A program made the translations under genes and the position numbers. 64,000 nucleotides of DNA from Gemmatimonadales bacterium. Lineage in GTDB: Bacteria > Gemmatimonadota > Gemmatimonadetes > Gemmatimonadales > GWC2-71-9. The notes under the pieces were generated by a model. The model saw only the letters and a list, made by a program, of their open reading frames with translations. It searched no databases and was not told the origin of the DNA. The stretch is from NCBI GenBank assembly GCA_036558345.1, contig DATBFV010000098.1, positions 11,513-75,512 of the forward strand. The letters are read 5' to 3'. Positions 1-64,000 of the stretch are shown here, piece after piece; positions within the stretch are counted from its first letter, which is position 1, and each line of letters opens with the position of its first letter.

Positions 1-2772
1 CAACGCGGGATCGAGCGGCTCGTTGTCCCGCCCGGCTCCCGCGTAGCCACTTGTAAAGAGGAAAGGCGTCTGTCGACCTTCCCGCTGGTTGATTTGGTAA
101 AGGCCGCGGCCTCCAAGCCGACCCATCACGAGGTCGGTGAACACGAGGTGAATAGGCGCCGGGTGCTGTCGCAGCAGATGGAGCGCTTCCATGCCGTCGC
201 CGGCCGCGAGCACGGTATAACCGGCATTCTCGAGGGTGTACACCGTCGCGCGCCGCAGCTGCGCCTGGTCCTCGACGACCAGGATGGTTTCCTGCCCGCC
301 GACCGGGAGTTCCAGCCGCTCATGTGACCCGGATGCCCGACGTCGTGTGGTCTCCTCGGTCACGGGGAAATAGATCCTGAGGCGCGTGCCCGCGCCGGGA
401 GCGCTGTCGATCTGCACGAACCCGCCGTGCTGCTTCACCATGCCGTACACGGTCGCCAGTCCAAGCCCCGTTCCCTTGCCTACTGGCTTGGTTGTGAAGA
501 ACGGCTCGAATGCGCGCTCGCGCGTGGCCTCGTCCATGCCGACGCCGGTGTCGTCCACGGCCAGGCAGACGTATTCCGATGCTGATCCCGGACCGAGGAC
601 GTCGCGATGCGCGTCGCTGATCCAGGTGCAGCTCGTCTCCAGACGCAGCACGCCGCCATCCGGCATGGCGTCGCGCGCATTGTTCACGAGATTGAGCAGA
701 ATCTGTTCGACGGCGTGGCCGTCGGCCGAGACCTCGGGCAGATCTTCGTCCGCAAAGACGAGCAGCTCGATGTCCGCGGGCAACACGCGACGTAGCACCC
801 CGGCGAGATCGTTGACCAGTTGTCCGAGGTGGACCGGCTCGAGCGTGAGGGTGGAGCGGCGCGCAAATCCGAGCAGCTGATTCACCATCAGCCGGCCGCT
901 CACCGCTGCCGATACGATGTCGCGCAGGCTCTCCTCGTCCGGACCCTTCGATAACAGCTCGGCGTTGGCGAGGATGATCGTGAGCAGGTTGTTGAAGTCG
1001 TGCGCGATGCCGCCGGTGAGCTGGCCGATCGCCTCCATCTTTTGCGCCTGACGCAGCTGTTCCTCGAGCCCCCGCCGCTCGCTGACGTCTTCCGCGAAGA
1101 CTTCATGGCACTCGACGCGGCCATCCTCGTGGCGCACCGACCGACCATACATCCGGACGGTGATCGGGTCGCCGTCCTTTCTACGCCACACCGCCTGAGT
1201 CTCGACAGCCCCGGCAGCCTCGTTCATCTGCGACAGATAGCGCGCGCGCGCCGCTGGTTCCCTGAACACGTCGCGGTCCAGATGCCGCGCGAGTAGCTCG
1301 GCTTCGCTCTCGTAGCCGAGCATTTCGACCAGCGCGGGATTGACGGTCAGCAAGGTCCCCTCGGGTGTCGCCCGGAAGATTCCGAACGGTGCCTGCTGCA
1401 CCAGAGTCCGGCTTGCCGCATCGGCACGCCGGGCGGCCTGCTCGGCATGGCGCCGCTCCGTGATGTCGGTGGCTACGCCCACCACGCCCGAGATGCTGCC
1501 GTCCCGCTCACGGACGGGAGAGTACTGCGCTTCGAACTCGAAGCCGAACAGCTCGGCGGTGGCGGTAATCGACTCGCCGGCGAGCGCACGGCGCACACCA
1601 TCGATCGCTTGCGGCACGTCTCCCAGCAGCTCAAAGAATGACTTGCCGAGCAACATGCCGGGCCGTACACCGAGCGAGTGCAGGCCCTTGCCTTCGGCGA
1701 GCGTGAAGACACCCTTGGGATCGAGCGAAAACAGAATGACGGGAGATCCCGCGACGACGGTGCGGAGGCGCTGCTTGCTGGCCTGTAGAATCTCTTCCTG
1801 CCGGATACGCTCGGTCACGTCACGGGAGTTGACGATCACGCTGTAGGCGTTCGGCTGGTCGAGCCGCGCCTGACCGATCGATTCCAGCACGCGCCAACTG
1901 CCGTCCGAGTGCTTGAACCGGAATGTCGCGGTGTGTGGCGTGCCCGGCCGCTCGATCGCATCCGCCAACGCTTCCATGACCGGCGACAGATCGTCGGGAT
2001 GTATGAACTCGAACGCATTGCGACCCAGTAGCTCGTTCATGCCATAGCCCAGCAGGCGTTGCACGGACGGGCTCACATACCGCAGGATGCCGTCGTCACC
2101 GAGGATCGTCACGATGTCCGACGCGTTTTCGGTCAGCGAGCGGAAGTGCTCTTCGCTGCTGCGTAGCGCTTCTTCCACGCGCGCGCGCTCGAGCGCGGTC
2201 GCGAGCACGTGGGCGAGCGCCTGAACGAACAGCACGTCAGGCCCGCTGAACTCCCGCGGGCGCGCGCTGTAGGCGCCCAACACCCCCCAGGGGCGGTCGC
2301 GGCCCTGCACGACGACGCAGACGCCGCTCAGAACGTCGTGCTGCTCGATATGGGGTGGGACGTTGAAGCGAGTTTCGGTGGGCAGATCTTCGATCACGAT
2401 CGGGGCAGCGGCGTTCAGCGCGTACCCAGCCAGTCCGGCCACGTCCGCCGTTACGACGGTGCGCACATCTCCATTCTGCCAGCCCTCTCCCGCACGGACA
2501 ACGAGACTGCGGTGCTCAGGTCGCAGCTCGAGGAGCTCGCTGAGTTCGACGTCGAGACCCCGCGCCAGGAGTTTCACGGCGGTGCTGAAGAGGTCACCCC
2601 GCATAGCGCCGGCAAGCGCGTGCTGGCCGAGGCGCGCGACCGCTTCCTGCTGCCGCGCCGCAGCGCGCAGCTGGACCTCGGCGCGCGAAGCCTCCTCGAC
2701 ACCCAGCCAGCGAAACCGCTTGGGTCTCAGATCCCCCCCTCCCTTGGTCCGGGCGGCATGGAAGGGTGCCAA
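1..2772 (-). CDS. hybrid sensor histidine kinase (GAF-PAS-PAS-PAS-HisKA-HATPase-receiver), 3' end cut by window edge
   Basis: Absent from the ORF track because there is no stop inside the window. My reverse-strand translation in the frame with codon first bases at positions divisible by 3 is open from 2838 down to 1. It reads a GAF-like region (c. 2200-2600), PAS-like repeats, and the H-box [35 protein letters not shown] (c. 960-1065). It then reads LMVNQLLGFARRSTLTLEPVHLGQLVNDLAGVLRRVL and the receiver ETILVVEDQAQLRRATVYTLENAGYTVLAAGDGMEALHLL...LVFTDLVMG (c. 60-291). The start is unresolved (TTG 2772 or ATG 2604). Confidence 0.85.
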   Translation of the reverse strand, partial: MAPFHAARTKGGGDLRPKRFRWLGVEEASRAEVQLRAAARQQEAVARLGQHALAGAMRGDLFSTAVKLLARGLDVELSELLELRPEHRSLVVRAGEGWQNGDVRTVVTADVAGLAGYALNAAAPIVIEDLPTETRFNVPPHIEQHDVLSGVCVVVQGRDRPWGVLGAYSARPREFSGPDVLFVQALAHVLATALERARVEEALRSSEEHFRSLTENASDIVTILGDDGILRYVSPSVQRLLGYGMNELLGRNAFEFIHPDDLSPVMEALADAIERPGTPHTATFRFKHSDGSWRVLESIGQARLDQPNAYSVIVNSRDVTERIRQEEILQASKQRLRTVVAGSPVILFSLDPKGVFTLAEGKGLHSLGVRPGMLLGKSFFELLGDVPQAIDGVRRALAGESITATAELFGFEFEAQYSPVRERDGSISGVVGVATDITERRHAEQAARRADAASRTLVQQAPFGIFRATPEGTLLTVNPALVEMLGYESEAELLARHLDRDVFREPAARARYLSQMNEAAGAVETQAVWRRKDGDPITVRMYGRSVRHEDGRVECHEVFAEDVSERRGLEEQLRQAQKMEAIGQLTGGIAHDFNNLLTIILANAELLSKGPDEESLRDIVSAAVSGRLMVNQLLGFARRSTLTLEPVHLGQLVNDLAGVLRRVLPADIELLVFADEDLPEVSADGHAVEQILLNLVNNARDAMPDGGVLRLETSCTWISDAHRDVLGPGSASEYVCLAVDDTGVGMDEATRERAFEPFFTTKPVGKGTGLGLATVYGMVKQHGGFVQIDSAPGAGTRLRIYFPVTEETTRRRASGSHERLELPVGGQETILVVEDQAQLRRATVYTLENAGYTVLAAGDGMEALHLLRQHPAPIHLVFTDLVMGRLGGRGLYQINQREGRQTPFLFTSGYAGAGRDNEPLDPAL

Positions 2773-2840
2773 AGCTAGGTGTGGTATTCTGTTGGGCCCG
2801 TGAGGCTGGTCACCCGAGCGCCGACTCGTAAATTCGGCCT

Positions 2841-5684
2841 ATGGCACCAGAGCGATCGAAGCGAAAGTCGAGGGCGAAGAAACCCCGTAGGACGGTCGAT
2901 TCACTGACCGTCTCCGTCCTACAGGCCACGCTCGAGTCCACCGCAGACGGCATTCTCGTCGTTGACTTGGACGGGAAGATCCTCGCGCACAATCGCCGCT
3001 TTGAGGAGATCTGGCGACTGCCGGCGTCGATGATTGCCGCCAACAGCGACGCGGCGGGACGGCGCCGCATGATTCAGCACGTACAGTCGCAGCTCCTCAA
3101 TCCGCAATTCTTCGTCGACGGGATTCAAGAGCGGTACGCAGAACCGCAGTCCGACAGTTTTGACATCCTCGACTTCAAGGACGGCCGGACTCTCGAGCGG
3201 TATTCGATTCCCCTGCGACTCGATGGCCGGTCGGTGGGCCGGGTCTGGAGTTTTCGGGATGTCACGGCGCGGCGCCGCGCCGAAAGCGTGCAGGAAGCGG
3301 TGTATCGTATCTCGCACACCGCCCATACCGCCGAGAATCTGCAGGCGCTGCTCGGTGTCGTTCACGGAATCGTCGGTGAACTCATGCCCGCCAAGAACTT
3401 CTACGTCTCGCTGTACAACGAGAAGACCGACCAGCTCGAGTTTCCGTATTTCGTTGACGAGATCGACACGACGTGCGATGTGCGGCCGCGCAAGCTGCGC
3501 AAGGGACTCACGGAGTACGTGCTGCGCACGGGCGAGCCGTTGCTGGCAACCCCCGACGTGTACGAACGACTGGTCGCGGCTGGCGAGGCGGAGCTGATCG
3601 GCGCCCCCTCCATCGACTGGCTGGGCGTCCCGCTCAAAGTCAAAGACCGTACGATTGGTGTCGTCGTGACGCAAACGTACGAGCAGGGCGTGCGCTACGG
3701 CGAGAGCGAGCGCGACATTCTCACGTTCGTATCGTCGCAGATGGCGATGGCGATCGAGCGTAAGCGCGTCGTGGACGCCTGGCGCGAGCAGAGCGAGCTG
3801 CTGCAGCGGATCGTGGACAACATTCCGGTGATGCTCGTGTTCCTCGACGACCAGGGGCGGATCCAGTGGGGCAACCGCGAATGGACGCGCACCCTCGGCT
3901 ACGATATCACCGAAGCGCGGTCGCGCGACATCTTCCCGGAGCTGTATCCCGATCCGGAGGATCTGCGCCGAGTGCAGGAGTCCGTTGGCGCACCTGTGGG
4001 CCATTGGACCGACTTCCGGACGCGCACGCGCCAGGGCATGGTCCTCGACACCATCTGGGCGAATGCCCCGTTGACCGGTGGAGGCTGGTTGGCCATCGGC
4101 ATGGACGTATCGGAGCGCAAGCGCGCCGAAGAACGCTATCGCTCGTTCATCGCGCAAAGCTCGGAGGGCGTTTCGCGCATCGAGATCGATCCGCCGGTGC
4201 CGATCAATCTTCCCGAAGAGGAGCAGATCGACCGGCTGTACGCCGGCGCGCGCATCGCAGAATGCAACGACGCGATGGCCCGCATGTATGGCTACACCGA
4301 AGCCCGAGAGCTCGTCGGGACGAGGCTCTCGGAGTTGCACACCGTTTCCGATCCGGCGAACCGGGAGCAGATCCGCACGTTTCTTCGCGGTGGCTACCGC
4401 ATTTCGGACTCGGAGACGCGAGAGCACGACCGCGAGGGAGGCTCGCGCGTCTTCCTCAATAACGTCATCGGCTTCCTGGAGGACGGCCAGCTGGTGCGCG
4501 TCTGGGGCACGCAGCGCGATGTGACGGCGCAGCGCCACCTGGAAGAGCAGTTCCGGCAGTCACAGAAGATGGAAGCCGTTGGGCAGCTTGCGGGCGGCGT
4601 CGCGCACGACTTCAACAACCTCCTGACCGCCATCCTCGGCAACACGCAGCTCCTGCTGCGTGACTTGCCCGCGGGCGACGCGAAGCGCGGAGATGTCGAG
4701 GAAATCCGCAAGGCATCCGAGCGCGCGGCCTCTCTGACCCGCCAACTGCTCGCGTATAGCCGCCGCCAGATGCTCCAGCCCGTGGTTCTCGACCTCAACG
4801 TCGTGGTGGCCGAGATGGACAAGATGCTGCGCCGCCTGATCGGCGAGCACATCGCGCTGGCCACGGTTCTCGCGCCCGACCTTGGACGCGTCCGCGCCGA
4901 TCCCAATCAGATCGAACAGGTGATCGTCAATCTCGCGATCAACGCGCGCGATGCGATGCCCAACGGCGGCAAGCTCACGATCGAGACCGCTAACATCGAT
5001 CTCGATGATTCGTTCACGCAGTCGCACCTCGGATCCACACCGGGACCCTACGCGATGGTCGCCGTGACCGACACGGGGCACGGCATGACCGCCGAGATCC
5101 GGGCGCATCTCTTCGAGCCGTTCTTCACCACCAAGGACGTCGGCAAGGGAACGGGGCTCGGGCTGGCGACGGTGTACGGCATCGTGAAGCAGAGCGGCGG
5201 CTACATCTCGGTATACTCCGAGCCCGGCCGCGGCTCGAGCTTCAAGATCTATCTACCGCGGATCGCCACAGCAACCGACGGCGCCGGTGGTCCGCCCAAG
5301 ATCGGGCCAAAGCGCGGCACCGAAACCGTGCTCGTCGTCGAGGACGAGCCAGCGGTACTGAGCCTCAGTCGCCGCGCGCTCGAGGCGCACGGATATGTCG
5401 TGCTGGCGGCCACCGATGCACCCGCCGCGATGCGCATCGTCGAGCGCCACGGAGGTACGATCCATCTGCTCCTGACAGACGTGGTGATGCCGGGTTTGTC
5501 GGGACAGCACCTGGCTGACCAGCTGGCCTCCCGCCGGCCCGGGATTCGAGTGCTGTACATGTCGGGCTATCCAGGCGACGCCGTCGTGCAGCACGGGACA
5601 TTGCCCACGGGCAGCGCGTTCCTGCAGAAGCCATTCTCTCCCGACGCCTTGGCGCGAAAGGTCCGCGATGTGCTGGACGCGTAA
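2841..5684 (+). CDS. hybrid sensor histidine kinase (PAS-GAF-PAS-PAS-HisKA-HATPase-receiver), soluble
   Basis: 947-aa ORF. H-box [28 protein letters not shown]-box [12 protein letters not shown]-boxes DTGHGM and [16 protein letters not shown]-terminal receiver [12 protein letters not shown]...[13 protein letters not shown]...KPF. No hydrophobic N-terminal segment. Confidence 0.92.
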
Positions 5685-5708
5685 CGGCGCAACGAGTACC
5701 GTACAAAC

Positions 5709-7523
5709 GTGACCCAGACCGTCATGGGGATCGGCGCCGATCACTTCACGCGCCTGGTTGCACAGTTGCCCGTCATCGTGTGGTCCACGGATGCAACGCT
5801 GCACGTGACGTCGCGCTACGGCGGCGGCCTGGCGCCGTTTGGCCTCGCGGCCGGAACCCTGGATGCATCGGAGATCGCGGACTTCACAGATCCGAACGAC
5901 CTCCCCGCCGTCCGAGCCGCGCATCAGACCGCATTGCGTGGCGAATCCGCCACCTACGAAACTCGCTTTCGGGGCCGCACGTTCACATCAACCGTCGAAC
6001 CGCTGGTCGACGCCGGCGGAGACATTGTTGGGGTCGTCGGCCTCGCGGTCGACGTGACGGAGCGGCGCAAGGTCGAATCCGCCTTGCGCGAAAGCGAGGC
6101 GCGGCTCCGCACGATCTTCGAAACCGAGCCGGAGTGCGTAACATTGGTCGATGCGCAAGGCCGATTGCTGGAGATGAATCCTGCCGGGCTCGCGATGGTC
6201 GAAGCCGATGCCATCGACACTGTGCGCGGCCGCCCCATCGTCGATCTCGTCGCGATCGAGCACCGTACCGCGTTTACCCAGCTGCACCGGCGGGTTTTCG
6301 CGGGCGAGCCTGGAAGGCTGGAGTTCGAAATCATCGGTCTGCGAGGCAAGCGGAGTTGGCTGGCGATGCATGCGGTGCCGCTGCGCGACGGCTCAGGCGC
6401 CATCCATTCGCTGCTCGGAATCGCGCGCGACGTTTCGCGCCGCAGGATTGCGGAGCGGGCCCTGGTTGAATCGGAGGAACGGTTCTGCAAGGCATTCTAC
6501 GCAAACGCGCTGCCGCTGATGATCACGCGCATGGCCGACGGCATGATATTGGACGCGAACGAGGCGCTCACCCGCCTGATCAACCGGTCGCGCGATGAGG
6601 TTATCGGACAAACCACGGTCGCACTCGGCATCATCGAAGCCGCCTACCACGCCGCCGTCGTCGAGACGCTGAAACAGACGGGGATGGTCAGCGATATCGC
6701 CCTTCAGATCCGGACGAAAGGTGGTCCACCACGCACCGGATTGCTGTCCCTCGTGCGGATGGAGCTTGGCGGTCAGGACTGTACATTGGGAACGTATCGC
6801 GACATTACCGAAGCCAAGCGAGCCGAGGAGCAGCTGCGCGCGTCACGCGCAGCGCTACGCAGCCTGGCCACGCGACAACAAGACATTCGCGAGGACGAGC
6901 GAACCCGCATTGCGCGCGAGATCCACGACAGCTTGGGTCAGGCGCTGACCGCCCTGAAGCTCCAGCTTGCAGCTGCTCAGGATGCCGCGTCCCGGGAAAC
7001 ACCCGCGCTCAGCGGCCGCCTGCACGAGACCGCGGCCATGGTCGACGATCTGGTAAAGGCCATCCGCCGGATCGCGAGTGAGCTACGGCCGCCCATCCTG
7101 GACCAACTCGGCCTTCCGGCAGCGCTCGAATGGCTCGCGCAAGATTTCTCTCGCCGGACCGGGATTCACTGCAAGGCAACGATCCTGGCCAGCAACGTCG
7201 GCATCAAAAGTGAGTTGGGCACGGCGTTATTCCGAATCGTGCAGGAGGCTCTCACGAACGTGCTGCGCCACGCCCAAGCGACACGCGTCACCATCGAGCT
7301 CGGCCTGAAGAGCGGGTGCGTGACACTCGAGATCACTGATGACGGACGCGGCATTACCGAGGCCGGAACGACCGGACCGGCTTCGCTCGGCATTCTCGGG
7401 ATGCGTGAGCGCGCGGCGGCGCTCGGCGGCGTGCTCGAGGTTGCCCCGCGACAGGAGGGCGGTACGCGAGTAGCGGCGTGGTTCCCGCCGCTGTCGGAGC
7501 ATCCTCCGGTGTCCGCGTCATGA
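5709..7523 (+). CDS. PAS-domain sensor histidine kinase, HisKA_3 (NarX/DegS-like) type
   Basis: 604-aa ORF with a GTG start. Three PAS-like repeats are each followed by DVTERR/DVSRRR/DITEAK junctions. H-box EDERTRIAREIHDSLGQALTALKLQL. ATPase motifs QEALTNVLRHA, DDGRGI, GILGMRERAAALGG. Confidence 0.9.
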   Translation: MTQTVMGIGADHFTRLVAQLPVIVWSTDATLHVTSRYGGGLAPFGLAAGTLDASEIADFTDPNDLPAVRAAHQTALRGESATYETRFRGRTFTSTVEPLVDAGGDIVGVVGLAVDVTERRKVESALRESEARLRTIFETEPECVTLVDAQGRLLEMNPAGLAMVEADAIDTVRGRPIVDLVAIEHRTAFTQLHRRVFAGEPGRLEFEIIGLRGKRSWLAMHAVPLRDGSGAIHSLLGIARDVSRRRIAERALVESEERFCKAFYANALPLMITRMADGMILDANEALTRLINRSRDEVIGQTTVALGIIEAAYHAAVVETLKQTGMVSDIALQIRTKGGPPRTGLLSLVRMELGGQDCTLGTYRDITEAKRAEEQLRASRAALRSLATRQQDIREDERTRIAREIHDSLGQALTALKLQLAAAQDAASRETPALSGRLHETAAMVDDLVKAIRRIASELRPPILDQLGLPAALEWLAQDFSRRTGIHCKATILASNVGIKSELGTALFRIVQEALTNVLRHAQATRVTIELGLKSGCVTLEITDDGRGITEAGTTGPASLGILGMRERAAALGGVLEVAPRQEGGTRVAAWFPPLSEHPPVSAS

Positions 7524-8179
7524 TCCGGATCCTCGTCGTCGACGATCACGCGCTCGTCCGCCGCGGCCTCATCGAACTCCTGCAGCGGCTGCCTCCCTCC
7601 GACGGGGTGCAGTTCGGTGAGGCGGGCACGGCAAGCGAGGCCATCGCGTTGGCAATGGGTGAGCGCTGGGACGTCGTCTTGCTGGATCTGGGCCTGCCGG
7701 ACCGACACGGCCTCGAAGTCCTCAAGGAGGTGCACGAGGCGAAGCCGCACTTACCTGTGCTCATCCTCACCATGTTCCCGGAAGACCAGCTGGCACTGCG
7801 GATGCTCGAGCTGGGCGCGTCCGGATACCTCACGAAGGAGTCCGCGCCGGAAGAGTTGGTGCGCGCCATTGAACGAGTGCTGGCCGGGCACAAGTACTTG
7901 AGCGCCGGGATGGCACAGTCAGTTGCCGACGGGCTTCGCGGGCCGCCACCCACACCGCACGAACAATTATCGGATCGCGAGCTTGAAGTGCTCCGGCTTC
8001 TCGCCGCCGGCCGGCCGATCACAGCCATCAGCCGGCAGTTGGGTCTTTCCCCCAAGACTGTGACCACTTATCGCGCCCGTTTGCTGCACAAACTGCGAAT
8101 GCGCTCCAACGCCGAGTTGACCTTCTATGCAACACAGCACGGGTTGGTGAGCCCAGCCGCCCTCCGCGCCTCTTCATAG
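7520..8179 (+). CDS. NarL/LuxR-family response regulator
   Basis: MIRILVVDDHALVRRGL...DVVLLDLGLPDRHG receiver plus a C-terminal LuxR HTH (LSDRELEVLRLLAAGRPITAISRQLGLSPKTVTTYRARLLHKL). The ATG at 7520 overlaps the upstream kinase stop (ATGA), so the 7478 start in the ORF track is unlikely. Confidence 0.9.
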   Translation: MIRILVVDDHALVRRGLIELLQRLPPSDGVQFGEAGTASEAIALAMGERWDVVLLDLGLPDRHGLEVLKEVHEAKPHLPVLILTMFPEDQLALRMLELGASGYLTKESAPEELVRAIERVLAGHKYLSAGMAQSVADGLRGPPPTPHEQLSDRELEVLRLLAAGRPITAISRQLGLSPKTVTTYRARLLHKLRMRSNAELTFYATQHGLVSPAALRASS

Positions 8180-8381
8180 GGTTTTTCCCGAATAGGACCC
8201 GAAAAAAATCGATAATACCGCCACTATCTGGCGAGTGTGCACTCACTTCCTCTCGTAAACAATAGCTACACCAAGAATTAGCTAAGCGCAAGGCCGGCAA
8301 GACAATCGTACAAGCAAGTATAACAATGAGTTAGCATTGTCGGTGGCGCCGCGCACTGACCCCCAAGCTAGATTCCAGCCC

Positions 8382-9422
8382 ATGCCTTTACCGCCCCTCA
8401 TCGGGCACGAAAGGGTTAAGGCCAGACTGGCGGGCGCCCACGCCTCCGGAAAGCTACCGCAGGCTGTGCTGCTCGCCGGTCCACGCGGCGTCGGGAAGCA
8501 GCGTCTCGCGCTATGGCTTGCCCAGCTGATCCACTGCGAAGCCCCACGCGGGGAGTCGCAGCCGGAGCCATGCGGAGAATGCCGCTCCTGTCGGCTCGTG
8601 CTCTCACTGCAGCACCCAGACGTGCATTGGTTTGTACCGCTCGAGTTGAGTAACCGAGGATCCGACGCCGAGAAGCAGGTCGATGCGGCCGCGGATGCCT
8701 TGGCAGAGGAGATGACCGCGCGCAGGGAGCAGCCGCTGTACGCTCCGGTTGTCGGGCTGGCGAGCCACCCGGTGGCGTCCATACGACTGTTGCTCAAGCG
8801 TCTGGCCCTGACGCCGGCGATGGGAAATCGTAAGGTCTTCATCCTGGGCGACGCGGAACGACTGATCCCGCAGCTCGGGACGGAGGTCGCGGCAAACGCG
8901 TTGCTCAAGGCGCTCGAGGAGCCACCGGCCGATTCGATCATCTTGCTCACGGCCGCGGACCCCAACGCCCTGCTTCCGACGATTCTGTCACGTGTTGTGC
9001 TCATTCGTGTGGCACGAATCGCCGACAGTGACGTGACAGCTTTCGTGCAGCAAAAGGTCGCAGCTCGTGATCAACCTGAACTGGAGCAACGAGTTACAGC
9101 CGCGGAAGGGTGTATTGGCAAGCTCTTTGCAACGGATGGGCGTCGTTCCGGGCAGGTAGATCAGGCAGCGCGTTTCACGGAAGCACCATTGCTGTTCGCA
9201 CTCGGTCAGGTGCCCTTTCAGGCACGTGGTGGCTTCACCGACATGCTGGATGCGTTGGCGAGCAGACTGCGTAGCGAGGCCAAGCGTGGCGGGGATACCG
9301 AGAAGCTGGTTGAAGCAATCGCGCTGGTCCTCGACGCCCGCGACCTCGCGCAGGGGAACGTGAACCCGCAGCTCCTGGCGGCCGTACTGGCCGAGGACCT
9401 GCAAGCGAGTCGGGCGTCATGA
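8382..9422 (+). CDS. holB: DNA polymerase III subunit delta prime
   Basis: LIGHERVKARLAGAHASGKLPQAVLLAGPRGVGKQRLALWLAQLIHCE...CGECRSCRLVLSLQHPDVHW is the typical clamp-loader delta-prime N-terminus with a zinc module. The SRV motif (ILSRVVLI) is present. Start chosen at ATG 8382 (MPLPPLIGHE). Confidence 0.8.
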   Translation: MPLPPLIGHERVKARLAGAHASGKLPQAVLLAGPRGVGKQRLALWLAQLIHCEAPRGESQPEPCGECRSCRLVLSLQHPDVHWFVPLELSNRGSDAEKQVDAAADALAEEMTARREQPLYAPVVGLASHPVASIRLLLKRLALTPAMGNRKVFILGDAERLIPQLGTEVAANALLKALEEPPADSIILLTAADPNALLPTILSRVVLIRVARIADSDVTAFVQQKVAARDQPELEQRVTAAEGCIGKLFATDGRRSGQVDQAARFTEAPLLFALGQVPFQARGGFTDMLDALASRLRSEAKRGGDTEKLVEAIALVLDARDLAQGNVNPQLLAAVLAEDLQASRAS

Positions 9423-9880
9423 AGTTGTCGCACTTGGACCAGGCGGGTCGTGCCCGCATGGTCAATGTCGGCGACAAGCCGCTGATGGACCGCACGGCGA
9501 CCGCGACCGGCACGATTCGGATGTCGCCGGAAGCGTTTCGCCAGGTCGCAGAGCAGGCGGTTGCTAAGGGCGACGTGCTCGCCGTGAGCGAGGTGGCAGG
9601 AACGCTGGCGGCGAAACGAACGGCGGAGCTGATCCCGCTCTGTCACCCGCTCGGCCTCGATCATGTCGAGGTCGAGGCAAGTCTGGCGGAGTCGTTGCCG
9701 GGGGTGCAGGTGTCGGCGAAGGTGCGCACCGTGGGCCGCACCGGCGTGGAGATGGAGGCCCTGACGGCGGTCGCCGTGGCGTTGTTGACCGTGTACGACA
9801 TGGTGAAAGCGGTCGACGGCAACATGGTGATCGGGGATGTGCAGCTGGTCGAGAAGCAAAAGGCGCCGCGGCATGATTGA
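9419..9880 (+). CDS. moaC: cyclic pyranopterin monophosphate synthase MoaC
   Basis: LSHLDQAGRARMVNVGDKP...ELIPLCHPLGLDHVEV...GRTGVEMEALTAVAVALLTVYDMVKAVD. The start overlaps the holB stop (ATGA). Confidence 0.9.
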   Translation: MKLSHLDQAGRARMVNVGDKPLMDRTATATGTIRMSPEAFRQVAEQAVAKGDVLAVSEVAGTLAAKRTAELIPLCHPLGLDHVEVEASLAESLPGVQVSAKVRTVGRTGVEMEALTAVAVALLTVYDMVKAVDGNMVIGDVQLVEKQKAPRHD

Positions 9881-9938
9881 CGATGGCTTGATGCGGGCGC
9901 TGCAGTTTGACTCACAAGCCGTAGAACAGGAGAGGAGT

Positions 9939-10586
9939 ATGCAAGCGAGAACTCAGCGTTTGATACTGCGCGGCGGAATCATCGTGCTGGCCGCAGTGCT
10001 CGTCAGTACCGTGGGCGCTTGGGCCGGCGGCACGACCACCGAGGCTGACCGTGCGCCGACCTCAGGCCCCGAGCTCCTTGGGGAACTGCGGTCGCTCCGG
10101 CAGCAGCTCGATGCCAAGCAGGGCGAGTTGGAAGTCGCCCGGCTGCAGCTCGACCGTGTGGACGCTATCATGCAGTACTCGACCCACTACAAGCTGCCGG
10201 CCGACATGGCGACGGCAGTGTACGACGTCGCGCTCAGCGAGGGAATCGATCCCGGCCTGGCGTTCCGTCTGGTCAAGGTCGAGTCGGGCTTCAACCCGCG
10301 CGCCATCAGTCACGTCGGGGCGATCGGGCTCACACAGGTGTTGCCCAGCACGGCGCGGCTGTACGAGCCCGGGCTGACCACGCAGCAGCTGTACGACCGG
10401 GATACGAACCTGCGAATTGGGTTCCGCTATCTCCGCGACCTACTGGACCGCTATCCGTCCAACATGCAGCTCGCGCTATTGGCCTATAATCGGGGTCCTG
10501 CCAAGGTGGAGCAGCTGTTGGGTGCCGGTCGCGACCCCGCGAACGGCTATGAGGCAGAAGTCATGAAGGGATTCCGGCACCACTAA
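9939..10586 (+). CDS. soluble lytic transglycosylase (SLT domain) with N-terminal membrane anchor and coiled coil
   Basis: VKVESGFNPRAISHVGAIGLTQVLPSTA...LALLAYNRGP are the SLT catalytic-Glu region and AYN motif. GGAG sits 5 nt upstream of ATG 9939, followed by a hydrophobic segment LILRGGIIVLAAVLVSTVGAWAG. Confidence 0.8.
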   Translation: MQARTQRLILRGGIIVLAAVLVSTVGAWAGGTTTEADRAPTSGPELLGELRSLRQQLDAKQGELEVARLQLDRVDAIMQYSTHYKLPADMATAVYDVALSEGIDPGLAFRLVKVESGFNPRAISHVGAIGLTQVLPSTARLYEPGLTTQQLYDRDTNLRIGFRYLRDLLDRYPSNMQLALLAYNRGPAKVEQLLGAGRDPANGYEAEVMKGFRHH

Positions 10587-10604
10587 CCTCGGGTGCCGGC
10601 CTGA

Positions 10605-12170
10605 TTACCGGCTCGGAATCAGCAGCACATCACCGGGCCGGATCACACTCCGCATCGTCAAATCATTCGCCTCGAGGAGCGCCGCCAGCCCGACCCCGTG
10701 CTGACGCGCGATGGCGCTAGCCGTCTCGCCGGAGACCACCCGGTGGCGGGTCGATCCGTCGCCGGCGTCGACACTACTCACTGTGCGATAGCGAGTGGGC
10801 ACGCGCCGGACCCGTGGCTCCGGCGGGTTGCTCCAGGCCCCGCGCGGTACTACCCGGCCACTCATCGGCACGATGACCCGCTGGCCCACTCGGAGCGCGT
10901 GGGCGCGGAGGTGCGGATTGGCCGCCTGCAACATGGTAACGGTGACCTTGTACCGCTGCGCGATGCTCGAGAGCGTCTGACCGTACGTCACGTAATGATC
11001 CACGAACGTGATCCGCTCGTTGGCAGGCAGATCGGCGTAGCGCTCGGCGACGCGGGCACCCCTGCCCCGCGGGACGCGCACGATCACATCCCGTCCAGGC
11101 GGCGTGATACCGCGTACGAACTGGGGATTCAGCTCGAGTAGGGCCGCGACCGACGTGTCGGCCAGGCGCGCCATTACGTCCAATCCCGTCGCATCGGGAA
11201 CCGAGACTTCGTCGAAGACGAGGGGTGGCATGCGCTCGATGCTGCTAAAGCCGTACCGGCTCGGCTGTTTCGCGATCAGCGCCGCCGCAATCAATTTCGG
11301 CACATAATCACGCGTCTCGCGGCGCAGGCTGCGCCGGTTGTCCGCAATCTGGAAGAATGTCTGGTCGTCCACCGAATCGGGCTCACCCGGGAGCCGCGCA
11401 ATCGCGCGCTCGATTTTGCCGGCACCGGCATTGTATGCCGCCGCCGCGAGATAGACACTGCCGAGCCGCTCGACCAGGTCCTGCAGATGGCTGACGGCCG
11501 CGTCGGTGGCCTTGAACGGGTCCCGCCGCTCGTCCACCCACGGGTCGATCAGGAGGCCGTATCCGCGGCCGGTGGACGTCATGAACTGCCACATGCCCAC
11601 GGCGCGGGCGCGGCTCACGGCGGTGTTCGACAGCCCGCTCTCGATGAGCGTCAGATAGACCAGATCCTCGGGCAGACCATGGGCGCGCAGGCGCTCGCGA
11701 ATCATGCCTTCATAGCGGCCCAAGCGGGACAGCCAGATCTCGAAGCGATCGCGAGCATCGAGCTGGAAGAACTCGAGGTACTCGAGGACCCGACGATTGC
11801 CGGCAAAGCTCGAGACGTCGATGTCGAAGGTGGCTGCGGCGTCGTTGCCGAAGAGATTCTCCGCTTCCTGGGCGACGTCCTCGCCACGTACCGAGACGTT
11901 CGTGCGGGGGGCCGTGATGGAGTCCGCCGAGCGCTTTTGCAAACTGTCGAGCGCCGACTGGTCGGCGGCGGAATCCTGCTCCACGCGCGCGAGCGCCGTC
12001 CCAAGCTGCACCGCGGAGCTGTCGCGCGTCGTTGGGGAAGTCGCGCTCGTCGTCGTGGCTGTTGGGGCCGCGGCAGGAGATACTGCAGGCGGCGCGACAC
12101 GTGCGCCACCGCAGGCGGCGAGCGCCGCGGCGCCAAGCAACGAGATCGAGCCTATCGTCAGACGTTTCAT
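10605..12170 (-). CDS. MltD-like membrane-bound lytic murein transglycosylase lipoprotein with C-terminal LysM repeats
   Basis: Lipoprotein signal MKRLTIGSISLLGAAALAACGG. Catalytic region LVYLTLIESGLSNTAVSRARAVGMWQFMTSTGRGYGL...AAAAYNAG. LysM-like repeats (YVTYGQTLSSIAQRYKVTVTMLQAANP; HRVVSGETASAIARQHGVGLAALLEANDL). The start at M96 of the track ORF (ATG 12170) overlaps the upstream ORF stop (ATGA). Confidence 0.85.
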   Translation of the reverse strand: MKRLTIGSISLLGAAALAACGGARVAPPAVSPAAAPTATTTSATSPTTRDSSAVQLGTALARVEQDSAADQSALDSLQKRSADSITAPRTNVSVRGEDVAQEAENLFGNDAAATFDIDVSSFAGNRRVLEYLEFFQLDARDRFEIWLSRLGRYEGMIRERLRAHGLPEDLVYLTLIESGLSNTAVSRARAVGMWQFMTSTGRGYGLLIDPWVDERRDPFKATDAAVSHLQDLVERLGSVYLAAAAYNAGAGKIERAIARLPGEPDSVDDQTFFQIADNRRSLRRETRDYVPKLIAAALIAKQPSRYGFSSIERMPPLVFDEVSVPDATGLDVMARLADTSVAALLELNPQFVRGITPPGRDVIVRVPRGRGARVAERYADLPANERITFVDHYVTYGQTLSSIAQRYKVTVTMLQAANPHLRAHALRVGQRVIVPMSGRVVPRGAWSNPPEPRVRRVPTRYRTVSSVDAGDGSTRHRVVSGETASAIARQHGVGLAALLEANDLTMRSVIRPGDVLLIPSR

Positions 12171-12568
12171 CGTGTAGCCAAGTAATTCCCGAGTAGACGG
12201 TTCGTCGCATTCAGGACTGCAAGCGCCGCGCCACGGGCCGGATCTACCTCCGTGAGGCACGAACCCACCAGCCGCGTGGCTTCCTTGGCGCGTGCTGACA
12301 GCGAAACAATCACAACTGTCGCATCGAACGCACGCACCGCTTTCACTCCCAACAATTCGAACGTCACCTGTGGGCTGACCGCTTGCTCCAGTGCATTCAC
12401 CGCCGCAACGGCGCAGCAGCGCAGTTCGCCGGTCTGGGACGTCACGCCGTCGCATGAGCCTTCAAACCGACGGCCGTCAGACCAGGTCAGGACGACTTTG
12501 GCGCGACAACGGCCATTCGCCAACCGCTGAAAGCCGAACTCCTGAAAGCGTAGCCGCTCGTCGTGCAC
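12167..12568 (-). CDS. hypothetical protein, 133 aa, internally duplicated beta-rich/helix unit
   Basis: GTG start preceded by GAGGG 6 nt upstream. The stop overlaps the MltD-like ATG. The sequence looks protein-like and has two similar units ending ELRCCAVAAVNALEQ and GAALAVLNATNRLLG. I recognise no family with confidence. Confidence 0.55.
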   Translation of the reverse strand: MHDERLRFQEFGFQRLANGRCRAKVVLTWSDGRRFEGSCDGVTSQTGELRCCAVAAVNALEQAVSPQVTFELLGVKAVRAFDATVVIVSLSARAKEATRLVGSCLTEVDPARGAALAVLNATNRLLGNYLATR

Positions 12569-12577
12569 GTATGACCC

Positions 12578-12826
12578 TCACTCGAAACGGACTTCGATTT
12601 GCTGTTTCTGCGCGGCGTCCTGCACCGCCTCGACGACGTCCACCTCGAGCCTGGGCCGTCCCTGCTCGTCACGCTCCGCGGAGATGACGAGAATCAATCC
12701 GCTGTCGAATTCCACCTTCACGTGCCGCACGTCGGAGCGCACAGTCACCTGCTTGACCGTTTCACCCCGGAGTCGGGTCACAGCCAGGACCACGCGCCGC
12801 AAATCCTGCAGCTTGGCGCTGCTCAC
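12578..12826 (-). CDS. hypothetical small protein, 82 aa
   Basis: The GTG at 12826 overlaps the TGA of the upstream 83-aa ORF (GTGA). The sequence VSSAKLQDLRRVVLAVTRLRGETVKQVTVRSDVRHVKVEFDSGLILVISAERDEQGRPRLEVDVVEAVQDAAQKQQIEVRFE alternates hydrophobic and polar residues like beta strands plus a terminal helix. The longer TTG-12931 version would overlap its neighbour by 109 nt. Confidence 0.45.
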   Translation of the reverse strand: MSSAKLQDLRRVVLAVTRLRGETVKQVTVRSDVRHVKVEFDSGLILVISAERDEQGRPRLEVDVVEAVQDAAQKQQIEVRFE

Positions 12827-13074
12827 GCGAGGCGCTCCGCGAGAAGCTGCGAAAGCGCAGCGTCGGGAATTCGCTCGGCCTGGATGAACAATGACGACTT
12901 CGAGGTGGCCTCCAGCGGATATGGCGTCCAAAACGAGCGGCGCCTTCCCGGGAGAGCCTCAGACGCAGCGCGGAACGACAAGACCAACTGCCATGCAGCC
13001 GTATTCGCGCGACGCTCGGCCACCGCGTCCACGTGCCAAACCTGATCCCCGTGCGCAATTACTCGCCATGACAT
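12823..13074 (-). CDS. hypothetical small protein, 83 aa
   Basis: ATG start with a GAGGTGA Shine-Dalgarno-like sequence 4-5 nt upstream. By my codon count about 72 percent of third positions are G/C, lower than in clearly real neighbours. No recognisable motif. Confidence 0.45.
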   Translation of the reverse strand: MSWRVIAHGDQVWHVDAVAERRANTAAWQLVLSFRAASEALPGRRRSFWTPYPLEATSKSSLFIQAERIPDAALSQLLAERLA

Positions 13075-13114
13075 GGCTCACCTCGAGCGGGGAAGACGAG
13101 CGCAAAGGGCCCCC

Positions 13115-13143
13115 AATATGAGGGTTAGATGTAGTACAGTCAA
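13115..13143 (-). promoter_or_regulatory. candidate sigma70-type promoter for the small-ORF/MltD operon
   Basis: The minus strand reads TTGACT (13143-13138), a 17-nt spacer, then CATATT (13120-13115). It lies in a locally AT-rich gap between ilvE and the first small ORF. Confidence 0.35.
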
Positions 13144-13158
13144 TGGTTTAAGCCTGTT

Positions 13159-14022
13159 TCAGTCGTCGCGAGTTACGTAGGCGCGGAAGCGGGTCGCCAG
13201 GTCCCGGGTGACGGGCCCGGACACTCCTTTGCCAATCGCCCGGCCATCGAGCTTGGATATGCCGATGACCTCGGCGGCAGTTCCGGTGAGGAACACCTCG
13301 TCTGCGGTATAGAGGTCGTAGCGGTTCATGGGCAGCTCTTCGATTCCGTAGCCCGCCTCGCGCCCGAGCTCGATCACCGTGTCGCGCGTGACGCCGCGGA
13401 GGATGCCGGTGTACGGGGGCGGCGTCTTGAGTGTGCCATTCGTCACCGCGAACAGATTCATCCCGCTCGCTTCGGCGACATAGCCAGTCGAATCGAGCAT
13501 GATCACTTCGTCCACTCCGGCAGCGATACCTTCGACTTTGGCGAGAATATGGGAGAGATAGTTCAGCGACTTCACCCGCGGTGACAGCGATTCCCTGTGC
13601 AGGATCGGTGTGGCGGCAGTCAACGCGGTCAGACCTTTTTCGTACCGGTCCTGGGGCCACAGCTTGATGGTATCGAAAATGCAAAAGACGGTGGGCTTGG
13701 CGCACTTCCGCGGATCGAGGCCGAGGTCCCCGACACCGCGCGTAACGACCAGCCGGATGTAATTGTCCTTGATTCCGCTCTTCTCTACGCCCGCCTCGAC
13801 CATCCGCGCCATGGCGTCACGCGCTACGGGAATCTCGAGCCAAATCGCCTTCGCCGAAGCATAGAGGCGATCCAGGTGTGCATCCAGGCGGAAGACGCGC
13901 CCGTTATAGGCACGAATGCCCTCGAAGACGCCATCGCCATATAGCAGACCGTGGTCGAACACAGAAACGACCGCGGCGTCGCGGTCGTACCACTTCCCAT
14001 CGACCCATACCATTGAGGGCAT
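13159..14022 (-). CDS. ilvE: branched-chain amino acid aminotransferase (class IV)
   Basis: VWVDGKWYDRDAAVVSVFDHGLLYGDGVFEGIRAYNGRVFRLDAHLDRLYASAK...GILRGVTRDTVIEL...EVFLTGTAAEV. 287 aa. Confidence 0.9.
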   Translation of the reverse strand: MPSMVWVDGKWYDRDAAVVSVFDHGLLYGDGVFEGIRAYNGRVFRLDAHLDRLYASAKAIWLEIPVARDAMARMVEAGVEKSGIKDNYIRLVVTRGVGDLGLDPRKCAKPTVFCIFDTIKLWPQDRYEKGLTALTAATPILHRESLSPRVKSLNYLSHILAKVEGIAAGVDEVIMLDSTGYVAEASGMNLFAVTNGTLKTPPPYTGILRGVTRDTVIELGREAGYGIEELPMNRYDLYTADEVFLTGTAAEVIGISKLDGRAIGKGVSGPVTRDLATRFRAYVTRDD

Positions 14023-14065
14023 CGGGACGAAATCTGCGTCGGTTCCTGGTTACACAACAGGGGCA

Positions 14066-14138
<73 letters not shown>

Positions 14139-14253
14139 CTGAGAACTGCAGACTCGTCAAAGCTAAAACGTCGAAAGAGACGTAGAAAGAGCATCCCCTC
14201 CCGATAGGTAGTTTGATTGACGCTCTCGTTTTGACGCTAGTACCTTCCAGTCG

Positions 14254-15114
14254 ATGGCATCCCCTCTGACAAGCGTTTCAGACACTGCCCGTTGGGTTGC
14301 GATGTATCGAGCTATGGAATCCGAGCGACCCGATGCAATCTTCGATGACCCCTATGCCCGACGTTTGGCCGGTCCTAAGGGCGAGCAGATTTTGGCGAGC
14401 ATGCCGCAGGGCCGGCGGTGGGCTTGGCCAATGGTGGTGCGGACCGCGGTTATGGATGAGATCATATTGCGTCTCGTCCAGGCAGAGCGCGTTGATACAA
14501 TCCTCAACCTCGCGGCCGGTTTGGACGCACGACCGTTTCGTCTCGACCTTCCTAAAGAACTACACTGGATCGACGTGGATCTCGAGGGAATCCTGTCGTA
14601 CAAGGAAGCGGCGCTCAGCGCCGAGCAGCCGCGCTGCCGTCTCGAGTTTGTGCGCGCCGATCTCACCGATCAGGCCGCGCGCCGCGCGTTGTTTGAGCGC
14701 GTCGGCAGTCAGGCCAAACGGGCGCTCGTGATCGCGGAAGGATTGCTCGTCTATCTGAAGCCTGAAGATGTCATATCACTCGCGAATGATCTCGCGGAGC
14801 AATCCGCGTTTCGCTGGTGGCTGATCGACCTGGCCTCGCCGGCGCTGCTGCAGTTCCTGAAGCGCACCTGGGGAAACCAGCTGCGCTCGGGGAATGCTCC
14901 CATGGTGTTTGCGCCCGCCGAAGGCACGGCGTTCTTCGCGCCCGCCGGTTGGGTCGAGACGGAGTACCGGCCCATTCTGGACGAGGCACTGCGTCGGCAG
15001 CGCGCGCCCAGGATGGCCTGGCTGTGGCGATTGCTCGCCGTGTTTGCATCGAAGAAACGGCGGGGACAGTTCAAGCGCTTCTCCGGTGTCGTGCTCCTCT
15101 CACGCCAACTCTAG
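14254..15114 (+). CDS. class I SAM-dependent methyltransferase (leucine carboxyl / TIGR00027-like O-methyltransferase family)
   Basis: SDTARWVAMYRAMESERPDAIFDDPYARRLAG and ILNLAAGLDARPFRL (SAM motif I) are typical of this family. 286 aa. Confidence 0.75.
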   Translation: MASPLTSVSDTARWVAMYRAMESERPDAIFDDPYARRLAGPKGEQILASMPQGRRWAWPMVVRTAVMDEIILRLVQAERVDTILNLAAGLDARPFRLDLPKELHWIDVDLEGILSYKEAALSAEQPRCRLEFVRADLTDQAARRALFERVGSQAKRALVIAEGLLVYLKPEDVISLANDLAEQSAFRWWLIDLASPALLQFLKRTWGNQLRSGNAPMVFAPAEGTAFFAPAGWVETEYRPILDEALRRQRAPRMAWLWRLLAVFASKKRRGQFKRFSGVVLLSRQL

Positions 15115-15123
15115 GAGACTTTC

Positions 15124-15951
15124 GTGACCTCGTGGCGCGCTCTGTGTCTGCTCGCTCTTGTTGCCGGCTGCACGAGACCAAAACCCGCTTCCCCAACCGG
15201 TCCCAACGTCGTGACGATCACGGCAACCGATTATGCGTTCGGTGCCGCCGACACGATTCCGGCGGGACTTACGACCCTGCGCCTCATGAACGCCGGACAC
15301 GAGCCGCATCAAGCCGTGATCGCGGGAGGTGCAGGGAAAACGTTCGCCGAGCTCGAGTCTGCGCTCGTGAGTGCTGAGCCCAAGATCGCCGAATGGCTGA
15401 CCGTTCCCATGGGAGCCGGCGCCGTCGGGGCCGGCGACAGCTCGATCGTCACCGCGAACCTGGCGCCGGGGAACTACCTGATCCTGTGCTACATCCCGAG
15501 TCCCGACGGGAAACCGCACGTCGTGAAGGGGATGTTTCGCCACCTCGTTGTGGTGCCCGCGTCGAGTACTGGCGCGCCGGCACCGGAGCCGACTGCCGAC
15601 GTGACTGTGACGCTCTCCGACTACACGTTCACGCTGTCGGCGCCCCTCACAGCCGGAACGCATACGATTCGCGTGGAGAACAACGGCCCCCAACTTCACG
15701 AGGTGACGATCGAGCGCCTCGCGCCGGGGAAGACGCTGGCCGACTTCCAGCAATGGGTCGCGGGTGGGATGCGTGGCGCGCCTCCCGCCGAACCAGCCGG
15801 TGGCTATTCCGCACTGGATAAGGGGAAGGTCGGCTGGGTGACGATCACATTGACGCCGGGTCACTATCTCCTGAACTGCTATGTGCCCGACGTGAAGGAT
15901 GGAAAACCGCACCTTATGCATGGCATGGTGAAGGAAGTCACCGTTAACTAG
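15124..15951 (+). CDS. lipoprotein with two tandem cupredoxin-like domains
   Basis: Lipobox LLALVAGC. There are two homologous halves. Half 1 is VVTITATDYAF...NAGHEPHQ...NYLILCYIPSPDGKPHVVKGMFRHLVV. Half 2 is VTVTLSDYTF...NNGPQLHE...HYLLNCYVPDVKDGKPHLMHGMVKEVTV. Each carries a His...Cys...His...Met set in the order of type-1 copper ligands. Confidence 0.6.
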   Translation: MTSWRALCLLALVAGCTRPKPASPTGPNVVTITATDYAFGAADTIPAGLTTLRLMNAGHEPHQAVIAGGAGKTFAELESALVSAEPKIAEWLTVPMGAGAVGAGDSSIVTANLAPGNYLILCYIPSPDGKPHVVKGMFRHLVVVPASSTGAPAPEPTADVTVTLSDYTFTLSAPLTAGTHTIRVENNGPQLHEVTIERLAPGKTLADFQQWVAGGMRGAPPAEPAGGYSALDKGKVGWVTITLTPGHYLLNCYVPDVKDGKPHLMHGMVKEVTVN

Positions 15952-15961
15952 GCCGGCATCG

Positions 15962-16010
15962 GGCGGCAAAAGGCGGCAACGATCTGAGACCGTTGCCGCC
16001 TCATGCCGCC
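15962..16010. terminator. bidirectional stem-loop between convergent genes
   Basis: GGCGGCAAAAGGCGGCAACG (15962-15981) pairs with CGTTGCCGCCTCATGCCGCC (15991-16010) with 2 mismatches. The inner 10-bp stem GGCGGCAACG/CGTTGCCGCC is perfect, with a 9-nt loop. It lies between the cupredoxin-like gene (stop 15951) and the TonB receptor (stop 16028). Confidence 0.5.
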
Positions 16011-16027
16011 TATTGCCGCCCGTTAGT

Positions 16028-19009
16028 TCAGAACAGCCAGTGCATCCCGATCTGTGTTTGTTGCGGATCCCCGAATCCGCTGCGCAGGGTGCCGTCGAAG
16101 TTGAACAGGTAGCTGCCCTGCGCCGGGTCGCGGAAGTTCTCGGAGCCGGTCACGTTGAACATCTGCGCGATGAGCTCGAGCTTCCCGTTCCCGACATTGA
16201 AGGGCCAGGTCAGTCCGAGGTCCCACGAGAAATACGCGTTGTCCTTGCGCAGCGTGTTGCGTTTCAGGATGACGCCCGTGGGTGTGGTTCCCGCCGCGTC
16301 GTAGCAGATCCGGTCCTGAGGCGTCGCGGCACGTTGGCCATTGCCCTTGTTCGTGCCGTTGCCGCATTTCTCGGATACCGGCTGCGCCGAATACAGACTG
16401 ATGCGGCTGTTCAGGAACAACCCGCCACCGATGTGCAGTAACATCCAGCCATTGAAGCGGTGACGCTGGTCGCGGTCGCTCCAGTTGTACTCCGGCGCGA
16501 GGTTGTCCGCCTTGGCGTACCGGAACGTGAACGGATCGCGCTCGTTGTCATCGTCCGCCTTATCCCACGACAAGGTGTAGTTGATCTGGAACTGGAAGTT
16601 CGGATCGAGGACGCGCCTCAACATGAAGGTAACGCCGTTGTAGTTCGACTTGGCGCTCGACTCGACGGTGGTCAGTGTGGTGACGCCGTTCGTGTTTCCG
16701 CCCAGCGTGTCGGGAAGGCCCGTACTCCACGGACTGCCGAACGCCGGATCGTTCCGGTTGATAAACCGCGTCAAGTGTTCCGTCCGCGCGTGCTCGAAGC
16801 TGAACGACATCCCGAGGTCTTTCCCAGCCTGCCACTCATACGCCAGACTGGCGCTGAGTGTCCGGGGATTCTGGAAGTTTCTATCGAACACGAATACATC
16901 CGGGTGATTCACGGCGTTGGGTGCCACGTTGTCGGGCAACTGGGTGTTCAAGGCCGGCACAGTACTGTTGAAATTCGAGTACGACATGCCGATAGAGCCA
17001 TTCGTGCTGCGGCTCGAGGCGAGGTTCAAGCCGGGGATCCGCGCATAAAAGACTCCGACGCTCCCACGAAAGACCCTGCGGCCATCGGCCGCCGGATCGT
17101 AGGCAAAGCCCAACCGCGGCTGCCACATCTTCTTGTCGGACGGGATCGTCCCGTCGGAGGGGAACGTGCTGGTAACCCCGCCAGTCGTGACGGTCTGGCC
17201 GATAAACGGCGCAAAAAACACCTGGGACGGCGGTGTCAGTGGATCAGCTTCGATCTGGGCTTCCCACCGCAACCCATAATCCAAGGTCAGCTTGCTGTTG
17301 GGCTTCCAGGTGTCCTGCAGGAACAGGGCGTACTCGGTCTGTGGAATGTTCTGCGTTCCGGCCTCCTGCACGGACCGTCCGACGCCCGCCTGCTGCAGGA
17401 ATAGCAGCAAGCCGCTCGCATCACCGGTGCTCTGGAACGCGAGGAACGAGGGCACGGATGCGAAGATGTAACGGGAGTTCGCAAAACCGACAAAGGTCTG
17501 AATCGAGTGGACCTTGTTGTACTCGAACCCCGCCTTGAAGAAGTGATCGCCGCGGGACAACGAGATGTTGTCGAGCAGCTGGGTGCGGGTGTCGTAATAC
17601 GCGACCGGCAGGAAGAACGGCAGGCCGAACCGGTAGCCGTAGGTGAAGTCCATCGCGACGTCCGGGAACGGCCGGTCGCCGGCATCCACGCGGTTGGGGC
17701 CGAGCAACGCGCTGCGCGGACCCGCATAGGGCCGCGGCCGATCCTCCCGCGAGAACTGAAAGCGGAACTCGTTCGCGAGATTCGGCTTCAAGTAGGACAT
17801 CAGGCTGCCGTTGACTGCGTTCGAATGATCCTGCTCGATTCCGTTCGAGCTGCGCGCCCAGTGATCGTAGTCGAACGTGCCGTTTTTCTGCTCTGACCAC
17901 GTGTAGTTGTACTTGAGCGAGAGGTTATGCCGGGCCGAGAGCCGGAAGTCCACCTTGGCCAGGAATGCCCGCGCATCGTTCGTGCGATCGATCGGGCCGT
18001 AGTCGCCGGCCAACGCTCCACCGTACGCCGTGTCCATCCAGGCCCGTAACAGCGGGTCAATCCGGTTTGGGTTGGTCTGCTTGGTCTCATCGTAGATCTG
18101 CTGATCGTACGCGACGAAGAAGAACGCGCGGTCCTTCTTGATCGGCCCGCCCAGCGTGAACCCGAATTGATGCTGCGTGAAGTCCGGGGGCGGCAGGACG
18201 TCACTTCCGTGGTGCGGCTGGCCCGAGAGCGCGCCGTCCTTCCCATAGTAGTGGAGAGAGCCGTGGAGCTGATTCGTGCCCGACTTGGTCACGACGTTCA
18301 CGAAGCCGCCGCCCGAGCGGCCGAACTCGGCATTGGCGCCCGATGACGTGACCACGATCTCCTGGACCGCGTCGAGATTGAACGTGAACGGCGGACGCTG
18401 GCCGCCGCGCTGTTCGCCGAAGAACGGATTGTTGAAGTCGGCGCCGTCCACCGAGACGTTGTTGTGAATCCCGCGCTGCCCGCCGATCGACAGCTCATCG
18501 CCGTCGGGACCCTGCACGATCGCGACGTTGGGCGTGAGCAGCGTCAAGTTCAGGTAGTTGCGGCCGTTGTTCGGCAGGCGTGAGACGGCCGCGTTCGGCA
18601 CCCGGGTAGAGGCTTCGACCTTGGTCGCCTCGACCACGGGCTGCGTCGCTTCGACCACGATGGCCTGCAGCTGCACCGCCGCGAGCGCGAGATTCAGGTT
18701 TATGGTCTCGCCCACGCCGACCCGGACGCCGGTCTGGCGCGCCTCACTGAACCCTACCGCGCGCGCCGACACCTCATAGGTGCCGAGGGGCATGAGGGGT
18801 GAGATGAATACACCCCGCTCGTTGGTCGTGACCTGCCGTTGGAAGCCGGTCTGCGTTTCGCGCAGCACTACCGTCGCGCCGGCGACCGCGGCCCCCGCGG
18901 GATCGGAGACCGTGCCGCGAATGACCGCCGTCGTGGCCTGCGATTGTGCAGCGAGAGCGACTGGGAATGCGAGCGCCACTGCCACCGACGCGAGGAGCTT
19001 CCGCAGCAT
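16028..19009 (-). CDS. TonB-dependent outer-membrane receptor with N-terminal carboxypeptidase-regulatory-like domain
   Basis: 993 aa. Signal peptide MLRKLLASVAVALAFPVALAAQ, then GTVSDPAGAAVAGATVVL...TNERGVFISPLMPLGTYEV (CarboxypepD_reg-like). A plug region follows (NYLNLTLLTPNV...DELSIGGQRG.HNNVSVDGADFNN). The beta-barrel ends in an aromatic residue (...IGMHWLF). Confidence 0.9.
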   Translation of the reverse strand: MLRKLLASVAVALAFPVALAAQSQATTAVIRGTVSDPAGAAVAGATVVLRETQTGFQRQVTTNERGVFISPLMPLGTYEVSARAVGFSEARQTGVRVGVGETINLNLALAAVQLQAIVVEATQPVVEATKVEASTRVPNAAVSRLPNNGRNYLNLTLLTPNVAIVQGPDGDELSIGGQRGIHNNVSVDGADFNNPFFGEQRGGQRPPFTFNLDAVQEIVVTSSGANAEFGRSGGGFVNVVTKSGTNQLHGSLHYYGKDGALSGQPHHGSDVLPPPDFTQHQFGFTLGGPIKKDRAFFFVAYDQQIYDETKQTNPNRIDPLLRAWMDTAYGGALAGDYGPIDRTNDARAFLAKVDFRLSARHNLSLKYNYTWSEQKNGTFDYDHWARSSNGIEQDHSNAVNGSLMSYLKPNLANEFRFQFSREDRPRPYAGPRSALLGPNRVDAGDRPFPDVAMDFTYGYRFGLPFFLPVAYYDTRTQLLDNISLSRGDHFFKAGFEYNKVHSIQTFVGFANSRYIFASVPSFLAFQSTGDASGLLLFLQQAGVGRSVQEAGTQNIPQTEYALFLQDTWKPNSKLTLDYGLRWEAQIEADPLTPPSQVFFAPFIGQTVTTGGVTSTFPSDGTIPSDKKMWQPRLGFAYDPAADGRRVFRGSVGVFYARIPGLNLASSRSTNGSIGMSYSNFNSTVPALNTQLPDNVAPNAVNHPDVFVFDRNFQNPRTLSASLAYEWQAGKDLGMSFSFEHARTEHLTRFINRNDPAFGSPWSTGLPDTLGGNTNGVTTLTTVESSAKSNYNGVTFMLRRVLDPNFQFQINYTLSWDKADDDNERDPFTFRYAKADNLAPEYNWSDRDQRHRFNGWMLLHIGGGLFLNSRISLYSAQPVSEKCGNGTNKGNGQRAATPQDRICYDAAGTTPTGVILKRNTLRKDNAYFSWDLGLTWPFNVGNGKLELIAQMFNVTGSENFRDPAQGSYLFNFDGTLRSGFGDPQQTQIGMHWLF

Positions 19010-19107
19010 GCCTCTGCCTCCGTAACGGGGGTGGTGAGTTCCTAGGAGTGGCTAGCGTATCACGCGAATTGATAGATGGCAAGCACGGAAAGGAACTAGT
19101 TTTCGGG

Positions 19108-20835
19108 ATGCAGAACGCCGAAATCGCCCGTCTGCTCGGCGACGTCGCGGATCTCCTCGAGATCTCGGACGGCAATCCATTCAAGGTCCGCGCGTACCGC
19201 AATGCCGCGCGTACGGTTGCCGACCATCCCGATCCCATCGCCGAGCTGGTTTCCGGCGGCGCGTTCGATCTGACCGAGCTGCCGGGCATCGGCGGGGGAA
19301 TCGCGAAGGAAATCACGGCGCTCGTCGAGACGGGCACCCTGCCCCAACGCCAGCAACTGGTCGCCGCGATCCCGCCCGGCCTCCTCGATCTGCTCAAGAT
19401 TCCGGGGCTCGGACCAAAGCGCGTGAAGCTTTTTCATGACGAGCTGAAGGTGAACAGTGTGGCCGATCTCAAGGCGGCGCTCGACGCCGGCAAGATCGCC
19501 ACCCTTCCTGGATTTGGCCCGAAGCTGCTCGAAAAGATTCGGGAGGGCGTAGCGGCGGCCGCGAGCGGTGACGGCCAGAAGCGGATCGTGCTGCACGAGG
19601 CAGAGCAATACGCCCGCGCCATCGTCGAGTACCTGAAGGCCGGCGGTGACATCGCCGAGATCGACGTCGCCGGAAGCTTCCGCCGCCGCAAGGAGACGAT
19701 CGGCGACCTGGACATCGTCGTCACGTCATCGAAACCGGCGGCCGTGATTCAACGGTTCGGCAAGTTCGGCGAGGTCACGCACGTCGCGGCCCAGGGTGAC
19801 ACCCGCTCCACCGTACGGCTCACGAGTGGCCTGCAGGTGGACCTGCGGGTGGTCGAGCCGGCCAGCTTCGGCGCCGCGATGCAGTACTTCACGGGCTCGC
19901 AGGCGCACAACATCGAGCTGCGCAAGATCGCGCAGGCCAAGAAGCTCAAGCTGAACGAGTACGGCGTGTTCCGCGGCTCGAAACGCGTTTCGGGCCGCGC
20001 CGAGCGCGACGTCTATGCCGCACTCGGCCTCGACTGGATTCCACCGGAGCTGCGCGAGAATCGCGGCGAGATCGCGCTCGCCAAGGCGCACAAACTCCCC
20101 GCGTTGGTCACGCTCGAGAACATCCGCGGCGACCTGCAGATGCACACCGACGCGAGCGACGGCAAGGCCACGCTCGCCGAGATGGTAGACGCCGCGCGCG
20201 CGCTTCGTTACGAGTACATCGCGATCACCGACCATTCGCCGCGCACATCCATGGCCGGTCAATCGCCCGAGGAAATTCGCGCACAATGGAAAGCGATCGA
20301 CAAGCTCAACAAGGGGACGCGCGGCTTCCGCGTCTTGAAAAGCGTCGAGATGGACATCCTCGAGAGCGGCAAGCTGGACCTGCCCGACGACCTGCTGGCC
20401 GAGGCCGATTACGTCGTGGCGACGATCCATTACGGCCTCAAGCAGACTGAACGGCAGATCACCGATCGACTGCTTGGCGCCATCGAGAATCGCTGGGTGG
20501 ATGCGATCGGCCATCCCACGGGACGGATCGTGCCGGTGCGGCCGTCCTATCTGCTCGACTTCGACGTCGTGGCAAAGGCCGCGGCCCGCGCGAAATGCCT
20601 GCTCGAGATCAATGGCAGCGAGCGCATGGATCTTCCCGATACCCTCGCCGCGGCAGCGAAATCGCACGGCGTGCGCTTCGTGCTTTCGACGGATGCGCAC
20701 AATGTCCGCGAGCTTGGCTTCATGAAGTTTGCGGTGGCGGTGGCGCGGCGGGCGGGACTCGAGGCGGCCGACGTCGCCAACACGCGGCCGCTCGCGGAAT
20801 TTCTGAAAGGGCTACGTCGCAGCCGAAACCGTTAG
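19108..20835 (+). CDS. polX: family X DNA polymerase with C-terminal PHP phosphoesterase domain
   Basis: MQNAEIARLLGDVADLLEISDGNPFKVRAYRNAAR (HhH). GSFRRRKETIGDLDIVV (nucleotidyltransferase DxD). PHP motifs LQMHTDASDG, ITDHS, VATIHYG, GHPTGR, LSTDAH. Start chosen at ATG 19108; the track start at 18946 overlaps the divergent receptor gene. Confidence 0.85.
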   Translation: MQNAEIARLLGDVADLLEISDGNPFKVRAYRNAARTVADHPDPIAELVSGGAFDLTELPGIGGGIAKEITALVETGTLPQRQQLVAAIPPGLLDLLKIPGLGPKRVKLFHDELKVNSVADLKAALDAGKIATLPGFGPKLLEKIREGVAAAASGDGQKRIVLHEAEQYARAIVEYLKAGGDIAEIDVAGSFRRRKETIGDLDIVVTSSKPAAVIQRFGKFGEVTHVAAQGDTRSTVRLTSGLQVDLRVVEPASFGAAMQYFTGSQAHNIELRKIAQAKKLKLNEYGVFRGSKRVSGRAERDVYAALGLDWIPPELRENRGEIALAKAHKLPALVTLENIRGDLQMHTDASDGKATLAEMVDAARALRYEYIAITDHSPRTSMAGQSPEEIRAQWKAIDKLNKGTRGFRVLKSVEMDILESGKLDLPDDLLAEADYVVATIHYGLKQTERQITDRLLGAIENRWVDAIGHPTGRIVPVRPSYLLDFDVVAKAAARAKCLLEINGSERMDLPDTLAAAAKSHGVRFVLSTDAHNVRELGFMKFAVAVARRAGLEAADVANTRPLAEFLKGLRRSRNR

Positions 20836-21453
20836 TAGCTCGATCTGGGCGACGGGCTCGAAGCTGTAGCGGTGATGCCGCGTAGGACCGAGCCGCTGGA
20901 TCGCGTCGAGGTGCTCGGGCGTGGCGTAGCCTTTGTTCGTTTCCCAGAAATAGCCTGGATGACGTGCGGCGAGCCGGTCCATCAGCGCGTCGCGCAAGAC
21001 CTTCGCGATAATCGAGGCGGCGGCGATCGAGTGACATTTCGCGTCGCCGTCGACGATCGCTTCGTGCGCGCAGCCGAGCTCGGGACAGGGCAGACCGTCG
21101 ACCAGCACGTGCGCGGGCTCACAGCCCAGGCGACGCAGCGCCCGTTCCATGGCCAGGATCGAAGCGCGCCGAATGTTCATCCGATCGATCTCCCGCACGC
21201 TGGCGGCGCCGATCGCCACGGCAACGGCCCGTTCGCGGATCTTCGGCACGAACCTCTGGCGCTGCAGGGCCGTCAAGACCTTTGAGTCGTCGAGTCCGCG
21301 GATGGGCTTCGCGCCCATCGGAAACACGACGGCCGCGGCGACCACTGGACCAGCCAGGGGGCCGCGGCCGACTTCATCGATTCCGGCGACGATGCTGCAA
21401 CCTTCACTCCACAACGCCGCCTCGCGTTTCAGCGATGGGCGGCGCTTGCTCAC
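20812..21453 (-). CDS. rnhB: ribonuclease HII
   Basis: [22 protein letters not shown]...DSKVL...[10 protein letters not shown]. 213 aa. Confidence 0.92.
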
Positions 21454-21863
21454 GCCGGCGCCTGCTCCTGTTCCGACGACCCGGCGCCCGGCACGCTGAG
21501 CTCCTGTCCGGCGCCGCGCTTCTCGCGAATCCGGGCCGCCTTGCCGGCGAGCCGGCGGAGGAAGTACAGCTTGGCGCGGCGCACGCGGCCTTTGCGCATC
21601 AGTCCGATCTCGGCGATCGACGGCGCGTGCAGCGGAAAGATCCGCTCGACGCCGACGCCCGCGGAAATCTTGCGCACCGTAAACGTCTCATTGACCCCGC
21701 CACCGCGGCGGGCGATGCAAATCCCCTCGAACGCCTGGAGGCGCTCTTTTTCCCCTTCGCGCACGCGCACCATGACGCGCACCGTGTCCCCAGGAGCAAA
21801 GGCGGGAATGTCAGCCCGCAGGTTCTCCTTGACGACGTCCTCTAAGAATCGTGCCTTTGCCAT
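21450..21863 (-). CDS. rplS: 50S ribosomal protein L19
   Basis: [68 protein letters not shown]. It has a basic C-terminal tail. Confidence 0.95.
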
Positions 21864-22525
21864 AAATCCGGTCTCCGTTCGCGCGTGAGGCGCTCGGCCT
21901 CAGCCTCCCGCCATGCCGCAATCTTGTCGTGATCGCCACCCAACAATACTTCCGGGACGTCGTGCCCGCGATAGCTGGGCGGCCGCGTATAGCTCGGCGG
22001 CGCCAGCAGACCTTCATAATGCGAATCGGTCGAAGCCGATTCGTGATCTCCCAGTGCGCCGGGCAGCAGCCGAACGACTGCATCGATAATACACAGGGCC
22101 GCCGGCTCACCGCCCGACAACACGAAATCACCGATCGATACTTCTTCCGCATCCAGCACGTCGACGACACGCTGATCGACGTCTTTGTAGTGCCCGCACA
22201 ACAACGTCAGCTCTCGGCCCAGCGAGTATCGAACCGCGCTATCGTGCGTAAACGGTTTTCCGCGCGCCGACAGCAGCACGATGGGACCCTCGGAGACCTC
22301 GAGATCCTCGACCGCCTCGACTATCGGCTCCACCTTCAGCACCATCCCGGCACCGCCCCCATAGGGAGCATCGTCCACCGTCTGGTGCTTGTCGTGCGCA
22401 TAGCCACGCAGCTGCACGACGCGGTACTGCGCGATGCCGGCTTTCTGTGCCCGTCCCAGAATGCTGCTCGACAGCGGCGCGCTGAACCAATCCGGAAACA
22501 ACGTCACCACGTTGATGCGCAGCAT
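21842..22525 (-). CDS. trmD: tRNA (guanine37-N1)-methyltransferase
   Basis: [30 protein letters not shown]...[17 protein letters not shown]...[13 protein letters not shown]...[29 protein letters not shown]. Confidence 0.95.
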
Positions 22526-22527
22526 CG

Positions 22528-22737
22528 CTACTCATCCACCGCCACGAGCTGATCGCGCCATTCGTCCACCGCCGCTCGCGATGTCACGCCTTCGAACCCG
22601 AGCAGCCACTCGCGGTGGTAGGAGCGGCGCCGCGCCACGACCAGCGGTCCCGCGAGCACACTGCGATCCTCGCTCAGGACATAGAGTCGCGCCTTCGGCA
22701 CGAACACCGTCCCGACATTTTCGATCAGCGGGATCAC
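22528..22737 (-). CDS. rimM: 16S rRNA processing protein RimM, N-terminal domain only; true start probably upstream and non-canonical
   Basis: It sits between rpsP and trmD as rimM normally does. The same frame upstream of the GTG at 22737 stays open and reads KIAHRVVGRLRKPHGQQGEVAV (22800-22738). That is the conserved RimM N-terminal GR...HG..GE motif, yet no ATG/GTG/TTG lies there. The protein stops 2 nt before trmD, leaving no room for the PRC-barrel half. Confidence 0.6.
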   Translation of the reverse strand: MIPLIENVGTVFVPKARLYVLSEDRSVLAGPLVVARRRSYHREWLLGFEGVTSRAAVDEWRDQLVAVDE

Positions 22738-22781
22738 CGCTACCTCGCCTTGCTGGCCGTGCGGCTTGCGCAGCCGCCCGA

Positions 22782-23042
22782 CTACGCGGTGGGCGATTTT
22801 CCGAGTACGCCCGCCTTCTTGAGGAGCGAACGCACCGTGTCGGTGGGCATCGCGCCTTTGTCCAGCCAGGCCCGCGCCTGCTCGGCGTTCACTTCGATTA
22901 CCGCGGGCTTCGCGCGCGGATTGTAATTCCCGATCGCCGCCACAAACCGTCCGTCGCGCGGCGACTTGGAGTCCGCGACGACGATGCGAAAGTACGCTTG
23001 TCCCTTCCGTCCCTCGCGGCGCAGCCGAATACGAGTTGCCAT
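22782..23042 (-). CDS. rpsP: 30S ribosomal protein S16
   Basis: MATRIRLRREGRKGQAYFRIVVADSKSPRDGRFVAAIGNYNP. 86 aa. Confidence 0.95.
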   Translation of the reverse strand: MATRIRLRREGRKGQAYFRIVVADSKSPRDGRFVAAIGNYNPRAKPAVIEVNAEQARAWLDKGAMPTDTVRSLLKKAGVLGKSPTA

Positions 23043-23048
23043 AGTGCC

Positions 23049-24350
23049 TTACATCCTCTTTAGGAACTTGCCCATCTTGCGCATCTGCTGGAACTGTTCC
23101 AGCAGGCGATTCACTTCCTGGACCGGCCGTCCCGAACCCTTCGCGATCCGCAGCTTGCGATTGCCGTTCAACAGACTGGGATCGGCGCGCTCCGCCGGCG
23201 TCATCGACAGTACGATCGCCTCGACATGCTTCAGACGTTTGTCGTCCATCGACACGCCTTGGAGCGCTTTCGCGTTGATCCCCGGCAACAACCCCAGCAC
23301 CTGCTTCAGCGGACCCATGTTCTGCATCTGCTTCAGGGCGACCAGAAAATCCTGCAGGTCCATGCCCTTTTTCGACTTCACCTTCTGCTCGAGCCGCTTC
23401 GCGGCGTCCGCGTCGATCGTCGCGGTCGCCTTTTCGACCAGCGCGACGACGTCGCCCTGTCCAAGGATCCGTCCCGCCATCCGGCCGGGGTCGAACGGCT
23501 CGAGCGCGTCGGTTTTCTCACCGACGCCGATGTACTTGATCGGCACGCCGGTCACGCCGTGAATCGACAGCGCCGCGCCGCCGCGGGCATCGCCGTCGAG
23601 CTTCGTCAGGATCACGCCCGTCAGCCCGACGCCGTCCTGAAAGCCGCGCGCGATCTTTACCGCATCCTGCCCCGTCATGCCGTCCGCGACGAGCAAGACT
23701 TCCTTTGGCGGCACCGCCGCCTTCAGCGCCTTCAGCTCGTCCATCATCTCGGCGTCGATCTGCAGCCGGCCCGCGGTATCGACAATGACCGTCCGCGCGC
23801 GTTCGGACTCGGCTTCACGCAACGCCTTCTTCACGAGCGCCGGAACGTCCTTCTCCCCTCCCCCTTCGGCCGGGAGAACCGGCACTCCCACCTGCTGCCC
23901 GAGCTGCCGTAACTGCTCGGTCGCGGCCGGGCGATAAATGTCGGCCGCCACGAGCGCGGGCGCTTTCTGCTCCAGTTTGAGACGCCTCGCGAGCTTCGCC
24001 GCGGTGGTGGTCTTCCCCGATCCCTGTAACCCGACGAGCAGAACGACCGTCGGGCCTACGGAGGCGAAGTCGAGGCCCGCTTTGGTACCGCCAAGCAGCG
24101 CCGCGATTTCGTCATGGACCAGCTTGACGACTTGCTGGCCGGGACTGACGGACTTGACCTGCAGCGCTCCAACCGCCCGCTCGCGCACGCGCTCGACGAA
24201 CCCGCGTGTGACCTCGAAACTCACATCCGCCTCGAGCAGGTGGCGGCGAATCTCGCGCAGCGCGTCGGTAACGTCGCTTTCCGAGAGCACCCCGCGACCT
24301 CTGAGCCGGTTCAATACCCCGGTCAGCTGCTCGGAAAGGGCCGTAAACAT
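23049..24350 (-). CDS. ffh: signal recognition particle protein Ffh
   Basis: N domain, then the G domain (LLVGLQGSGKTTTAAKLA, DTAGRL, TKLDGDARGG), then a Met-rich M domain (LKQMQNMGPLKQVLGLLPG...). 433 aa. Confidence 0.96.
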   Translation of the reverse strand: MFTALSEQLTGVLNRLRGRGVLSESDVTDALREIRRHLLEADVSFEVTRGFVERVRERAVGALQVKSVSPGQQVVKLVHDEIAALLGGTKAGLDFASVGPTVVLLVGLQGSGKTTTAAKLARRLKLEQKAPALVAADIYRPAATEQLRQLGQQVGVPVLPAEGGGEKDVPALVKKALREAESERARTVIVDTAGRLQIDAEMMDELKALKAAVPPKEVLLVADGMTGQDAVKIARGFQDGVGLTGVILTKLDGDARGGAALSIHGVTGVPIKYIGVGEKTDALEPFDPGRMAGRILGQGDVVALVEKATATIDADAAKRLEQKVKSKKGMDLQDFLVALKQMQNMGPLKQVLGLLPGINAKALQGVSMDDKRLKHVEAIVLSMTPAERADPSLLNGNRKLRIAKGSGRPVQEVNRLLEQFQQMRKMGKFLKRM

Positions 24351-24366
24351 AAGCGTAGCAAGCTAA

Positions 24367-25701
24367 ATGGCGAGTCGCCCTAAACCAAGTGGGCCGCTTA
24401 TCTTCGCCTCTGTGACTCAGCTAGCGCCTCAGCCTACGCCTCAGTGGGAACGGCCGGACGATGCCGAGCGCCAGGCTCGTCTTGTCGCGATGAAGTGGCG
24501 GGCGACCGCGCTGTTGGGCGTCGCGCTCCTCGTATTCATAGCGGCAAGGATTTACGAGCCACTGTACCCCTGGCTGGGGTATGTCCGCGCGATGGCGGAG
24601 GCGTCTCTGGTTGGGGGTCTCGCCGACTGGTTCGCGGTGACCGCACTGTTCAGGCATCCCCTCGGCTTGCCGATTCCCCACACCGCGATCGTCGCCACGC
24701 GCAAAGAGCGCATCGGGCAGATCCTCGGCAACTTCGTACAGAACCATTTCTTGTCGCGAGAGGTCATCGCCGCGAACCTGCGGCGCGTGCATCCGGCCGA
24801 GCGGGCGTCGCAGTGGCTCGCCGATCGCAAACATGCGCACCAGATCTCCCGGCAGTTCGCCAGTGGTTTGGTGAAAACGCTGGACGGCTTGCCTCCAAAC
24901 GAGCTGCAGGACCTCCTGAGCCAGGTCGTACGAAACCGCGTCCGCACGATCCAAGTCGCGCCCGCCCTGGGCAAGACCCTGGCACTCGCGCTCGCCGACA
25001 ACCGGCAGGAAGAACTCCTCAATGCGACCGTGCGGCTTGCCGCGGAAGCGGTTCGAAACAATCGCGACTTGATTCGCGAGCGCGTGCGGCAGGAGACGCC
25101 GTGGTGGGTGCCGCCCGTACTCGACGACAAGATCTACCAGAAGATCATCGTCGCCGTCGAACGGCTGCTCCAGGATATGGTGATGGATCCGGCGCATCCG
25201 TTGCGCAACGCCTTCGACAAGGCGATCAACGATTTCATCGAGCGGCTGCAACATTCGCCTGAGGTGATCGCGCGCGCCGAGGCGCTCAAGGACGAGTGGC
25301 TGATGGGCGCGCAGACCGATGAGCTGGCGCGGAAGCTGTGGGAGGGCGTGCGACAGGCGATCGAGAAATACGCGACCAAGACGGATGGGGGGAGTGGCGC
25401 GAGTCCCAATCCACTCGACAGCGGCCTCGCGGAATTCGGCGTCGCGCTGTTGTCGAATCCCACGCTGCTGGCCGATATCGATGATCTGCTGATCGACGTC
25501 ACGGCCGGCGTCGTCGAGCGCTACCGACGCGAGATCGGCGATCTCATCGCGCAGACGGTGGCGAGCTGGGATGCAGGCGCGACGTCACGGCGGTTCGAGC
25601 TGGCGGTGGGACGAGACCTGCAGTTTGTCCGGATCAACGGCACGCTGGTGGGCGGGTTGGTTGGCTTGCTGATCTACACGATTACTCGTTTCCTCCGCTG
25701 A
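24367..25701 (+). CDS. DUF445-family membrane protein
   Basis: N-terminal TM segment, then EASLVGGLADWFAVTALFRHPLGLPIPHTAIV (the DUF445 hallmark as I recall it). It ends with INGTLVGGLVGLLIY. Confidence 0.7.
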   Translation: MASRPKPSGPLIFASVTQLAPQPTPQWERPDDAERQARLVAMKWRATALLGVALLVFIAARIYEPLYPWLGYVRAMAEASLVGGLADWFAVTALFRHPLGLPIPHTAIVATRKERIGQILGNFVQNHFLSREVIAANLRRVHPAERASQWLADRKHAHQISRQFASGLVKTLDGLPPNELQDLLSQVVRNRVRTIQVAPALGKTLALALADNRQEELLNATVRLAAEAVRNNRDLIRERVRQETPWWVPPVLDDKIYQKIIVAVERLLQDMVMDPAHPLRNAFDKAINDFIERLQHSPEVIARAEALKDEWLMGAQTDELARKLWEGVRQAIEKYATKTDGGSGASPNPLDSGLAEFGVALLSNPTLLADIDDLLIDVTAGVVERYRREIGDLIAQTVASWDAGATSRRFELAVGRDLQFVRINGTLVGGLVGLLIYTITRFLR

Positions 25702-26908
25702 GCTTCACGGTCGGAATAGCGGACCAGCCTTTCCAGTTCGCCGGCGCATCGACGAGACGGACCACGGGTCTGCCGTCGACCACAAGCTGCTTCACGTCGG
25801 CCCGCCGGCCCGCTGGCCCGCCGGCACGGCGCTTCGCCCACGCTCGTTGCAGTCCCGCAGCAAATCGGTTCGCGGCGGCCTGGTCGTCCCACACGCTGTA
25901 CCACACGAGCACGTCGCTCTTGGGCCCGAGGACCTCGTAGCGGTCACCGTCCCATCCGCTGGCCAGCGTCGCCGCCTCCGTCTCTTCTCCTAACAACTGT
26001 TGAAACAAGAGGCGCGTCTCGTACTCCCCCAGATTGTCTTCCCACTGCACGGTGTCTGCCCGGGTGACGAATCGCAGCTCGGTTGGCTCATCGTGCAGCC
26101 CATACTTCTCGGGATGCAGGATCTGCTCCGTCGACCGCGGCATCGAATCGAGGACTGAGACGCCGAAGTACTTGTGCCGGAACCAGACGATAAAGTCGGC
26201 GCCCCCGAGGTAGGGGAAGATCAGGCCTTCGCGAATCCACAGCGGGGCGTGCGCGAATTGCTTCATCTGGTCTTGCTGCGCCGCCATTGCCGAGCGCTGA
26301 TTCCAGAACCAGCCGAGCGGCAGAGTATCGGGCTTCTGTTCCGGCATGAGGACGGGGATCTGCGCGACCGTCGCCTGGCCCTCGAGGATCGCCTGTGCGG
26401 CGGAGCGGCGGTCGTTCGCGTGCCGCTGGTTGATGATGGAATCGAGGCGGACGTACTGATCCTGCAGCGCATGTACCAGCTCGTGCGATACGACGATGCG
26501 CAGCTGAAACGGCTCGATGTCGGCGGGGATGTACAGCGCGTTGGAGTCGGGATCGTAGTAGCCCGCCACCTGCTCGGTCAGCACGTCGATCATCGTCGGC
26601 CGGAGCTCGAGCGAATCGGGGATCAAGCCGAAGAGCCGCAGCGCCGACTGCAAGCCCCCGAGCTCGGCCGGTGGCAGATCCTCGTCGAACTTGTGGATCA
26701 GATAGTCGCGCACCTGCTGGCGGGACCGACGCAACACCACGGGTTCGGTCTTGAAGCGCAGGCCTGTGGTTTGGGCGACAGGGGCCATCATGCGATGCAC
26801 CATATCCTTCAAATCGGCCTCGCCCTGCACCGCCTGCGCGCGTTCGCGGCACGCCAGCGTCAACGCCGCGACGACTGCACAGGCGACGAACCGTGTCAAC
26901 CGGCCCAC
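25682..26908 (-). CDS. putative secreted/lipoprotein zinc metalloprotease (HExxH, gluzincin-like)
   Basis: Signal/lipobox-like N-terminus MGRLTRFVACAVVAALTLAC. HExxH in VVSHELVHALQDQY, with a downstream Glu in AQAILEGQA. Family not recognised with confidence. Confidence 0.55.
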   Translation of the reverse strand: MGRLTRFVACAVVAALTLACRERAQAVQGEADLKDMVHRMMAPVAQTTGLRFKTEPVVLRRSRQQVRDYLIHKFDEDLPPAELGGLQSALRLFGLIPDSLELRPTMIDVLTEQVAGYYDPDSNALYIPADIEPFQLRIVVSHELVHALQDQYVRLDSIINQRHANDRRSAAQAILEGQATVAQIPVLMPEQKPDTLPLGWFWNQRSAMAAQQDQMKQFAHAPLWIREGLIFPYLGGADFIVWFRHKYFGVSVLDSMPRSTEQILHPEKYGLHDEPTELRFVTRADTVQWEDNLGEYETRLLFQQLLGEETEAATLASGWDGDRYEVLGPKSDVLVWYSVWDDQAAANRFAAGLQRAWAKRRAGGPAGRRADVKQLVVDGRPVVRLVDAPANWKGWSAIPTVKLSGGNE

Positions 26909-28044
26909 TCGATCCCTTTACCGGCGGCGAGCCCCACGACCCGTGCGATGTCTTTCCCTGACACGACCAGCCCCTGACGCTCGAGTTCGGCGCGCAGGCG
27001 CCGGTCGAGATCGTCGCGTTGCTCTTCGAGCGGCGGAGGTCGCCGGACGTCGCCGGAGGGCGCCGCAGGTTGTTCCTCCGTCGTCTTCCGGCGTCCCTCG
27101 CCGCCTCCCAGGAGACTCTCAATCTCCTCACCGAATCTCTGCAACACCGTGGCGAGATCCGGCACCGGCTCTTCGGGCCTGGGCTCGTCCTCACTCACGC
27201 CCCGCCGCATCGCCGCTTCGACTTTTTTCCGGTCGCGGATCAGCCGGTCGAGCTCGGGCGAGACCTGGGCAGTCGCCTGCGCATGCGCGCACGCCTCGTC
27301 GAGGACGTCGATCGCCTTGTCGGGTCGCGCGCGCTCGGGGACGAAGCGGTCGGTGAGAACGATCGCCGCCTTCAGGGCGTCGTCCGAAATCGCCACGGCG
27401 TGGTGGCGTTCGAGCCGCGGACGCCGCGCGACGAGCACTTCCCAGGTCTGGATCGCATCGAGCTCGTCGATGGTCACCGGCTGGAAGCGCCGCTCGAGAG
27501 CGGGATCGCTTTTGACCCACTTGTTGTACTCCTCACCCGTCGTCGCGCCGATCACGCGGATGTCGCCCCGCACCAGCGCGGGTTTCAGCATGTTGGCGGC
27601 ATCCATGGCTGCACCCATCGCCGTACCTTGACCGATGAGATTGTGGAGCTCATCGACGAACAGGATGAGATTGCGGTCCGCCTGCAGCGCCTGCACGAGG
27701 CGGCGAATGCGCTCCTCGTACTGCCCGCGGAAGGAGGTGCCGGCGAGCATCGAGACATGATCGAGGCCGAGGATACGGGCATCCTTGAGGGCGGGTGGGA
27801 CGTCACCTGAGGCGATGCGCTGCGCGAGTCCCTCGACGATCGCCGTCTTCCCGACGCCTGCCTTGCCCACGAGCGCGGCGTTGTTCTTTCCCTGTCGCAG
27901 CAGGATATCGACAACGCGCGCGATTTCGCTGCTGCGGCACCGCACCGGCTCGAGATCGCCGCGGCGCGCCTGCGCCGTGATGTCGATCCCTACCCGCTCG
28001 AGCACGTCGCCCGAATCAAACAGTCCTTCGAACGGATTGCCCAT
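26896..28044 (-). CDS. Clp/Hsp100-type AAA+ ATPase consisting of a single D1 module
   Basis: GIDITAQARRGDLEPVRCRSSEIARVVDILLRQGKNNAALVGKAGVGKTAIVEGLAQRIASGDVP (Walker A). LILFVDELHNLIG (Walker B). IRVIGATT..EY....DPALERRFQPV (sensor/Arg finger). 382 aa, with no Clp_N domain and no second AAA module. The C-terminal VSGKDIARVVGLAAGKGIEW resembles the segment that begins D2 in ClpB/ClpC. Confidence 0.8.
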   Translation of the reverse strand: MGNPFEGLFDSGDVLERVGIDITAQARRGDLEPVRCRSSEIARVVDILLRQGKNNAALVGKAGVGKTAIVEGLAQRIASGDVPPALKDARILGLDHVSMLAGTSFRGQYEERIRRLVQALQADRNLILFVDELHNLIGQGTAMGAAMDAANMLKPALVRGDIRVIGATTGEEYNKWVKSDPALERRFQPVTIDELDAIQTWEVLVARRPRLERHHAVAISDDALKAAIVLTDRFVPERARPDKAIDVLDEACAHAQATAQVSPELDRLIRDRKKVEAAMRRGVSEDEPRPEEPVPDLATVLQRFGEEIESLLGGGEGRRKTTEEQPAAPSGDVRRPPPLEEQRDDLDRRLRAELERQGLVVSGKDIARVVGLAAGKGIEWAG

Positions 28045-28049
28045 GTCTG

Positions 28050-28820
28050 TCAGTCACCCTTCAAGAAATGACCGTACCAGGCGACGATCGCGTCACCAAA
28101 CACAAATGCCACGGCGGCGCCTACCGCGAGGAATACCCCGAAGGGTACCAGTCGCTTCTTCTTGATAGATAACGGAATGAAGATGAGCGACCCAAGCGCG
28201 GCGCCCGCGAAAACGGTGAGGAGCACACCCTGCCAGCCGACAAAGCTCCCGACCATTGCCATCATCTTCACGTCTCCGCCACCCATCGCATCTTCCTTGA
28301 ACACCCACGTGCCGGCCACGCCTACCAGCCACAGCAACACAAAGCCCACGGCGGCGCCGAGCAGCGCCGTGAGAAATCCGTGCACGCCGCCGCCGAGCGC
28401 GAGCAGCAAACCGATGACGAGCCCGCCCCACGTGAACTCGTCCGGAATGAGGTAGTGGCGGGCATCGGTGATCGCGATGCCGAGGAGGATCGTTCCCAAC
28501 AGGGCCGCGCTCACCGCGCGCAGCGTCGGTCCGTATACAAACACGGAGACGCCGAAGAGCGCGCCGACGAGCGCTTCGATCAGTGGATACTGCTTCGAAA
28601 TGGGATTGTGGCACCACCGGCATTTGCCCCGGAGCCACAGCCAGGAGAACAGCGGGATGTTGTCGCGCCAGGCGATGGGCTGCTTGCAGTTGGGACAGGT
28701 CGAGCGAGGCCGCACCAGCGACTGATCGCGCGGCAGGCGAAGAATACAGACGTTGAGGAAGCTGCCGACGCACAGGCCGAGGAGGACGGCGCCGCCGACG
28801 ATCACGAGATCAGCGCCCAC
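28050..28820 (-). CDS. prepilin peptidase (A24 family)
   Basis: CPNCKQPIAWRDNIPLFSWLWLRGKCRWCHNPISKQYPLIE zinc-ribbon region. Polytopic membrane core with the conserved Asp contexts (ITDARHYLIPDE; MGGGDVKMMAMVG). Confidence 0.85.
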   Translation of the reverse strand: MGADLVIVGGAVLLGLCVGSFLNVCILRLPRDQSLVRPRSTCPNCKQPIAWRDNIPLFSWLWLRGKCRWCHNPISKQYPLIEALVGALFGVSVFVYGPTLRAVSAALLGTILLGIAITDARHYLIPDEFTWGGLVIGLLLALGGGVHGFLTALLGAAVGFVLLWLVGVAGTWVFKEDAMGGGDVKMMAMVGSFVGWQGVLLTVFAGAALGSLIFIPLSIKKKRLVPFGVFLAVGAAVAFVFGDAIVAWYGHFLKGD

Positions 28821-29607
28821 GCAGCACCTCGTAGAGCAGGATGCCGGCGGCCACGGCCACGTTCAGCGACTCGGCGCCGCGCGCCAGCGGGATCGCAACC
28901 CGCTGCGCGGCAATGGCATTGAGCTGCGGGCGAATCCCCGCTCCTTCGTTGCCCACAATCACCGCAATGAGCTCCTTGCGTGAATCGCTCATATCGAGTG
29001 CCCGCGGCAGCGGCACACCGTCCGCCGCCGCGGCCCACAGCGTGAGACCGTGCTCGCGTGCCCACGTGATGAACGGTGCATCATCGAGCTGTACGACCGG
29101 ATGGCGAAATGTCGCGCCCATCGCGGCGCGGAGCGCTTTCGCATTCAGCGGATCGGCGCTGCCGCGGAGCAACAGACTCGCTGCGGCGCCGAGCGCATGT
29201 GCTGTGCGAATCAACGTCCCGACGTTTCCCGGATCCTGCACGCCGTCGATGACGAGCAACGGTCCACCTGGAATCTCCGCTAGCGTCCACAGGCGCGGCT
29301 GCACAATCGCCAGCACACCTTGCGGCGTATCGGTGCCGGCGAGATCGGCGAACGCCCGTGATCCCACCTCTTCGACCGGCACCGCGTGATTGGCCAGCTC
29401 CGTCGCGAGGGTCTGGCCGCGTGTGGTGCGCGCGAGCTCGGGGGCCACGAGCGCACCTTTGAACTCGAGGCCCGCGAGAAGCGCCTCTTCGACCAGGCGA
29501 ACGCCCTCGATCACGGCCAGACCGCGCCGGCCCCGGGCCTTGCGGCGTTGGAGATCGCGAACGCTCGACTGCAGATTACTGCTGATGCGGCCTCTTGTGC
29601 TGGTCAC
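28810..29607 (-). CDS. TrmH/SpoU-family RNA 2'-O-methyltransferase
   Basis: DGVQDPGNVGTLIRTAHALG...IVGNEGAGI...IPLARGAESLNVAVAAGILLYE. 265 aa. Confidence 0.85.
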   Translation of the reverse strand: MTSTRGRISSNLQSSVRDLQRRKARGRRGLAVIEGVRLVEEALLAGLEFKGALVAPELARTTRGQTLATELANHAVPVEEVGSRAFADLAGTDTPQGVLAIVQPRLWTLAEIPGGPLLVIDGVQDPGNVGTLIRTAHALGAAASLLLRGSADPLNAKALRAAMGATFRHPVVQLDDAPFITWAREHGLTLWAAAADGVPLPRALDMSDSRKELIAVIVGNEGAGIRPQLNAIAAQRVAIPLARGAESLNVAVAAGILLYEVLRGR

Positions 29608-29636
29608 GTGTCACCTAAGATGACCTTGCCCAATTC

Positions 29637-30452
29637 ATGAGGATAGCCCTCACGATCGGCGGCTCGGACTCGGGGGGCGCCGCGGGCATTCAGGCCGACC
29701 TCAAGACCTTCCATCAGTTCGGGGTCTACGGCACGAGCGCGATCACCGCCGTGACCGCGCAGAACACGAGGGGCGTCACCGATTGGCAGGCCATGCCCCC
29801 GGCCCTGGTCGCGAAGCAGATCGATGCGCTCGCGGCGGACTTGCGACCCGGCGCGTTGAAAAGCGGCATGTTGGGGTCTGGAGAGATCGTCGAGACCGTC
29901 GCAGAGCGCATCGCGCGCCACCGCCTGACCACCTACGTGCTGGACCCGGTGATGGTGGCGACATCGGGTGACCGGTTGCTCGATCGCGATGCGGAGCAAC
30001 TGATCGCGCGCCGGCTCGCGCCCCTCGCGCTCCTCGTGGCGCCGAACCTGAATGAAGTCGAAATCCTCGTCGGCGAGGAGGTGCGGACACCGGATCAGAT
30101 GGAGCGGGCCGGACGCGCGCTGGTGAGCATGGGCGCGCGCGCCGCGCTCGTGAAGGGTGGCCATCTCGCCGGCGCCGCGCTGGTCGACGTGCTGGTCCAC
30201 GAGAGTGGCGTGCGACGTTTCACCCACGAGCGTATCGACACGACCTCGACGCACGGCACCGGGTGCACGCTCTCGGCCGCGATCACGGCGGGACTCGCGC
30301 TCGGCCGGCCGCTCGAGCAGGCGGTGGCGGACGGGTTGGACTTCGTGCACCGCGCCATTGCCGCGGCGCCGGGGCTCGGAAGCAACGAGGGGCACGGGCC
30401 ACTCAACCACTTTGTGCCCGCGCCCCCCCGACCACCAACGGAAGGCTTCTAG
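29637..30452 (+). CDS. thiD: hydroxymethylpyrimidine/phosphomethylpyrimidine kinase
   Basis: ALTIGGSDSGGAAGIQADLKTFHQFGVYGTSAITAVTAQNT...LKSGML...DPVMVATSG...THGTGCTLSAAITAGLA. Confidence 0.9.
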   Translation: MRIALTIGGSDSGGAAGIQADLKTFHQFGVYGTSAITAVTAQNTRGVTDWQAMPPALVAKQIDALAADLRPGALKSGMLGSGEIVETVAERIARHRLTTYVLDPVMVATSGDRLLDRDAEQLIARRLAPLALLVAPNLNEVEILVGEEVRTPDQMERAGRALVSMGARAALVKGGHLAGAALVDVLVHESGVRRFTHERIDTTSTHGTGCTLSAAITAGLALGRPLEQAVADGLDFVHRAIAAAPGLGSNEGHGPLNHFVPAPPRPPTEGF

Positions 30453-30453
30453 C

Positions 30454-33138
30454 TTACGGATTCCACCAGTAGGTGGCCTTCACCATGAAGATGTTTTCCG
30501 CCGGCGCATTCGCCATTCGCCGCATCGACGATCCGAAATTGAATTCGCCGTTCGGCTCGTAATCCGAGCGACTCTGCGTCCACACGAAGTACAGCGTGGA
30601 CCCCGGCATGTACTCCCAGCGCAACACGGCGTTGCCCCGCAGCGATTTGATATTGAAGTCCTGTCGCGCAAACGACATGGGGAGCGCGGGACCGGCACCG
30701 TCCGGATCGACCGTGTACGAGTTCGTCGAATCGACGTAGCTGATCGTCGAGCCGTTGTCGCGGCCGTACCGGATGAAGTCGTTGCTCCGCGCCTTCGCCA
30801 GCTCCTGGTAGTACGGGTACGCGCCCGCCGAGATCAGCGGCTGCATGTACAGCTGGAGCGACAGCTTGGGCGTGTAGGTCCAGTTGAGACGGATCGCGGC
30901 CGACAGCTCAGTCTGATTCAGCCCACCAAAGACGTAGTGACTGTCGTACGTGTTGGGAGCACCGCCCGTCGAGTCGGGAATCGTAGCGACGTACTGATAG
31001 GGCTGCGTCTGCTGATACAGATTCGGACCGAACGCGACCGAGACATTCGCCGCGGGACGGTATTGCACGTTGATGTAGGTCGACCACTCGACGTCCTGCG
31101 ATGAACGGAAATACGTGTAGCCACCAGCGCCCAGCGTCAGCGAGTTGCGACTGTCGGAGCCGAGGTCGATGCCGAACTGGTAGCCCGGCGGCAACAGCAT
31201 AAGCGGCCCGCCGCGCGTGCGGCGATTGTCGACGGTCCAGGGATTGTACGCGATGTTCCAGTTGATCGAGTAGTAATTCTTGAGCTGGATGTAGCCGAAG
31301 TTGAACACCCCAGACCAGTTGATGTTGCCGTCCCAATCGTAATTGCGAAACAGCGCCCCGCCCGTTTCCGCGTAACGGAAGAGCCCTGGCTTGCTCCACC
31401 TGCGCCCGCCGCCGAAATGCATGTTGATGTATCCTGTGCGCGACAGGAATCCGAGGTCGTTGATCTCGAAGCCCGGCGAGATCATGCCGACGGCAGAGTT
31501 CACGAAAGTGTTGCCGCGCTGTTTGGCGAGTGTGAATCGCGCCGCGGTTCCCGTGAGCGACGTCGCGTTGCTGTCGACGCCCAGGCTCGGTGCGTCAGGG
31601 CGCTGGAAATAGTGGACCGAGCTGGTCTGCACCGCGGTCATCCGCTCCCGCGTGCCATCGACGCGAGACGCCGCGACCCACGCCGTGGTCACCCATGTCT
31701 TGGAGGTGTCGAGGAAGATCCAGCCGTCGGTGCCCACGCTGGCCCCGTCGCTGTTGCGGACGAGACGCAGCGCCGGATCGTCGAAGGAACGGCCGGCCAG
31801 CGTCGACATGAAGCCGAGCCCTTGCCTGCCTTTGTCGAATTCCTTCTGCGCCCGATACACGCCATACGCCGAGAGCGGCTCCATTTCCTGGCTCCAGCGC
31901 ACGCCGCTGCCGTCTTCCAGGGTGGCGTGCTCGCGCGCGGTGACGGCGGTGAGCCCCCCGACATTCCAGGTCCCGGCCACCTTACCGGTGAGCTTGACCG
32001 CCCCGAGGATGTGCACGCCGTCAGGCCCATCCACGTATCCGTCGGCGGGCGCTCCCGGCACGGACAATGAGCGTCCGATGCGTCTGCTATAGAAGAAAGT
32101 CGGCCCCGACCAGTTGAACCCCCAGAAGTTGCTCTGGCCTCCGAATCCAAACTCGAAAATCGAAGAGCCCTCTACGAAGAATGGCCGCTTCTCGTTGAAG
32201 TAGGTCTCACGATCGCTCAGGTTCACGATGGCGGGATCCACCTCGACCTGTCCGAAATCGGGATTGACGGTGGCGTTCAGCGTGAGGTTCGAGCCGAGCC
32301 CGATCTTCGCGTCGGCCCCGAACCCTTGGTCGATTTTCGAGCCGTCATTGAACGGGTTGCCAACTGGTTGCTGCGTGAACGCCGCGCGGCTGGTCACGTA
32401 TGGCAGGATTTCGCGACGGCGCGGCGGCTGCACCTGTTCGATGCCGATCAGATCCGGAAACCGCGACACGAAGCCTTGACCATCGCGCGGCGTGTAGACG
32501 ATATAGTCGAATTCGTTCTTGCGCGCGATATCGCGCCGAAAGTTGATGCCCCAGACATACTGGCTCTGCCGGACGAAGCGCAGCTGCGAGTACGGGATAC
32601 GCATTTCCGCGACCCAGCCCTCCGCGTCCCGCGTCACCTTCGCTTCCCACACGCCGTCCCACGTGTTGTCGTCCCAGTCATCGTTGTAGAGTGTGCCGTC
32701 GTACAACGTGCCCGCGGCGTTGACGCCGAAGAAAAAGCCGCTGCGTTTGTCGTGATAAGAGTCGATGTACACCTGGAACAAGTCGGAGCTTGTTCCCTCG
32801 TCACGGCGCGCGAGCCGGGCGACGATCGAATCGGGATGTGAGTCATAGAGTCGCGCGCCGATATACAGCGCGGCGTCGTCATAACTGATGTAGACGACGG
32901 TGCTCTCGGTCGGCACGGCGCCCTGGTTGGGATCACGCTGCGCAAAACCGGTCACCCGCTCGGCGGAGCGCCAGATCGCCTCGTCGAGCACGCCGTTAAT
33001 GTCGACCGATTGCCCGCCAACGAGCCGGACCGCGCGCAGTTGCTGCGGCGCGGGACGCGCGGGTGGTGGTGAATCAACGGGGGCGACAGGCGGCTGATTG
33101 GCCGCCAGAGCGAGCAGCAGCTGGAGCATCGTCGGCAT
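30454..33138 (-). CDS. large outer-membrane/secreted protein, CBM9-like N-terminal domain plus DUF5916-like beta-rich region
   Basis: 894 aa. Signal peptide MPTMLQLLLALAAN. DEAIWRSAERVTGFAQRDPNQGAVPTESTVVYISYDDAALYIGARLYD resembles the carbohydrate-binding family 9 / DUF5916 proteins I recall. Aromatic-rich with an aromatic-rich C-terminal end (TYWWNP). Confidence 0.6.
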   Translation of the reverse strand: MPTMLQLLLALAANQPPVAPVDSPPPARPAPQQLRAVRLVGGQSVDINGVLDEAIWRSAERVTGFAQRDPNQGAVPTESTVVYISYDDAALYIGARLYDSHPDSIVARLARRDEGTSSDLFQVYIDSYHDKRSGFFFGVNAAGTLYDGTLYNDDWDDNTWDGVWEAKVTRDAEGWVAEMRIPYSQLRFVRQSQYVWGINFRRDIARKNEFDYIVYTPRDGQGFVSRFPDLIGIEQVQPPRRREILPYVTSRAAFTQQPVGNPFNDGSKIDQGFGADAKIGLGSNLTLNATVNPDFGQVEVDPAIVNLSDRETYFNEKRPFFVEGSSIFEFGFGGQSNFWGFNWSGPTFFYSRRIGRSLSVPGAPADGYVDGPDGVHILGAVKLTGKVAGTWNVGGLTAVTAREHATLEDGSGVRWSQEMEPLSAYGVYRAQKEFDKGRQGLGFMSTLAGRSFDDPALRLVRNSDGASVGTDGWIFLDTSKTWVTTAWVAASRVDGTRERMTAVQTSSVHYFQRPDAPSLGVDSNATSLTGTAARFTLAKQRGNTFVNSAVGMISPGFEINDLGFLSRTGYINMHFGGGRRWSKPGLFRYAETGGALFRNYDWDGNINWSGVFNFGYIQLKNYYSINWNIAYNPWTVDNRRTRGGPLMLLPPGYQFGIDLGSDSRNSLTLGAGGYTYFRSSQDVEWSTYINVQYRPAANVSVAFGPNLYQQTQPYQYVATIPDSTGGAPNTYDSHYVFGGLNQTELSAAIRLNWTYTPKLSLQLYMQPLISAGAYPYYQELAKARSNDFIRYGRDNGSTISYVDSTNSYTVDPDGAGPALPMSFARQDFNIKSLRGNAVLRWEYMPGSTLYFVWTQSRSDYEPNGEFNFGSSMRRMANAPAENIFMVKATYWWNP

Positions 33139-33270
33139 ATGCGTCCGGGTGCGGTGGTGAAAGGGAATCCCGGTCGCGAACGCTGACGGCGAGCGCGCGG
33201 CGGTTATCGGTTCATATGACAGACGCTGCGGAGAAAAGGTTGCAAGTGAATGGTCAGGAGATGATGGACC

Positions 33271-34107
33271 CTACAGTCGTTTCAACACCCCCGTGAGGAC
33301 GATCGAGAGCTGCCGCGCCACCTGTGCGCTCACGGCCAGCACTTCCTCATGGGAGAGGGCTTCGCCGGTAATGCCCGCCCCCAGGTTCGTAATAGAGGAA
33401 AAGCCCAGGCAGCGGATACCCCGTGAGCGGGCGACGAGCACCTCCGGCACGGTCGACATCCCGACTGCATCCGCCCCCAACCGTTCCAACATCCGCACTT
33501 CAGCCGGCGTCTCGTACGAGGGACCCAGCAGGGCGGCGTAGACTCCCTCTTCCAGGGGAACTTTGGCCTCACGCGCGACATCGCGTGCCAAGGCACGCAG
33601 ATCCGGATCGTATGGCGCGTGCATGATCGGAAAGCGCTGTTCGCCCGGCTCGGGCCGGCCGATCAGGGGGTTACGCCACATCAGATTGATGTGATCGGCG
33701 ATGAGCATCAGCGTACCGCCGCCAAATGTGCGCCGTACTCCTCCGGCGGCGTTTGTCACGATCAGGATTTGGACGCCGAGCTCCGCAAACACGCGCGCCG
33801 GGAGTCCTGCGACGCCGGCGGCGTGTCCCTCATATAGATGAAAGCGGCCGGCTTGTACGATGATCGGCACATGTTCGAGCGTGCCGGCAACCAATTCTCC
33901 CTTGTGCCCCGCAACGCCCGGCTCGGGAAAGCCGGGAATCGTGCTGTACGGAATTCGGATCGGACCGACGACTTCATCGGCCAGAAATCCGAGACCTGAG
34001 CCAAGAACAATCGCCACGCGTGGCTCGTGTTTACCCAAGCGCCCCGCCACGGCAGCAGTCGCGGCAGCGACCGCTCCCTGCGCCCCGCTCCCTACTCCGC
34101 CCCCCAT
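33271..34107 (-). CDS. purine nucleoside phosphorylase (trimeric PunA/PNP type)
   Basis: IVLGSGLG...GHKGELVAG...GRFHLYEGH...GPSYETPAEVRMLERLGADAVGMSTVPEV...ITN. 278 aa. Confidence 0.9.
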   Translation of the reverse strand: MGGGVGSGAQGAVAAATAAVAGRLGKHEPRVAIVLGSGLGFLADEVVGPIRIPYSTIPGFPEPGVAGHKGELVAGTLEHVPIIVQAGRFHLYEGHAAGVAGLPARVFAELGVQILIVTNAAGGVRRTFGGGTLMLIADHINLMWRNPLIGRPEPGEQRFPIMHAPYDPDLRALARDVAREAKVPLEEGVYAALLGPSYETPAEVRMLERLGADAVGMSTVPEVLVARSRGIRCLGFSSITNLGAGITGEALSHEEVLAVSAQVARQLSIVLTGVLKRL

Positions 34108-35528
34108 CAGAGCAGAATTCCTGCCAGCGTCGCGGAGAGAAAGTTTGCGAGCGTTCCCGCGATCATGGCGCGGAAGCCGAGCCGTGCCAGGTCATGCTTG
34201 CGCTCAGGGGCGAGCGCGCCGATGCCGCCGATCTGAATGCCGATCGAGCTGAGGTTCGCGAAGCCGCACAACGCGAACGTCGCGATCGTGAACGACACCG
34301 GGTCGAGGCTGGCCTTCATCGGACCCAGGTGCGCGTAGGCGATGAACTCGTTGATCACCATCCGCTCACCCAGCAGTGATCCCACTGCCCCGCTGTCATG
34401 CCAGGGAACGCCCATGACCCAGGCGATCGGCCGGAAGATCCAGCCGAGCACGGTCTGAATCGTTGCCGGAAACCACGGGACGCCGCTGTGGATCCAGCCG
34501 AACGCGCCGTTCACGAGTGCGATGAGCGCGATGAACGAGATCAGCATCGCGATCACGTTGAGCATCAAATGCAGGCCTTCGCCGGTGCCGCGCGCGGCGG
34601 CATCGAGCACGTTCACGTCTGTCTTGGGAATCTCGACCTTGACTCCGCCGAGTGTCTCCGGGACTTCGGTTTCCGGCTCGAGGATTTTCGCCATCATGAT
34701 CGTTCCAGGCGCCGTCATGATGACGGCGGTGAGCAGGTGGCGCGCCTCGATCCCGAACGCGATATAGGCCGCCATGATCGAGCCCGAGACGTGCGCCATG
34801 CCGGCCGTCATCACCGTCATCAGCTCCGAAAGCGTCATCCGCGGCAGAAACGGCCGGATGGTGAGCGGTGCCTCGGTCTGCCCCATGAAGATCGAAGCCG
34901 CGACGTTCAGGCTCTCCGCCCCGCTCGCGCCCATGATTCTGTTCATCACGATCGCGACCAGCTTTACGACTTGTTGCATGATGCCGAGGTAATACATGAT
35001 CGCGAATAGCGCCGAGACGAAGATGATCGCCGGCATGATCTGAAACGCGAACACGACGCCGAGGCTCGAGTGTTGCTTGCCGATCTCCCCGAACACGAAT
35101 TCCGAGCCGGCGTACGAGAAGCCGAGAATCGTCGTGACAAACGCGCCCAGCGCACGAAAGATCTTTTGGCCGATTGGCACGCGGAGCACGAAAATCGCGA
35201 ATACGAGCTGGAGCCCGAGGCCCCAGGCAACGACACGAGGACTGATCGCCCGCCAGTTGCGCGAGAAGGCGACTCCGATGCCGAGAATCAGGATGAGTCC
35301 AAAGATCCCGGTGAGCCGCGTCCCGAGCGATCGGGTGACCGTCGCCGCGCCGGAATCGGGCGGCGCCGGCTGAGCCTTGGTCGTATCCTGCCGGTGCGTG
35401 GTATCCTGCGTGAAGCCGTGAATCGCCGCGCCGATGGCGCGGTTCATCAAGCGTGGCAGGGTAAAGACGATGACGGCACAGACAAACGTCGCGACAACGG
35501 CTACGACGAAGCGGCGCCAAGGCATCAC
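34107..35528 (-). CDS. nupC: NupC/CNT-family concentrative nucleoside transporter
   Basis: 473 aa polytopic protein. Motifs FAFQIMPAIIFVSALFAIMYYLGIMQ, GQTEAPL, NEFIAY and LCGFAN are typical of the CNT family. Confidence 0.88.
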   Translation of the reverse strand: MMPWRRFVVAVVATFVCAVIVFTLPRLMNRAIGAAIHGFTQDTTHRQDTTKAQPAPPDSGAATVTRSLGTRLTGIFGLILILGIGVAFSRNWRAISPRVVAWGLGLQLVFAIFVLRVPIGQKIFRALGAFVTTILGFSYAGSEFVFGEIGKQHSSLGVVFAFQIMPAIIFVSALFAIMYYLGIMQQVVKLVAIVMNRIMGASGAESLNVAASIFMGQTEAPLTIRPFLPRMTLSELMTVMTAGMAHVSGSIMAAYIAFGIEARHLLTAVIMTAPGTIMMAKILEPETEVPETLGGVKVEIPKTDVNVLDAAARGTGEGLHLMLNVIAMLISFIALIALVNGAFGWIHSGVPWFPATIQTVLGWIFRPIAWVMGVPWHDSGAVGSLLGERMVINEFIAYAHLGPMKASLDPVSFTIATFALCGFANLSSIGIQIGGIGALAPERKHDLARLGFRAMIAGTLANFLSATLAGILL

Positions 35529-36775
35529 GGGGTGCTCCCTCCCAATTCATCGAGTTCGCTCTGCACGCGGGATACCAGCGCAACCTTCTCGTACTCGGGA
35601 AGAAACGCGCTCTCGCAGGCGTTCAACACGACGCGCTGCAGCTCGTCAGGCGAGAGGCCCAGGACGGCATGGGCCAGGAAATACTCGTCCGTCAGCGTGA
35701 TGCCGTCGGTCAGCGGGCCGTCGGTGTTGAGTGTGACGACGACGCCCTGCTGGAAATAGCGCTTGAAGGGATGTTCCGCCACGGACGCCACGACGTGCGT
35801 GTGGACGTTGCTCGTCAGGCACATTTCCAGCGGGATCTTGCGGGCTACGACTTCCTCGAGCAGCGCGGGATCTTCTGCCAGCCTCGTCCCATGCCCAATG
35901 CGCTGCGCGCCGACGTCCTCCAGCGCTTGATGAATCGAGTGGGGCCCATCTCCTTCACCGGCGTGGCAGGTACAGGCCATCCCATGCGCCGCCGCGTACT
36001 CGAATGCGGCGCGGTGGTCCTTCGCGGGATGAGCGCGCTCGGCACCGGCCAAATCGAACGCGATCACGCCCGCCGACTGGTATTCCGCCGCCACGCGCGC
36101 CAATTCGAGGGATTGGGCGGGCGGTTTGGTGCGCATGGCGCAGACAATGAGTCCTACCTTCGTGCCCGTTTCCGCGGCGGCGCGTCTGACCCCGGCCAAC
36201 GGCGCTTCGATGGCCTGCGCAAGAGTCAACGCCGGGCGATGCAACAGCGGCGAGTACCGCACCTCCACGTACCGCACATTCTCCGCTGCCTTGTCGATGA
36301 CGAATTCGTACGCAACACGCTCGAGTGCCTCGGCGGTCTGCAAGACCGACAGCGTGATCTCGTATTTCTCGAGATACTCCTCGAGGTTCCTGGCGTGGCG
36401 CACGAGCATCGCCTTGGCAAGCTCATCCGGCGTATCCGCCGGAAGCCGGATGCCCTGGCGACGCGCGAGGTCCAGCATCGTGGCCGGCCGCAGCGCCCCG
36501 TCGAGGTGCACGTGGAGCTCGGCCTTGGGCCAGCGCTTGAGCGCCTCCTTGGTGAGTCGCGGCTTGTCCGAGCGCCGTGCCGAGACGACGACCCGATAGA
36601 CGGACCCGGCCTCCCCCACCGCGTCCCCAGCGTCGATCGTTCTGCCCGCCGCGTCGGTGACATAGGCTGCACCATCGAGCAGCCGAGCGAGCCCGTCGTC
36701 CGCCTGTGCGACCGCGTCGCGCACGCGAGCTCCGCGCGGGACTTCGACCGCTTTGTCGTTGACGAAAACCCGCAT
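35525..36775 (-). CDS. add: adenosine deaminase with about 70-aa N-terminal beta-grasp (ThiS/ubiquitin-like) extension
   Basis: Core PKAELHVHLDGALRPATMLDLARRQG...HAGE...TLNTDGP.... The N-terminus MRVFVNDKAVEVPRGARVRDAVAQ...GSVYRVVV follows the ThiS-like pattern. Confidence 0.88.
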   Translation of the reverse strand: MRVFVNDKAVEVPRGARVRDAVAQADDGLARLLDGAAYVTDAAGRTIDAGDAVGEAGSVYRVVVSARRSDKPRLTKEALKRWPKAELHVHLDGALRPATMLDLARRQGIRLPADTPDELAKAMLVRHARNLEEYLEKYEITLSVLQTAEALERVAYEFVIDKAAENVRYVEVRYSPLLHRPALTLAQAIEAPLAGVRRAAAETGTKVGLIVCAMRTKPPAQSLELARVAAEYQSAGVIAFDLAGAERAHPAKDHRAAFEYAAAHGMACTCHAGEGDGPHSIHQALEDVGAQRIGHGTRLAEDPALLEEVVARKIPLEMCLTSNVHTHVVASVAEHPFKRYFQQGVVVTLNTDGPLTDGITLTDEYFLAHAVLGLSPDELQRVVLNACESAFLPEYEKVALVSRVQSELDELGGSTP

Positions 36776-39700
36776 CAGCGACCGGGGGCGGGGGCGCCCC
36801 CATGGAAGCGCACATCGTTCGGTGCTTCCACGGGAGAGCGCAACGCACCGAGATACCGCGTGAGCGCGTCGATGTCGACGGCATCGAGGTCCTCGCGGGG
36901 CGCGCCCACAAACATCCGGAATCCGGAGCCGCCAGTCGCCATGAAGTCATTCACCACCAGCGTGTAATTGTGGCCCCTGTCGAGATCCTGCCCGCCGACG
37001 CGGATCCGGCTCAGGCGTTGGCCGGGCTCCTTACGCGCGTCGTACCACACCTCCGCGCCCGCAATGTGGCAATCGGGCACATGGTCTCGCCCGGCGACAC
37101 ATTGCTCCAACGCCTCCTGCAACACCGAACCCTTGACCGTCAGACGGACTAATCGATTCCCGAATGGCTGCACCTGATAGACCTGCCCGTAGCTGATCGC
37201 GCCCTCGGGCAGGTCGGCACGAATGCCGCCGTTATTCATGATCGCCACGTCTGCGCGGCCAGCGGCACGCTGCGCGTCTGCAATGATACGCCCCAATCCG
37301 TACTCGTCGCCCTCACGCTTGAGCGGCACCTTGAGACGGGCCACGACGCGCTCGGTGATGTTGCGGACCGCTTGTTGCTGCCGGTGCAGCGCGTCCGTGA
37401 GGGCGACGTCCGGCCTTACCTGATCGGCGTAGGGCGTCACGAGCTGCGCGCGCACCGCGCGACGTCCGCCGCTGCGGACGAGGTCGACGACGCCGATCGA
37501 GCGCGCGCTCGACTGCGCCTCGATGATCGGAATTCCGTTCACCGTGGTGTTGACGCGTATATGGGTGTGTCCCGCGACGATCAAATCCACCGATCCCGAA
37601 TCGAGCTGGCGCGCGAGGTCGATGATCTCGCCGTGACACGACGCCATGTTGTCGCCGCCGGCGCTCGAATCGCACAGCGCGCCCGCATGGGCGACCACAA
37701 TCACGTAATTGGCCGCGGCGCGCGCCTCGGGCAGATAGCGCTTGACCGCCTGCGCGCCGTCACCAAAGGCGAGGCCTTGAATATTGCGCGCCGCCGTACT
37801 GGTCGGCGTTTCCGTTGTGGTCAGCCCGATCACGGCAATCTTCACGCCGTTCTTTGTGACGAGCTTCCAGGGTGTGGCCCAGTCCGGCCGCGCGGTCCCC
37901 GCGCTGTTCGTGATGTTGGCGGAGAGGAACGGGTATTTCGCGTCGCGCATCCGCGCCCGCAGCGTATCGACCGACCAGTCGAACTCGTGATTGCCGATCG
38001 CCGCGGCATCGATCCCGAGACTGTCGAGCGCAAGCACGGTGCCGTGGCCGAACGTCGCGTTGGAGACGAGCGTGCCCTGCATTTCGTCGCCGGCGTCGAG
38101 CCGGACTGACGTGCAGCCGCAGGCGTTGGCGAGGCTGTCGAGCCAGGGCCTCAGCGCCGCGACGCCGCCCACGGCTCGGCCGCCCGACCAATCCCAGACC
38201 CGGGCTTCGAGCTGGCCGTGGAGATCGCTGAGCGCGAGGACCCGGAGCAGCGTGGTGTCGCGCGTGCCGATAGCAGTCGCGGCCCCCGCCCCCGCCCCCG
38301 CCCCGGCCCCGGCCGCGGGCGGGGGCGCGAACGCAGCACGCGCGGCCGCTCGCGCGGAGTCCGGAATGATCGCCCAGCTTGGCCGCAGATACGCGGCCGT
38401 CTGCAGCGTTCGCGCGCGCCGGATTTCGTCGACCAGCAGCTCGCGGATGTCCTCTCCCTTGTCGTAGACGACCGGCGCACGCACCACCATGTCGTAGCCG
38501 CCGCCGCCCACCTGGCGGTAGTTGTTCAGCGCCATCACGAAGCTGTCGGTGGGCTGTACGATCTTGCCGTTGTACGCGAGGCCGCGGATACGCTGTCCGA
38601 CGGGGCGTGCGAGATCGACGTTATAGACGACGCCGCTGACGACGTCGTAGTTGTAACCGGGGAAACTGTCGTTGATGACCGGACTGCCCGCCTGGAAGCT
38701 GCGGAAGTAGCGGGCTGAGTGTTCGAGATATTCGCGGAGCTGCTGGCCGGAGATCTTCACGGCACGAAGCACGTTCTCGTACGGATAAACGCCGTAGACG
38801 TCGCGCTGATGCACGTCGCCTTCCGGCAGGCCCTGTTGCACATCGTATGCGGCAGCCGCCGATAGCTGAGCGCCGGTGCGCCGCCGCTGCACCTCGTTGA
38901 TGAAATCGAGGAACGGGGTGTCTTGCACACGTGCATACCGCGCATCGAATCCGGGGGCTGCGGTTCCGATCGCCGTGCCCGCCCATAAGCGCGCGGCCTG
39001 ATGCGCGGCGTTGAGCCGCTGCGTGTAGCGAGGCGATTCCGCGACATTGCCGAGCTGGATCAGGTCGGAGCGCACTCCGGTCACCCGGTATCGCTTGGTG
39101 CTGGAGTCCCGCTTGAGTGAGATGTGCACCACAGCGAGGCTCTGCACGTAATTCTTCGGCTGTACGAAATGCACCCCATTGATGACCGAGTCGCGCATCT
39201 CGCGGTGCGTGTGTCCCACGATCACGAGATCTGGTTTCGGAGTGACGGTCGCGAGCGCGCCCGCGTCGTTCTCCGGACCCACGCCGGTGGTGTCGTAGCC
39301 CGATGGGCCAAAGCCGCTGTGAATGACGGCGATCTTCAGGTCTACACCTTGACCCTCGAGACTCGCGAGCGCCGCCGGTGCCGCCTCGGCGATGCGCCGG
39401 ACGCGCGCATGGCCCGCCATCAGCCACTTGTCCGAGACCATCACGCTCGGCGTCGTAAACCCTGTGACTCCCACTCTGACCACCCCGCGCTGCAACACGA
39501 CGTTGGGCACAAACAGTGCCTTGCCGCTGTCGTCCATGACGTTGCCCGAGATGTAGTGGAACGTCGCCTGGCTGGCCGCGCGTCGCAGGAAATCGACGCC
39601 GAAGTCGAAATCGTGGTTGCCGGGCGTGACGGCGTCGTACTGCAGGTAGTTCAGCGCATCGATGATCGGCTGCGGCTGCCGCTTGTCGTAACGGCCGTAA

Positions 39701-39975
39701 TAGACGGCGAAGGGATTCCCCTGGAGCAGATCGCCGGCGTCGAGGAGCACAACCTGCCCGGGGTAGCGGCTACGCAGCGTCTCGATGGCCGTCGCGGCGC
39801 GGGAGAGCCCGCCGGGCGCGGCGGCGTCACGGACATAGTCCCATCCCATGACCCGACCGTGCACGTCGGTTGTGGCGACGACGACGATGTGCGCCGTGTC
39901 GGGAGCGGCAGTGGTTGTCTGGAGCGCGAGGAGCAGCGCGGACAGGAGAGCCATAGTCCGCACAAAATATCGCAA
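36775..39975 (-). CDS. secreted double nucleotidase: two complete metallophosphatase/5'-nucleotidase modules in one 1066-aa chain
   Basis: A signal peptide leads. Module 1 is ATTDVHGRV, DAGDLLQGNP, TPGNHDFDFG, VGHTHREM plus a C-terminal substrate-binding domain. The linker is APPPAAGAGAGAGAGAATA. Module 2 is LSDLHGQL, DAGDEMQGT, IGNHEFDW, AGHTH plus a C-terminal domain (NNGGIRADL...VVNDFMATGGSGF). Confidence 0.85.
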   Translation of the reverse strand: MRYFVRTMALLSALLLALQTTTAAPDTAHIVVVATTDVHGRVMGWDYVRDAAAPGGLSRAATAIETLRSRYPGQVVLLDAGDLLQGNPFAVYYGRYDKRQPQPIIDALNYLQYDAVTPGNHDFDFGVDFLRRAASQATFHYISGNVMDDSGKALFVPNVVLQRGVVRVGVTGFTTPSVMVSDKWLMAGHARVRRIAEAAPAALASLEGQGVDLKIAVIHSGFGPSGYDTTGVGPENDAGALATVTPKPDLVIVGHTHREMRDSVINGVHFVQPKNYVQSLAVVHISLKRDSSTKRYRVTGVRSDLIQLGNVAESPRYTQRLNAAHQAARLWAGTAIGTAAPGFDARYARVQDTPFLDFINEVQRRRTGAQLSAAAAYDVQQGLPEGDVHQRDVYGVYPYENVLRAVKISGQQLREYLEHSARYFRSFQAGSPVINDSFPGYNYDVVSGVVYNVDLARPVGQRIRGLAYNGKIVQPTDSFVMALNNYRQVGGGGYDMVVRAPVVYDKGEDIRELLVDEIRRARTLQTAAYLRPSWAIIPDSARAAARAAFAPPPAAGAGAGAGAGAATAIGTRDTTLLRVLALSDLHGQLEARVWDWSGGRAVGGVAALRPWLDSLANACGCTSVRLDAGDEMQGTLVSNATFGHGTVLALDSLGIDAAAIGNHEFDWSVDTLRARMRDAKYPFLSANITNSAGTARPDWATPWKLVTKNGVKIAVIGLTTTETPTSTAARNIQGLAFGDGAQAVKRYLPEARAAANYVIVVAHAGALCDSSAGGDNMASCHGEIIDLARQLDSGSVDLIVAGHTHIRVNTTVNGIPIIEAQSSARSIGVVDLVRSGGRRAVRAQLVTPYADQVRPDVALTDALHRQQQAVRNITERVVARLKVPLKREGDEYGLGRIIADAQRAAGRADVAIMNNGGIRADLPEGAISYGQVYQVQPFGNRLVRLTVKGSVLQEALEQCVAGRDHVPDCHIAGAEVWYDARKEPGQRLSRIRVGGQDLDRGHNYTLVVNDFMATGGSGFRMFVGAPREDLDAVDIDALTRYLGALRSPVEAPNDVRFHGGAPAPGR
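38281..38327. repeat. GC-only hexamer repeat / inverted repeat inside the nucleotidase linker
   Basis: The plus strand has C5GC5GC5GC4GGC4GG followed by GCGGGCGGGGGCG. The 11-nt CGCCCCCGCCC (38293-38303) is the exact reverse complement of GGGCGGGGGCG (38317-38327). The coding (minus) strand carries at least 5 G4-5 runs separated by 1-2 nt. Confidence 0.8.
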
Positions 39976-40024
39976 GAAGCTCTGAGCCGCATGCAGCGGC
40001 CCAGAGCCTCCTCCTACGTGCTTG

Positions 40025-41368
40025 CTACCGAGCCGTCGCGGTAAAGTCTACGTTCGACATTTTCTGGATCCCGAACGCACCGTCCCGCCCGTCGCCGCCG
40101 CGATGCTGAATGTCCACGAACAGCGTGCGCCCGGACTTGCTGAAATAGATGCCCGTCGGCTCGGCCTGGCAGTCGGTAATCGAAGCAAACCGCTGGGCCG
40201 CTTGTCCCTGCCCGGGGTTCCCCGAGGGTTGACTCACCCAGATGTCGTCGCCGAGCGTCTTGGTCGGCGCGCCACCGCCCGGATCCTCGGTGATGAAGAG
40301 GTTGCCCTCCTTGTCGAGCGCGAGGTTGTCGGGAAAGTCGAAATCGGCCGGTGCGTTGACGCCAGCGCGAACGTAGTCGCTGACGAATACCTGGCCCCGC
40401 CGCGAACCGCCGCCGGCGTTCAGGTCGATGGCCAGCACCCGATCTTCTTCGGTGACCGCCACATACAGATAGTTGCCGTGCGCCACGTTCCCGGTGCTCG
40501 TGCCGGTTTCGACATCTTCAGGCCGGTTGTAGCCAGTCGCGCCGACGGCCTCGGCGGCCGCGTCGGCATCGATCTGCACCTGGTTGCGATCGAGCGCGAC
40601 CCATTCGGCCCAGCCCGTCCGGTCGCCCAAATCCTGAACCAGGCGGAGCGCATACAGCTGGCCTGATGACAAGTGGCCGCGCCGATCGGGAACGAACTTG
40701 TAAATGAAACCGGGGTTGCGCTCGGAGATGCCGTAGTGATTGCCTTGCGCATCGAAGCGGTTGCCTTCGTGTGACTTCGAGCCGAGCGCCGGTCGCGCGT
40801 GCACGGCGCCGCTCGCCGGATCGATTTCGTAGACCAGACCGTTCTCGGCGTCTGGGTAGTCGGGGTCGCGCAAGCCGGCCGGGCCGGCTTCCTCACTGGC
40901 CAGGATCGTGCCCCACGGCGTCCACACGATTCCGTCGAACCGCTCCCAATCCGCGCGCCGCGCGAGGATGCGAGTCTCGCCGGTCTCGAGATCCGTGACG
41001 CTTACGCCCGCATTCGATGAGAGCTCATGCGTGCGATACAGGAACCGGCCCGGCTCCCAACCGGTCTCGTTCACCGTGTTCATATCGATGTTGTCCGGAA
41101 AAGCCGGTTCTGAAGCGATGAGCGTCGAGACGAAACCGGTCGGCAGCAGCACCTGCTCGAGCCCGCCACCGACCGAACATTGGGCGGAGCTCGCGAGCGG
41201 TGTGAAGTCGCGCGAGAGCTGGAAGTCTGCCGCATGGCGCTCGAACGCCAAGCCAGCCGGTGTACCTGTGGTGCCCGCCGGCCTCGCCATGTCGCTACAC
41301 GAGACGATGGTCGAAAGCGCGGTTGTGGTCACAGCGAACATCATCCATCGATTTGTTTGACGATGCAT
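40025..41368 (-). CDS. secreted beta-propeller protein, DUF839/PhoX-like putative phosphatase
   Basis: GGAGG lies 5 nt before ATG 41368. Signal/lipobox-like MMFAVTTTALSTIVSC. Motifs GNHYGISERNPGFIYKFVPD and DFDFPDNLALDKEGNLFITEDPGG resemble PhoX-family proteins. At 447 aa it is shorter than the classical PhoX I recall. Confidence 0.5.
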   Translation of the reverse strand: MHRQTNRWMMFAVTTTALSTIVSCSDMARPAGTTGTPAGLAFERHAADFQLSRDFTPLASSAQCSVGGGLEQVLLPTGFVSTLIASEPAFPDNIDMNTVNETGWEPGRFLYRTHELSSNAGVSVTDLETGETRILARRADWERFDGIVWTPWGTILASEEAGPAGLRDPDYPDAENGLVYEIDPASGAVHARPALGSKSHEGNRFDAQGNHYGISERNPGFIYKFVPDRRGHLSSGQLYALRLVQDLGDRTGWAEWVALDRNQVQIDADAAAEAVGATGYNRPEDVETGTSTGNVAHGNYLYVAVTEEDRVLAIDLNAGGGSRRGQVFVSDYVRAGVNAPADFDFPDNLALDKEGNLFITEDPGGGAPTKTLGDDIWVSQPSGNPGQGQAAQRFASITDCQAEPTGIYFSKSGRTLFVDIQHRGGDGRDGAFGIQKMSNVDFTATAR

Positions 41369-41446
41369 GTGAGCCTCCAAGGAAAACAGTGGAAACGTGG
41401 ACACGGGGAGGCTCGCCCGGCTGCATCACGAGGTTGTTGGAGCAGC

Positions 41447-41475
41447 GTCACAGTTGTGCAACCTTCCATTCACGG
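41447..41475 (-). promoter_or_regulatory. candidate Pho box (three 11-bp-phased heptamers)
   Basis: The minus strand reads CCGTGAAtggaAGGTTGCacaaCTGTGAC. It ends 79 nt upstream of the PhoX-like ATG. Confidence 0.4.
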
Positions 41476-41498
41476 CTATTTCGTGCGACGTTTTTCAC

Positions 41499-41996
41499 AT
41501 GCAGCTGCTCGTCGTTCGTCATGCCATCGCTGAAGAGCGTGAAAAGTGGGCGCCGCGCGACGATAAGCTGCGTCCCTTGACCGATGACGGAAAAAAGAAA
41601 ATGAAGGAAGCGGCGAAGGGATTGCGCGCGCTGGTCCCGCGCATTGATGTCCTCGCCACGAGCCCGCTCGCGCGTGCGTTGCAGACTGCGCAGCTCCTCG
41701 CCAAGGTCTATGAGCACGGCGAGCCCGTCACGGTGGAAGCGCTATCTCCTGGCCAGCGGCCGCCGGCACTCGCGACCTGGTTGCGGACGCAGGCGCTCCA
41801 AAAAACGGTCGCCATCGTCGGTCACGAGCCGGGACTCGGCGCCGCCATCAGCTGGCTCGCCGCCGGGACCGAGCGATCCTTTGTCGAGCTGGGGAAAGGC
41901 GGGGCCTGCCTGCTCGACCTTGGAGAGCAGATCGACGCCGGCGTCGCCATGCTGCTGTGGCTGCTCCGTCCCAGCCAGCTGCGAGCCCTGGACTGA
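41499..41996 (+). CDS. sixA: SixA-type phosphohistidine phosphatase
   Basis: MQLLVVRHAIAEE (RHA catalytic motif)...LATSPLARALQTAQ...VAIVGHEPGLG. 165 aa from ATG 41499. Confidence 0.8.
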   Translation: MQLLVVRHAIAEEREKWAPRDDKLRPLTDDGKKKMKEAAKGLRALVPRIDVLATSPLARALQTAQLLAKVYEHGEPVTVEALSPGQRPPALATWLRTQALQKTVAIVGHEPGLGAAISWLAAGTERSFVELGKGGACLLDLGEQIDAGVAMLLWLLRPSQLRALD

Positions 41997-42943
41997 TGGC
42001 CGAGTTCTCGGCGGGTCTGCTCGAGCAACCGGCGGTGCAAGCCGCCGCGGCGATCGCGTTGGCCCACCTCGATGACGCGGCCGCGGCGGCGACGCGGCTC
42101 AACGACCGCACCGATCACGAGGCGCTCCACGATTTCCGCGTGGCGATCCGGCGGCTGCGCGTCACCGTCCGGGCATATCCCGGCGTTCACGAAATTGCCG
42201 CCAAGACACAGCGTCGCCGGCTTCGCAAGCTGGCGCGCGCGACGAATACGGCGCGCGACACCGAAGTCCAGCTCGCGTGGTTCAGGACCCGACTGTCCCG
42301 ATTCGCGCCGGCCGACCGTACGGCGCTGGCGCCGTTGCGTGCGCGACTGCGCGGCCGGCGCCGCCGCGAAACCGCCCGCACGCAACCAGAGCTGCTGCGT
42401 CAGTTCGGCAAACTCGAGCGCAAGCTCCGGCGCCGGCTCGTGGCAGCGCGCGACTCCGGTGCGCACGAAGCGCCGTTCCGTGGCATCGCCGCCGCTACGC
42501 TGGTGCAGTACGCGAACGACCTCAGCTCGCGCCTCCGTATCCTGACGCCCGCGTCCAGGGCCGCGGACGTGCATGCGACGCGCATCGCCGCAAAGCGGCT
42601 GCGCTATTTGCTCGAGCCGTTGCGGTCGGTGATAACAGACGCAGACGCGATCATCGGCCGACTGAAGAAGCTGCAAGACCTGCTCGGGGAACTGACCGAC
42701 GGGCACACGCTGGAAGCGGTGCTGCAGGAGGCCGGCGATGTCGGGGCCGCCGCTTCAAATGTCCTGCGCGAGGAAGCCGCGGCGCTGGTTGCCACGCTGC
42801 AACAGAAATGGTCGCAGGCGGGGCCGGAACTCGTCCGGGAAATCGACCAGGTGGCGCAACAGCTCCGGCCCGTGATCAAACCACCCGCACCACGGTCGTT
42901 GCGGCAGCGCACGCGCCGCCCGCGCAACGAGCTTACGGCCTAG
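41996..42943 (+). CDS. CHAD domain protein
   Basis: Repeated helical CHAD signatures HEALHDFRVAIRRLRVTVRAY and VHATRIAAKRLRYLLE. The ATG overlaps the sixA stop (TGATG). Confidence 0.8.
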   Translation: MAEFSAGLLEQPAVQAAAAIALAHLDDAAAAATRLNDRTDHEALHDFRVAIRRLRVTVRAYPGVHEIAAKTQRRRLRKLARATNTARDTEVQLAWFRTRLSRFAPADRTALAPLRARLRGRRRRETARTQPELLRQFGKLERKLRRRLVAARDSGAHEAPFRGIAAATLVQYANDLSSRLRILTPASRAADVHATRIAAKRLRYLLEPLRSVITDADAIIGRLKKLQDLLGELTDGHTLEAVLQEAGDVGAAASNVLREEAAALVATLQQKWSQAGPELVREIDQVAQQLRPVIKPPAPRSLRQRTRRPRNELTA

Positions 42944-45177
42944 CTGCTTTCGTCCGGGACTTTGCGGCTGCTCGTGCCTTTCGCGCCGCGACGGCCGCGC
43001 GGCCCGGCGAGGCTGCGACGCGGCTCGCGCTTTCCTTCTTTGCCGTTACGCCTGAGCACCGGCACGAACAGCCGGTGCCCCCCTTGCTCGATGACCTGTG
43101 CGGAGCCTCGCGCCAGGCTGTGCAGCGCAACCTGAGACCGCACTGCGGGCTGACCTTCTGTGGGCGTGGCCCGCCGGTAAGAGCCATCGGGATTCTGGAC
43201 GCGTGCCTTCACGTTATCGACAAGAATCGTTGGCAAGATGGCGTCGCAGATGCGCGCTTTGAGCTGCGCGTCCTCCACCGGAAACATCACCTCGATGCGA
43301 CGGAAGAAGTTGCGGGGCATCCAATCGGCGCTGCCCAGGAAGACTTCCGGATTGCCGGCATTCGCGAAATAGAAGACGCGGCTGTGCTCCAGGAAGCGGT
43401 CGACGATGCTCGTCACGCGAATCCGCTCGGACACCCCCGGCAGACCCGCCCGCAGACAGCAGATGCCTCGAATGATCAGGTCGATTTCGACGCCCGCCTG
43501 CGAGGCGCGATACAGCGCGTCGATCACCGAGACCTCCACCAGGGCGTTCATCTTGACGATGATCCGTGCCGGCTTCCCCGCTTCCGCGTGGCCGCGCTCG
43601 CGCTCGATCAGCGCGATAACCCGCTCGCGCATCTCGACCGGCGCGACGACGAGCTTGCGCCAGCGGCGTCGTTGCGAGTAGCCGGTGAGGAGGTTGAACA
43701 TCTCGCTGACGTCCTCGCCAAAATCGGGATTCGCGGTGAACAGCCCGAGATCGGTGTAGATGCGCGCGGTGGTGGGATTGTAATTGCCGGTGGACAGGTG
43801 GACGTAGCGGCGCAGCCCGCCTTTCTCGCGCCGCACGACCAGTGCCGCCTTGCAGTGCGTCTTCAGTCCTACGATGCCGTACACGACGTGGACTCCAGCC
43901 TGCTCCAGCTCCCGTGCCCAGACGATGTTGTTCTCCTCATCGAAACGCGCCTTGAGCTCGACCAACGCCGTCACCTGCTTGCCGTTCTGCGCGGCGCGGG
44001 CGAGCGCCGAGATGATGGGGCTCGCGCCGCTCGTACGGTACAGCGTCTGTTTGATCGCGAGCACCTGGGGATCGTCGGCGGCGCGATCGATGAAGTCGAC
44101 GACCGCACCGAATGACTCATACGGATGGTGGACGAGCACGTCCTGATTCCGGATGACGTCGAACGAACTCTCGCCGCTTGCGAGCGCCGGCGACTGGCGT
44201 GGCAACAGCGCCTCGTCGCGCAGCCCGCGGAATCCCTCGCCGCGATGCAGCGCCATGAGCGCGGTAAGGTCCACGGGCCCGTTGACCCGATAGACGTCGC
44301 GCTCGCGCAGATCGAGCGCGCCCATGAGCATCTGCGCGAAGCGCGCGTCCCCGGAGGCCAGGATCTCGAGCCGGACCGCCTCGCCGAGAATGCGCTGGCG
44401 CAGCGTTTCTTCGATGGTCTGCAACAGGTCTTCGGCCTCGTCTTCGTTGATTGCGAGATCGGTATTGCGCGTGACTCGAAAGACCGTATGCGCGAGGACC
44501 TTGAATCCTCCAAACAAATCGCCCAGATGCGCCGCGATGATCTCCTCCAGCAGAACGAACCGCAGCCGCTCGGCGCCCTCCGTGCCGGGAAGCGCGACCA
44601 CACGATCGAGCAGCGCCGGCACCTGTACGACCCCAAACAGTTGCTGGCCTGAGTCGGTGTTCTCCACCAGCAGAACGATGTTGAGGCTTTTGTTGTGCAC
44701 GTGCGGAAACGGATGGCCCGGATCAATCGCCAGCGGAGTCAGCACGGGGTAGATCTCGCGCGCGAACAACTTGTCCAGATATTCCCGCTCGGCAGGCTCC
44801 AGCATATCGAACGAGACTCGCTGAATTCCGGCGGCCGCGAGCCCCGGCATGACTTCCGCGTCCAGCAGGCGGTGTTGTTCCGCGACGAGCGCGTGCACGC
44901 GCGCCTCGATGCGCGACAGCTGCTCCATCGGGTCGAGGCCGTCCGCACCATAGTCCTGCGGTTCGATCCCCGCGTACAACTGTTGCTGTAGCCCGGCAAC
45001 GCGGACCTCGAAGAACTCGTCGAGGTTGGAGCTGAAAATCGCAGTGAACTTGAGCCGCTCGAGCAGGGGATTCGTGGGATCCGCCGCCTCTTCCAGCACG
45101 CGTGCGTTGAACTCGAGCCAGCTGAGCTCGCGGTTCAGATAATGGTCGGCCGGGAAGGCGGGCTGGTAGGATGCCAT
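42940..45177 (-). CDS. ppk: polyphosphate kinase 1
   Basis: YLNRELSWLEFNARVLEEA...LLERLKF.AIFSSNLDEFF...GLKTHCKAALVVRRE...YVHLSTGNYN. 745 aa. Confidence 0.96.
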   Translation of the reverse strand: MASYQPAFPADHYLNRELSWLEFNARVLEEAADPTNPLLERLKFTAIFSSNLDEFFEVRVAGLQQQLYAGIEPQDYGADGLDPMEQLSRIEARVHALVAEQHRLLDAEVMPGLAAAGIQRVSFDMLEPAEREYLDKLFAREIYPVLTPLAIDPGHPFPHVHNKSLNIVLLVENTDSGQQLFGVVQVPALLDRVVALPGTEGAERLRFVLLEEIIAAHLGDLFGGFKVLAHTVFRVTRNTDLAINEDEAEDLLQTIEETLRQRILGEAVRLEILASGDARFAQMLMGALDLRERDVYRVNGPVDLTALMALHRGEGFRGLRDEALLPRQSPALASGESSFDVIRNQDVLVHHPYESFGAVVDFIDRAADDPQVLAIKQTLYRTSGASPIISALARAAQNGKQVTALVELKARFDEENNIVWARELEQAGVHVVYGIVGLKTHCKAALVVRREKGGLRRYVHLSTGNYNPTTARIYTDLGLFTANPDFGEDVSEMFNLLTGYSQRRRWRKLVVAPVEMRERVIALIERERGHAEAGKPARIIVKMNALVEVSVIDALYRASQAGVEIDLIIRGICCLRAGLPGVSERIRVTSIVDRFLEHSRVFYFANAGNPEVFLGSADWMPRNFFRRIEVMFPVEDAQLKARICDAILPTILVDNVKARVQNPDGSYRRATPTEGQPAVRSQVALHSLARGSAQVIEQGGHRLFVPVLRRNGKEGKREPRRSLAGPRGRRGAKGTSSRKVPDESS

Positions 45178-45179
45178 GC

Positions 45180-46838
45180 TCAGCTCGCGGCGGCGAGGCG
45201 CAGGCGCGGCGCGCGCTTCTCGACGCCGCGCACCCAGACGATCCGCGGCTCCAGCTTGAAGGCGCGCTCAAACAATCCGGATTTGCGCTCGGCGTCCCAA
45301 ATCTCCACGCGCGGGTCGGTGCGCGCCTGCACTGTCAATTCGACAAAGCCGCGATGCACCGCGCAGGTCGCTTCGGTGATGCGCTGCGTGTGGGTGCGGT
45401 CCAGGCCGTCGGCCACGCGCAGGATCCCGGCGAGCCGTCGCACCAACCGGCGGTCGCCGCGCTCGAGACGAGCGAACGCGCTGTGGCGCTTGGAGGGGTA
45501 CGCCTTGCGATGGTAGCGCGCCACGCACGCGATGAGCTCCAGCTCGCGCTGCGTGAATCCCAGCAGATCGCCGTGCAGAATGAGATGGTAGGCGTGCTTG
45601 TGGTGCTTCGCGTGATTGATCACGTACCCGATGTCGTGCAGCAGCGCCGCGGCTTCCAGTAATTCGCGCCCTTCCGAGGGCAGCTCGAACCGCTCGGCCA
45701 GGCCGTCGAACAGCTGCGTGGCGAGGTGCGCGACGTGCTCACAGTGCCGCTCGCTGGAGTGACATTGCCGCGCGAACGCGCGGGCGGAGTCGAGACGGTA
45801 CGGCCGCCGGCTGCCTTCTGAGGTATCGCGCTGCAGCTGATCCGCGATCATGGCCAGCAACAGCCCGTCCCGCAGCCCGCCGCCGTTCACGAGGATTTGC
45901 TGGGTGTCGAGTCGCTTCGCGAGCCGCGCAATAGCGGCGGCGCCCGCGACGATGATGTCCGCGCGCTTGGGATTCAAACCCGCGATCTCTCGACGCTCGG
46001 CCAGCGGCGCGGCGCGCAGCCGGTGCAGCAGGTGCACGACGTCCGCGCGCGACATCGCATAGCCCTGCACGTTGCGCGGGTCGCCCTCGCGCTCGATCTG
46101 CACCATCTGCGCAAGATTGGTGAACGTCCCGCCGCTGCCGATCATGATCTCGGGATGAAATGGCGGCTTGCGCAGCTGCTGATCGAGCACGCGATCGATG
46201 CCGCGGCGCAGGCGGCGCCAGCGTTTGGGCGACAATGCGTCGTCGCCGCCGTAGCGCTCGGTCAGCCGGACCGCGCCGAGCGGCAGCGTCAGCACCTCGT
46301 CGACCACGGCACCCGCGGTCAGCGTCACCTCCAGACTTCCGCCGCCGATATCCACGATCGCCACCGAGCGCCCAGACAGATCGAAATGATGGAGCGCGCT
46401 GCGCAGCGCGAGCTGGGCTTCCTCCTCTCCCGTGATGATCTCGACGCGCAGCCCGCAGCGCCGCCGCACTTCCTGGCAGAACGCACGGCCGTTCGTCGCT
46501 TCCCGGACGGCGCTCGTGGCCACCGCGCGGAGCTCGGTGACTTCGAAGCCCTTGGCGATCGTTTTCATTTTTGCGAGCGCGGCCAGCGACCGCTCCATCG
46601 GCTCGCTGAGCAACCGGCCGCGCGCGAACAGGCCGTGACCCAGGCGGGTCATTTCGCGCTCTTCCTCCAGGACGCGGTAGCGGCCATCGGCATCGACTTC
46701 GGCCACGACCAGCCGGATGGAGTTCGTGCCAATATCGATCGCCCCCAGGCGTAAGGGGGCAGGACCACGGGAGGCAGCAGGCATATCCCTCAAAGAATAC
46801 CGCCTATCGAAAGACTGCGCTGAAACAGCATTTGTCAC
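45180..46838 (-). CDS. ppx: exopolyphosphatase (Ppx/GppA) with C-terminal HD domain
   Basis: LGAIDIGTNSIRLVVAE...VATSAVREA.N...DIGGGS.E, then LLHDIGY.I....HHKH.YHLI. The start may instead be ATG 46784 (MPAASRG...). Confidence 0.9.
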   Translation of the reverse strand: MTNAVSAQSFDRRYSLRDMPAASRGPAPLRLGAIDIGTNSIRLVVAEVDADGRYRVLEEEREMTRLGHGLFARGRLLSEPMERSLAALAKMKTIAKGFEVTELRAVATSAVREATNGRAFCQEVRRRCGLRVEIITGEEEAQLALRSALHHFDLSGRSVAIVDIGGGSLEVTLTAGAVVDEVLTLPLGAVRLTERYGGDDALSPKRWRRLRRGIDRVLDQQLRKPPFHPEIMIGSGGTFTNLAQMVQIEREGDPRNVQGYAMSRADVVHLLHRLRAAPLAERREIAGLNPKRADIIVAGAAAIARLAKRLDTQQILVNGGGLRDGLLLAMIADQLQRDTSEGSRRPYRLDSARAFARQCHSSERHCEHVAHLATQLFDGLAERFELPSEGRELLEAAALLHDIGYVINHAKHHKHAYHLILHGDLLGFTQRELELIACVARYHRKAYPSKRHSAFARLERGDRRLVRRLAGILRVADGLDRTHTQRITEATCAVHRGFVELTVQARTDPRVEIWDAERKSGLFERAFKLEPRIVWVRGVEKRAPRLRLAAAS

Positions 46839-46844
46839 GAACGC

Positions 46845-46862
46845 GCTACATTCATGTAACTG
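46845..46862 (-). promoter_or_regulatory. weaker Pho-box-like pair, also a short palindrome
   Basis: The minus strand reads CAGTTACatgaATGTAGC (11-bp phasing). The same DNA contains TACATtcATGTA (46847-46858), which could equally be an ArsR-type operator. Confidence 0.25.
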
Positions 46863-46987
46863 GGTGGTGTATTAGGCCAATCGACCGATTGCGGTGGAGT
46901 CCTCGCCGGATAGTTTCAGCCCCGACGAAGCGAGACGCGTTGCCCTTGGGTGTCTCGCAACCGGTGGTGTGTCAAAAGGAGAATCCG

Positions 46988-47344
46988 GTGACTGCCCGCC
47001 CGATCGCTGATTTGCTGGTCACGCTCGCCGAGCCCACCCGGCTACGCATCCTGAACTGTCTGTCCGCGGCCCCTCTGTTCGTGTCGGATCTCGCGACGAT
47101 TCTCGAGATCCCCGATCAAGCTGTCAATGAGCATATGGATCAACTGGAATCGCTCGGCCTGGTGCGGACTTACGTCGTCATCCCCTACCTGCTGTACACG
47201 CTGGCGCCGCAACCCGGCACTCGCGAGCGGCTGCTCCGGTCCGTCCTCGATGCCGTGCGTACCGATCCCGCGGCGCAGGCCGAGCGTGCGGCGGCACTCG
47301 ACCGCTCCCGCTCGCGGCTCGAGACTCGTGTCCGGGCGTCCTGA
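46988..47344 (+). CDS. ArsR/SmtB-family winged-helix transcriptional regulator
   Basis: AAGGAG lies 7 nt before GTG 46988. LAEPTRLRILNCLSAAPLFVSDLATILEIPDQAVNEHMDQLESLGLV is the ArsR HTH. It lacks the CVC metal site. Confidence 0.75.
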   Translation: MTARPIADLLVTLAEPTRLRILNCLSAAPLFVSDLATILEIPDQAVNEHMDQLESLGLVRTYVVIPYLLYTLAPQPGTRERLLRSVLDAVRTDPAAQAERAAALDRSRSRLETRVRAS

Positions 47345-48095
47345 GACCGCCGAGCCACATCGCATTCTCGTCGTCGACGACGAGCCCGACATCACGGCTC
47401 TCGTCGCCTATCACCTCGCGAAAGAAGGCTATCGCGTCACGACGGCCGGTACCGGCGCTGACGCGCTTCGCTCGGCGCGCGAGGAACGGCCCGATATGGT
47501 GGTTTTGGATCTCATGCTGCCGGGGCACTCGGGATTCGAAGTGTTGACCGAGCTGCGCCGCCGCGAGGAAACGCGCGATGTCGGCGTCCTGTTGCTGACG
47601 GCGCGCAAGGAAGAGCCCGATCGCATCAAGGGTCTCTCGCTCGGCGCCGACGATTATCTCGCCAAACCGTTTTCGCCCAAAGAACTCGTGTTGCGCGTCG
47701 GCGCGATCCTGCGACGACTCGCCGCGCCGCCCGTCGCGAGCGGCGGACGGCTCGTCGGCGGCCCTATCGTCCTCGACCGCACCGCGCATCGCGTGACGGC
47801 GGAAGGGAAAGACGTCGAGCTCACCGCGACCGAATTCAAACTGCTCGAGCGTCTGATCGAGCGGCGGGACCGGGTCCAGTCAAGGTCGCAGCTGCTCGAA
47901 TCCGTGTGGCAGGCGCAACCGGATATCCAGACGCGTACCGTGGACATGCACGTCCAGCGCCTCCGCACCAAGCTCGGCGCGGCGGGCGACTGGATCGAGA
48001 CTGTCCGCGCCGTCGGTTATCGCTTTCGCGAACCGGCGGCGACTCCCAAGCGAAGCCCGACGGCACCCGGCGCTCCGCGACGGCGGCGTTCATGA
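47328..48095 (+). CDS. phoB: OmpR/PhoB-family response regulator
   Basis: HRILVVDDEPDITALVAYHLAKEGYRV...DMVVLDLMLPGHSGFEV...LLLTARKEE.DRIKGLSLGADDYLAKPFSPKEL plus a winged helix (LTATEFKLLERL...VDMHVQRLRTKLG...IETVRAVGYRF). The GTG at 47328 overlaps the arsR-like 3' end by 17 nt. Confidence 0.8.
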   Translation: MSGRPETAEPHRILVVDDEPDITALVAYHLAKEGYRVTTAGTGADALRSAREERPDMVVLDLMLPGHSGFEVLTELRRREETRDVGVLLLTARKEEPDRIKGLSLGADDYLAKPFSPKELVLRVGAILRRLAAPPVASGGRLVGGPIVLDRTAHRVTAEGKDVELTATEFKLLERLIERRDRVQSRSQLLESVWQAQPDIQTRTVDMHVQRLRTKLGAAGDWIETVRAVGYRFREPAATPKRSPTAPGAPRRRRS

Positions 48096-49801
48096 GACTC
48101 GTCACGCGGCTGTTCGCGAGCATCGGACTGCTCGTGGCTGCCGCGGTCGTTGGATCGATCATCGCCACCGATGTACTGCTCCGGCGTCATCTCGAACGAG
48201 AAGTCGCGGTCGAGTTGGAGCGCGAAGCGCGCCTCGTCGCGGCGTTCGCGTCGGCCGACTCCGCGCGCTGGCCGGAATTTGCCCAGGCAACGGGCGAGCG
48301 GTTAGGACGACGGGTGACGCTGATCGACCCCGAAGGTCACGTGCGGGGGGACACCGAATTCGACCGGCTCTCGCTCGCGCGGCTCGAGAATCACCGCACC
48401 CGTCCTGAGGTTCGTGCCGTGCTCGACTCGGCGCGGAGCGTGGGTGTCAACGAACGGCTGAGCGCATCGACCAACGAGCGGCAGTTGTACGTGGCCATTC
48501 GGGACGGACCGCCCGGTCTCGCCGTGGTGCGGGTGTCCACCACACTCGCGACCGTGGATGCGCAGGTCCACGCCGTCCAGCGCGCCGTTGCGATCGCCGG
48601 ACTCCTGATGCTCGTGGCGGCCTGGTTCGTCGCCTGGTTGCTCGCCGCCGCGCTTGCCCGGCCGCTGGTCAGCATTGCCGACGCGGCGCGCGACATTGCC
48701 GCCGGCCGGCCGGCCGAGTTTCCCGACGTGAGCGGACCTGAGTTGGGGCATCAGGTGGATGCGCTGCGCGCGATGCATCACGAGCTCGAGCGCCGCTTCG
48801 AAGACCTGCGGCGCGAGCGCGAAGAGTCGCAGACTCTGCTCGAGGCGTTGTCGGATGGCGTTCTCGCCGCGGACAAACGCGGCGTCGTGATCTCCACGAA
48901 TGCGGCCGCGCGCCACCTCCTGGGCTACCGCGACGACGAGCCGCTCCCGCCGCTGGGCGAGCTGTTTCACGATCGCAACCACCGCGCGTTGATGCGCGAG
49001 ATCCTGACCGGCGCTGCCGTGGAAGGCCGCGAGCTCGATCTGGGCGACCGGACCGTGCTCGTCTCGGCACGCCCGCTGGAGGAGGGAGGCACGCTGCTGG
49101 TGATGAGCGACGTCACCGACGTGCGACGGCTCGAAACGATTCGCCGTGATTTCGTCGCCAACGTGTCGCACGAGCTGAAGACACCGCTTACGGCGATCGC
49201 AGGCTATGCGGAGACGCTCGCCGCCGAATCCACAGATTCGCAGCTGACCGGTTTCGCCCAGACGATCGTGGACAACGCGCGGCGCATGCAGCGCCTGGTC
49301 GACGATCTCCTCGACCTGTCGAGGATCGAATCGGGCGGCTGGCACCCCGAGCCGCAGAAGATCGGTGTGGAGGCCGCGGCGCGAGAAGCGTGGATGCCAT
49401 TCGCCGAGCGCGCCGCAAGCCGGAAAATCAAGCTCGAGACGGAGACGGATTCGGCGTCCGTGAACAGCGATCCCGAAGCGCTCCGGCAGATTTTCACGAA
49501 CCTGTTCGACAACGCGTTACGCCATACGCCGGCCGGTGGCCGAATTCGCGTAGTGGTGCAACGCGCCGGCAATGCGACCCTGATCCGTGTGATCGACACC
49601 GGCGCGGGTATCCCCGCCGATCACCTGCCCCGCATTTTCGAGCGCTTCTATCGAGTCGATCCCGGACGGTCCCGCCAGGAGGGCGGCACCGGGCTGGGCC
49701 TCGCGATCGTGAAGCACCTCGTGGAGGCCCATGGTGGGCGTGTGGAAGCCGAAAGTGAGATCGGACGGGGCACCACAATCCTTTTGTATTTCCCGACTTA
49801 G
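48092..49801 (+). CDS. phoR: PhoR-like sensor histidine kinase (2 TM, HAMP, PAS, HisKA, HATPase)
   Basis: The ATG overlaps the phoB stop (ATGA). RRDFVANVSHELKTPLTAIAGYAETL, NLFDNALRHTP, DTGAGIP, GGTGLGLAIVKHLVEAHGG. Confidence 0.8.
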   Translation: MRLVTRLFASIGLLVAAAVVGSIIATDVLLRRHLEREVAVELEREARLVAAFASADSARWPEFAQATGERLGRRVTLIDPEGHVRGDTEFDRLSLARLENHRTRPEVRAVLDSARSVGVNERLSASTNERQLYVAIRDGPPGLAVVRVSTTLATVDAQVHAVQRAVAIAGLLMLVAAWFVAWLLAAALARPLVSIADAARDIAAGRPAEFPDVSGPELGHQVDALRAMHHELERRFEDLRREREESQTLLEALSDGVLAADKRGVVISTNAAARHLLGYRDDEPLPPLGELFHDRNHRALMREILTGAAVEGRELDLGDRTVLVSARPLEEGGTLLVMSDVTDVRRLETIRRDFVANVSHELKTPLTAIAGYAETLAAESTDSQLTGFAQTIVDNARRMQRLVDDLLDLSRIESGGWHPEPQKIGVEAAAREAWMPFAERAASRKIKLETETDSASVNSDPEALRQIFTNLFDNALRHTPAGGRIRVVVQRAGNATLIRVIDTGAGIPADHLPRIFERFYRVDPGRSRQEGGTGLGLAIVKHLVEAHGGRVEAESEIGRGTTILLYFPT

Positions 49802-49804
49802 GTC

Positions 49805-49844
49805 TCGTTACAAACACGTAGCGTAGTCGTCATCAGCCGTTGAC
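49805..49844 (+). promoter_or_regulatory. candidate Pho-box array between phoR and the GT4 gene
   Basis: TCGTTACaaacACGTAGCgtagTCGTCAT (49805-49833) has exact 11-bp phasing. It is followed by CCGTTGA/CGTTGAC at 49837-49844. Confidence 0.35.
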
Positions 49845-49866
49845 GCATCAGAGCCATCGTTGGCTC

Positions 49867-51018
49867 GTGCGAATTGCGCTCGTAACAGACACTTACACGC
49901 CGCAGGTCAACGGCGTCACGACCGTGGTCGTTCGGATCGCGAATGCGTTGCGCGAGTTCGGACACAAGGTCGCCGTCGTCGCGCCGCGCTACCCCGGCCA
50001 CGTATCAACCGACGCCAACGAGCTGCGGATTCCGTCCGCCGCGTTTCCGCCGTATCCCGCGATCCGCCTGTCACTGCCGCAATTCGGCGCCGTCGAGCGC
50101 TTCCTCCACCCATTCGAGCCCGAGCTCGTCCACGTCGCGACGGAAGGTCCGCTCGGCCTCACTGGACGCCGCTACGCGGTGCGGCACCGCATCCCGCTCG
50201 TCACCTCGTACCACACGAATTTTCCGCAGTACGCCCGGCATTACGGCGCCGGCCTCGCCGAGCCGCTCGTGTGGAAGTGGCTGCGCTGGTTTCATCGCCC
50301 AGCGGTGCTCACGCAGACGCCCGGCGAAGCCGTCGCGCGCGAGCTCGAGCGCCGCGGCATCGGGCGGCCGGTGGTATGGGGTCGCGGCGTGGATACGACG
50401 CACTTCCGGCCTGAGCGGCGCAGTACCGGCTGGCGCCGGTGGCTGGCGGGTGGTGACGACACCGCGATCGTACTGCACGTGGGACGGCTCGCGCCGGAGA
50501 AAAACATCGAAGTGCTCACGCAAGCGTGGACAGCCGCGCACGAGCATGCGCGCCAGCGCGCCACGTTTGTGCTCGCCGGCGAAGGACCCGAGACGCGGCG
50601 ACTCGTGACCCAGATGCCCTGGGTGCGCCAGCTCGGCTTTCTGGACCGCGCCAAGCTTGCCGACATCTACGCGAGTGCCGACATCTGCGTACTGCCGTCC
50701 AGGACGGAGACCTGCGGACTCGTCGCCCTCGAAGCGATGGCGTCCGGGCTCGCCGTCATCGCGGCCGATGCCGGCGGTTTCCGTGAGAGCATCACGCACG
50801 GGCAATCCGGTCGGCTCGTCGCACCAGACGATGTCACCGGTTTCGCCGCCGAGATTCTGTCACTCGTGATTTCACCGCCGCGGCGGGCGGAGTTAGGCCG
50901 TGCCGCGCGCGCCACGGCCGTCGCCCGCGACATTGCACCCGAGAATCTCGAGCTGCTCCGCCAGTACGCGAAAGCCGCAGGCCTCTCTGACGCTGGAGCG
51001 ACCTCATGCGCCGCGTAG
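49867..51018 (+). CDS. GT4-family (GT-B) glycosyltransferase
   Basis: VRIALVTDTYTPQVNGVTTVV N-terminus from GTG 49867. C-terminal EX7E region SRTETCGLVALEAMASGLAVIA. Confidence 0.8.
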   Translation: MRIALVTDTYTPQVNGVTTVVVRIANALREFGHKVAVVAPRYPGHVSTDANELRIPSAAFPPYPAIRLSLPQFGAVERFLHPFEPELVHVATEGPLGLTGRRYAVRHRIPLVTSYHTNFPQYARHYGAGLAEPLVWKWLRWFHRPAVLTQTPGEAVARELERRGIGRPVVWGRGVDTTHFRPERRSTGWRRWLAGGDDTAIVLHVGRLAPEKNIEVLTQAWTAAHEHARQRATFVLAGEGPETRRLVTQMPWVRQLGFLDRAKLADIYASADICVLPSRTETCGLVALEAMASGLAVIAADAGGFRESITHGQSGRLVAPDDVTGFAAEILSLVISPPRRAELGRAARATAVARDIAPENLELLRQYAKAAGLSDAGATSCAA

Positions 51019-51833
51019 TGCTCGTCCTTGCGGATGGTCTCCGCCCCGACGCCATCACGCCGACCGACATGCCCTCGCTCGACGCGCTGGCTCGGGCGTT
51101 CACCACCGCGCTCCGCGCCAACACCGTTCGGCCGAGCCGCACAGTGGCGGCGCTCGCGTCCCTCGCGACCGGCGTCGCGCCCAAAACGCATGGCTTGATC
51201 GAGCCGGGCCTCGGATTCCTGAAACGACTGCCGAGCTTGCGGCCGCTGGCTCGAGAGCTGACGCGCGGCGCCGTCGCGAGTCAGGTCGTCGCGAGTGAGC
51301 TGCTGCCTTCCGAGCGCGCGGTCCTGTGGGCGCTCACCAAGGCCGCGGGCCTCGGCAAGTACCGCTCCGCAGGGCTGCGCGCGCGAGAAGTCGCACGCGC
51401 GGCGCAGGCGGCTACGCTCGCGCAGTCCGCCGGCCTCGTGTTCGTGTATCTGAACGACTGCGATCAGGCCGGCCACGCGCACGGCTGGATGTCACCGCAG
51501 TACCGGGCGGCGGCCGTTGAGGTAGACGCGGCGATCGGCGTGCTGGCGGACCTGACCGATCACACGCTGCTGATCGTGATGGCGGATCACGGGGGCGGCG
51601 GCGTGACAACGCACGATCACGCCGAGCCTCACCCGATCAATGATCACATTCCGCTCATTCTCGCCGGTCCCGACGTCACCCGTCATCACCAGCTCACGCG
51701 GCAGGTCTCACTGCTCGACATCCCGCCGACGCTGCTCTGGTGGTTTGGCTTGGACGTGCCGGTGTGTTACGAGGGTCGCGTGCTGACGCAGGCGTTCACG
51801 CGCACGAGCGAACCGATCGAGGCGGCCGTCTGA
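51006..51833 (+). CDS. cytoplasmic alkaline-phosphatase-superfamily enzyme, type I phosphodiesterase/nucleotide pyrophosphatase (NPP) family
   Basis: VLVLADGLRPD (metal Asp). VRPSRTVAALASLATGVAPKTHGLI (nucleophile Thr context). DQAGHAHG, MADHGG. No signal peptide. The start overlaps the GT4 stop by 13 nt. Confidence 0.7.
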   Translation: MRRVVLVLADGLRPDAITPTDMPSLDALARAFTTALRANTVRPSRTVAALASLATGVAPKTHGLIEPGLGFLKRLPSLRPLARELTRGAVASQVVASELLPSERAVLWALTKAAGLGKYRSAGLRAREVARAAQAATLAQSAGLVFVYLNDCDQAGHAHGWMSPQYRAAAVEVDAAIGVLADLTDHTLLIVMADHGGGGVTTHDHAEPHPINDHIPLILAGPDVTRHHQLTRQVSLLDIPPTLLWWFGLDVPVCYEGRVLTQAFTRTSEPIEAAV

Positions 51834-52261
51834 TGCGCTGGCTCACCCACCTCGGCGGCGCGCGCGTGATGATCGGGATCGGCTTGCTGCTGATCGCGGT
51901 CGGTGAACAACTCCTTGGAGTCGCGGCGCTGTTCGCTTTGACCACATCCCATATCATGGTCCAGGTCCTGAAGCGCGCCGTCGCGCGGCCGCGGCCCTGC
52001 GACGCCAACGGCCGGCTGCTCGCGCTCATCGATCTGCCGGATCCCTACTCGTTCCCTTCTGGCCATGCCGCGGCCGCGTGCGCCGTGGGTGGAACGATCG
52101 TCCTCGCCCATCCCCTGCTCGCCCCCATCGTGGTTCCGCTCGCGGGTCTGATCGCCGCGTCGCGCGTGACGCTGCGGGTGCACCACGTGGGGGACGTCAT
52201 CGCCGGCGTCCTGTTGGGCCTGGCGGGCGCCGTCGGCGCCGCGCTTCTCATCCTGCACTGA
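51833..52261 (+). CDS. PAP2-family membrane phosphatase
   Basis: All three PAP2 motifs are present: KRAVARPRP, PSGH, SRVTLRVHHVGD. 142 aa, about 4 TM. The ATG overlaps the NPP stop (TGATG). Confidence 0.8.
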   Translation: MRWLTHLGGARVMIGIGLLLIAVGEQLLGVAALFALTTSHIMVQVLKRAVARPRPCDANGRLLALIDLPDPYSFPSGHAAAACAVGGTIVLAHPLLAPIVVPLAGLIAASRVTLRVHHVGDVIAGVLLGLAGAVGAALLILH

Positions 52262-52347
52262 ATCGACCATGTGCCCGGCGGCGGAGTGCACGGCCGTCCG
52301 TCCGGGTGCCCAGGTAGCGGAGGCTCGCATGGCTCCGCTATCTGCGT

Positions 52348-52365
52348 CTGTTACACAGCCGTGAC
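52348..52365 (+). promoter_or_regulatory. candidate Pho box upstream of porin-pstS
   Basis: CTGTTACacagCCGTGAC is two consensus heptamers 11 bp apart. It ends 80 nt upstream of the porin GTG. Confidence 0.45.
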
Positions 52366-52444
52366 ATTCAAAAGGCTGTTCGGTGATGCTCCGGGGCGAG
52401 TCTTGGGTGCGCAATCACTTCCCCTTTTCCGAGGAGCACATACC

Positions 52445-53482
52445 GTGCACGTACGACAACTGTTGAGCCTCGCTGCGGCAGGCGCCCTCAGCGCGACGAC
52501 GGCTGCCAGCCTCTGCGCCCAGGCCCCTCAGGCGCCCCAGGTGAGCGTGAGTGGCGTGGTTTATGGGCAGTATCTGTATCAGTTGAAGGACAGCCTCGGT
52601 GCGGGCAACCAGAATCAGTTCTCCATCCAGCGCTCCTACGTCAACGTAATCGGCCGATTCGCCGGTGGCGTGCAAACGCGTGTGACGGCTGACATCGCCC
52701 CGACCGGCACCGGCAATCAACAGTTCCGCCTCAAGTACGCGTATTTCGGCTGGACCCCGGCGAACGGCAACCTGACATACAAGCTCGGCCTCATCCACAC
52801 GCCGTATATCGATTGGGCCGAGACATTGTGGGACTATCGCATGCAGGGTCCGATTGCGGTTGATCGCAATGGCTATATGAGCTCCGCCGACTTCGGTGCC
52901 GGAGTCGACGGCCACTGGAACAGCGAGCAGGTGAACGCGCAGATCGCGTTCGTCAACGGCGAAGGCTACTCGGGCGGCACGGGAGACAACCACAAGGATA
53001 TCCAGGCGCGCGTCTCAGTTCGTCTCTCGAAGACTAACGACGCCAGCAGGGTTGGCGGGCTGCGCCTGACGGGCTACGCGGGGATTGGAGCACCGACGAG
53101 CGGTGGAACGCGCAACCGCTTCCTGGGCAACCTTTCCTACAAGTCCCAGCAGATCACACTGGCGGCCGAGTACACCATCAGCAAGGACACCGTGACCGCG
53201 ACGCCAGTCGCCGAGACCAACGGTAGCATCATGAGCGCATTCGGCGTCTACAAATTCAAGAATAGCAAGGCAGCCGTCATCGGTCGGGTCGACCTGCTTG
53301 ATCCCAATACCGACACGGACAACAACAAGCAGACGCGTGTAATCGCCGGCGTCTCGTATCAAGCGACAGCCAATCTCCGCCTCCTGCTCGACGCCGACCT
53401 CCTCTCGTACGAAGGCGGTGCGACTCCGGTGCAGGACGCGCAGCGGCAGCGCGCGCTGTTCCAGGCGCAATTCACGTTCTAA
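52445..53482 (+). CDS. outer-membrane porin, probably phosphate-selective (OprO/OprP-like)
   Basis: GAGGAG lies 8 nt before GTG 52445. Signal peptide VHVRQLLSLAAAGALSATTAASLCAQA. Alternating beta-strand pattern, ending in ...FQAQFTF. pstS lies 24 nt downstream. Confidence 0.55.
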   Translation: MHVRQLLSLAAAGALSATTAASLCAQAPQAPQVSVSGVVYGQYLYQLKDSLGAGNQNQFSIQRSYVNVIGRFAGGVQTRVTADIAPTGTGNQQFRLKYAYFGWTPANGNLTYKLGLIHTPYIDWAETLWDYRMQGPIAVDRNGYMSSADFGAGVDGHWNSEQVNAQIAFVNGEGYSGGTGDNHKDIQARVSVRLSKTNDASRVGGLRLTGYAGIGAPTSGGTRNRFLGNLSYKSQQITLAAEYTISKDTVTATPVAETNGSIMSAFGVYKFKNSKAAVIGRVDLLDPNTDTDNNKQTRVIAGVSYQATANLRLLLDADLLSYEGGATPVQDAQRQRALFQAQFTF

Positions 53483-53506
53483 CCAGACCTTGGAGAAAAC
53501 TCACTC

Positions 53507-54556
53507 ATGAAGCCCACTCGCTATCTCGCCCTCGCCGCGTTGCTCGGCACCGCCGTTCCGGCGGCCGCTCAGGTGCAGCTCAACGGCGCTGGGGCAACGT
53601 TCCCGAACATCCTCTATCAGGACTGGATCCTGACCTACAATCAGGCGCATTCCGACGTCAAGCTGAACTATCAGTCGATCGGCTCGGGCGGCGGCATCCG
53701 GCAGTTCTCGGACGGCACGGTTGATTTCGGCGGCTCGGACGCCCCGATGACCGATTCGGCGATCGCCGCTATCAGCGGTAACGTGCTCCACATCCCCACC
53801 GTGCTCGGCGCCGTCGTCGTCACCTACAACCTCCCCGGGGTCACGCAGCAGCTGAAGTTCACGCCGGACGTGGTGGCCGACATCTTCCTCGGCAAGATCA
53901 CCAAGTGGAACGACTCGCGCATCACGTCGATCAACCCGGGCGTCAACCTGCCCTCGACCGACATGGTCGTGGCGCATCGGTCTGACGGCTCGGGCACCAC
54001 GTACATCTTCACCGACTATCTCTCCAAGGTCAGTTCGGACTGGCAGCAGAAGGTCGGCAAGGGCGTGTCGGTGAACTGGCCAGTAGGAATCGGCGGCAAG
54101 GGGAACGAAGGCGTAACCGCCAGCGTGGCGCAGACGCCCGGCGGGATCGGCTACGTCGAGCTGGCGTACGCCAACACCAATCATCTCCAGTATGGGCAGC
54201 TTCGAAACCGCGCCGGGAAGTTCATCAATCCGACACTGGAAGCCACCACGGAGGCCCTGGCGGGCGCCATGAAGAGCATGGGCCCCTCGACCGACTTCCG
54301 CGTGTCCATTACCGACTCCCCCGGCGCAACGGCGTATCCGATCGCGAGCATGACGTACCTGCTGCTGCACAAGACATATACGGACGAGGCCAAGACCCGG
54401 GCGCTCTTGCAGTATGTCTGGTGGGCCGAGACCGAAGGTCAAGCAAAGGCCGCACCGATGGGGTATGCGCCCCTTCCGCCGGCGCTGCGTCCCTGGATCC
54501 AGGCGCGCTTGAAGAGCATCACCGTAGGCGGGAAGTCCGTCTGGAACGCTGAGTAA
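53507..54556 (+). CDS. pstS: phosphate ABC transporter substrate-binding protein
   Basis: LNGAGATFPNILYQDWILTYN...NYQSIGSGGGIRQF..GTVDFGGSDAPM...HRSDGSGTTYIFTDYL. Confidence 0.95.
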   Translation: MKPTRYLALAALLGTAVPAAAQVQLNGAGATFPNILYQDWILTYNQAHSDVKLNYQSIGSGGGIRQFSDGTVDFGGSDAPMTDSAIAAISGNVLHIPTVLGAVVVTYNLPGVTQQLKFTPDVVADIFLGKITKWNDSRITSINPGVNLPSTDMVVAHRSDGSGTTYIFTDYLSKVSSDWQQKVGKGVSVNWPVGIGGKGNEGVTASVAQTPGGIGYVELAYANTNHLQYGQLRNRAGKFINPTLEATTEALAGAMKSMGPSTDFRVSITDSPGATAYPIASMTYLLLHKTYTDEAKTRALLQYVWWAETEGQAKAAPMGYAPLPPALRPWIQARLKSITVGGKSVWNAE

Positions 54557-54569
54557 CGCCGCACCTTAA

Positions 54570-54617
54570 GGGGGACACCTCTCGACGCGCAGCTGGCGCC
54601 GGGAGGTGTTTCCCTTT
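54570..54617 (+). terminator. stem-loop attenuator/terminator after pstS
   Basis: GGGGGACACCTC (54570-54581) pairs with GAGGTGTTTCCC (54603-54614). This gives a 12-bp stem including 2 G-U pairs and a 21-nt GC-rich loop, followed by TTT. Confidence 0.4.
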
Positions 54618-54630
54618 CGTAGTGACAAAT

Positions 54631-54648
54631 CCGTTACACCTCCGTGAC
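54631..54648 (+). promoter_or_regulatory. candidate internal Pho box in front of pstC
   Basis: CCGTTACacctCCGTGAC is nearly identical to the site at 52348-52365. It overlaps the GTG 54644 start proposed by the ORF track. Confidence 0.4.
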
Positions 54649-54685
54649 GGACAGTCCGGACAGGGCCGGTAGGTTTCCCGGCGCG

Positions 54686-55684
54686 ATGACGAGTCTTCCC
54701 ATCGAAGGAATCCCCCCCCGCCGCCCCAGTGGCGAGTCTCGCTGGCAGTCCCTCGTTGGAACCGACCGTAGCGATCGCATTTACCAGGGCGTGCTCACCG
54801 CCCTCGCGCTCGGGTTGCCGGCACTGATTCTCATCATCCTGGCCGTCCTGGTCGTCGATGCGTGGCCGGCGCTGCGGCGCTTCGGGCCGTCGTTCGTGTG
54901 GACGTCAACTTGGGACCCCGTCGCGGGAATCTTTGGCGCAGCGCCCATGATCTTTGGTACGCTCGCGTCGTCGTTGCTGGCGCTGTTGATCGCGGTGCCG
55001 CTGGCACTGTCGACTGCGATCTTCCTCACCGAGTTCTCGCCGCGCTGGCTACGCCAGCCCGTCGCGTTCACGATCGAGCTGCTCGCCGCCATTCCGAGCG
55101 TGGTGTACGGGATGTGGGGGATCTTCGTCCTGATTCCCTTTCTGCGCTCGTACGTCGTGCCGCCACTGAGAGCAGTGTTTGGATGGTTGCCGTTCTTCCA
55201 GGGGGTGTTCTACGGCAATTCGCTGCTGGCCGGCGGCATCATCCTGGCGATCATGATCATTCCGTACATCGCGGCCGTGTCGCGCGAGGTGCTCCTCGCC
55301 GTGCCCGGCAGCCAACGTGAGGCTGCACTGGCGATGGGCGCGACGCGCTGGGAGGCCGTTCGCTCGGCCGTGCTCCCGTACGGCCGCACCGGACTGATCG
55401 GCGCCGGCATCCTTGGCCTGGGGCGCGCGCTGGGCGAGACGATGGCCGTGACGATGCTCATCGGCAATCGCCACGACATCGGCGTGTCGGTGTTTCAGCC
55501 CGCCTACACGATGGCCGCCGCGCTCGCCAATGAATTTTCCGAGGCCACGACCTCGCTCTATCTCTCCGCACTGTTCGAGGTCGGCCTGATCTTGTTCGTA
55601 TTGACGGTCGTCGTGAACGCGATCGCGCGCGTCCTCATCTGGCGTGTCGCCCGCGGCCAGGCGATCGGGAGCGGCGCGCTGTGA
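54686..55684 (+). CDS. pstC: phosphate ABC transporter permease PstC
   Basis: Polytopic protein with the EAA-loop region REAALAMGATRWE and ALGETMAVTMLIGN. I prefer ATG 54686 (MTSLPIEG) because the GTG at 54644 lies inside the Pho-box-like motif. Either start is possible. Confidence 0.88.
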   Translation: MTSLPIEGIPPRRPSGESRWQSLVGTDRSDRIYQGVLTALALGLPALILIILAVLVVDAWPALRRFGPSFVWTSTWDPVAGIFGAAPMIFGTLASSLLALLIAVPLALSTAIFLTEFSPRWLRQPVAFTIELLAAIPSVVYGMWGIFVLIPFLRSYVVPPLRAVFGWLPFFQGVFYGNSLLAGGIILAIMIIPYIAAVSREVLLAVPGSQREAALAMGATRWEAVRSAVLPYGRTGLIGAGILGLGRALGETMAVTMLIGNRHDIGVSVFQPAYTMAAALANEFSEATTSLYLSALFEVGLILFVLTVVVNAIARVLIWRVARGQAIGSGAL

Positions 55685-56526
55685 ACCGCGCGTTCCGGCG
55701 GCACCTCACGAGCCGCATCATGACGGGGCTCGTGGTGGCGCTCTCGTTCCTTGCCGTGCTCGCGCTGTTCCTGATCCTCGGCAACCTCGTGCTCAAGGGC
55801 GCGTCGTCGCTCGATTGGGCATTTTTCACCAAGAGTCCCGTTCCCGCGGGACAGACAGGCGGCGGCGTCGCGAACGCCATCGTCGGGACGGGCATCATGG
55901 TTGGTCTGGCGGCGCTGATCGGCGTGCCCGTGGGTGTCGGCGCCGGGATGTTCCTGGCGGAGTACGGCGCGGGCCGGCTGGGCTGGCTGGTGCGCTTCGT
56001 CGCCGACGTGTTGAACGGCACGCCGTCGATCGTCGTCGGCATCGTGGCCTGGACGTTCATCGTAAAGCCCCAGAAACATTTCTCCGCGCTGGCGGGAGCC
56101 GTCGCGCTCGCCATTCTGATGATTCCGATGCTGGCGCGCACGACCGAGGAGATGGTACGCCTCGTGCCGCACTCGCTGCGTGAGGCGGCGCTGGCGCTCG
56201 GCTATCCGCGCTGGCGGACTTCGCTCAAGATCGTGGCGCGGACGGCGCTCGGCGGAATCGTGACGGGCTGCCTGGTCGGCATCGCCCGCGTCGCCGGCGA
56301 AACCGCGCCCCTGCTCTTCACGGCGCTCGGCAACCTCAATTTCACCTTCCATGTCAATCAGCCGATGCAGGCGCTGTCGCTGCAGATCTACGTCTACGCG
56401 ACCGGGCCGTTCGAGGAATGGCATCGGCTCGCGTGGGCGTCGGCGCTCGTGCTCATGGGTCTCGTGCTCGTCATTTCGCTCACCGCGCGCTGGGTGACGA
56501 GGGCCAGGTATGGTAGCGTCCGCTAA
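55681..56526 (+). CDS. pstA: phosphate ABC transporter permease PstA
   Basis: [10 protein letters not shown]...[14 protein letters not shown]...[14 protein letters not shown]. The start overlaps the pstC stop. Confidence 0.9.
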
Positions 56527-57286
56527 CACCCGGCTGCGGCTCGAGACCGCCAAGCTCACGGCGCTGTTCGGCCAGCATCGCGCCGTGCGCGACGTCTCGC
56601 TGCTGTTCCCCGCCAATACCGTCACGGCGATCATCGGACCATCCGGCTGCGGCAAGAGCACGATGCTGCGGTGCCTGAACCGCATGCACGAGCTGACGCC
56701 GGGCGCGAGCGTGCAGGGGCAAGTGCTGCTCGACGACGTGAACATCTACGGCGCTGACGTCAGTCCGGTCGAGCTGCGGCGGCGAATTGGGATGGTGTTC
56801 CAGCGGCCCACCCCGTTCCCGACGATGTCGATCTACGACAATGTCGCGGCGGGACTCCACGTCAACGGCAAACGCACTCGCTCGCAGGTCGAGGATGCCG
56901 TGAGTCGCGCACTGCAGCAGGCAGCGCTGTGGGAAGAGGTGAAAGACCGCCTGCACTCGAGCGCGCTCGACCTCTCGGGCGGGCAGCAGCAGCGCCTCTG
57001 CATTGCGCGCGCGGTGGCGCCTGAGCCCGAGATTCTGCTCCTGGACGAGCCCACGGCCTCGCTCGATCCCGCCGGCACGCAGCGGATCGAGGAGCTCTGC
57101 CACGCGCTCAAGCGGCTCTACACGATCGTCATCGTGACGCACAACATGCAGCAGGCGGCGCGCGTCTCCGACTATACCGCGTTCATGTACCTCGGAAGCT
57201 TGATCGAAGTTGGAAAGACCGACGAGATCTTCACCAAGCCAAAGGTGGAGCAGACGGAAGCGTATATCACCGGGCGGTTTGGTTGA
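56510..57286 (+). CDS. pstB: phosphate ABC transporter ATP-binding protein, copy 1
   Basis: [72 protein letters not shown]. Confidence 0.95.
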
Positions 57287-57321
57287 GAGTCGCGAATACG
57301 ACGGAAGGACGGAATGAGGGA

Positions 57322-58125
57322 ATGGCGAAACGTCCGGCCTCGGACGCTCCGCCAGTCCGTCCTTCCGCCCTTCCGACGGTTCTCGAGTCCCGCGCCTACA
57401 ATTTCTGGTACGGCCCGAACCACGCGTTACACGACATCGCGATCAGCATGCGGCGCAACGCCATCACCGCGCTGATCGGCCCGTCGGGGTGCGGCAAGAC
57501 GACGTTCCTGCGTTCGATCAATCGGATGCACGACCTGACGCCGGGCGCGCGGCACACGGGTGACATCCTGCTCGATGGCCAGTCCATCTTCAATCCGGGC
57601 ACCGACGTCGTCACGCTGCGCCGGCGCATCGGCATGGTATTTCAGCGGCCCAATCCCTTCCCCAAGCCGGTGTACGACAACGTAGCGTACGGTCCACGAC
57701 TCAATGCGCTCGCGCCGGCGCGCGAGCTGCCGGACCGCGTCGAGCGGGCGCTGCGCCAAGCCGCGATCTGGGACGAAGTGAAGGATCGCCTCCGCGAGCC
57801 GGGCACGGCGCTTTCGGGCGGGCAGCAGCAGCGGCTCTGCATCGCGCGCGCGCTCGCGAACGAACCCGAGGTGCTGCTCATGGACGAGCCGTGCTCCGCA
57901 CTCGATCCGATCGCGACGCAGCGCATTGAAGAGTTGATGGTGGAATTGAAAAAGAGCTACACAATCGTGATCGTCACGCATAACATGCAGCAGGCGGCAC
58001 GCGTATCTGATTTCACCGGATTTTTCTATCTGGGCCACCTCGTCGAGTTTGGCGACACGCAGCAGCTGTTCACGCGGCCCACAGACGAACGGACCGAAGC
58101 TTACATCACAGGACGGTTTGGATGA
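57322..58125 (+). CDS. pstB: phosphate ABC transporter ATP-binding protein, copy 2
   Basis: [74 protein letters not shown] 57322 is preferred over the 57283 start in the track. Confidence 0.92.
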
Positions 58126-58799
58126 ACGCACAGGCCACGAGTCATCGCCATTTCCACGACGAGCTCTCCGAGCTCAAGGTCGCGCTCCTGAACATGTCGG
58201 GCGAAGCGCAGGCCGCGCTCGCGACCGCCGTCGAAGCGGTGCTGCAGCGCGACGGCGAGAGCGCCGCCAAGGTGATTCAGGGCGACAAGGAAGTCGACAC
58301 GCTGGAGCTCGAGGTCGAAGAAACCGTGATCCGACTGCTCGCGACCCAGCAACCGATGGCGCGCGATCTCCGCTTCCTGACGGCCGCGATGAAAATCGCG
58401 AACGATCTCGAGCGCGTCGGTGATCACGCCGTCAACATCGCGCAGTCCGCCGAGCGCCTGCTCGAGGCTCGGCCGATCGTGCCGGAACCCGAGCTGCTCG
58501 AGATGGCCCGCCAGGCGCGCACCATGCTGGCCGACGCCCTCGACGCGTTCGTCCGCGGTGATGCGCAGGCCGGCCGGGCGATCTGCCGGCGCGACGACAG
58601 CGTGGATGCGCTGCACCAGTCCATGTTCCGGATTCTCTTGACGCACATGATGGAGGATCCGCACATCATCGGTACGGCGATGGAGCTATTTCTGGTGAGC
58701 CGGAACCTCGAGCGCGTGGCCGACCTGGCGACGAATATCGCGGAGGATGTCGTCTTCCTCGTCGAGGGAAAGTCGATCAAACACCACGCTGAGGGCTAG
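58122..58799 (+). CDS. phoU: phosphate signalling complex protein PhoU
   Basis: Two PhoU repeats with [14 protein letters not shown] and [18 protein letters not shown]. 225 aa. Confidence 0.95.
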
Positions 58800-59557
58800 T
58801 CCGTTCGATAGCGGTAGTACGGCGCCGGCTGGACGGGCCGGCGTTTGAGCGCATCCTCCGACGCGAACAGCTTGACGAGTACCAGTCCCGCCACGAACCC
58901 GCCGACGTGCGCGAAGAACGCGACGCCGCCCTTATCGATCTCGCTGAGACTGCCGAGCCCGCTGAGCACCTGGAGCAGTATCCAGTAGCCGAGCATGACC
59001 CAGGCGGGAAGCGCCACGGTGGTGATGTAGATCGGCAAAATCACGAGCGTGTGCACGCGCACCCTTGGATACAGGAGGAGGTAGGCGCCCAAGACACCGC
59101 TGATCGCCCCTGATGCACCCACCATGGGCACAACGGAATGCGGGCTGACGAAGACTTGCGCTGCAGCGGCCGCGGTCCCGCACAGCAGATAAAAGACCAA
59201 GAACTTCCCGTGGCCTGTCACGTCTTCGATGTTGTTTCCGAAGACCCACAGAAACAGCATGTTGCCGATCAGGTGAAACCAGCCGCCATGCATGAACATC
59301 GAGGTGAGCACGGTCCAGTATTTCGGCACCGCGCCCACCGTGCAGATCATTCCCGGTGCAAGCTCGACGCCGCTCCCAGGCCGCACGCTGCGCAGGATTT
59401 CTCCGGGGATGAGACCCAGGTCGCAGACCGACCGCGCCATCGGACCCTGCGCCCCCGCGCCCTGGATTAGGACGAAGGCGAGGACGTTTGCGACAATGAT
59501 GGAAACGGTGATGACTGCAGGGTGCTCGGTGGGGTTTTCGTCCTTATAGGGAAACAT
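58796..59557 (-). CDS. rhomboid-family intramembrane serine protease
   Basis: HGGWFHLIGNMLFLWVFG, catalytic GASGAISGVLGAY, and AHVGGFVAG. 253 aa. Confidence 0.85.
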   Translation of the reverse strand: MFPYKDENPTEHPAVITVSIIVANVLAFVLIQGAGAQGPMARSVCDLGLIPGEILRSVRPGSGVELAPGMICTVGAVPKYWTVLTSMFMHGGWFHLIGNMLFLWVFGNNIEDVTGHGKFLVFYLLCGTAAAAAQVFVSPHSVVPMVGASGAISGVLGAYLLLYPRVRVHTLVILPIYITTVALPAWVMLGYWILLQVLSGLGSLSEIDKGGVAFFAHVGGFVAGLVLVKLFASEDALKRRPVQPAPYYRYRTD

Positions 59558-59579
59558 TCCCCGGAATGTACCCGTCTAG

Positions 59580-61672
<2,093 letters not shown>

Positions 61673-61683
61673 AGGGGGCGCTG

Positions 61684-63234
61684 ATGTCGGTGAAGACGCG
61701 GGATTGGCTGAAGTTCGGGACGCTGGTGGCGTTGGCGTTTGCGCTAGGTCTGGCATTCGCCTCGGCCTTCAGGCTCCCGACACGAGGCGAAGCAGCCGTG
61801 CGGTCGGTGCTGCAGGACACGAGCCGGCCGGTACCGCAGGCTAAAGCTGCGGTCGATCTGGGTGAGTCGTTCGCCGCCGTTGCTGAGCACGTGAAGCCGG
61901 CGGTGGTTTACATCAAGTCGGAGCGGCGCGAGCGGGTCTCCAACCGCCGCCTGCCGCCTGGATTCGAGGATTTCTTCCAGGTCCCGCGTCACCCCCAGAT
62001 CGAGCAGGGCTCAGGCTCGGGCTTCATCGTGTCGCAGGACGGCTACATCCTGACCAACAACCACGTCGTGCAGGGGGCCGATCGCGTTACGGTCCGGCTG
62101 TACGACAATCGTGAGTTCGAGGCCAAGACCGTCGGGACCGATCCGAGCACCGACGTTGCAGTCATCAAGATCCAGGCGACGGGTCTGCCCACGGTCCGGA
62201 TGGGGGATGCCGATTCGACGAAGATCGGCAACTGGGTGCTGGCGATCGGCAACCCGCTCGGCGAGAACTTCACCTTCACCGTGACGGCTGGAATCGTGAG
62301 CGCTAAAGGACGGTTGCTCGCGGGGCTGAACTCCAGCCGTTACGCGATTCAGGATTTCATCCAGACCGACGCAGCGATCAATCCCGGCAATTCGGGCGGT
62401 CCGCTGGTCAACGTGCGTGGCGAGGTTATCGGCATCAACTCGGCGATCGCCAGTGAGACCGGGTTCTATGCCGGGTACGGGTTTGCAATCCCGATCAACC
62501 TCGCCCGCACCGTGATGACTCAGCTGATCGCGACCGGCCACGTGGAGCGCGCCGTTATCGGCGTCTCGATCCGGGCGATCACGCCGGAGGACGCGGAAAA
62601 CGCCAAGCTGCAGGAGATCCGCGGCGTAGTCGTGAACGAGTTTTCGCCCCCCGAAGACTCGCCCGCGAAGCGGGCGGGAATCCTCGAAGGCGACGTCATC
62701 ATCGCCGTCGATGGACAAAACATCGAGTCGGTGGCTCAGTTGCAGCAAAAGATCGGCTTCAAGAAGCCGGGCGAGACGGTGCAGGTGACGGTGGTCCGCG
62801 AAGGCGGCGTGAAGAAGACGCTGCCGGTCAAGCTGGCGGCCGCTCCCACGAGCCAGCCCGAGGAGGTCTCGAGTAACGACGACGCCGCGAGCTCGCGCGA
62901 TTCGGCGCCGATGGAAGGCAAACTGGGAATCTCGGTCGAGCCGCTGTCGCAGGAAAACGTGCGCGATCCCGATCTACGGCAGGTCATGCGGTCGGGAGGC
63001 GGCTTGATCGTATCCCAGGTCTCACCTGACGGCCCCGCGTATCAACGGTTGTCCGATGCCAGCACGAACTATCCGGACATCATCCTGAAGGTGAACGGAA
63101 AGCCGACGGGATCGCGGGCGGAATTGCGTCAGATATTGGCCGGGGTGAAGCGCGGTGACATCGTCACGCTGACCGTGCTCGTCAGTACGCCGGACGGCTG
63201 GCAGCAGCGGGTCGTGCGGCTACGCGCGAGCTGA
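61684..63234 (+). CDS. periplasmic serine endoprotease DegP/HtrA (Do family) with two PDZ domains
   Basis: TM/signal segment, then the catalytic triad context TNNHVV, TDVAVIKI, GNSGGPLVN, then two PDZ-like regions (GILEGDVIIAVDG...; ILKVNGKP...). GGGGG lies 6 nt before the ATG. Confidence 0.9.
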   Translation: MSVKTRDWLKFGTLVALAFALGLAFASAFRLPTRGEAAVRSVLQDTSRPVPQAKAAVDLGESFAAVAEHVKPAVVYIKSERRERVSNRRLPPGFEDFFQVPRHPQIEQGSGSGFIVSQDGYILTNNHVVQGADRVTVRLYDNREFEAKTVGTDPSTDVAVIKIQATGLPTVRMGDADSTKIGNWVLAIGNPLGENFTFTVTAGIVSAKGRLLAGLNSSRYAIQDFIQTDAAINPGNSGGPLVNVRGEVIGINSAIASETGFYAGYGFAIPINLARTVMTQLIATGHVERAVIGVSIRAITPEDAENAKLQEIRGVVVNEFSPPEDSPAKRAGILEGDVIIAVDGQNIESVAQLQQKIGFKKPGETVQVTVVREGGVKKTLPVKLAAAPTSQPEEVSSNDDAASSRDSAPMEGKLGISVEPLSQENVRDPDLRQVMRSGGGLIVSQVSPDGPAYQRLSDASTNYPDIILKVNGKPTGSRAELRQILAGVKRGDIVTLTVLVSTPDGWQQRVVRLRAS

Positions 63235-63897
63235 GGTCGTAGTCGTAGGCTGACGGCGTTCGGCCAGCATCACCACGGCCGTCGCCGTCAGCCAAACGAC
63301 GAACAACGCCTGCCCGTAGTACATGTAGTTCGAGAATTCGCTGAAGATCAGGGCCACGGCAGCATTCACCAGCGCCACCATCCACGCCATCCAGGCCAGC
63401 CACCTCGGCCACACGCGTCCGTTCTGAATCGCCCAACCAAACATGTAGGCCACGAGGCTGAGCATGAATGTTGCCAGCCGCTCCGCCGCGAGCCCCATTG
63501 GATGCAGCATGTCGTAGATGAATACGGCGTGCGTTCCCGTCAATCCGGCATCGGACGTCGTGTAGGAGCGCGCGAGCTGATAACCGGCTCCGACCATGAA
63601 CAGGATATTGATGGACCACACGGCAAAAGCCAACGCGCCCATCCGCACCGCCGCGCGACCCGGCGTCGCGCCGGGCGTGTCGTTGTGCCTGAGCGCGACG
63701 CCGATCATGCCGGCATACATGAATGCGAGTCCGAACAGCAACGCCCAGTGGATGAGACGCCAGCGACTCGTGTGCGCCACGATGGAGAGCTGCGCGGCGC
63801 CATCACCGGAGAGCAGCGGGTGCATGAGACCGGCGATTCCAAACAACAGCACGCCCAAAAGAAGGCAAAGCCCGTAGAACAGCGGACGGCGGTTCAT
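63220..63897 (-). CDS. hypothetical integral membrane protein (about 6 TM)
   Basis: 225-aa ORF with six hydrophobic stretches and Trp/His-rich loop ends. No family recognised. Its 3' end overlaps the htrA 3' end by 15 nt. Confidence 0.5.
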   Translation of the reverse strand: MNRRPLFYGLCLLLGVLLFGIAGLMHPLLSGDGAAQLSIVAHTSRWRLIHWALLFGLAFMYAGMIGVALRHNDTPGATPGRAAVRMGALAFAVWSINILFMVGAGYQLARSYTTSDAGLTGTHAVFIYDMLHPMGLAAERLATFMLSLVAYMFGWAIQNGRVWPRWLAWMAWMVALVNAAVALIFSEFSNYMYYGQALFVVWLTATAVVMLAERRQPTTTTSARA

Positions 63898-64000
63898 GGC
63901 GCCCTAATCTAGCACGCACTCGGCCCGACGCATTCACCAATACCTTCGTGTAACAGACCATCGTCTAATTGTGGCATGCCCCCGTTCGACCCATCCTGTT

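What the first reader, a model, noticed from the sequence alone, without database searches (positions are those of the whole stretch)
12167..13143. Three translationally coupled small unknown proteins preceding an MltD-like lytic transglycosylase
Four minus-strand genes are stitched together. An 83-aa ORF (13074-12823) overlaps an 82-aa ORF by GTGA (12826-12578). Nine nt later, with GAGGG as a Shine-Dalgarno sequence, comes a 133-aa ORF (12568-12167). Its TGA overlaps the ATG of the MltD-like lipoprotein (ATGA at 12170). A TTGACT-17-CATATT promoter candidate sits just upstream, in an AT-rich gap after ilvE. None of the three small proteins carries a signal peptide or a motif I can assign. The two 82/83-aa genes with a 4-nt overlap have toxin-antitoxin-like geometry, but I recognise no toxin or antitoxin fold. 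The tight coupling suggests an uncharacterised cytoplasmic module co-expressed with a periplasmic murein hydrolase.
Basis: partly seen in the sequence, partly recalled or inferred. Interest (0 to 1): 0.55.

Follow-up and report, generated by a model that had tools for sequence, protein, structure and literature searches.

The report
Conserved Gemmatimonadota small-protein operon with MltD
Three small genes stitched to a cell-wall-cutting enzyme gene are real, strongly conserved proteins found only in Gemmatimonadota; the largest is a free-standing copy of the leucine-sensing domain of LeuA, and the set is not a toxin-antitoxin pair, but its function is still unknown.

Summary

All three small ORFs are genuine genes:
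- They have 515-1704 homologues, all labelled hypothetical.
- dN/dS is 0.05-0.14.
- The order ilvE-ORF1-ORF2-ORF3-MltD recurs in 80 Gemmatimonadales species genomes.
- The 4-nt overlaps are kept (64/65 and 67/78).
- The TTGAC-N17-CATATT promoter and the GAGGTGA ribosome-binding site are conserved.

ORF3 folds confidently (pLDDT 89.5) as a tandem beta-beta-beta-alpha domain. Its only whole-domain structural matches are the LeuA and citramalate-synthase allosteric domains. 25 of 76 relatives give sub-threshold LeuA_dimer hits.

Distant Gemmatimonadota keep an ORF3-type gene directly upstream of the MltD-like gene, often fused to an N-terminal domain and without ORF1/ORF2. Some copies lie elsewhere.

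ORF2 is missing in 13 of 80 loci. The ORF1 model failed. Nothing supports a toxin-antitoxin reading.

Best guess: a cytoplasmic, dimeric ligand-sensing module co-produced with the murein hydrolase. The mechanism is inferred, not shown. The result is a solid uncharacterised phylum-specific operon of moderate interest.

The parts
13115..13143 (-). sigma-70-type promoter, TTGACT-17 nt-CATATT
   Evidence: Found by the consensus scan. The -35 TTGAC and -10 (C/A)ATATT hexamers are conserved in the printed rows of an alignment of 61 ilvE-ORF1 intergenic sequences.
13075..13114 (-). short 5' leader ending in a conserved Shine-Dalgarno sequence (GAGGTGAGCC before the ATG)
   Evidence: GAGGTGA is near-invariant in the alignment. 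RNAalifold finds no conserved RNA structure.
12823..13074 (-). ORF1, 83 aa, basic (pI 9.9), soluble, fold unknown. It is present with ORF3 wherever the locus is complete in Gemmatimonadales.
   Evidence: 515 homologues. It has 51 invariant columns and a variable Gly-rich loop. dN/dS is 0.05. It is found in 78/80 loci. The AF2 model failed at pLDDT 49.
12578..12826 (-). ORF2, 82 aa, GTG start overlapping the ORF1 stop (GTGA). Soluble, fold unknown, dispensable accessory gene.
   Evidence: 639 homologues. dN/dS is 0.14. The 4-nt overlap is kept in 64/65 loci. It is absent in 13 of 80 loci.
12167..12568 (-). ORF3, 133 aa, free-standing tandem beta-beta-beta-alpha domain of the LeuA-allosteric type. 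It is the core gene of the module.
   Evidence: 1704 homologues and 920 clusters at 50% identity. AF2 pLDDT is 89.5. Foldseek top hits are the LeuA and citramalate-synthase regulatory domains, TM about 0.6. 25/76 relatives give sub-threshold LeuA_dimer hits. An internal repeat is detected at P=6e-4. dN/dS is 0.08.
10605..12170 (-). MltD-like lipoprotein lytic transglycosylase (SLT domain plus two LysM). Its ATG overlaps the ORF3 stop (ATGA).
   Evidence: Pfam SLT 4.7e-23 and LysM 2.1e-24. NCBIfam murein transglycosylase D scores 147 bits, below the equivalog cut-off. The overlap is kept in 67/78 loci.

Best explanation
This is a vertically inherited operon specific to Gemmatimonadota. Its own conserved sigma-70-type promoter drives a short leader. 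Four genes are then translated in a coupled chain: two or three small soluble cytoplasmic proteins, followed by an exported MltD-like lipoprotein lytic transglycosylase.

The core small protein, ORF3, is a stand-alone version of the tandem beta-beta-beta-alpha allosteric (dimerisation) domain. In LeuA and citramalate synthase that domain binds leucine or isoleucine in pockets at a dimer interface. I therefore propose that ORF3 is a dimeric sensor for a small ligand, probably amino-acid-like.

ORF1 is a constant accessory subunit in Gemmatimonadales and ORF2 is a dispensable one. In other classes an N-terminal fused alpha/beta domain takes their place. I propose that the complex ties cytoplasmic metabolic state to cell-wall remodelling by the co-produced hydrolase.

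Shown: the genes are coding, they are conserved, the coupling and promoter are conserved, ORF3 has this fold, and it is not a toxin-antitoxin pair.

Inferred: dimerisation, ligand binding, any ORF1/2/3 complex, and any action on MltD or peptidoglycan.

My confidence is about 0.85 for the shown part and about 0.25 for the sensing mechanism.
For: Coding and conservation:
- Hundreds to thousands of homologues, none annotated.
- dN/dS of 0.05, 0.14 and 0.08 against 65-80 orthologues.

Operon architecture:
- The order ilvE-ORF1-ORF2-ORF3-MltD recurs in 80 species genomes.
- The 4-nt overlaps are kept in 64/65 and 67/78 loci.
- The promoter and Shine-Dalgarno sequence are conserved.

Fold of ORF3:
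- The AF2 model has pLDDT 89.5 and shows (beta-beta-beta-alpha)x2.
- The Foldseek PDB top seven hits are all LeuA or LiCMS regulatory domains, including leucine- and isoleucine-bound forms. E-values run from 7e-5 to 2e-3 and TMq from 0.49 to 0.61 (0.57-0.61 for the six best).
- Pfam LeuA_dimer is the only recurrent family, hit by 25/76 diverse relatives with a best E of 1.5e-4.
- The two halves of ORF3 align to each other at P=6e-4.

Possible ligand site:
- Family-wide conserved residues include positions in the first turns of helix 1 (G-x-L-R50) and the loop before helix 2, and much of helix 2 itself.

Link to MltD beyond simple synteny:
- In distant Gemmatimonadota the upstream neighbour changes (guaB, DUF2064, an unannotated gene), yet an ORF3-type gene stays immediately 5' of the SLT-LysM gene. 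This is seen in L081-84, L087, L088, L091 and L093.
- Tandem or paired paralogues in L086 and L085 fit a dimerising domain.
Against: - ORF3 scores below Pfam's gathering threshold (12.3 versus 24.9 bits).
- Profile searches of PDB sequences do not reach LeuA.
- No ligand-binding residues could be checked.
- Each half of ORF3 also resembles generic beta-beta-beta-alpha units of nucleic-acid binders such as dsRBD, ribosomal protein S5 and Rad52.
- ORF3 is cytoplasmic while MltD acts in the periplasm, so any direct control needs an unknown intermediary.
- ORF3-type genes occur without MltD beside them in L085, L086, L089, L090, L092 and L094.
- The ilvE adjacency is not kept in deeper lineages, so it does not support a branched-chain amino-acid link.
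- The folds of ORF1 and ORF2 are unknown.
Confidence: 0.5

Rival explanations
1. Inherited synteny only. ORF1-3 form a conserved housekeeping module with a role unrelated to peptidoglycan. They sit next to mltD because this chromosomal block (DUF2064 cluster, ORF1-3, MltD, SLT, MoaC, HolB, M23, FtsX, FtsE) rearranges slowly in the phylum.
For: The whole neighbourhood is syntenic across distant Gemmatimonadota. Some lineages keep the ORF3-type gene after the DUF2064 cluster but have no MltD downstream (L094; L092). Paralogues lie in unrelated contexts.
Against: The upstream neighbour has changed several times while the ORF3-MltD junction persists. That junction is a 4-nt stop/start overlap in 67/78 loci and again in L088. 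Such a pattern is usually kept by selection for co-expression.
Confidence: 0.25
2. ORF3 is a nucleic-acid-binding protein. Its two beta-beta-beta-alpha units would work like dsRBD, S5 or Rad52 units, and it would act post-transcriptionally, for example on its own polycistronic mRNA or on the ribosome.
For: Secondary Foldseek matches are dsRBD proteins (Loqs, RNase III), ribosomal protein S5 and Rad52/ERF. ORF3 and ORF1 are basic, with pI 9.0 and 9.9. One relative lies 22 nt downstream of an eRF1-like baeRF gene (L089).
Against: Those matches cover only one half of ORF3 and have TM 0.2-0.3 with large rmsd. The LeuA and CMS domains match the whole tandem at TM about 0.6. LeuA_dimer is the only recurrent sequence-level hit. 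The leader has no conserved RNA structure.
Confidence: 0.15
3. ORF1-3 are dedicated helpers of MltD itself. They would be a cytoplasmic chaperone or targeting factor for the pre-lipoprotein, or an immunity-type inhibitor of the transglycosylase.
For: Translational coupling gives co-production at fixed ratios. Adjacency to the SLT-LysM gene is conserved in several distant ORF3-family lineages.
Against: ORF1-3 have no signal peptide, so they cannot meet mature MltD the way Ivy or MliC/PliC inhibitors meet their targets. Sec/Lol lipoproteins are not known to need private chaperones (background knowledge). ORF3-type genes exist without MltD beside them.
Confidence: 0.07
4. ORF1/ORF2 are a type II toxin-antitoxin pair.
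For: Only the geometry: two genes of about 80 codons with a 4-nt overlap.
Against: No toxin, antitoxin or defence family hit in Pfam, NCBIfam or PADLOC. The locus is fixed and single-copy in 80 species genomes. There is no second copy in the 64-kb window and no match in plasmids. dN/dS is very low. ORF2 is lost in 13 loci with ORF1 retained and then coupled directly to ORF3.
Confidence: 0.03

Closest known systems
LeuA / citramalate synthase allosteric (dimerisation) domain, Pfam PF08502 LeuA_dimer
   Same: The fold is the same tandem beta-beta-beta-alpha. The best and only whole-domain structural matches are PDB 3fig, 3hpz, 3hps, 1sr9, 3f6h and 3f6g. Sub-threshold sequence matches recur in 25/76 relatives. 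Both show internal duplication.
   Different: ORF3 is a free-standing 133-aa protein with no catalytic TIM-barrel domain. It scores below the Pfam threshold. It is encoded in an operon with a peptidoglycan hydrolase rather than in a leucine or isoleucine pathway enzyme. Ligand binding and dimerisation are untested.
Small stand-alone regulatory-domain proteins such as ACT-domain and PII-type signal proteins (functional analogy only, from background knowledge)
   Same: These are small, soluble proteins with a ligand-binding fold and no enzymatic domain. Distant relatives of ORF3 add an N-terminal alpha/beta domain with faint NapD and HMA (ferredoxin-like) similarity in one member.
   Different: No sequence or fold membership was shown. 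The partner and the ligand are unknown.
Type II toxin-antitoxin operons
   Same: Two genes of about 80 codons with a 4-nt overlap.
   Different: No family hit, no mobility, strict synteny, strong purifying selection, and one partner is dispensable.
Proteinaceous inhibitors of lysozymes and lytic transglycosylases (Ivy, MliC/PliC)
   Same: Small proteins genetically associated with a lysozyme-fold enzyme.
   Different: Those inhibitors are periplasmic or lipoproteins with signal peptides. ORF1-3 have no signal peptide and no sequence similarity to them.
E. coli MltD (for the downstream gene)
   Same: SLT catalytic domain followed by LysM repeats, with a lipoprotein signal.
   Different: It scores 147 bits against an equivalog cut-off of 508, so it shares the architecture but is not an orthologue by NCBIfam criteria. 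E. coli mltD has no such upstream small genes (background knowledge).

Membership tests
Pfam PF08502 LeuA_dimer (LeuA allosteric/dimerisation domain) | Sequence score at or above the Pfam gathering threshold (24.9 bits) | tested here: not met
   ORF3 scores 12.3 bits, E 0.16. 25 of 76 diverse relatives give sub-threshold hits, with a best E of 1.5e-4.
Pfam PF08502 LeuA_dimer (LeuA allosteric/dimerisation domain) | Fold made of two beta-beta-beta-alpha units | tested here: met
   The AF2 model has pLDDT 89.5 with strands 6-15, 20-29, 34-42, helix 45-64, strands 69-80, 83-93, 97-106 and helix 110-126. The Foldseek top seven hits are LeuA or LiCMS regulatory domains.
Pfam PF08502 LeuA_dimer (LeuA allosteric/dimerisation domain) | Located C-terminal to an HMGL-like catalytic TIM barrel in one polypeptide | tested here: not met
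   ORF3 is a 133-aa stand-alone protein. Relatives are 130-215 aa and none has a catalytic domain.
Pfam PF08502 LeuA_dimer (LeuA allosteric/dimerisation domain) | Homodimer with amino-acid pockets at the interface, with the ligand carboxylate between helix N-termini (PMC11057210) | not testable with these tools
   Only indirect hints exist. Conserved motifs lie at both helix N-termini, and tandem paralogues occur.
Type II toxin-antitoxin system | A recognisable toxin or antitoxin domain | tested here: not met
   No hits in Pfam, NCBIfam, PADLOC or PHROGs. PDB profile searches are empty or spurious.
Type II toxin-antitoxin system | Patchy, mobile, often multi-copy distribution, with both partners kept together | tested here: not met
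   The locus is the same in 80 species genomes. No plasmid matches. No second copy in the window. ORF2 is lost in 13 loci with ORF1 kept.
MltD-type lytic transglycosylase (downstream gene) | SLT catalytic domain plus LysM repeats and a lipoprotein signal | tested here: met
   SLT 4.7e-23 and LysM 2.1e-24 with two stretches. The N-terminus ends in LAAC, a lipobox.
MltD-type lytic transglycosylase (downstream gene) | NCBIfam equivalog score for murein transglycosylase D (508 bits) | tested here: not met
   147.4 bits.
Periplasmic lysozyme/transglycosylase inhibitors (Ivy, MliC/PliC) | Export signal and family domain | tested here: not met
   No signal peptide. No family hits.

The most novel reading that the evidence does not exclude
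A free-standing LeuA-type allosteric domain, with its private partner proteins ORF1 and ORF2, is a phylum-specific cytoplasmic metabolite switch. It would govern production or activity of a lytic transglycosylase. That would be a previously unknown way of coupling amino-acid or precursor status to peptidoglycan cleavage, and the first known function for this regulatory fold outside LeuA and CimA enzymes.
Probability: 0.15. Interest if true: 0.7.

Novelty: new variant of a known kind. Interest (0 to 1): 0.42.

Why it matters
Gemmatimonadota are abundant soil bacteria with few cultured members, and most of their conserved genes have no assigned function. Here three such genes are shown to be real, under strong selection, and locked by translational coupling to a cell-wall hydrolase.

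One of them is a regulatory fold so far described only as part of leucine and isoleucine pathway enzymes. If it senses a metabolite and influences murein cleavage, it would add a new type of control over lytic transglycosylases, whose regulation is poorly understood in any bacterium.

Even if it does not, the three proteins define uncharacterised families. None has a significant match in Pfam or NCBIfam, and they are worth registering and testing.

Tried and rejected
- Family libraries: Pfam, NCBIfam, PADLOC and PHROGs scans of ORF1-3 found nothing significant.
- PDB sequence searches: profile searches with alignments of ORF1, ORF2 and ORF3 gave only chance-level hits. These were DRC9, CcmP at E 0.3-0.6, and designed TIM barrels for ORF2 with repetitive weak stretches. 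Foldseek did not support the CcmP/BMC idea, so I dropped it.
- ORF1 structure: the AF2 model failed at pLDDT 49, so I made no fold search with it.
- N-terminal extension: I tested whether the ~75-aa extension of the ~210-aa ORF3 relatives is homologous to ORF1 or ORF2. hhalign gave P of 0.07-0.5, so nothing was detectable. ORF1 versus ORF2 showed no similarity either.
- Branched-chain amino-acid link through the ilvE adjacency: weakened, because deeper lineages have guaB or a DUF2064 cluster upstream instead.
- Leader RNA: there is no conserved structure and no Rfam family in the region.
- Literature: searches for LeuA_dimer and for Gemmatimonadetes with lytic transglycosylase found nothing relevant.
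- Toxin-antitoxin reading: rejected, as set out under the rival explanations.
Full report
**Observation.**
- An 84-nt gap follows ilvE (14022-13159). It holds TTGACT-17-CATATT at 13143-13115.
- ORF1 is 13074-12823 (83 aa, ATG).
- ORF2 starts at the GTG at 12826, overlapping the ORF1 stop as GTGA, and ends at 12578 (82 aa).
- Nine nucleotides later, with GAGGG spanning the ORF2 stop, ORF3 runs 12568-12167 (133 aa, GTG).
- The ORF3 TGA overlaps the ATG of a 521-aa protein (12170-10605) as ATGA.
- That protein starts with a lipoprotein signal (…LLGAAALAAC) and carries an SLT domain and two LysM domains.
- None of the three small proteins has a hydrophobic N-terminus or a TM-like segment.

**They are real genes.**
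- Each small protein has many homologues, all unnamed and none with a Pfam domain: 1704 for ORF3, 639 for ORF2 and 515 for ORF1.
- Every named source but one is a Gemmatimonadales or Gemmatimonadota MAG. The exception, P0228, is labelled Betaproteobacteria.
- Alignments show very high conservation: 58 invariant columns in ORF3, 41 in ORF2 and 51 in ORF1. ORF1 has one variable Gly-rich loop.
- Nei-Gojobori comparison of the window genes with 65-80 orthologues gives median dN/dS of 0.05 (ORF1), 0.14 (ORF2) and 0.08 (ORF3), with pS around 0.6.

**Operon architecture is conserved.**
- A scan of one genome per GTDB species found relatives of ORF3 in 482 genomes. The best 80 are all Gemmatimonadota MAGs.
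- In those 80 loci the order ilvE-ORF1-ORF2-ORF3-MltD recurs.
- The ORF1/ORF2 overlap is 4 nt in 64/65 loci. The ORF2-ORF3 spacer is mostly 9-10 nt. The ORF3/MltD overlap is 4 nt in 67/78 loci.
- ORF2 is missing in 13 loci. In 5 of these ORF1 overlaps ORF3 by 4 nt.
- An alignment of 61 ilvE-ORF1 intergenic sequences shows a near-invariant ATTGAC…N17…(C/A)ATATT and a near-invariant GAGGTGA before the ATG. The promoter call is therefore supported by phylogenetic footprinting, although one consensus match alone was not above chance.
- The leader of about 35 nt has no conserved structure and no Rfam match.

**What ORF3 is.**
- AlphaFold2 with a 31-sequence alignment gives a confident model (pLDDT 89.5, pTM 0.86) of two consecutive beta-beta-beta-alpha units.
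- In Foldseek against the PDB, the top seven matches are all regulatory domains. They are M. tuberculosis LeuA (3fig leucine-bound, 3hpz, 3hps, 1sr9; E from 7e-5, TMq 0.57-0.61, about 125 aligned columns) and Leptospira citramalate synthase with isoleucine (3f6h, 3f6g; TMt 0.55-0.62).
- Everything below that (dsRBD proteins, ribosomal S5, Rad52, PsbP) aligns only one half of ORF3 with TM 0.2-0.4.
- The viral library gives only such half-matches, to RNase III and Rad52/ERF.
- At sequence level, LeuA_dimer (PF08502) is the only weak Pfam hit of ORF3 (E 0.16). It is also the only family hit repeatedly when 76 diverse relatives are scanned (25 members, best E 1.5e-4).
- The two halves of the family profile align to each other in register at P=6e-4.
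- I conclude that ORF3 has the LeuA-allosteric fold and is probably a very distant homologue. It fails formal Pfam membership and lacks the catalytic domain that normally precedes this domain.
- According to PMC11057210, the LeuA regulatory domains form two symmetric pockets at the dimer interface. [quoted passage not shown]
- In ORF3, family-wide conserved residues include G-x-L-R50 in the first turns of helix 1 and D-x-x-R in the loop before helix 2; most of helix 2 (A-A-L-A-V-L-N-A-T-N-R) is conserved as well. This is compatible with a similar site but is only an inference.

**Wider family and context.** An exhaustive profile search found 920 clusters at 50% identity.
- One large clade is about 200-214 aa. 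It has a ~75-aa N-terminal extension (consensus LRxxLEALPGVxRAVVD…) in front of the ORF3 domain. One member shows faint NapD and HMA similarity. No homology to ORF1 or ORF2 is detectable.
- Two such genes lie immediately upstream of the SLT-LysM gene (L081-84). guaB is upstream instead of ilvE. The same downstream block follows, MoaC-HolB-M23 peptidase-FtsX, continuing to FtsE (ABC_tran) in L081.
- Other clades also keep the pair. L087 and L088 have divergent ORF1 (52%), ORF2 (36-43%), ORF3 (46-53%) and MltD behind a Pyr_redox/VTT/DUF547/GT2/DUF2064 cluster. L093 has ORF2-ORF3-MltD. L091 has ORF3-MltD alone.
- The junction ORF3-MltD has therefore survived several changes of the upstream neighbour. 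This argues for selected co-expression.
- The link is not universal. L094 keeps the DUF2064 cluster and an ORF3-type gene but has no MltD, and L092 likewise has none.
- A separate, probably paralogous clade sits in unrelated contexts. L085 has two copies near a Ser/Thr kinase. L086 has a tandem overlapping pair. L090 is another case.
- One relative follows an eRF1-like baeRF gene (L089).

**ORF1 and ORF2.**
- No family or PDB-sequence relatives were found. The ORF2 hit to designed TIM barrels consists of repeated weak fragments and is not meaningful.
- The ORF1 model failed (pLDDT 49).
- ORF1 accompanies ORF3 wherever the locus is complete in Gemmatimonadales. ORF2 is dispensable.

**Toxin-antitoxin idea.** I reject it.
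- There are no toxin or antitoxin domains.
- The locus is fixed and single-copy, and inheritance follows the species.
- dN/dS is very low.
- There are no plasmid homologues and no second copy in the window.
- One partner has been lost without the other.

**Mechanism.**
- Shown: a self-promoted, translationally coupled operon produces soluble cytoplasmic proteins together with an exported MltD-like lipoprotein. The core protein has the fold of an amino-acid-binding allosteric dimerisation domain.
- Inferred (about 0.25): ORF3 dimerises, binds a small metabolite and, with ORF1 and ORF2 or the fused N-terminal domain, links cytoplasmic state to cell-wall remodelling.
- Rivals: adjacency without functional coupling (0.25), nucleic-acid binding through the beta-beta-beta-alpha units (0.15), a private MltD helper or inhibitor (0.07), and toxin-antitoxin (0.03).

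**Verdict.**
- The finding is a real, well-conserved, uncharacterised operon specific to Gemmatimonadota.
- The fold assignment for ORF3, as a free-standing LeuA-type regulatory domain in a peptidoglycan-hydrolase operon, is new information and a new variant of a known kind.
- Function remains open, so interest is moderate.

Noticed in passing
L040 3817-4443 (also L034, L037, L045, L046, L048, L049, L053, L066, L071: gaps of about 660-730 nt between ilvE and ORF1): In L040 a 208-aa ORF resembling DUF2064 lies between ilvE and ORF1. About ten related loci have a gap of similar size, but only L040 was inspected. In deeper lineages (L087, L088, L094) a Pyr_redox / VTT(DedA) / DUF547 / GT2 / DUF2064 block precedes the small genes. 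This is a second recurring neighbour besides MltD.
   Followed up: partly
L089 1093-2659: An eRF1-like baeRF-family gene (374 aa) ends 22 nt before an ORF3-type gene. MltD is absent there, and an SLT gene converges on the pair. It is a single case and a possible hint of a translation or RNA link.
   Followed up: partly
L086 4784-5658; L085 5001-5402 and 6544-6960: ORF3-family paralogues occur as a tandem 4-nt-overlapping pair (136 + 155 aa). They also occur as two copies 1.1 kb apart next to a Ser/Thr kinase-Tricorn-PD40 gene. This suggests hetero- or homodimeric use of the domain outside the MltD context.
   Followed up: partly
window 8337-10586 (+ strand): HolB-like (8337-9422), MoaC (9419-9880, 4-nt overlap) and a second, smaller SLT-domain protein (9837-10586) converge on the MltD-like gene with an 18-nt gap. 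This block recurs across Gemmatimonadota, extended in distant loci by M23 peptidase, FtsX and FtsE. The HolB and MoaC names rest on their Pfam-annotated counterparts in loci L081-L091; the window ORFs themselves were not scanned. The SLT name rests on a weak tblastn match to the MltD SLT region.
   Followed up: partly
window 14066-14138 (-): A tRNA-Lys (anticodon TTT) lies just upstream of ilvE. It is the only Rfam gathering-level hit in the 64-kb window.
   Followed up: yes
window 12940-12965 (ORF1 residues ~37-45): ORF1 homologues carry a hypervariable Gly/Ala/Arg-rich loop insertion of 0-20 residues between two invariant blocks. It is probably a surface loop.
   Followed up: no
window 13095-13114 and the aligned loci: Besides the -35 and -10 hexamers, a CTAA(C/G) element inside the promoter spacer is strongly conserved, as is GGGCCC-TTTGCG just downstream of the -10. 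This may be an operator or a discriminator region, and its role is unexplained.
   Followed up: no
P0228 (ORF2 homologue): One ORF2 homologue with 84% identity is labelled as coming from a Betaproteobacteria MAG. This is most likely a mis-binned Gemmatimonadales contig.
   Followed up: no
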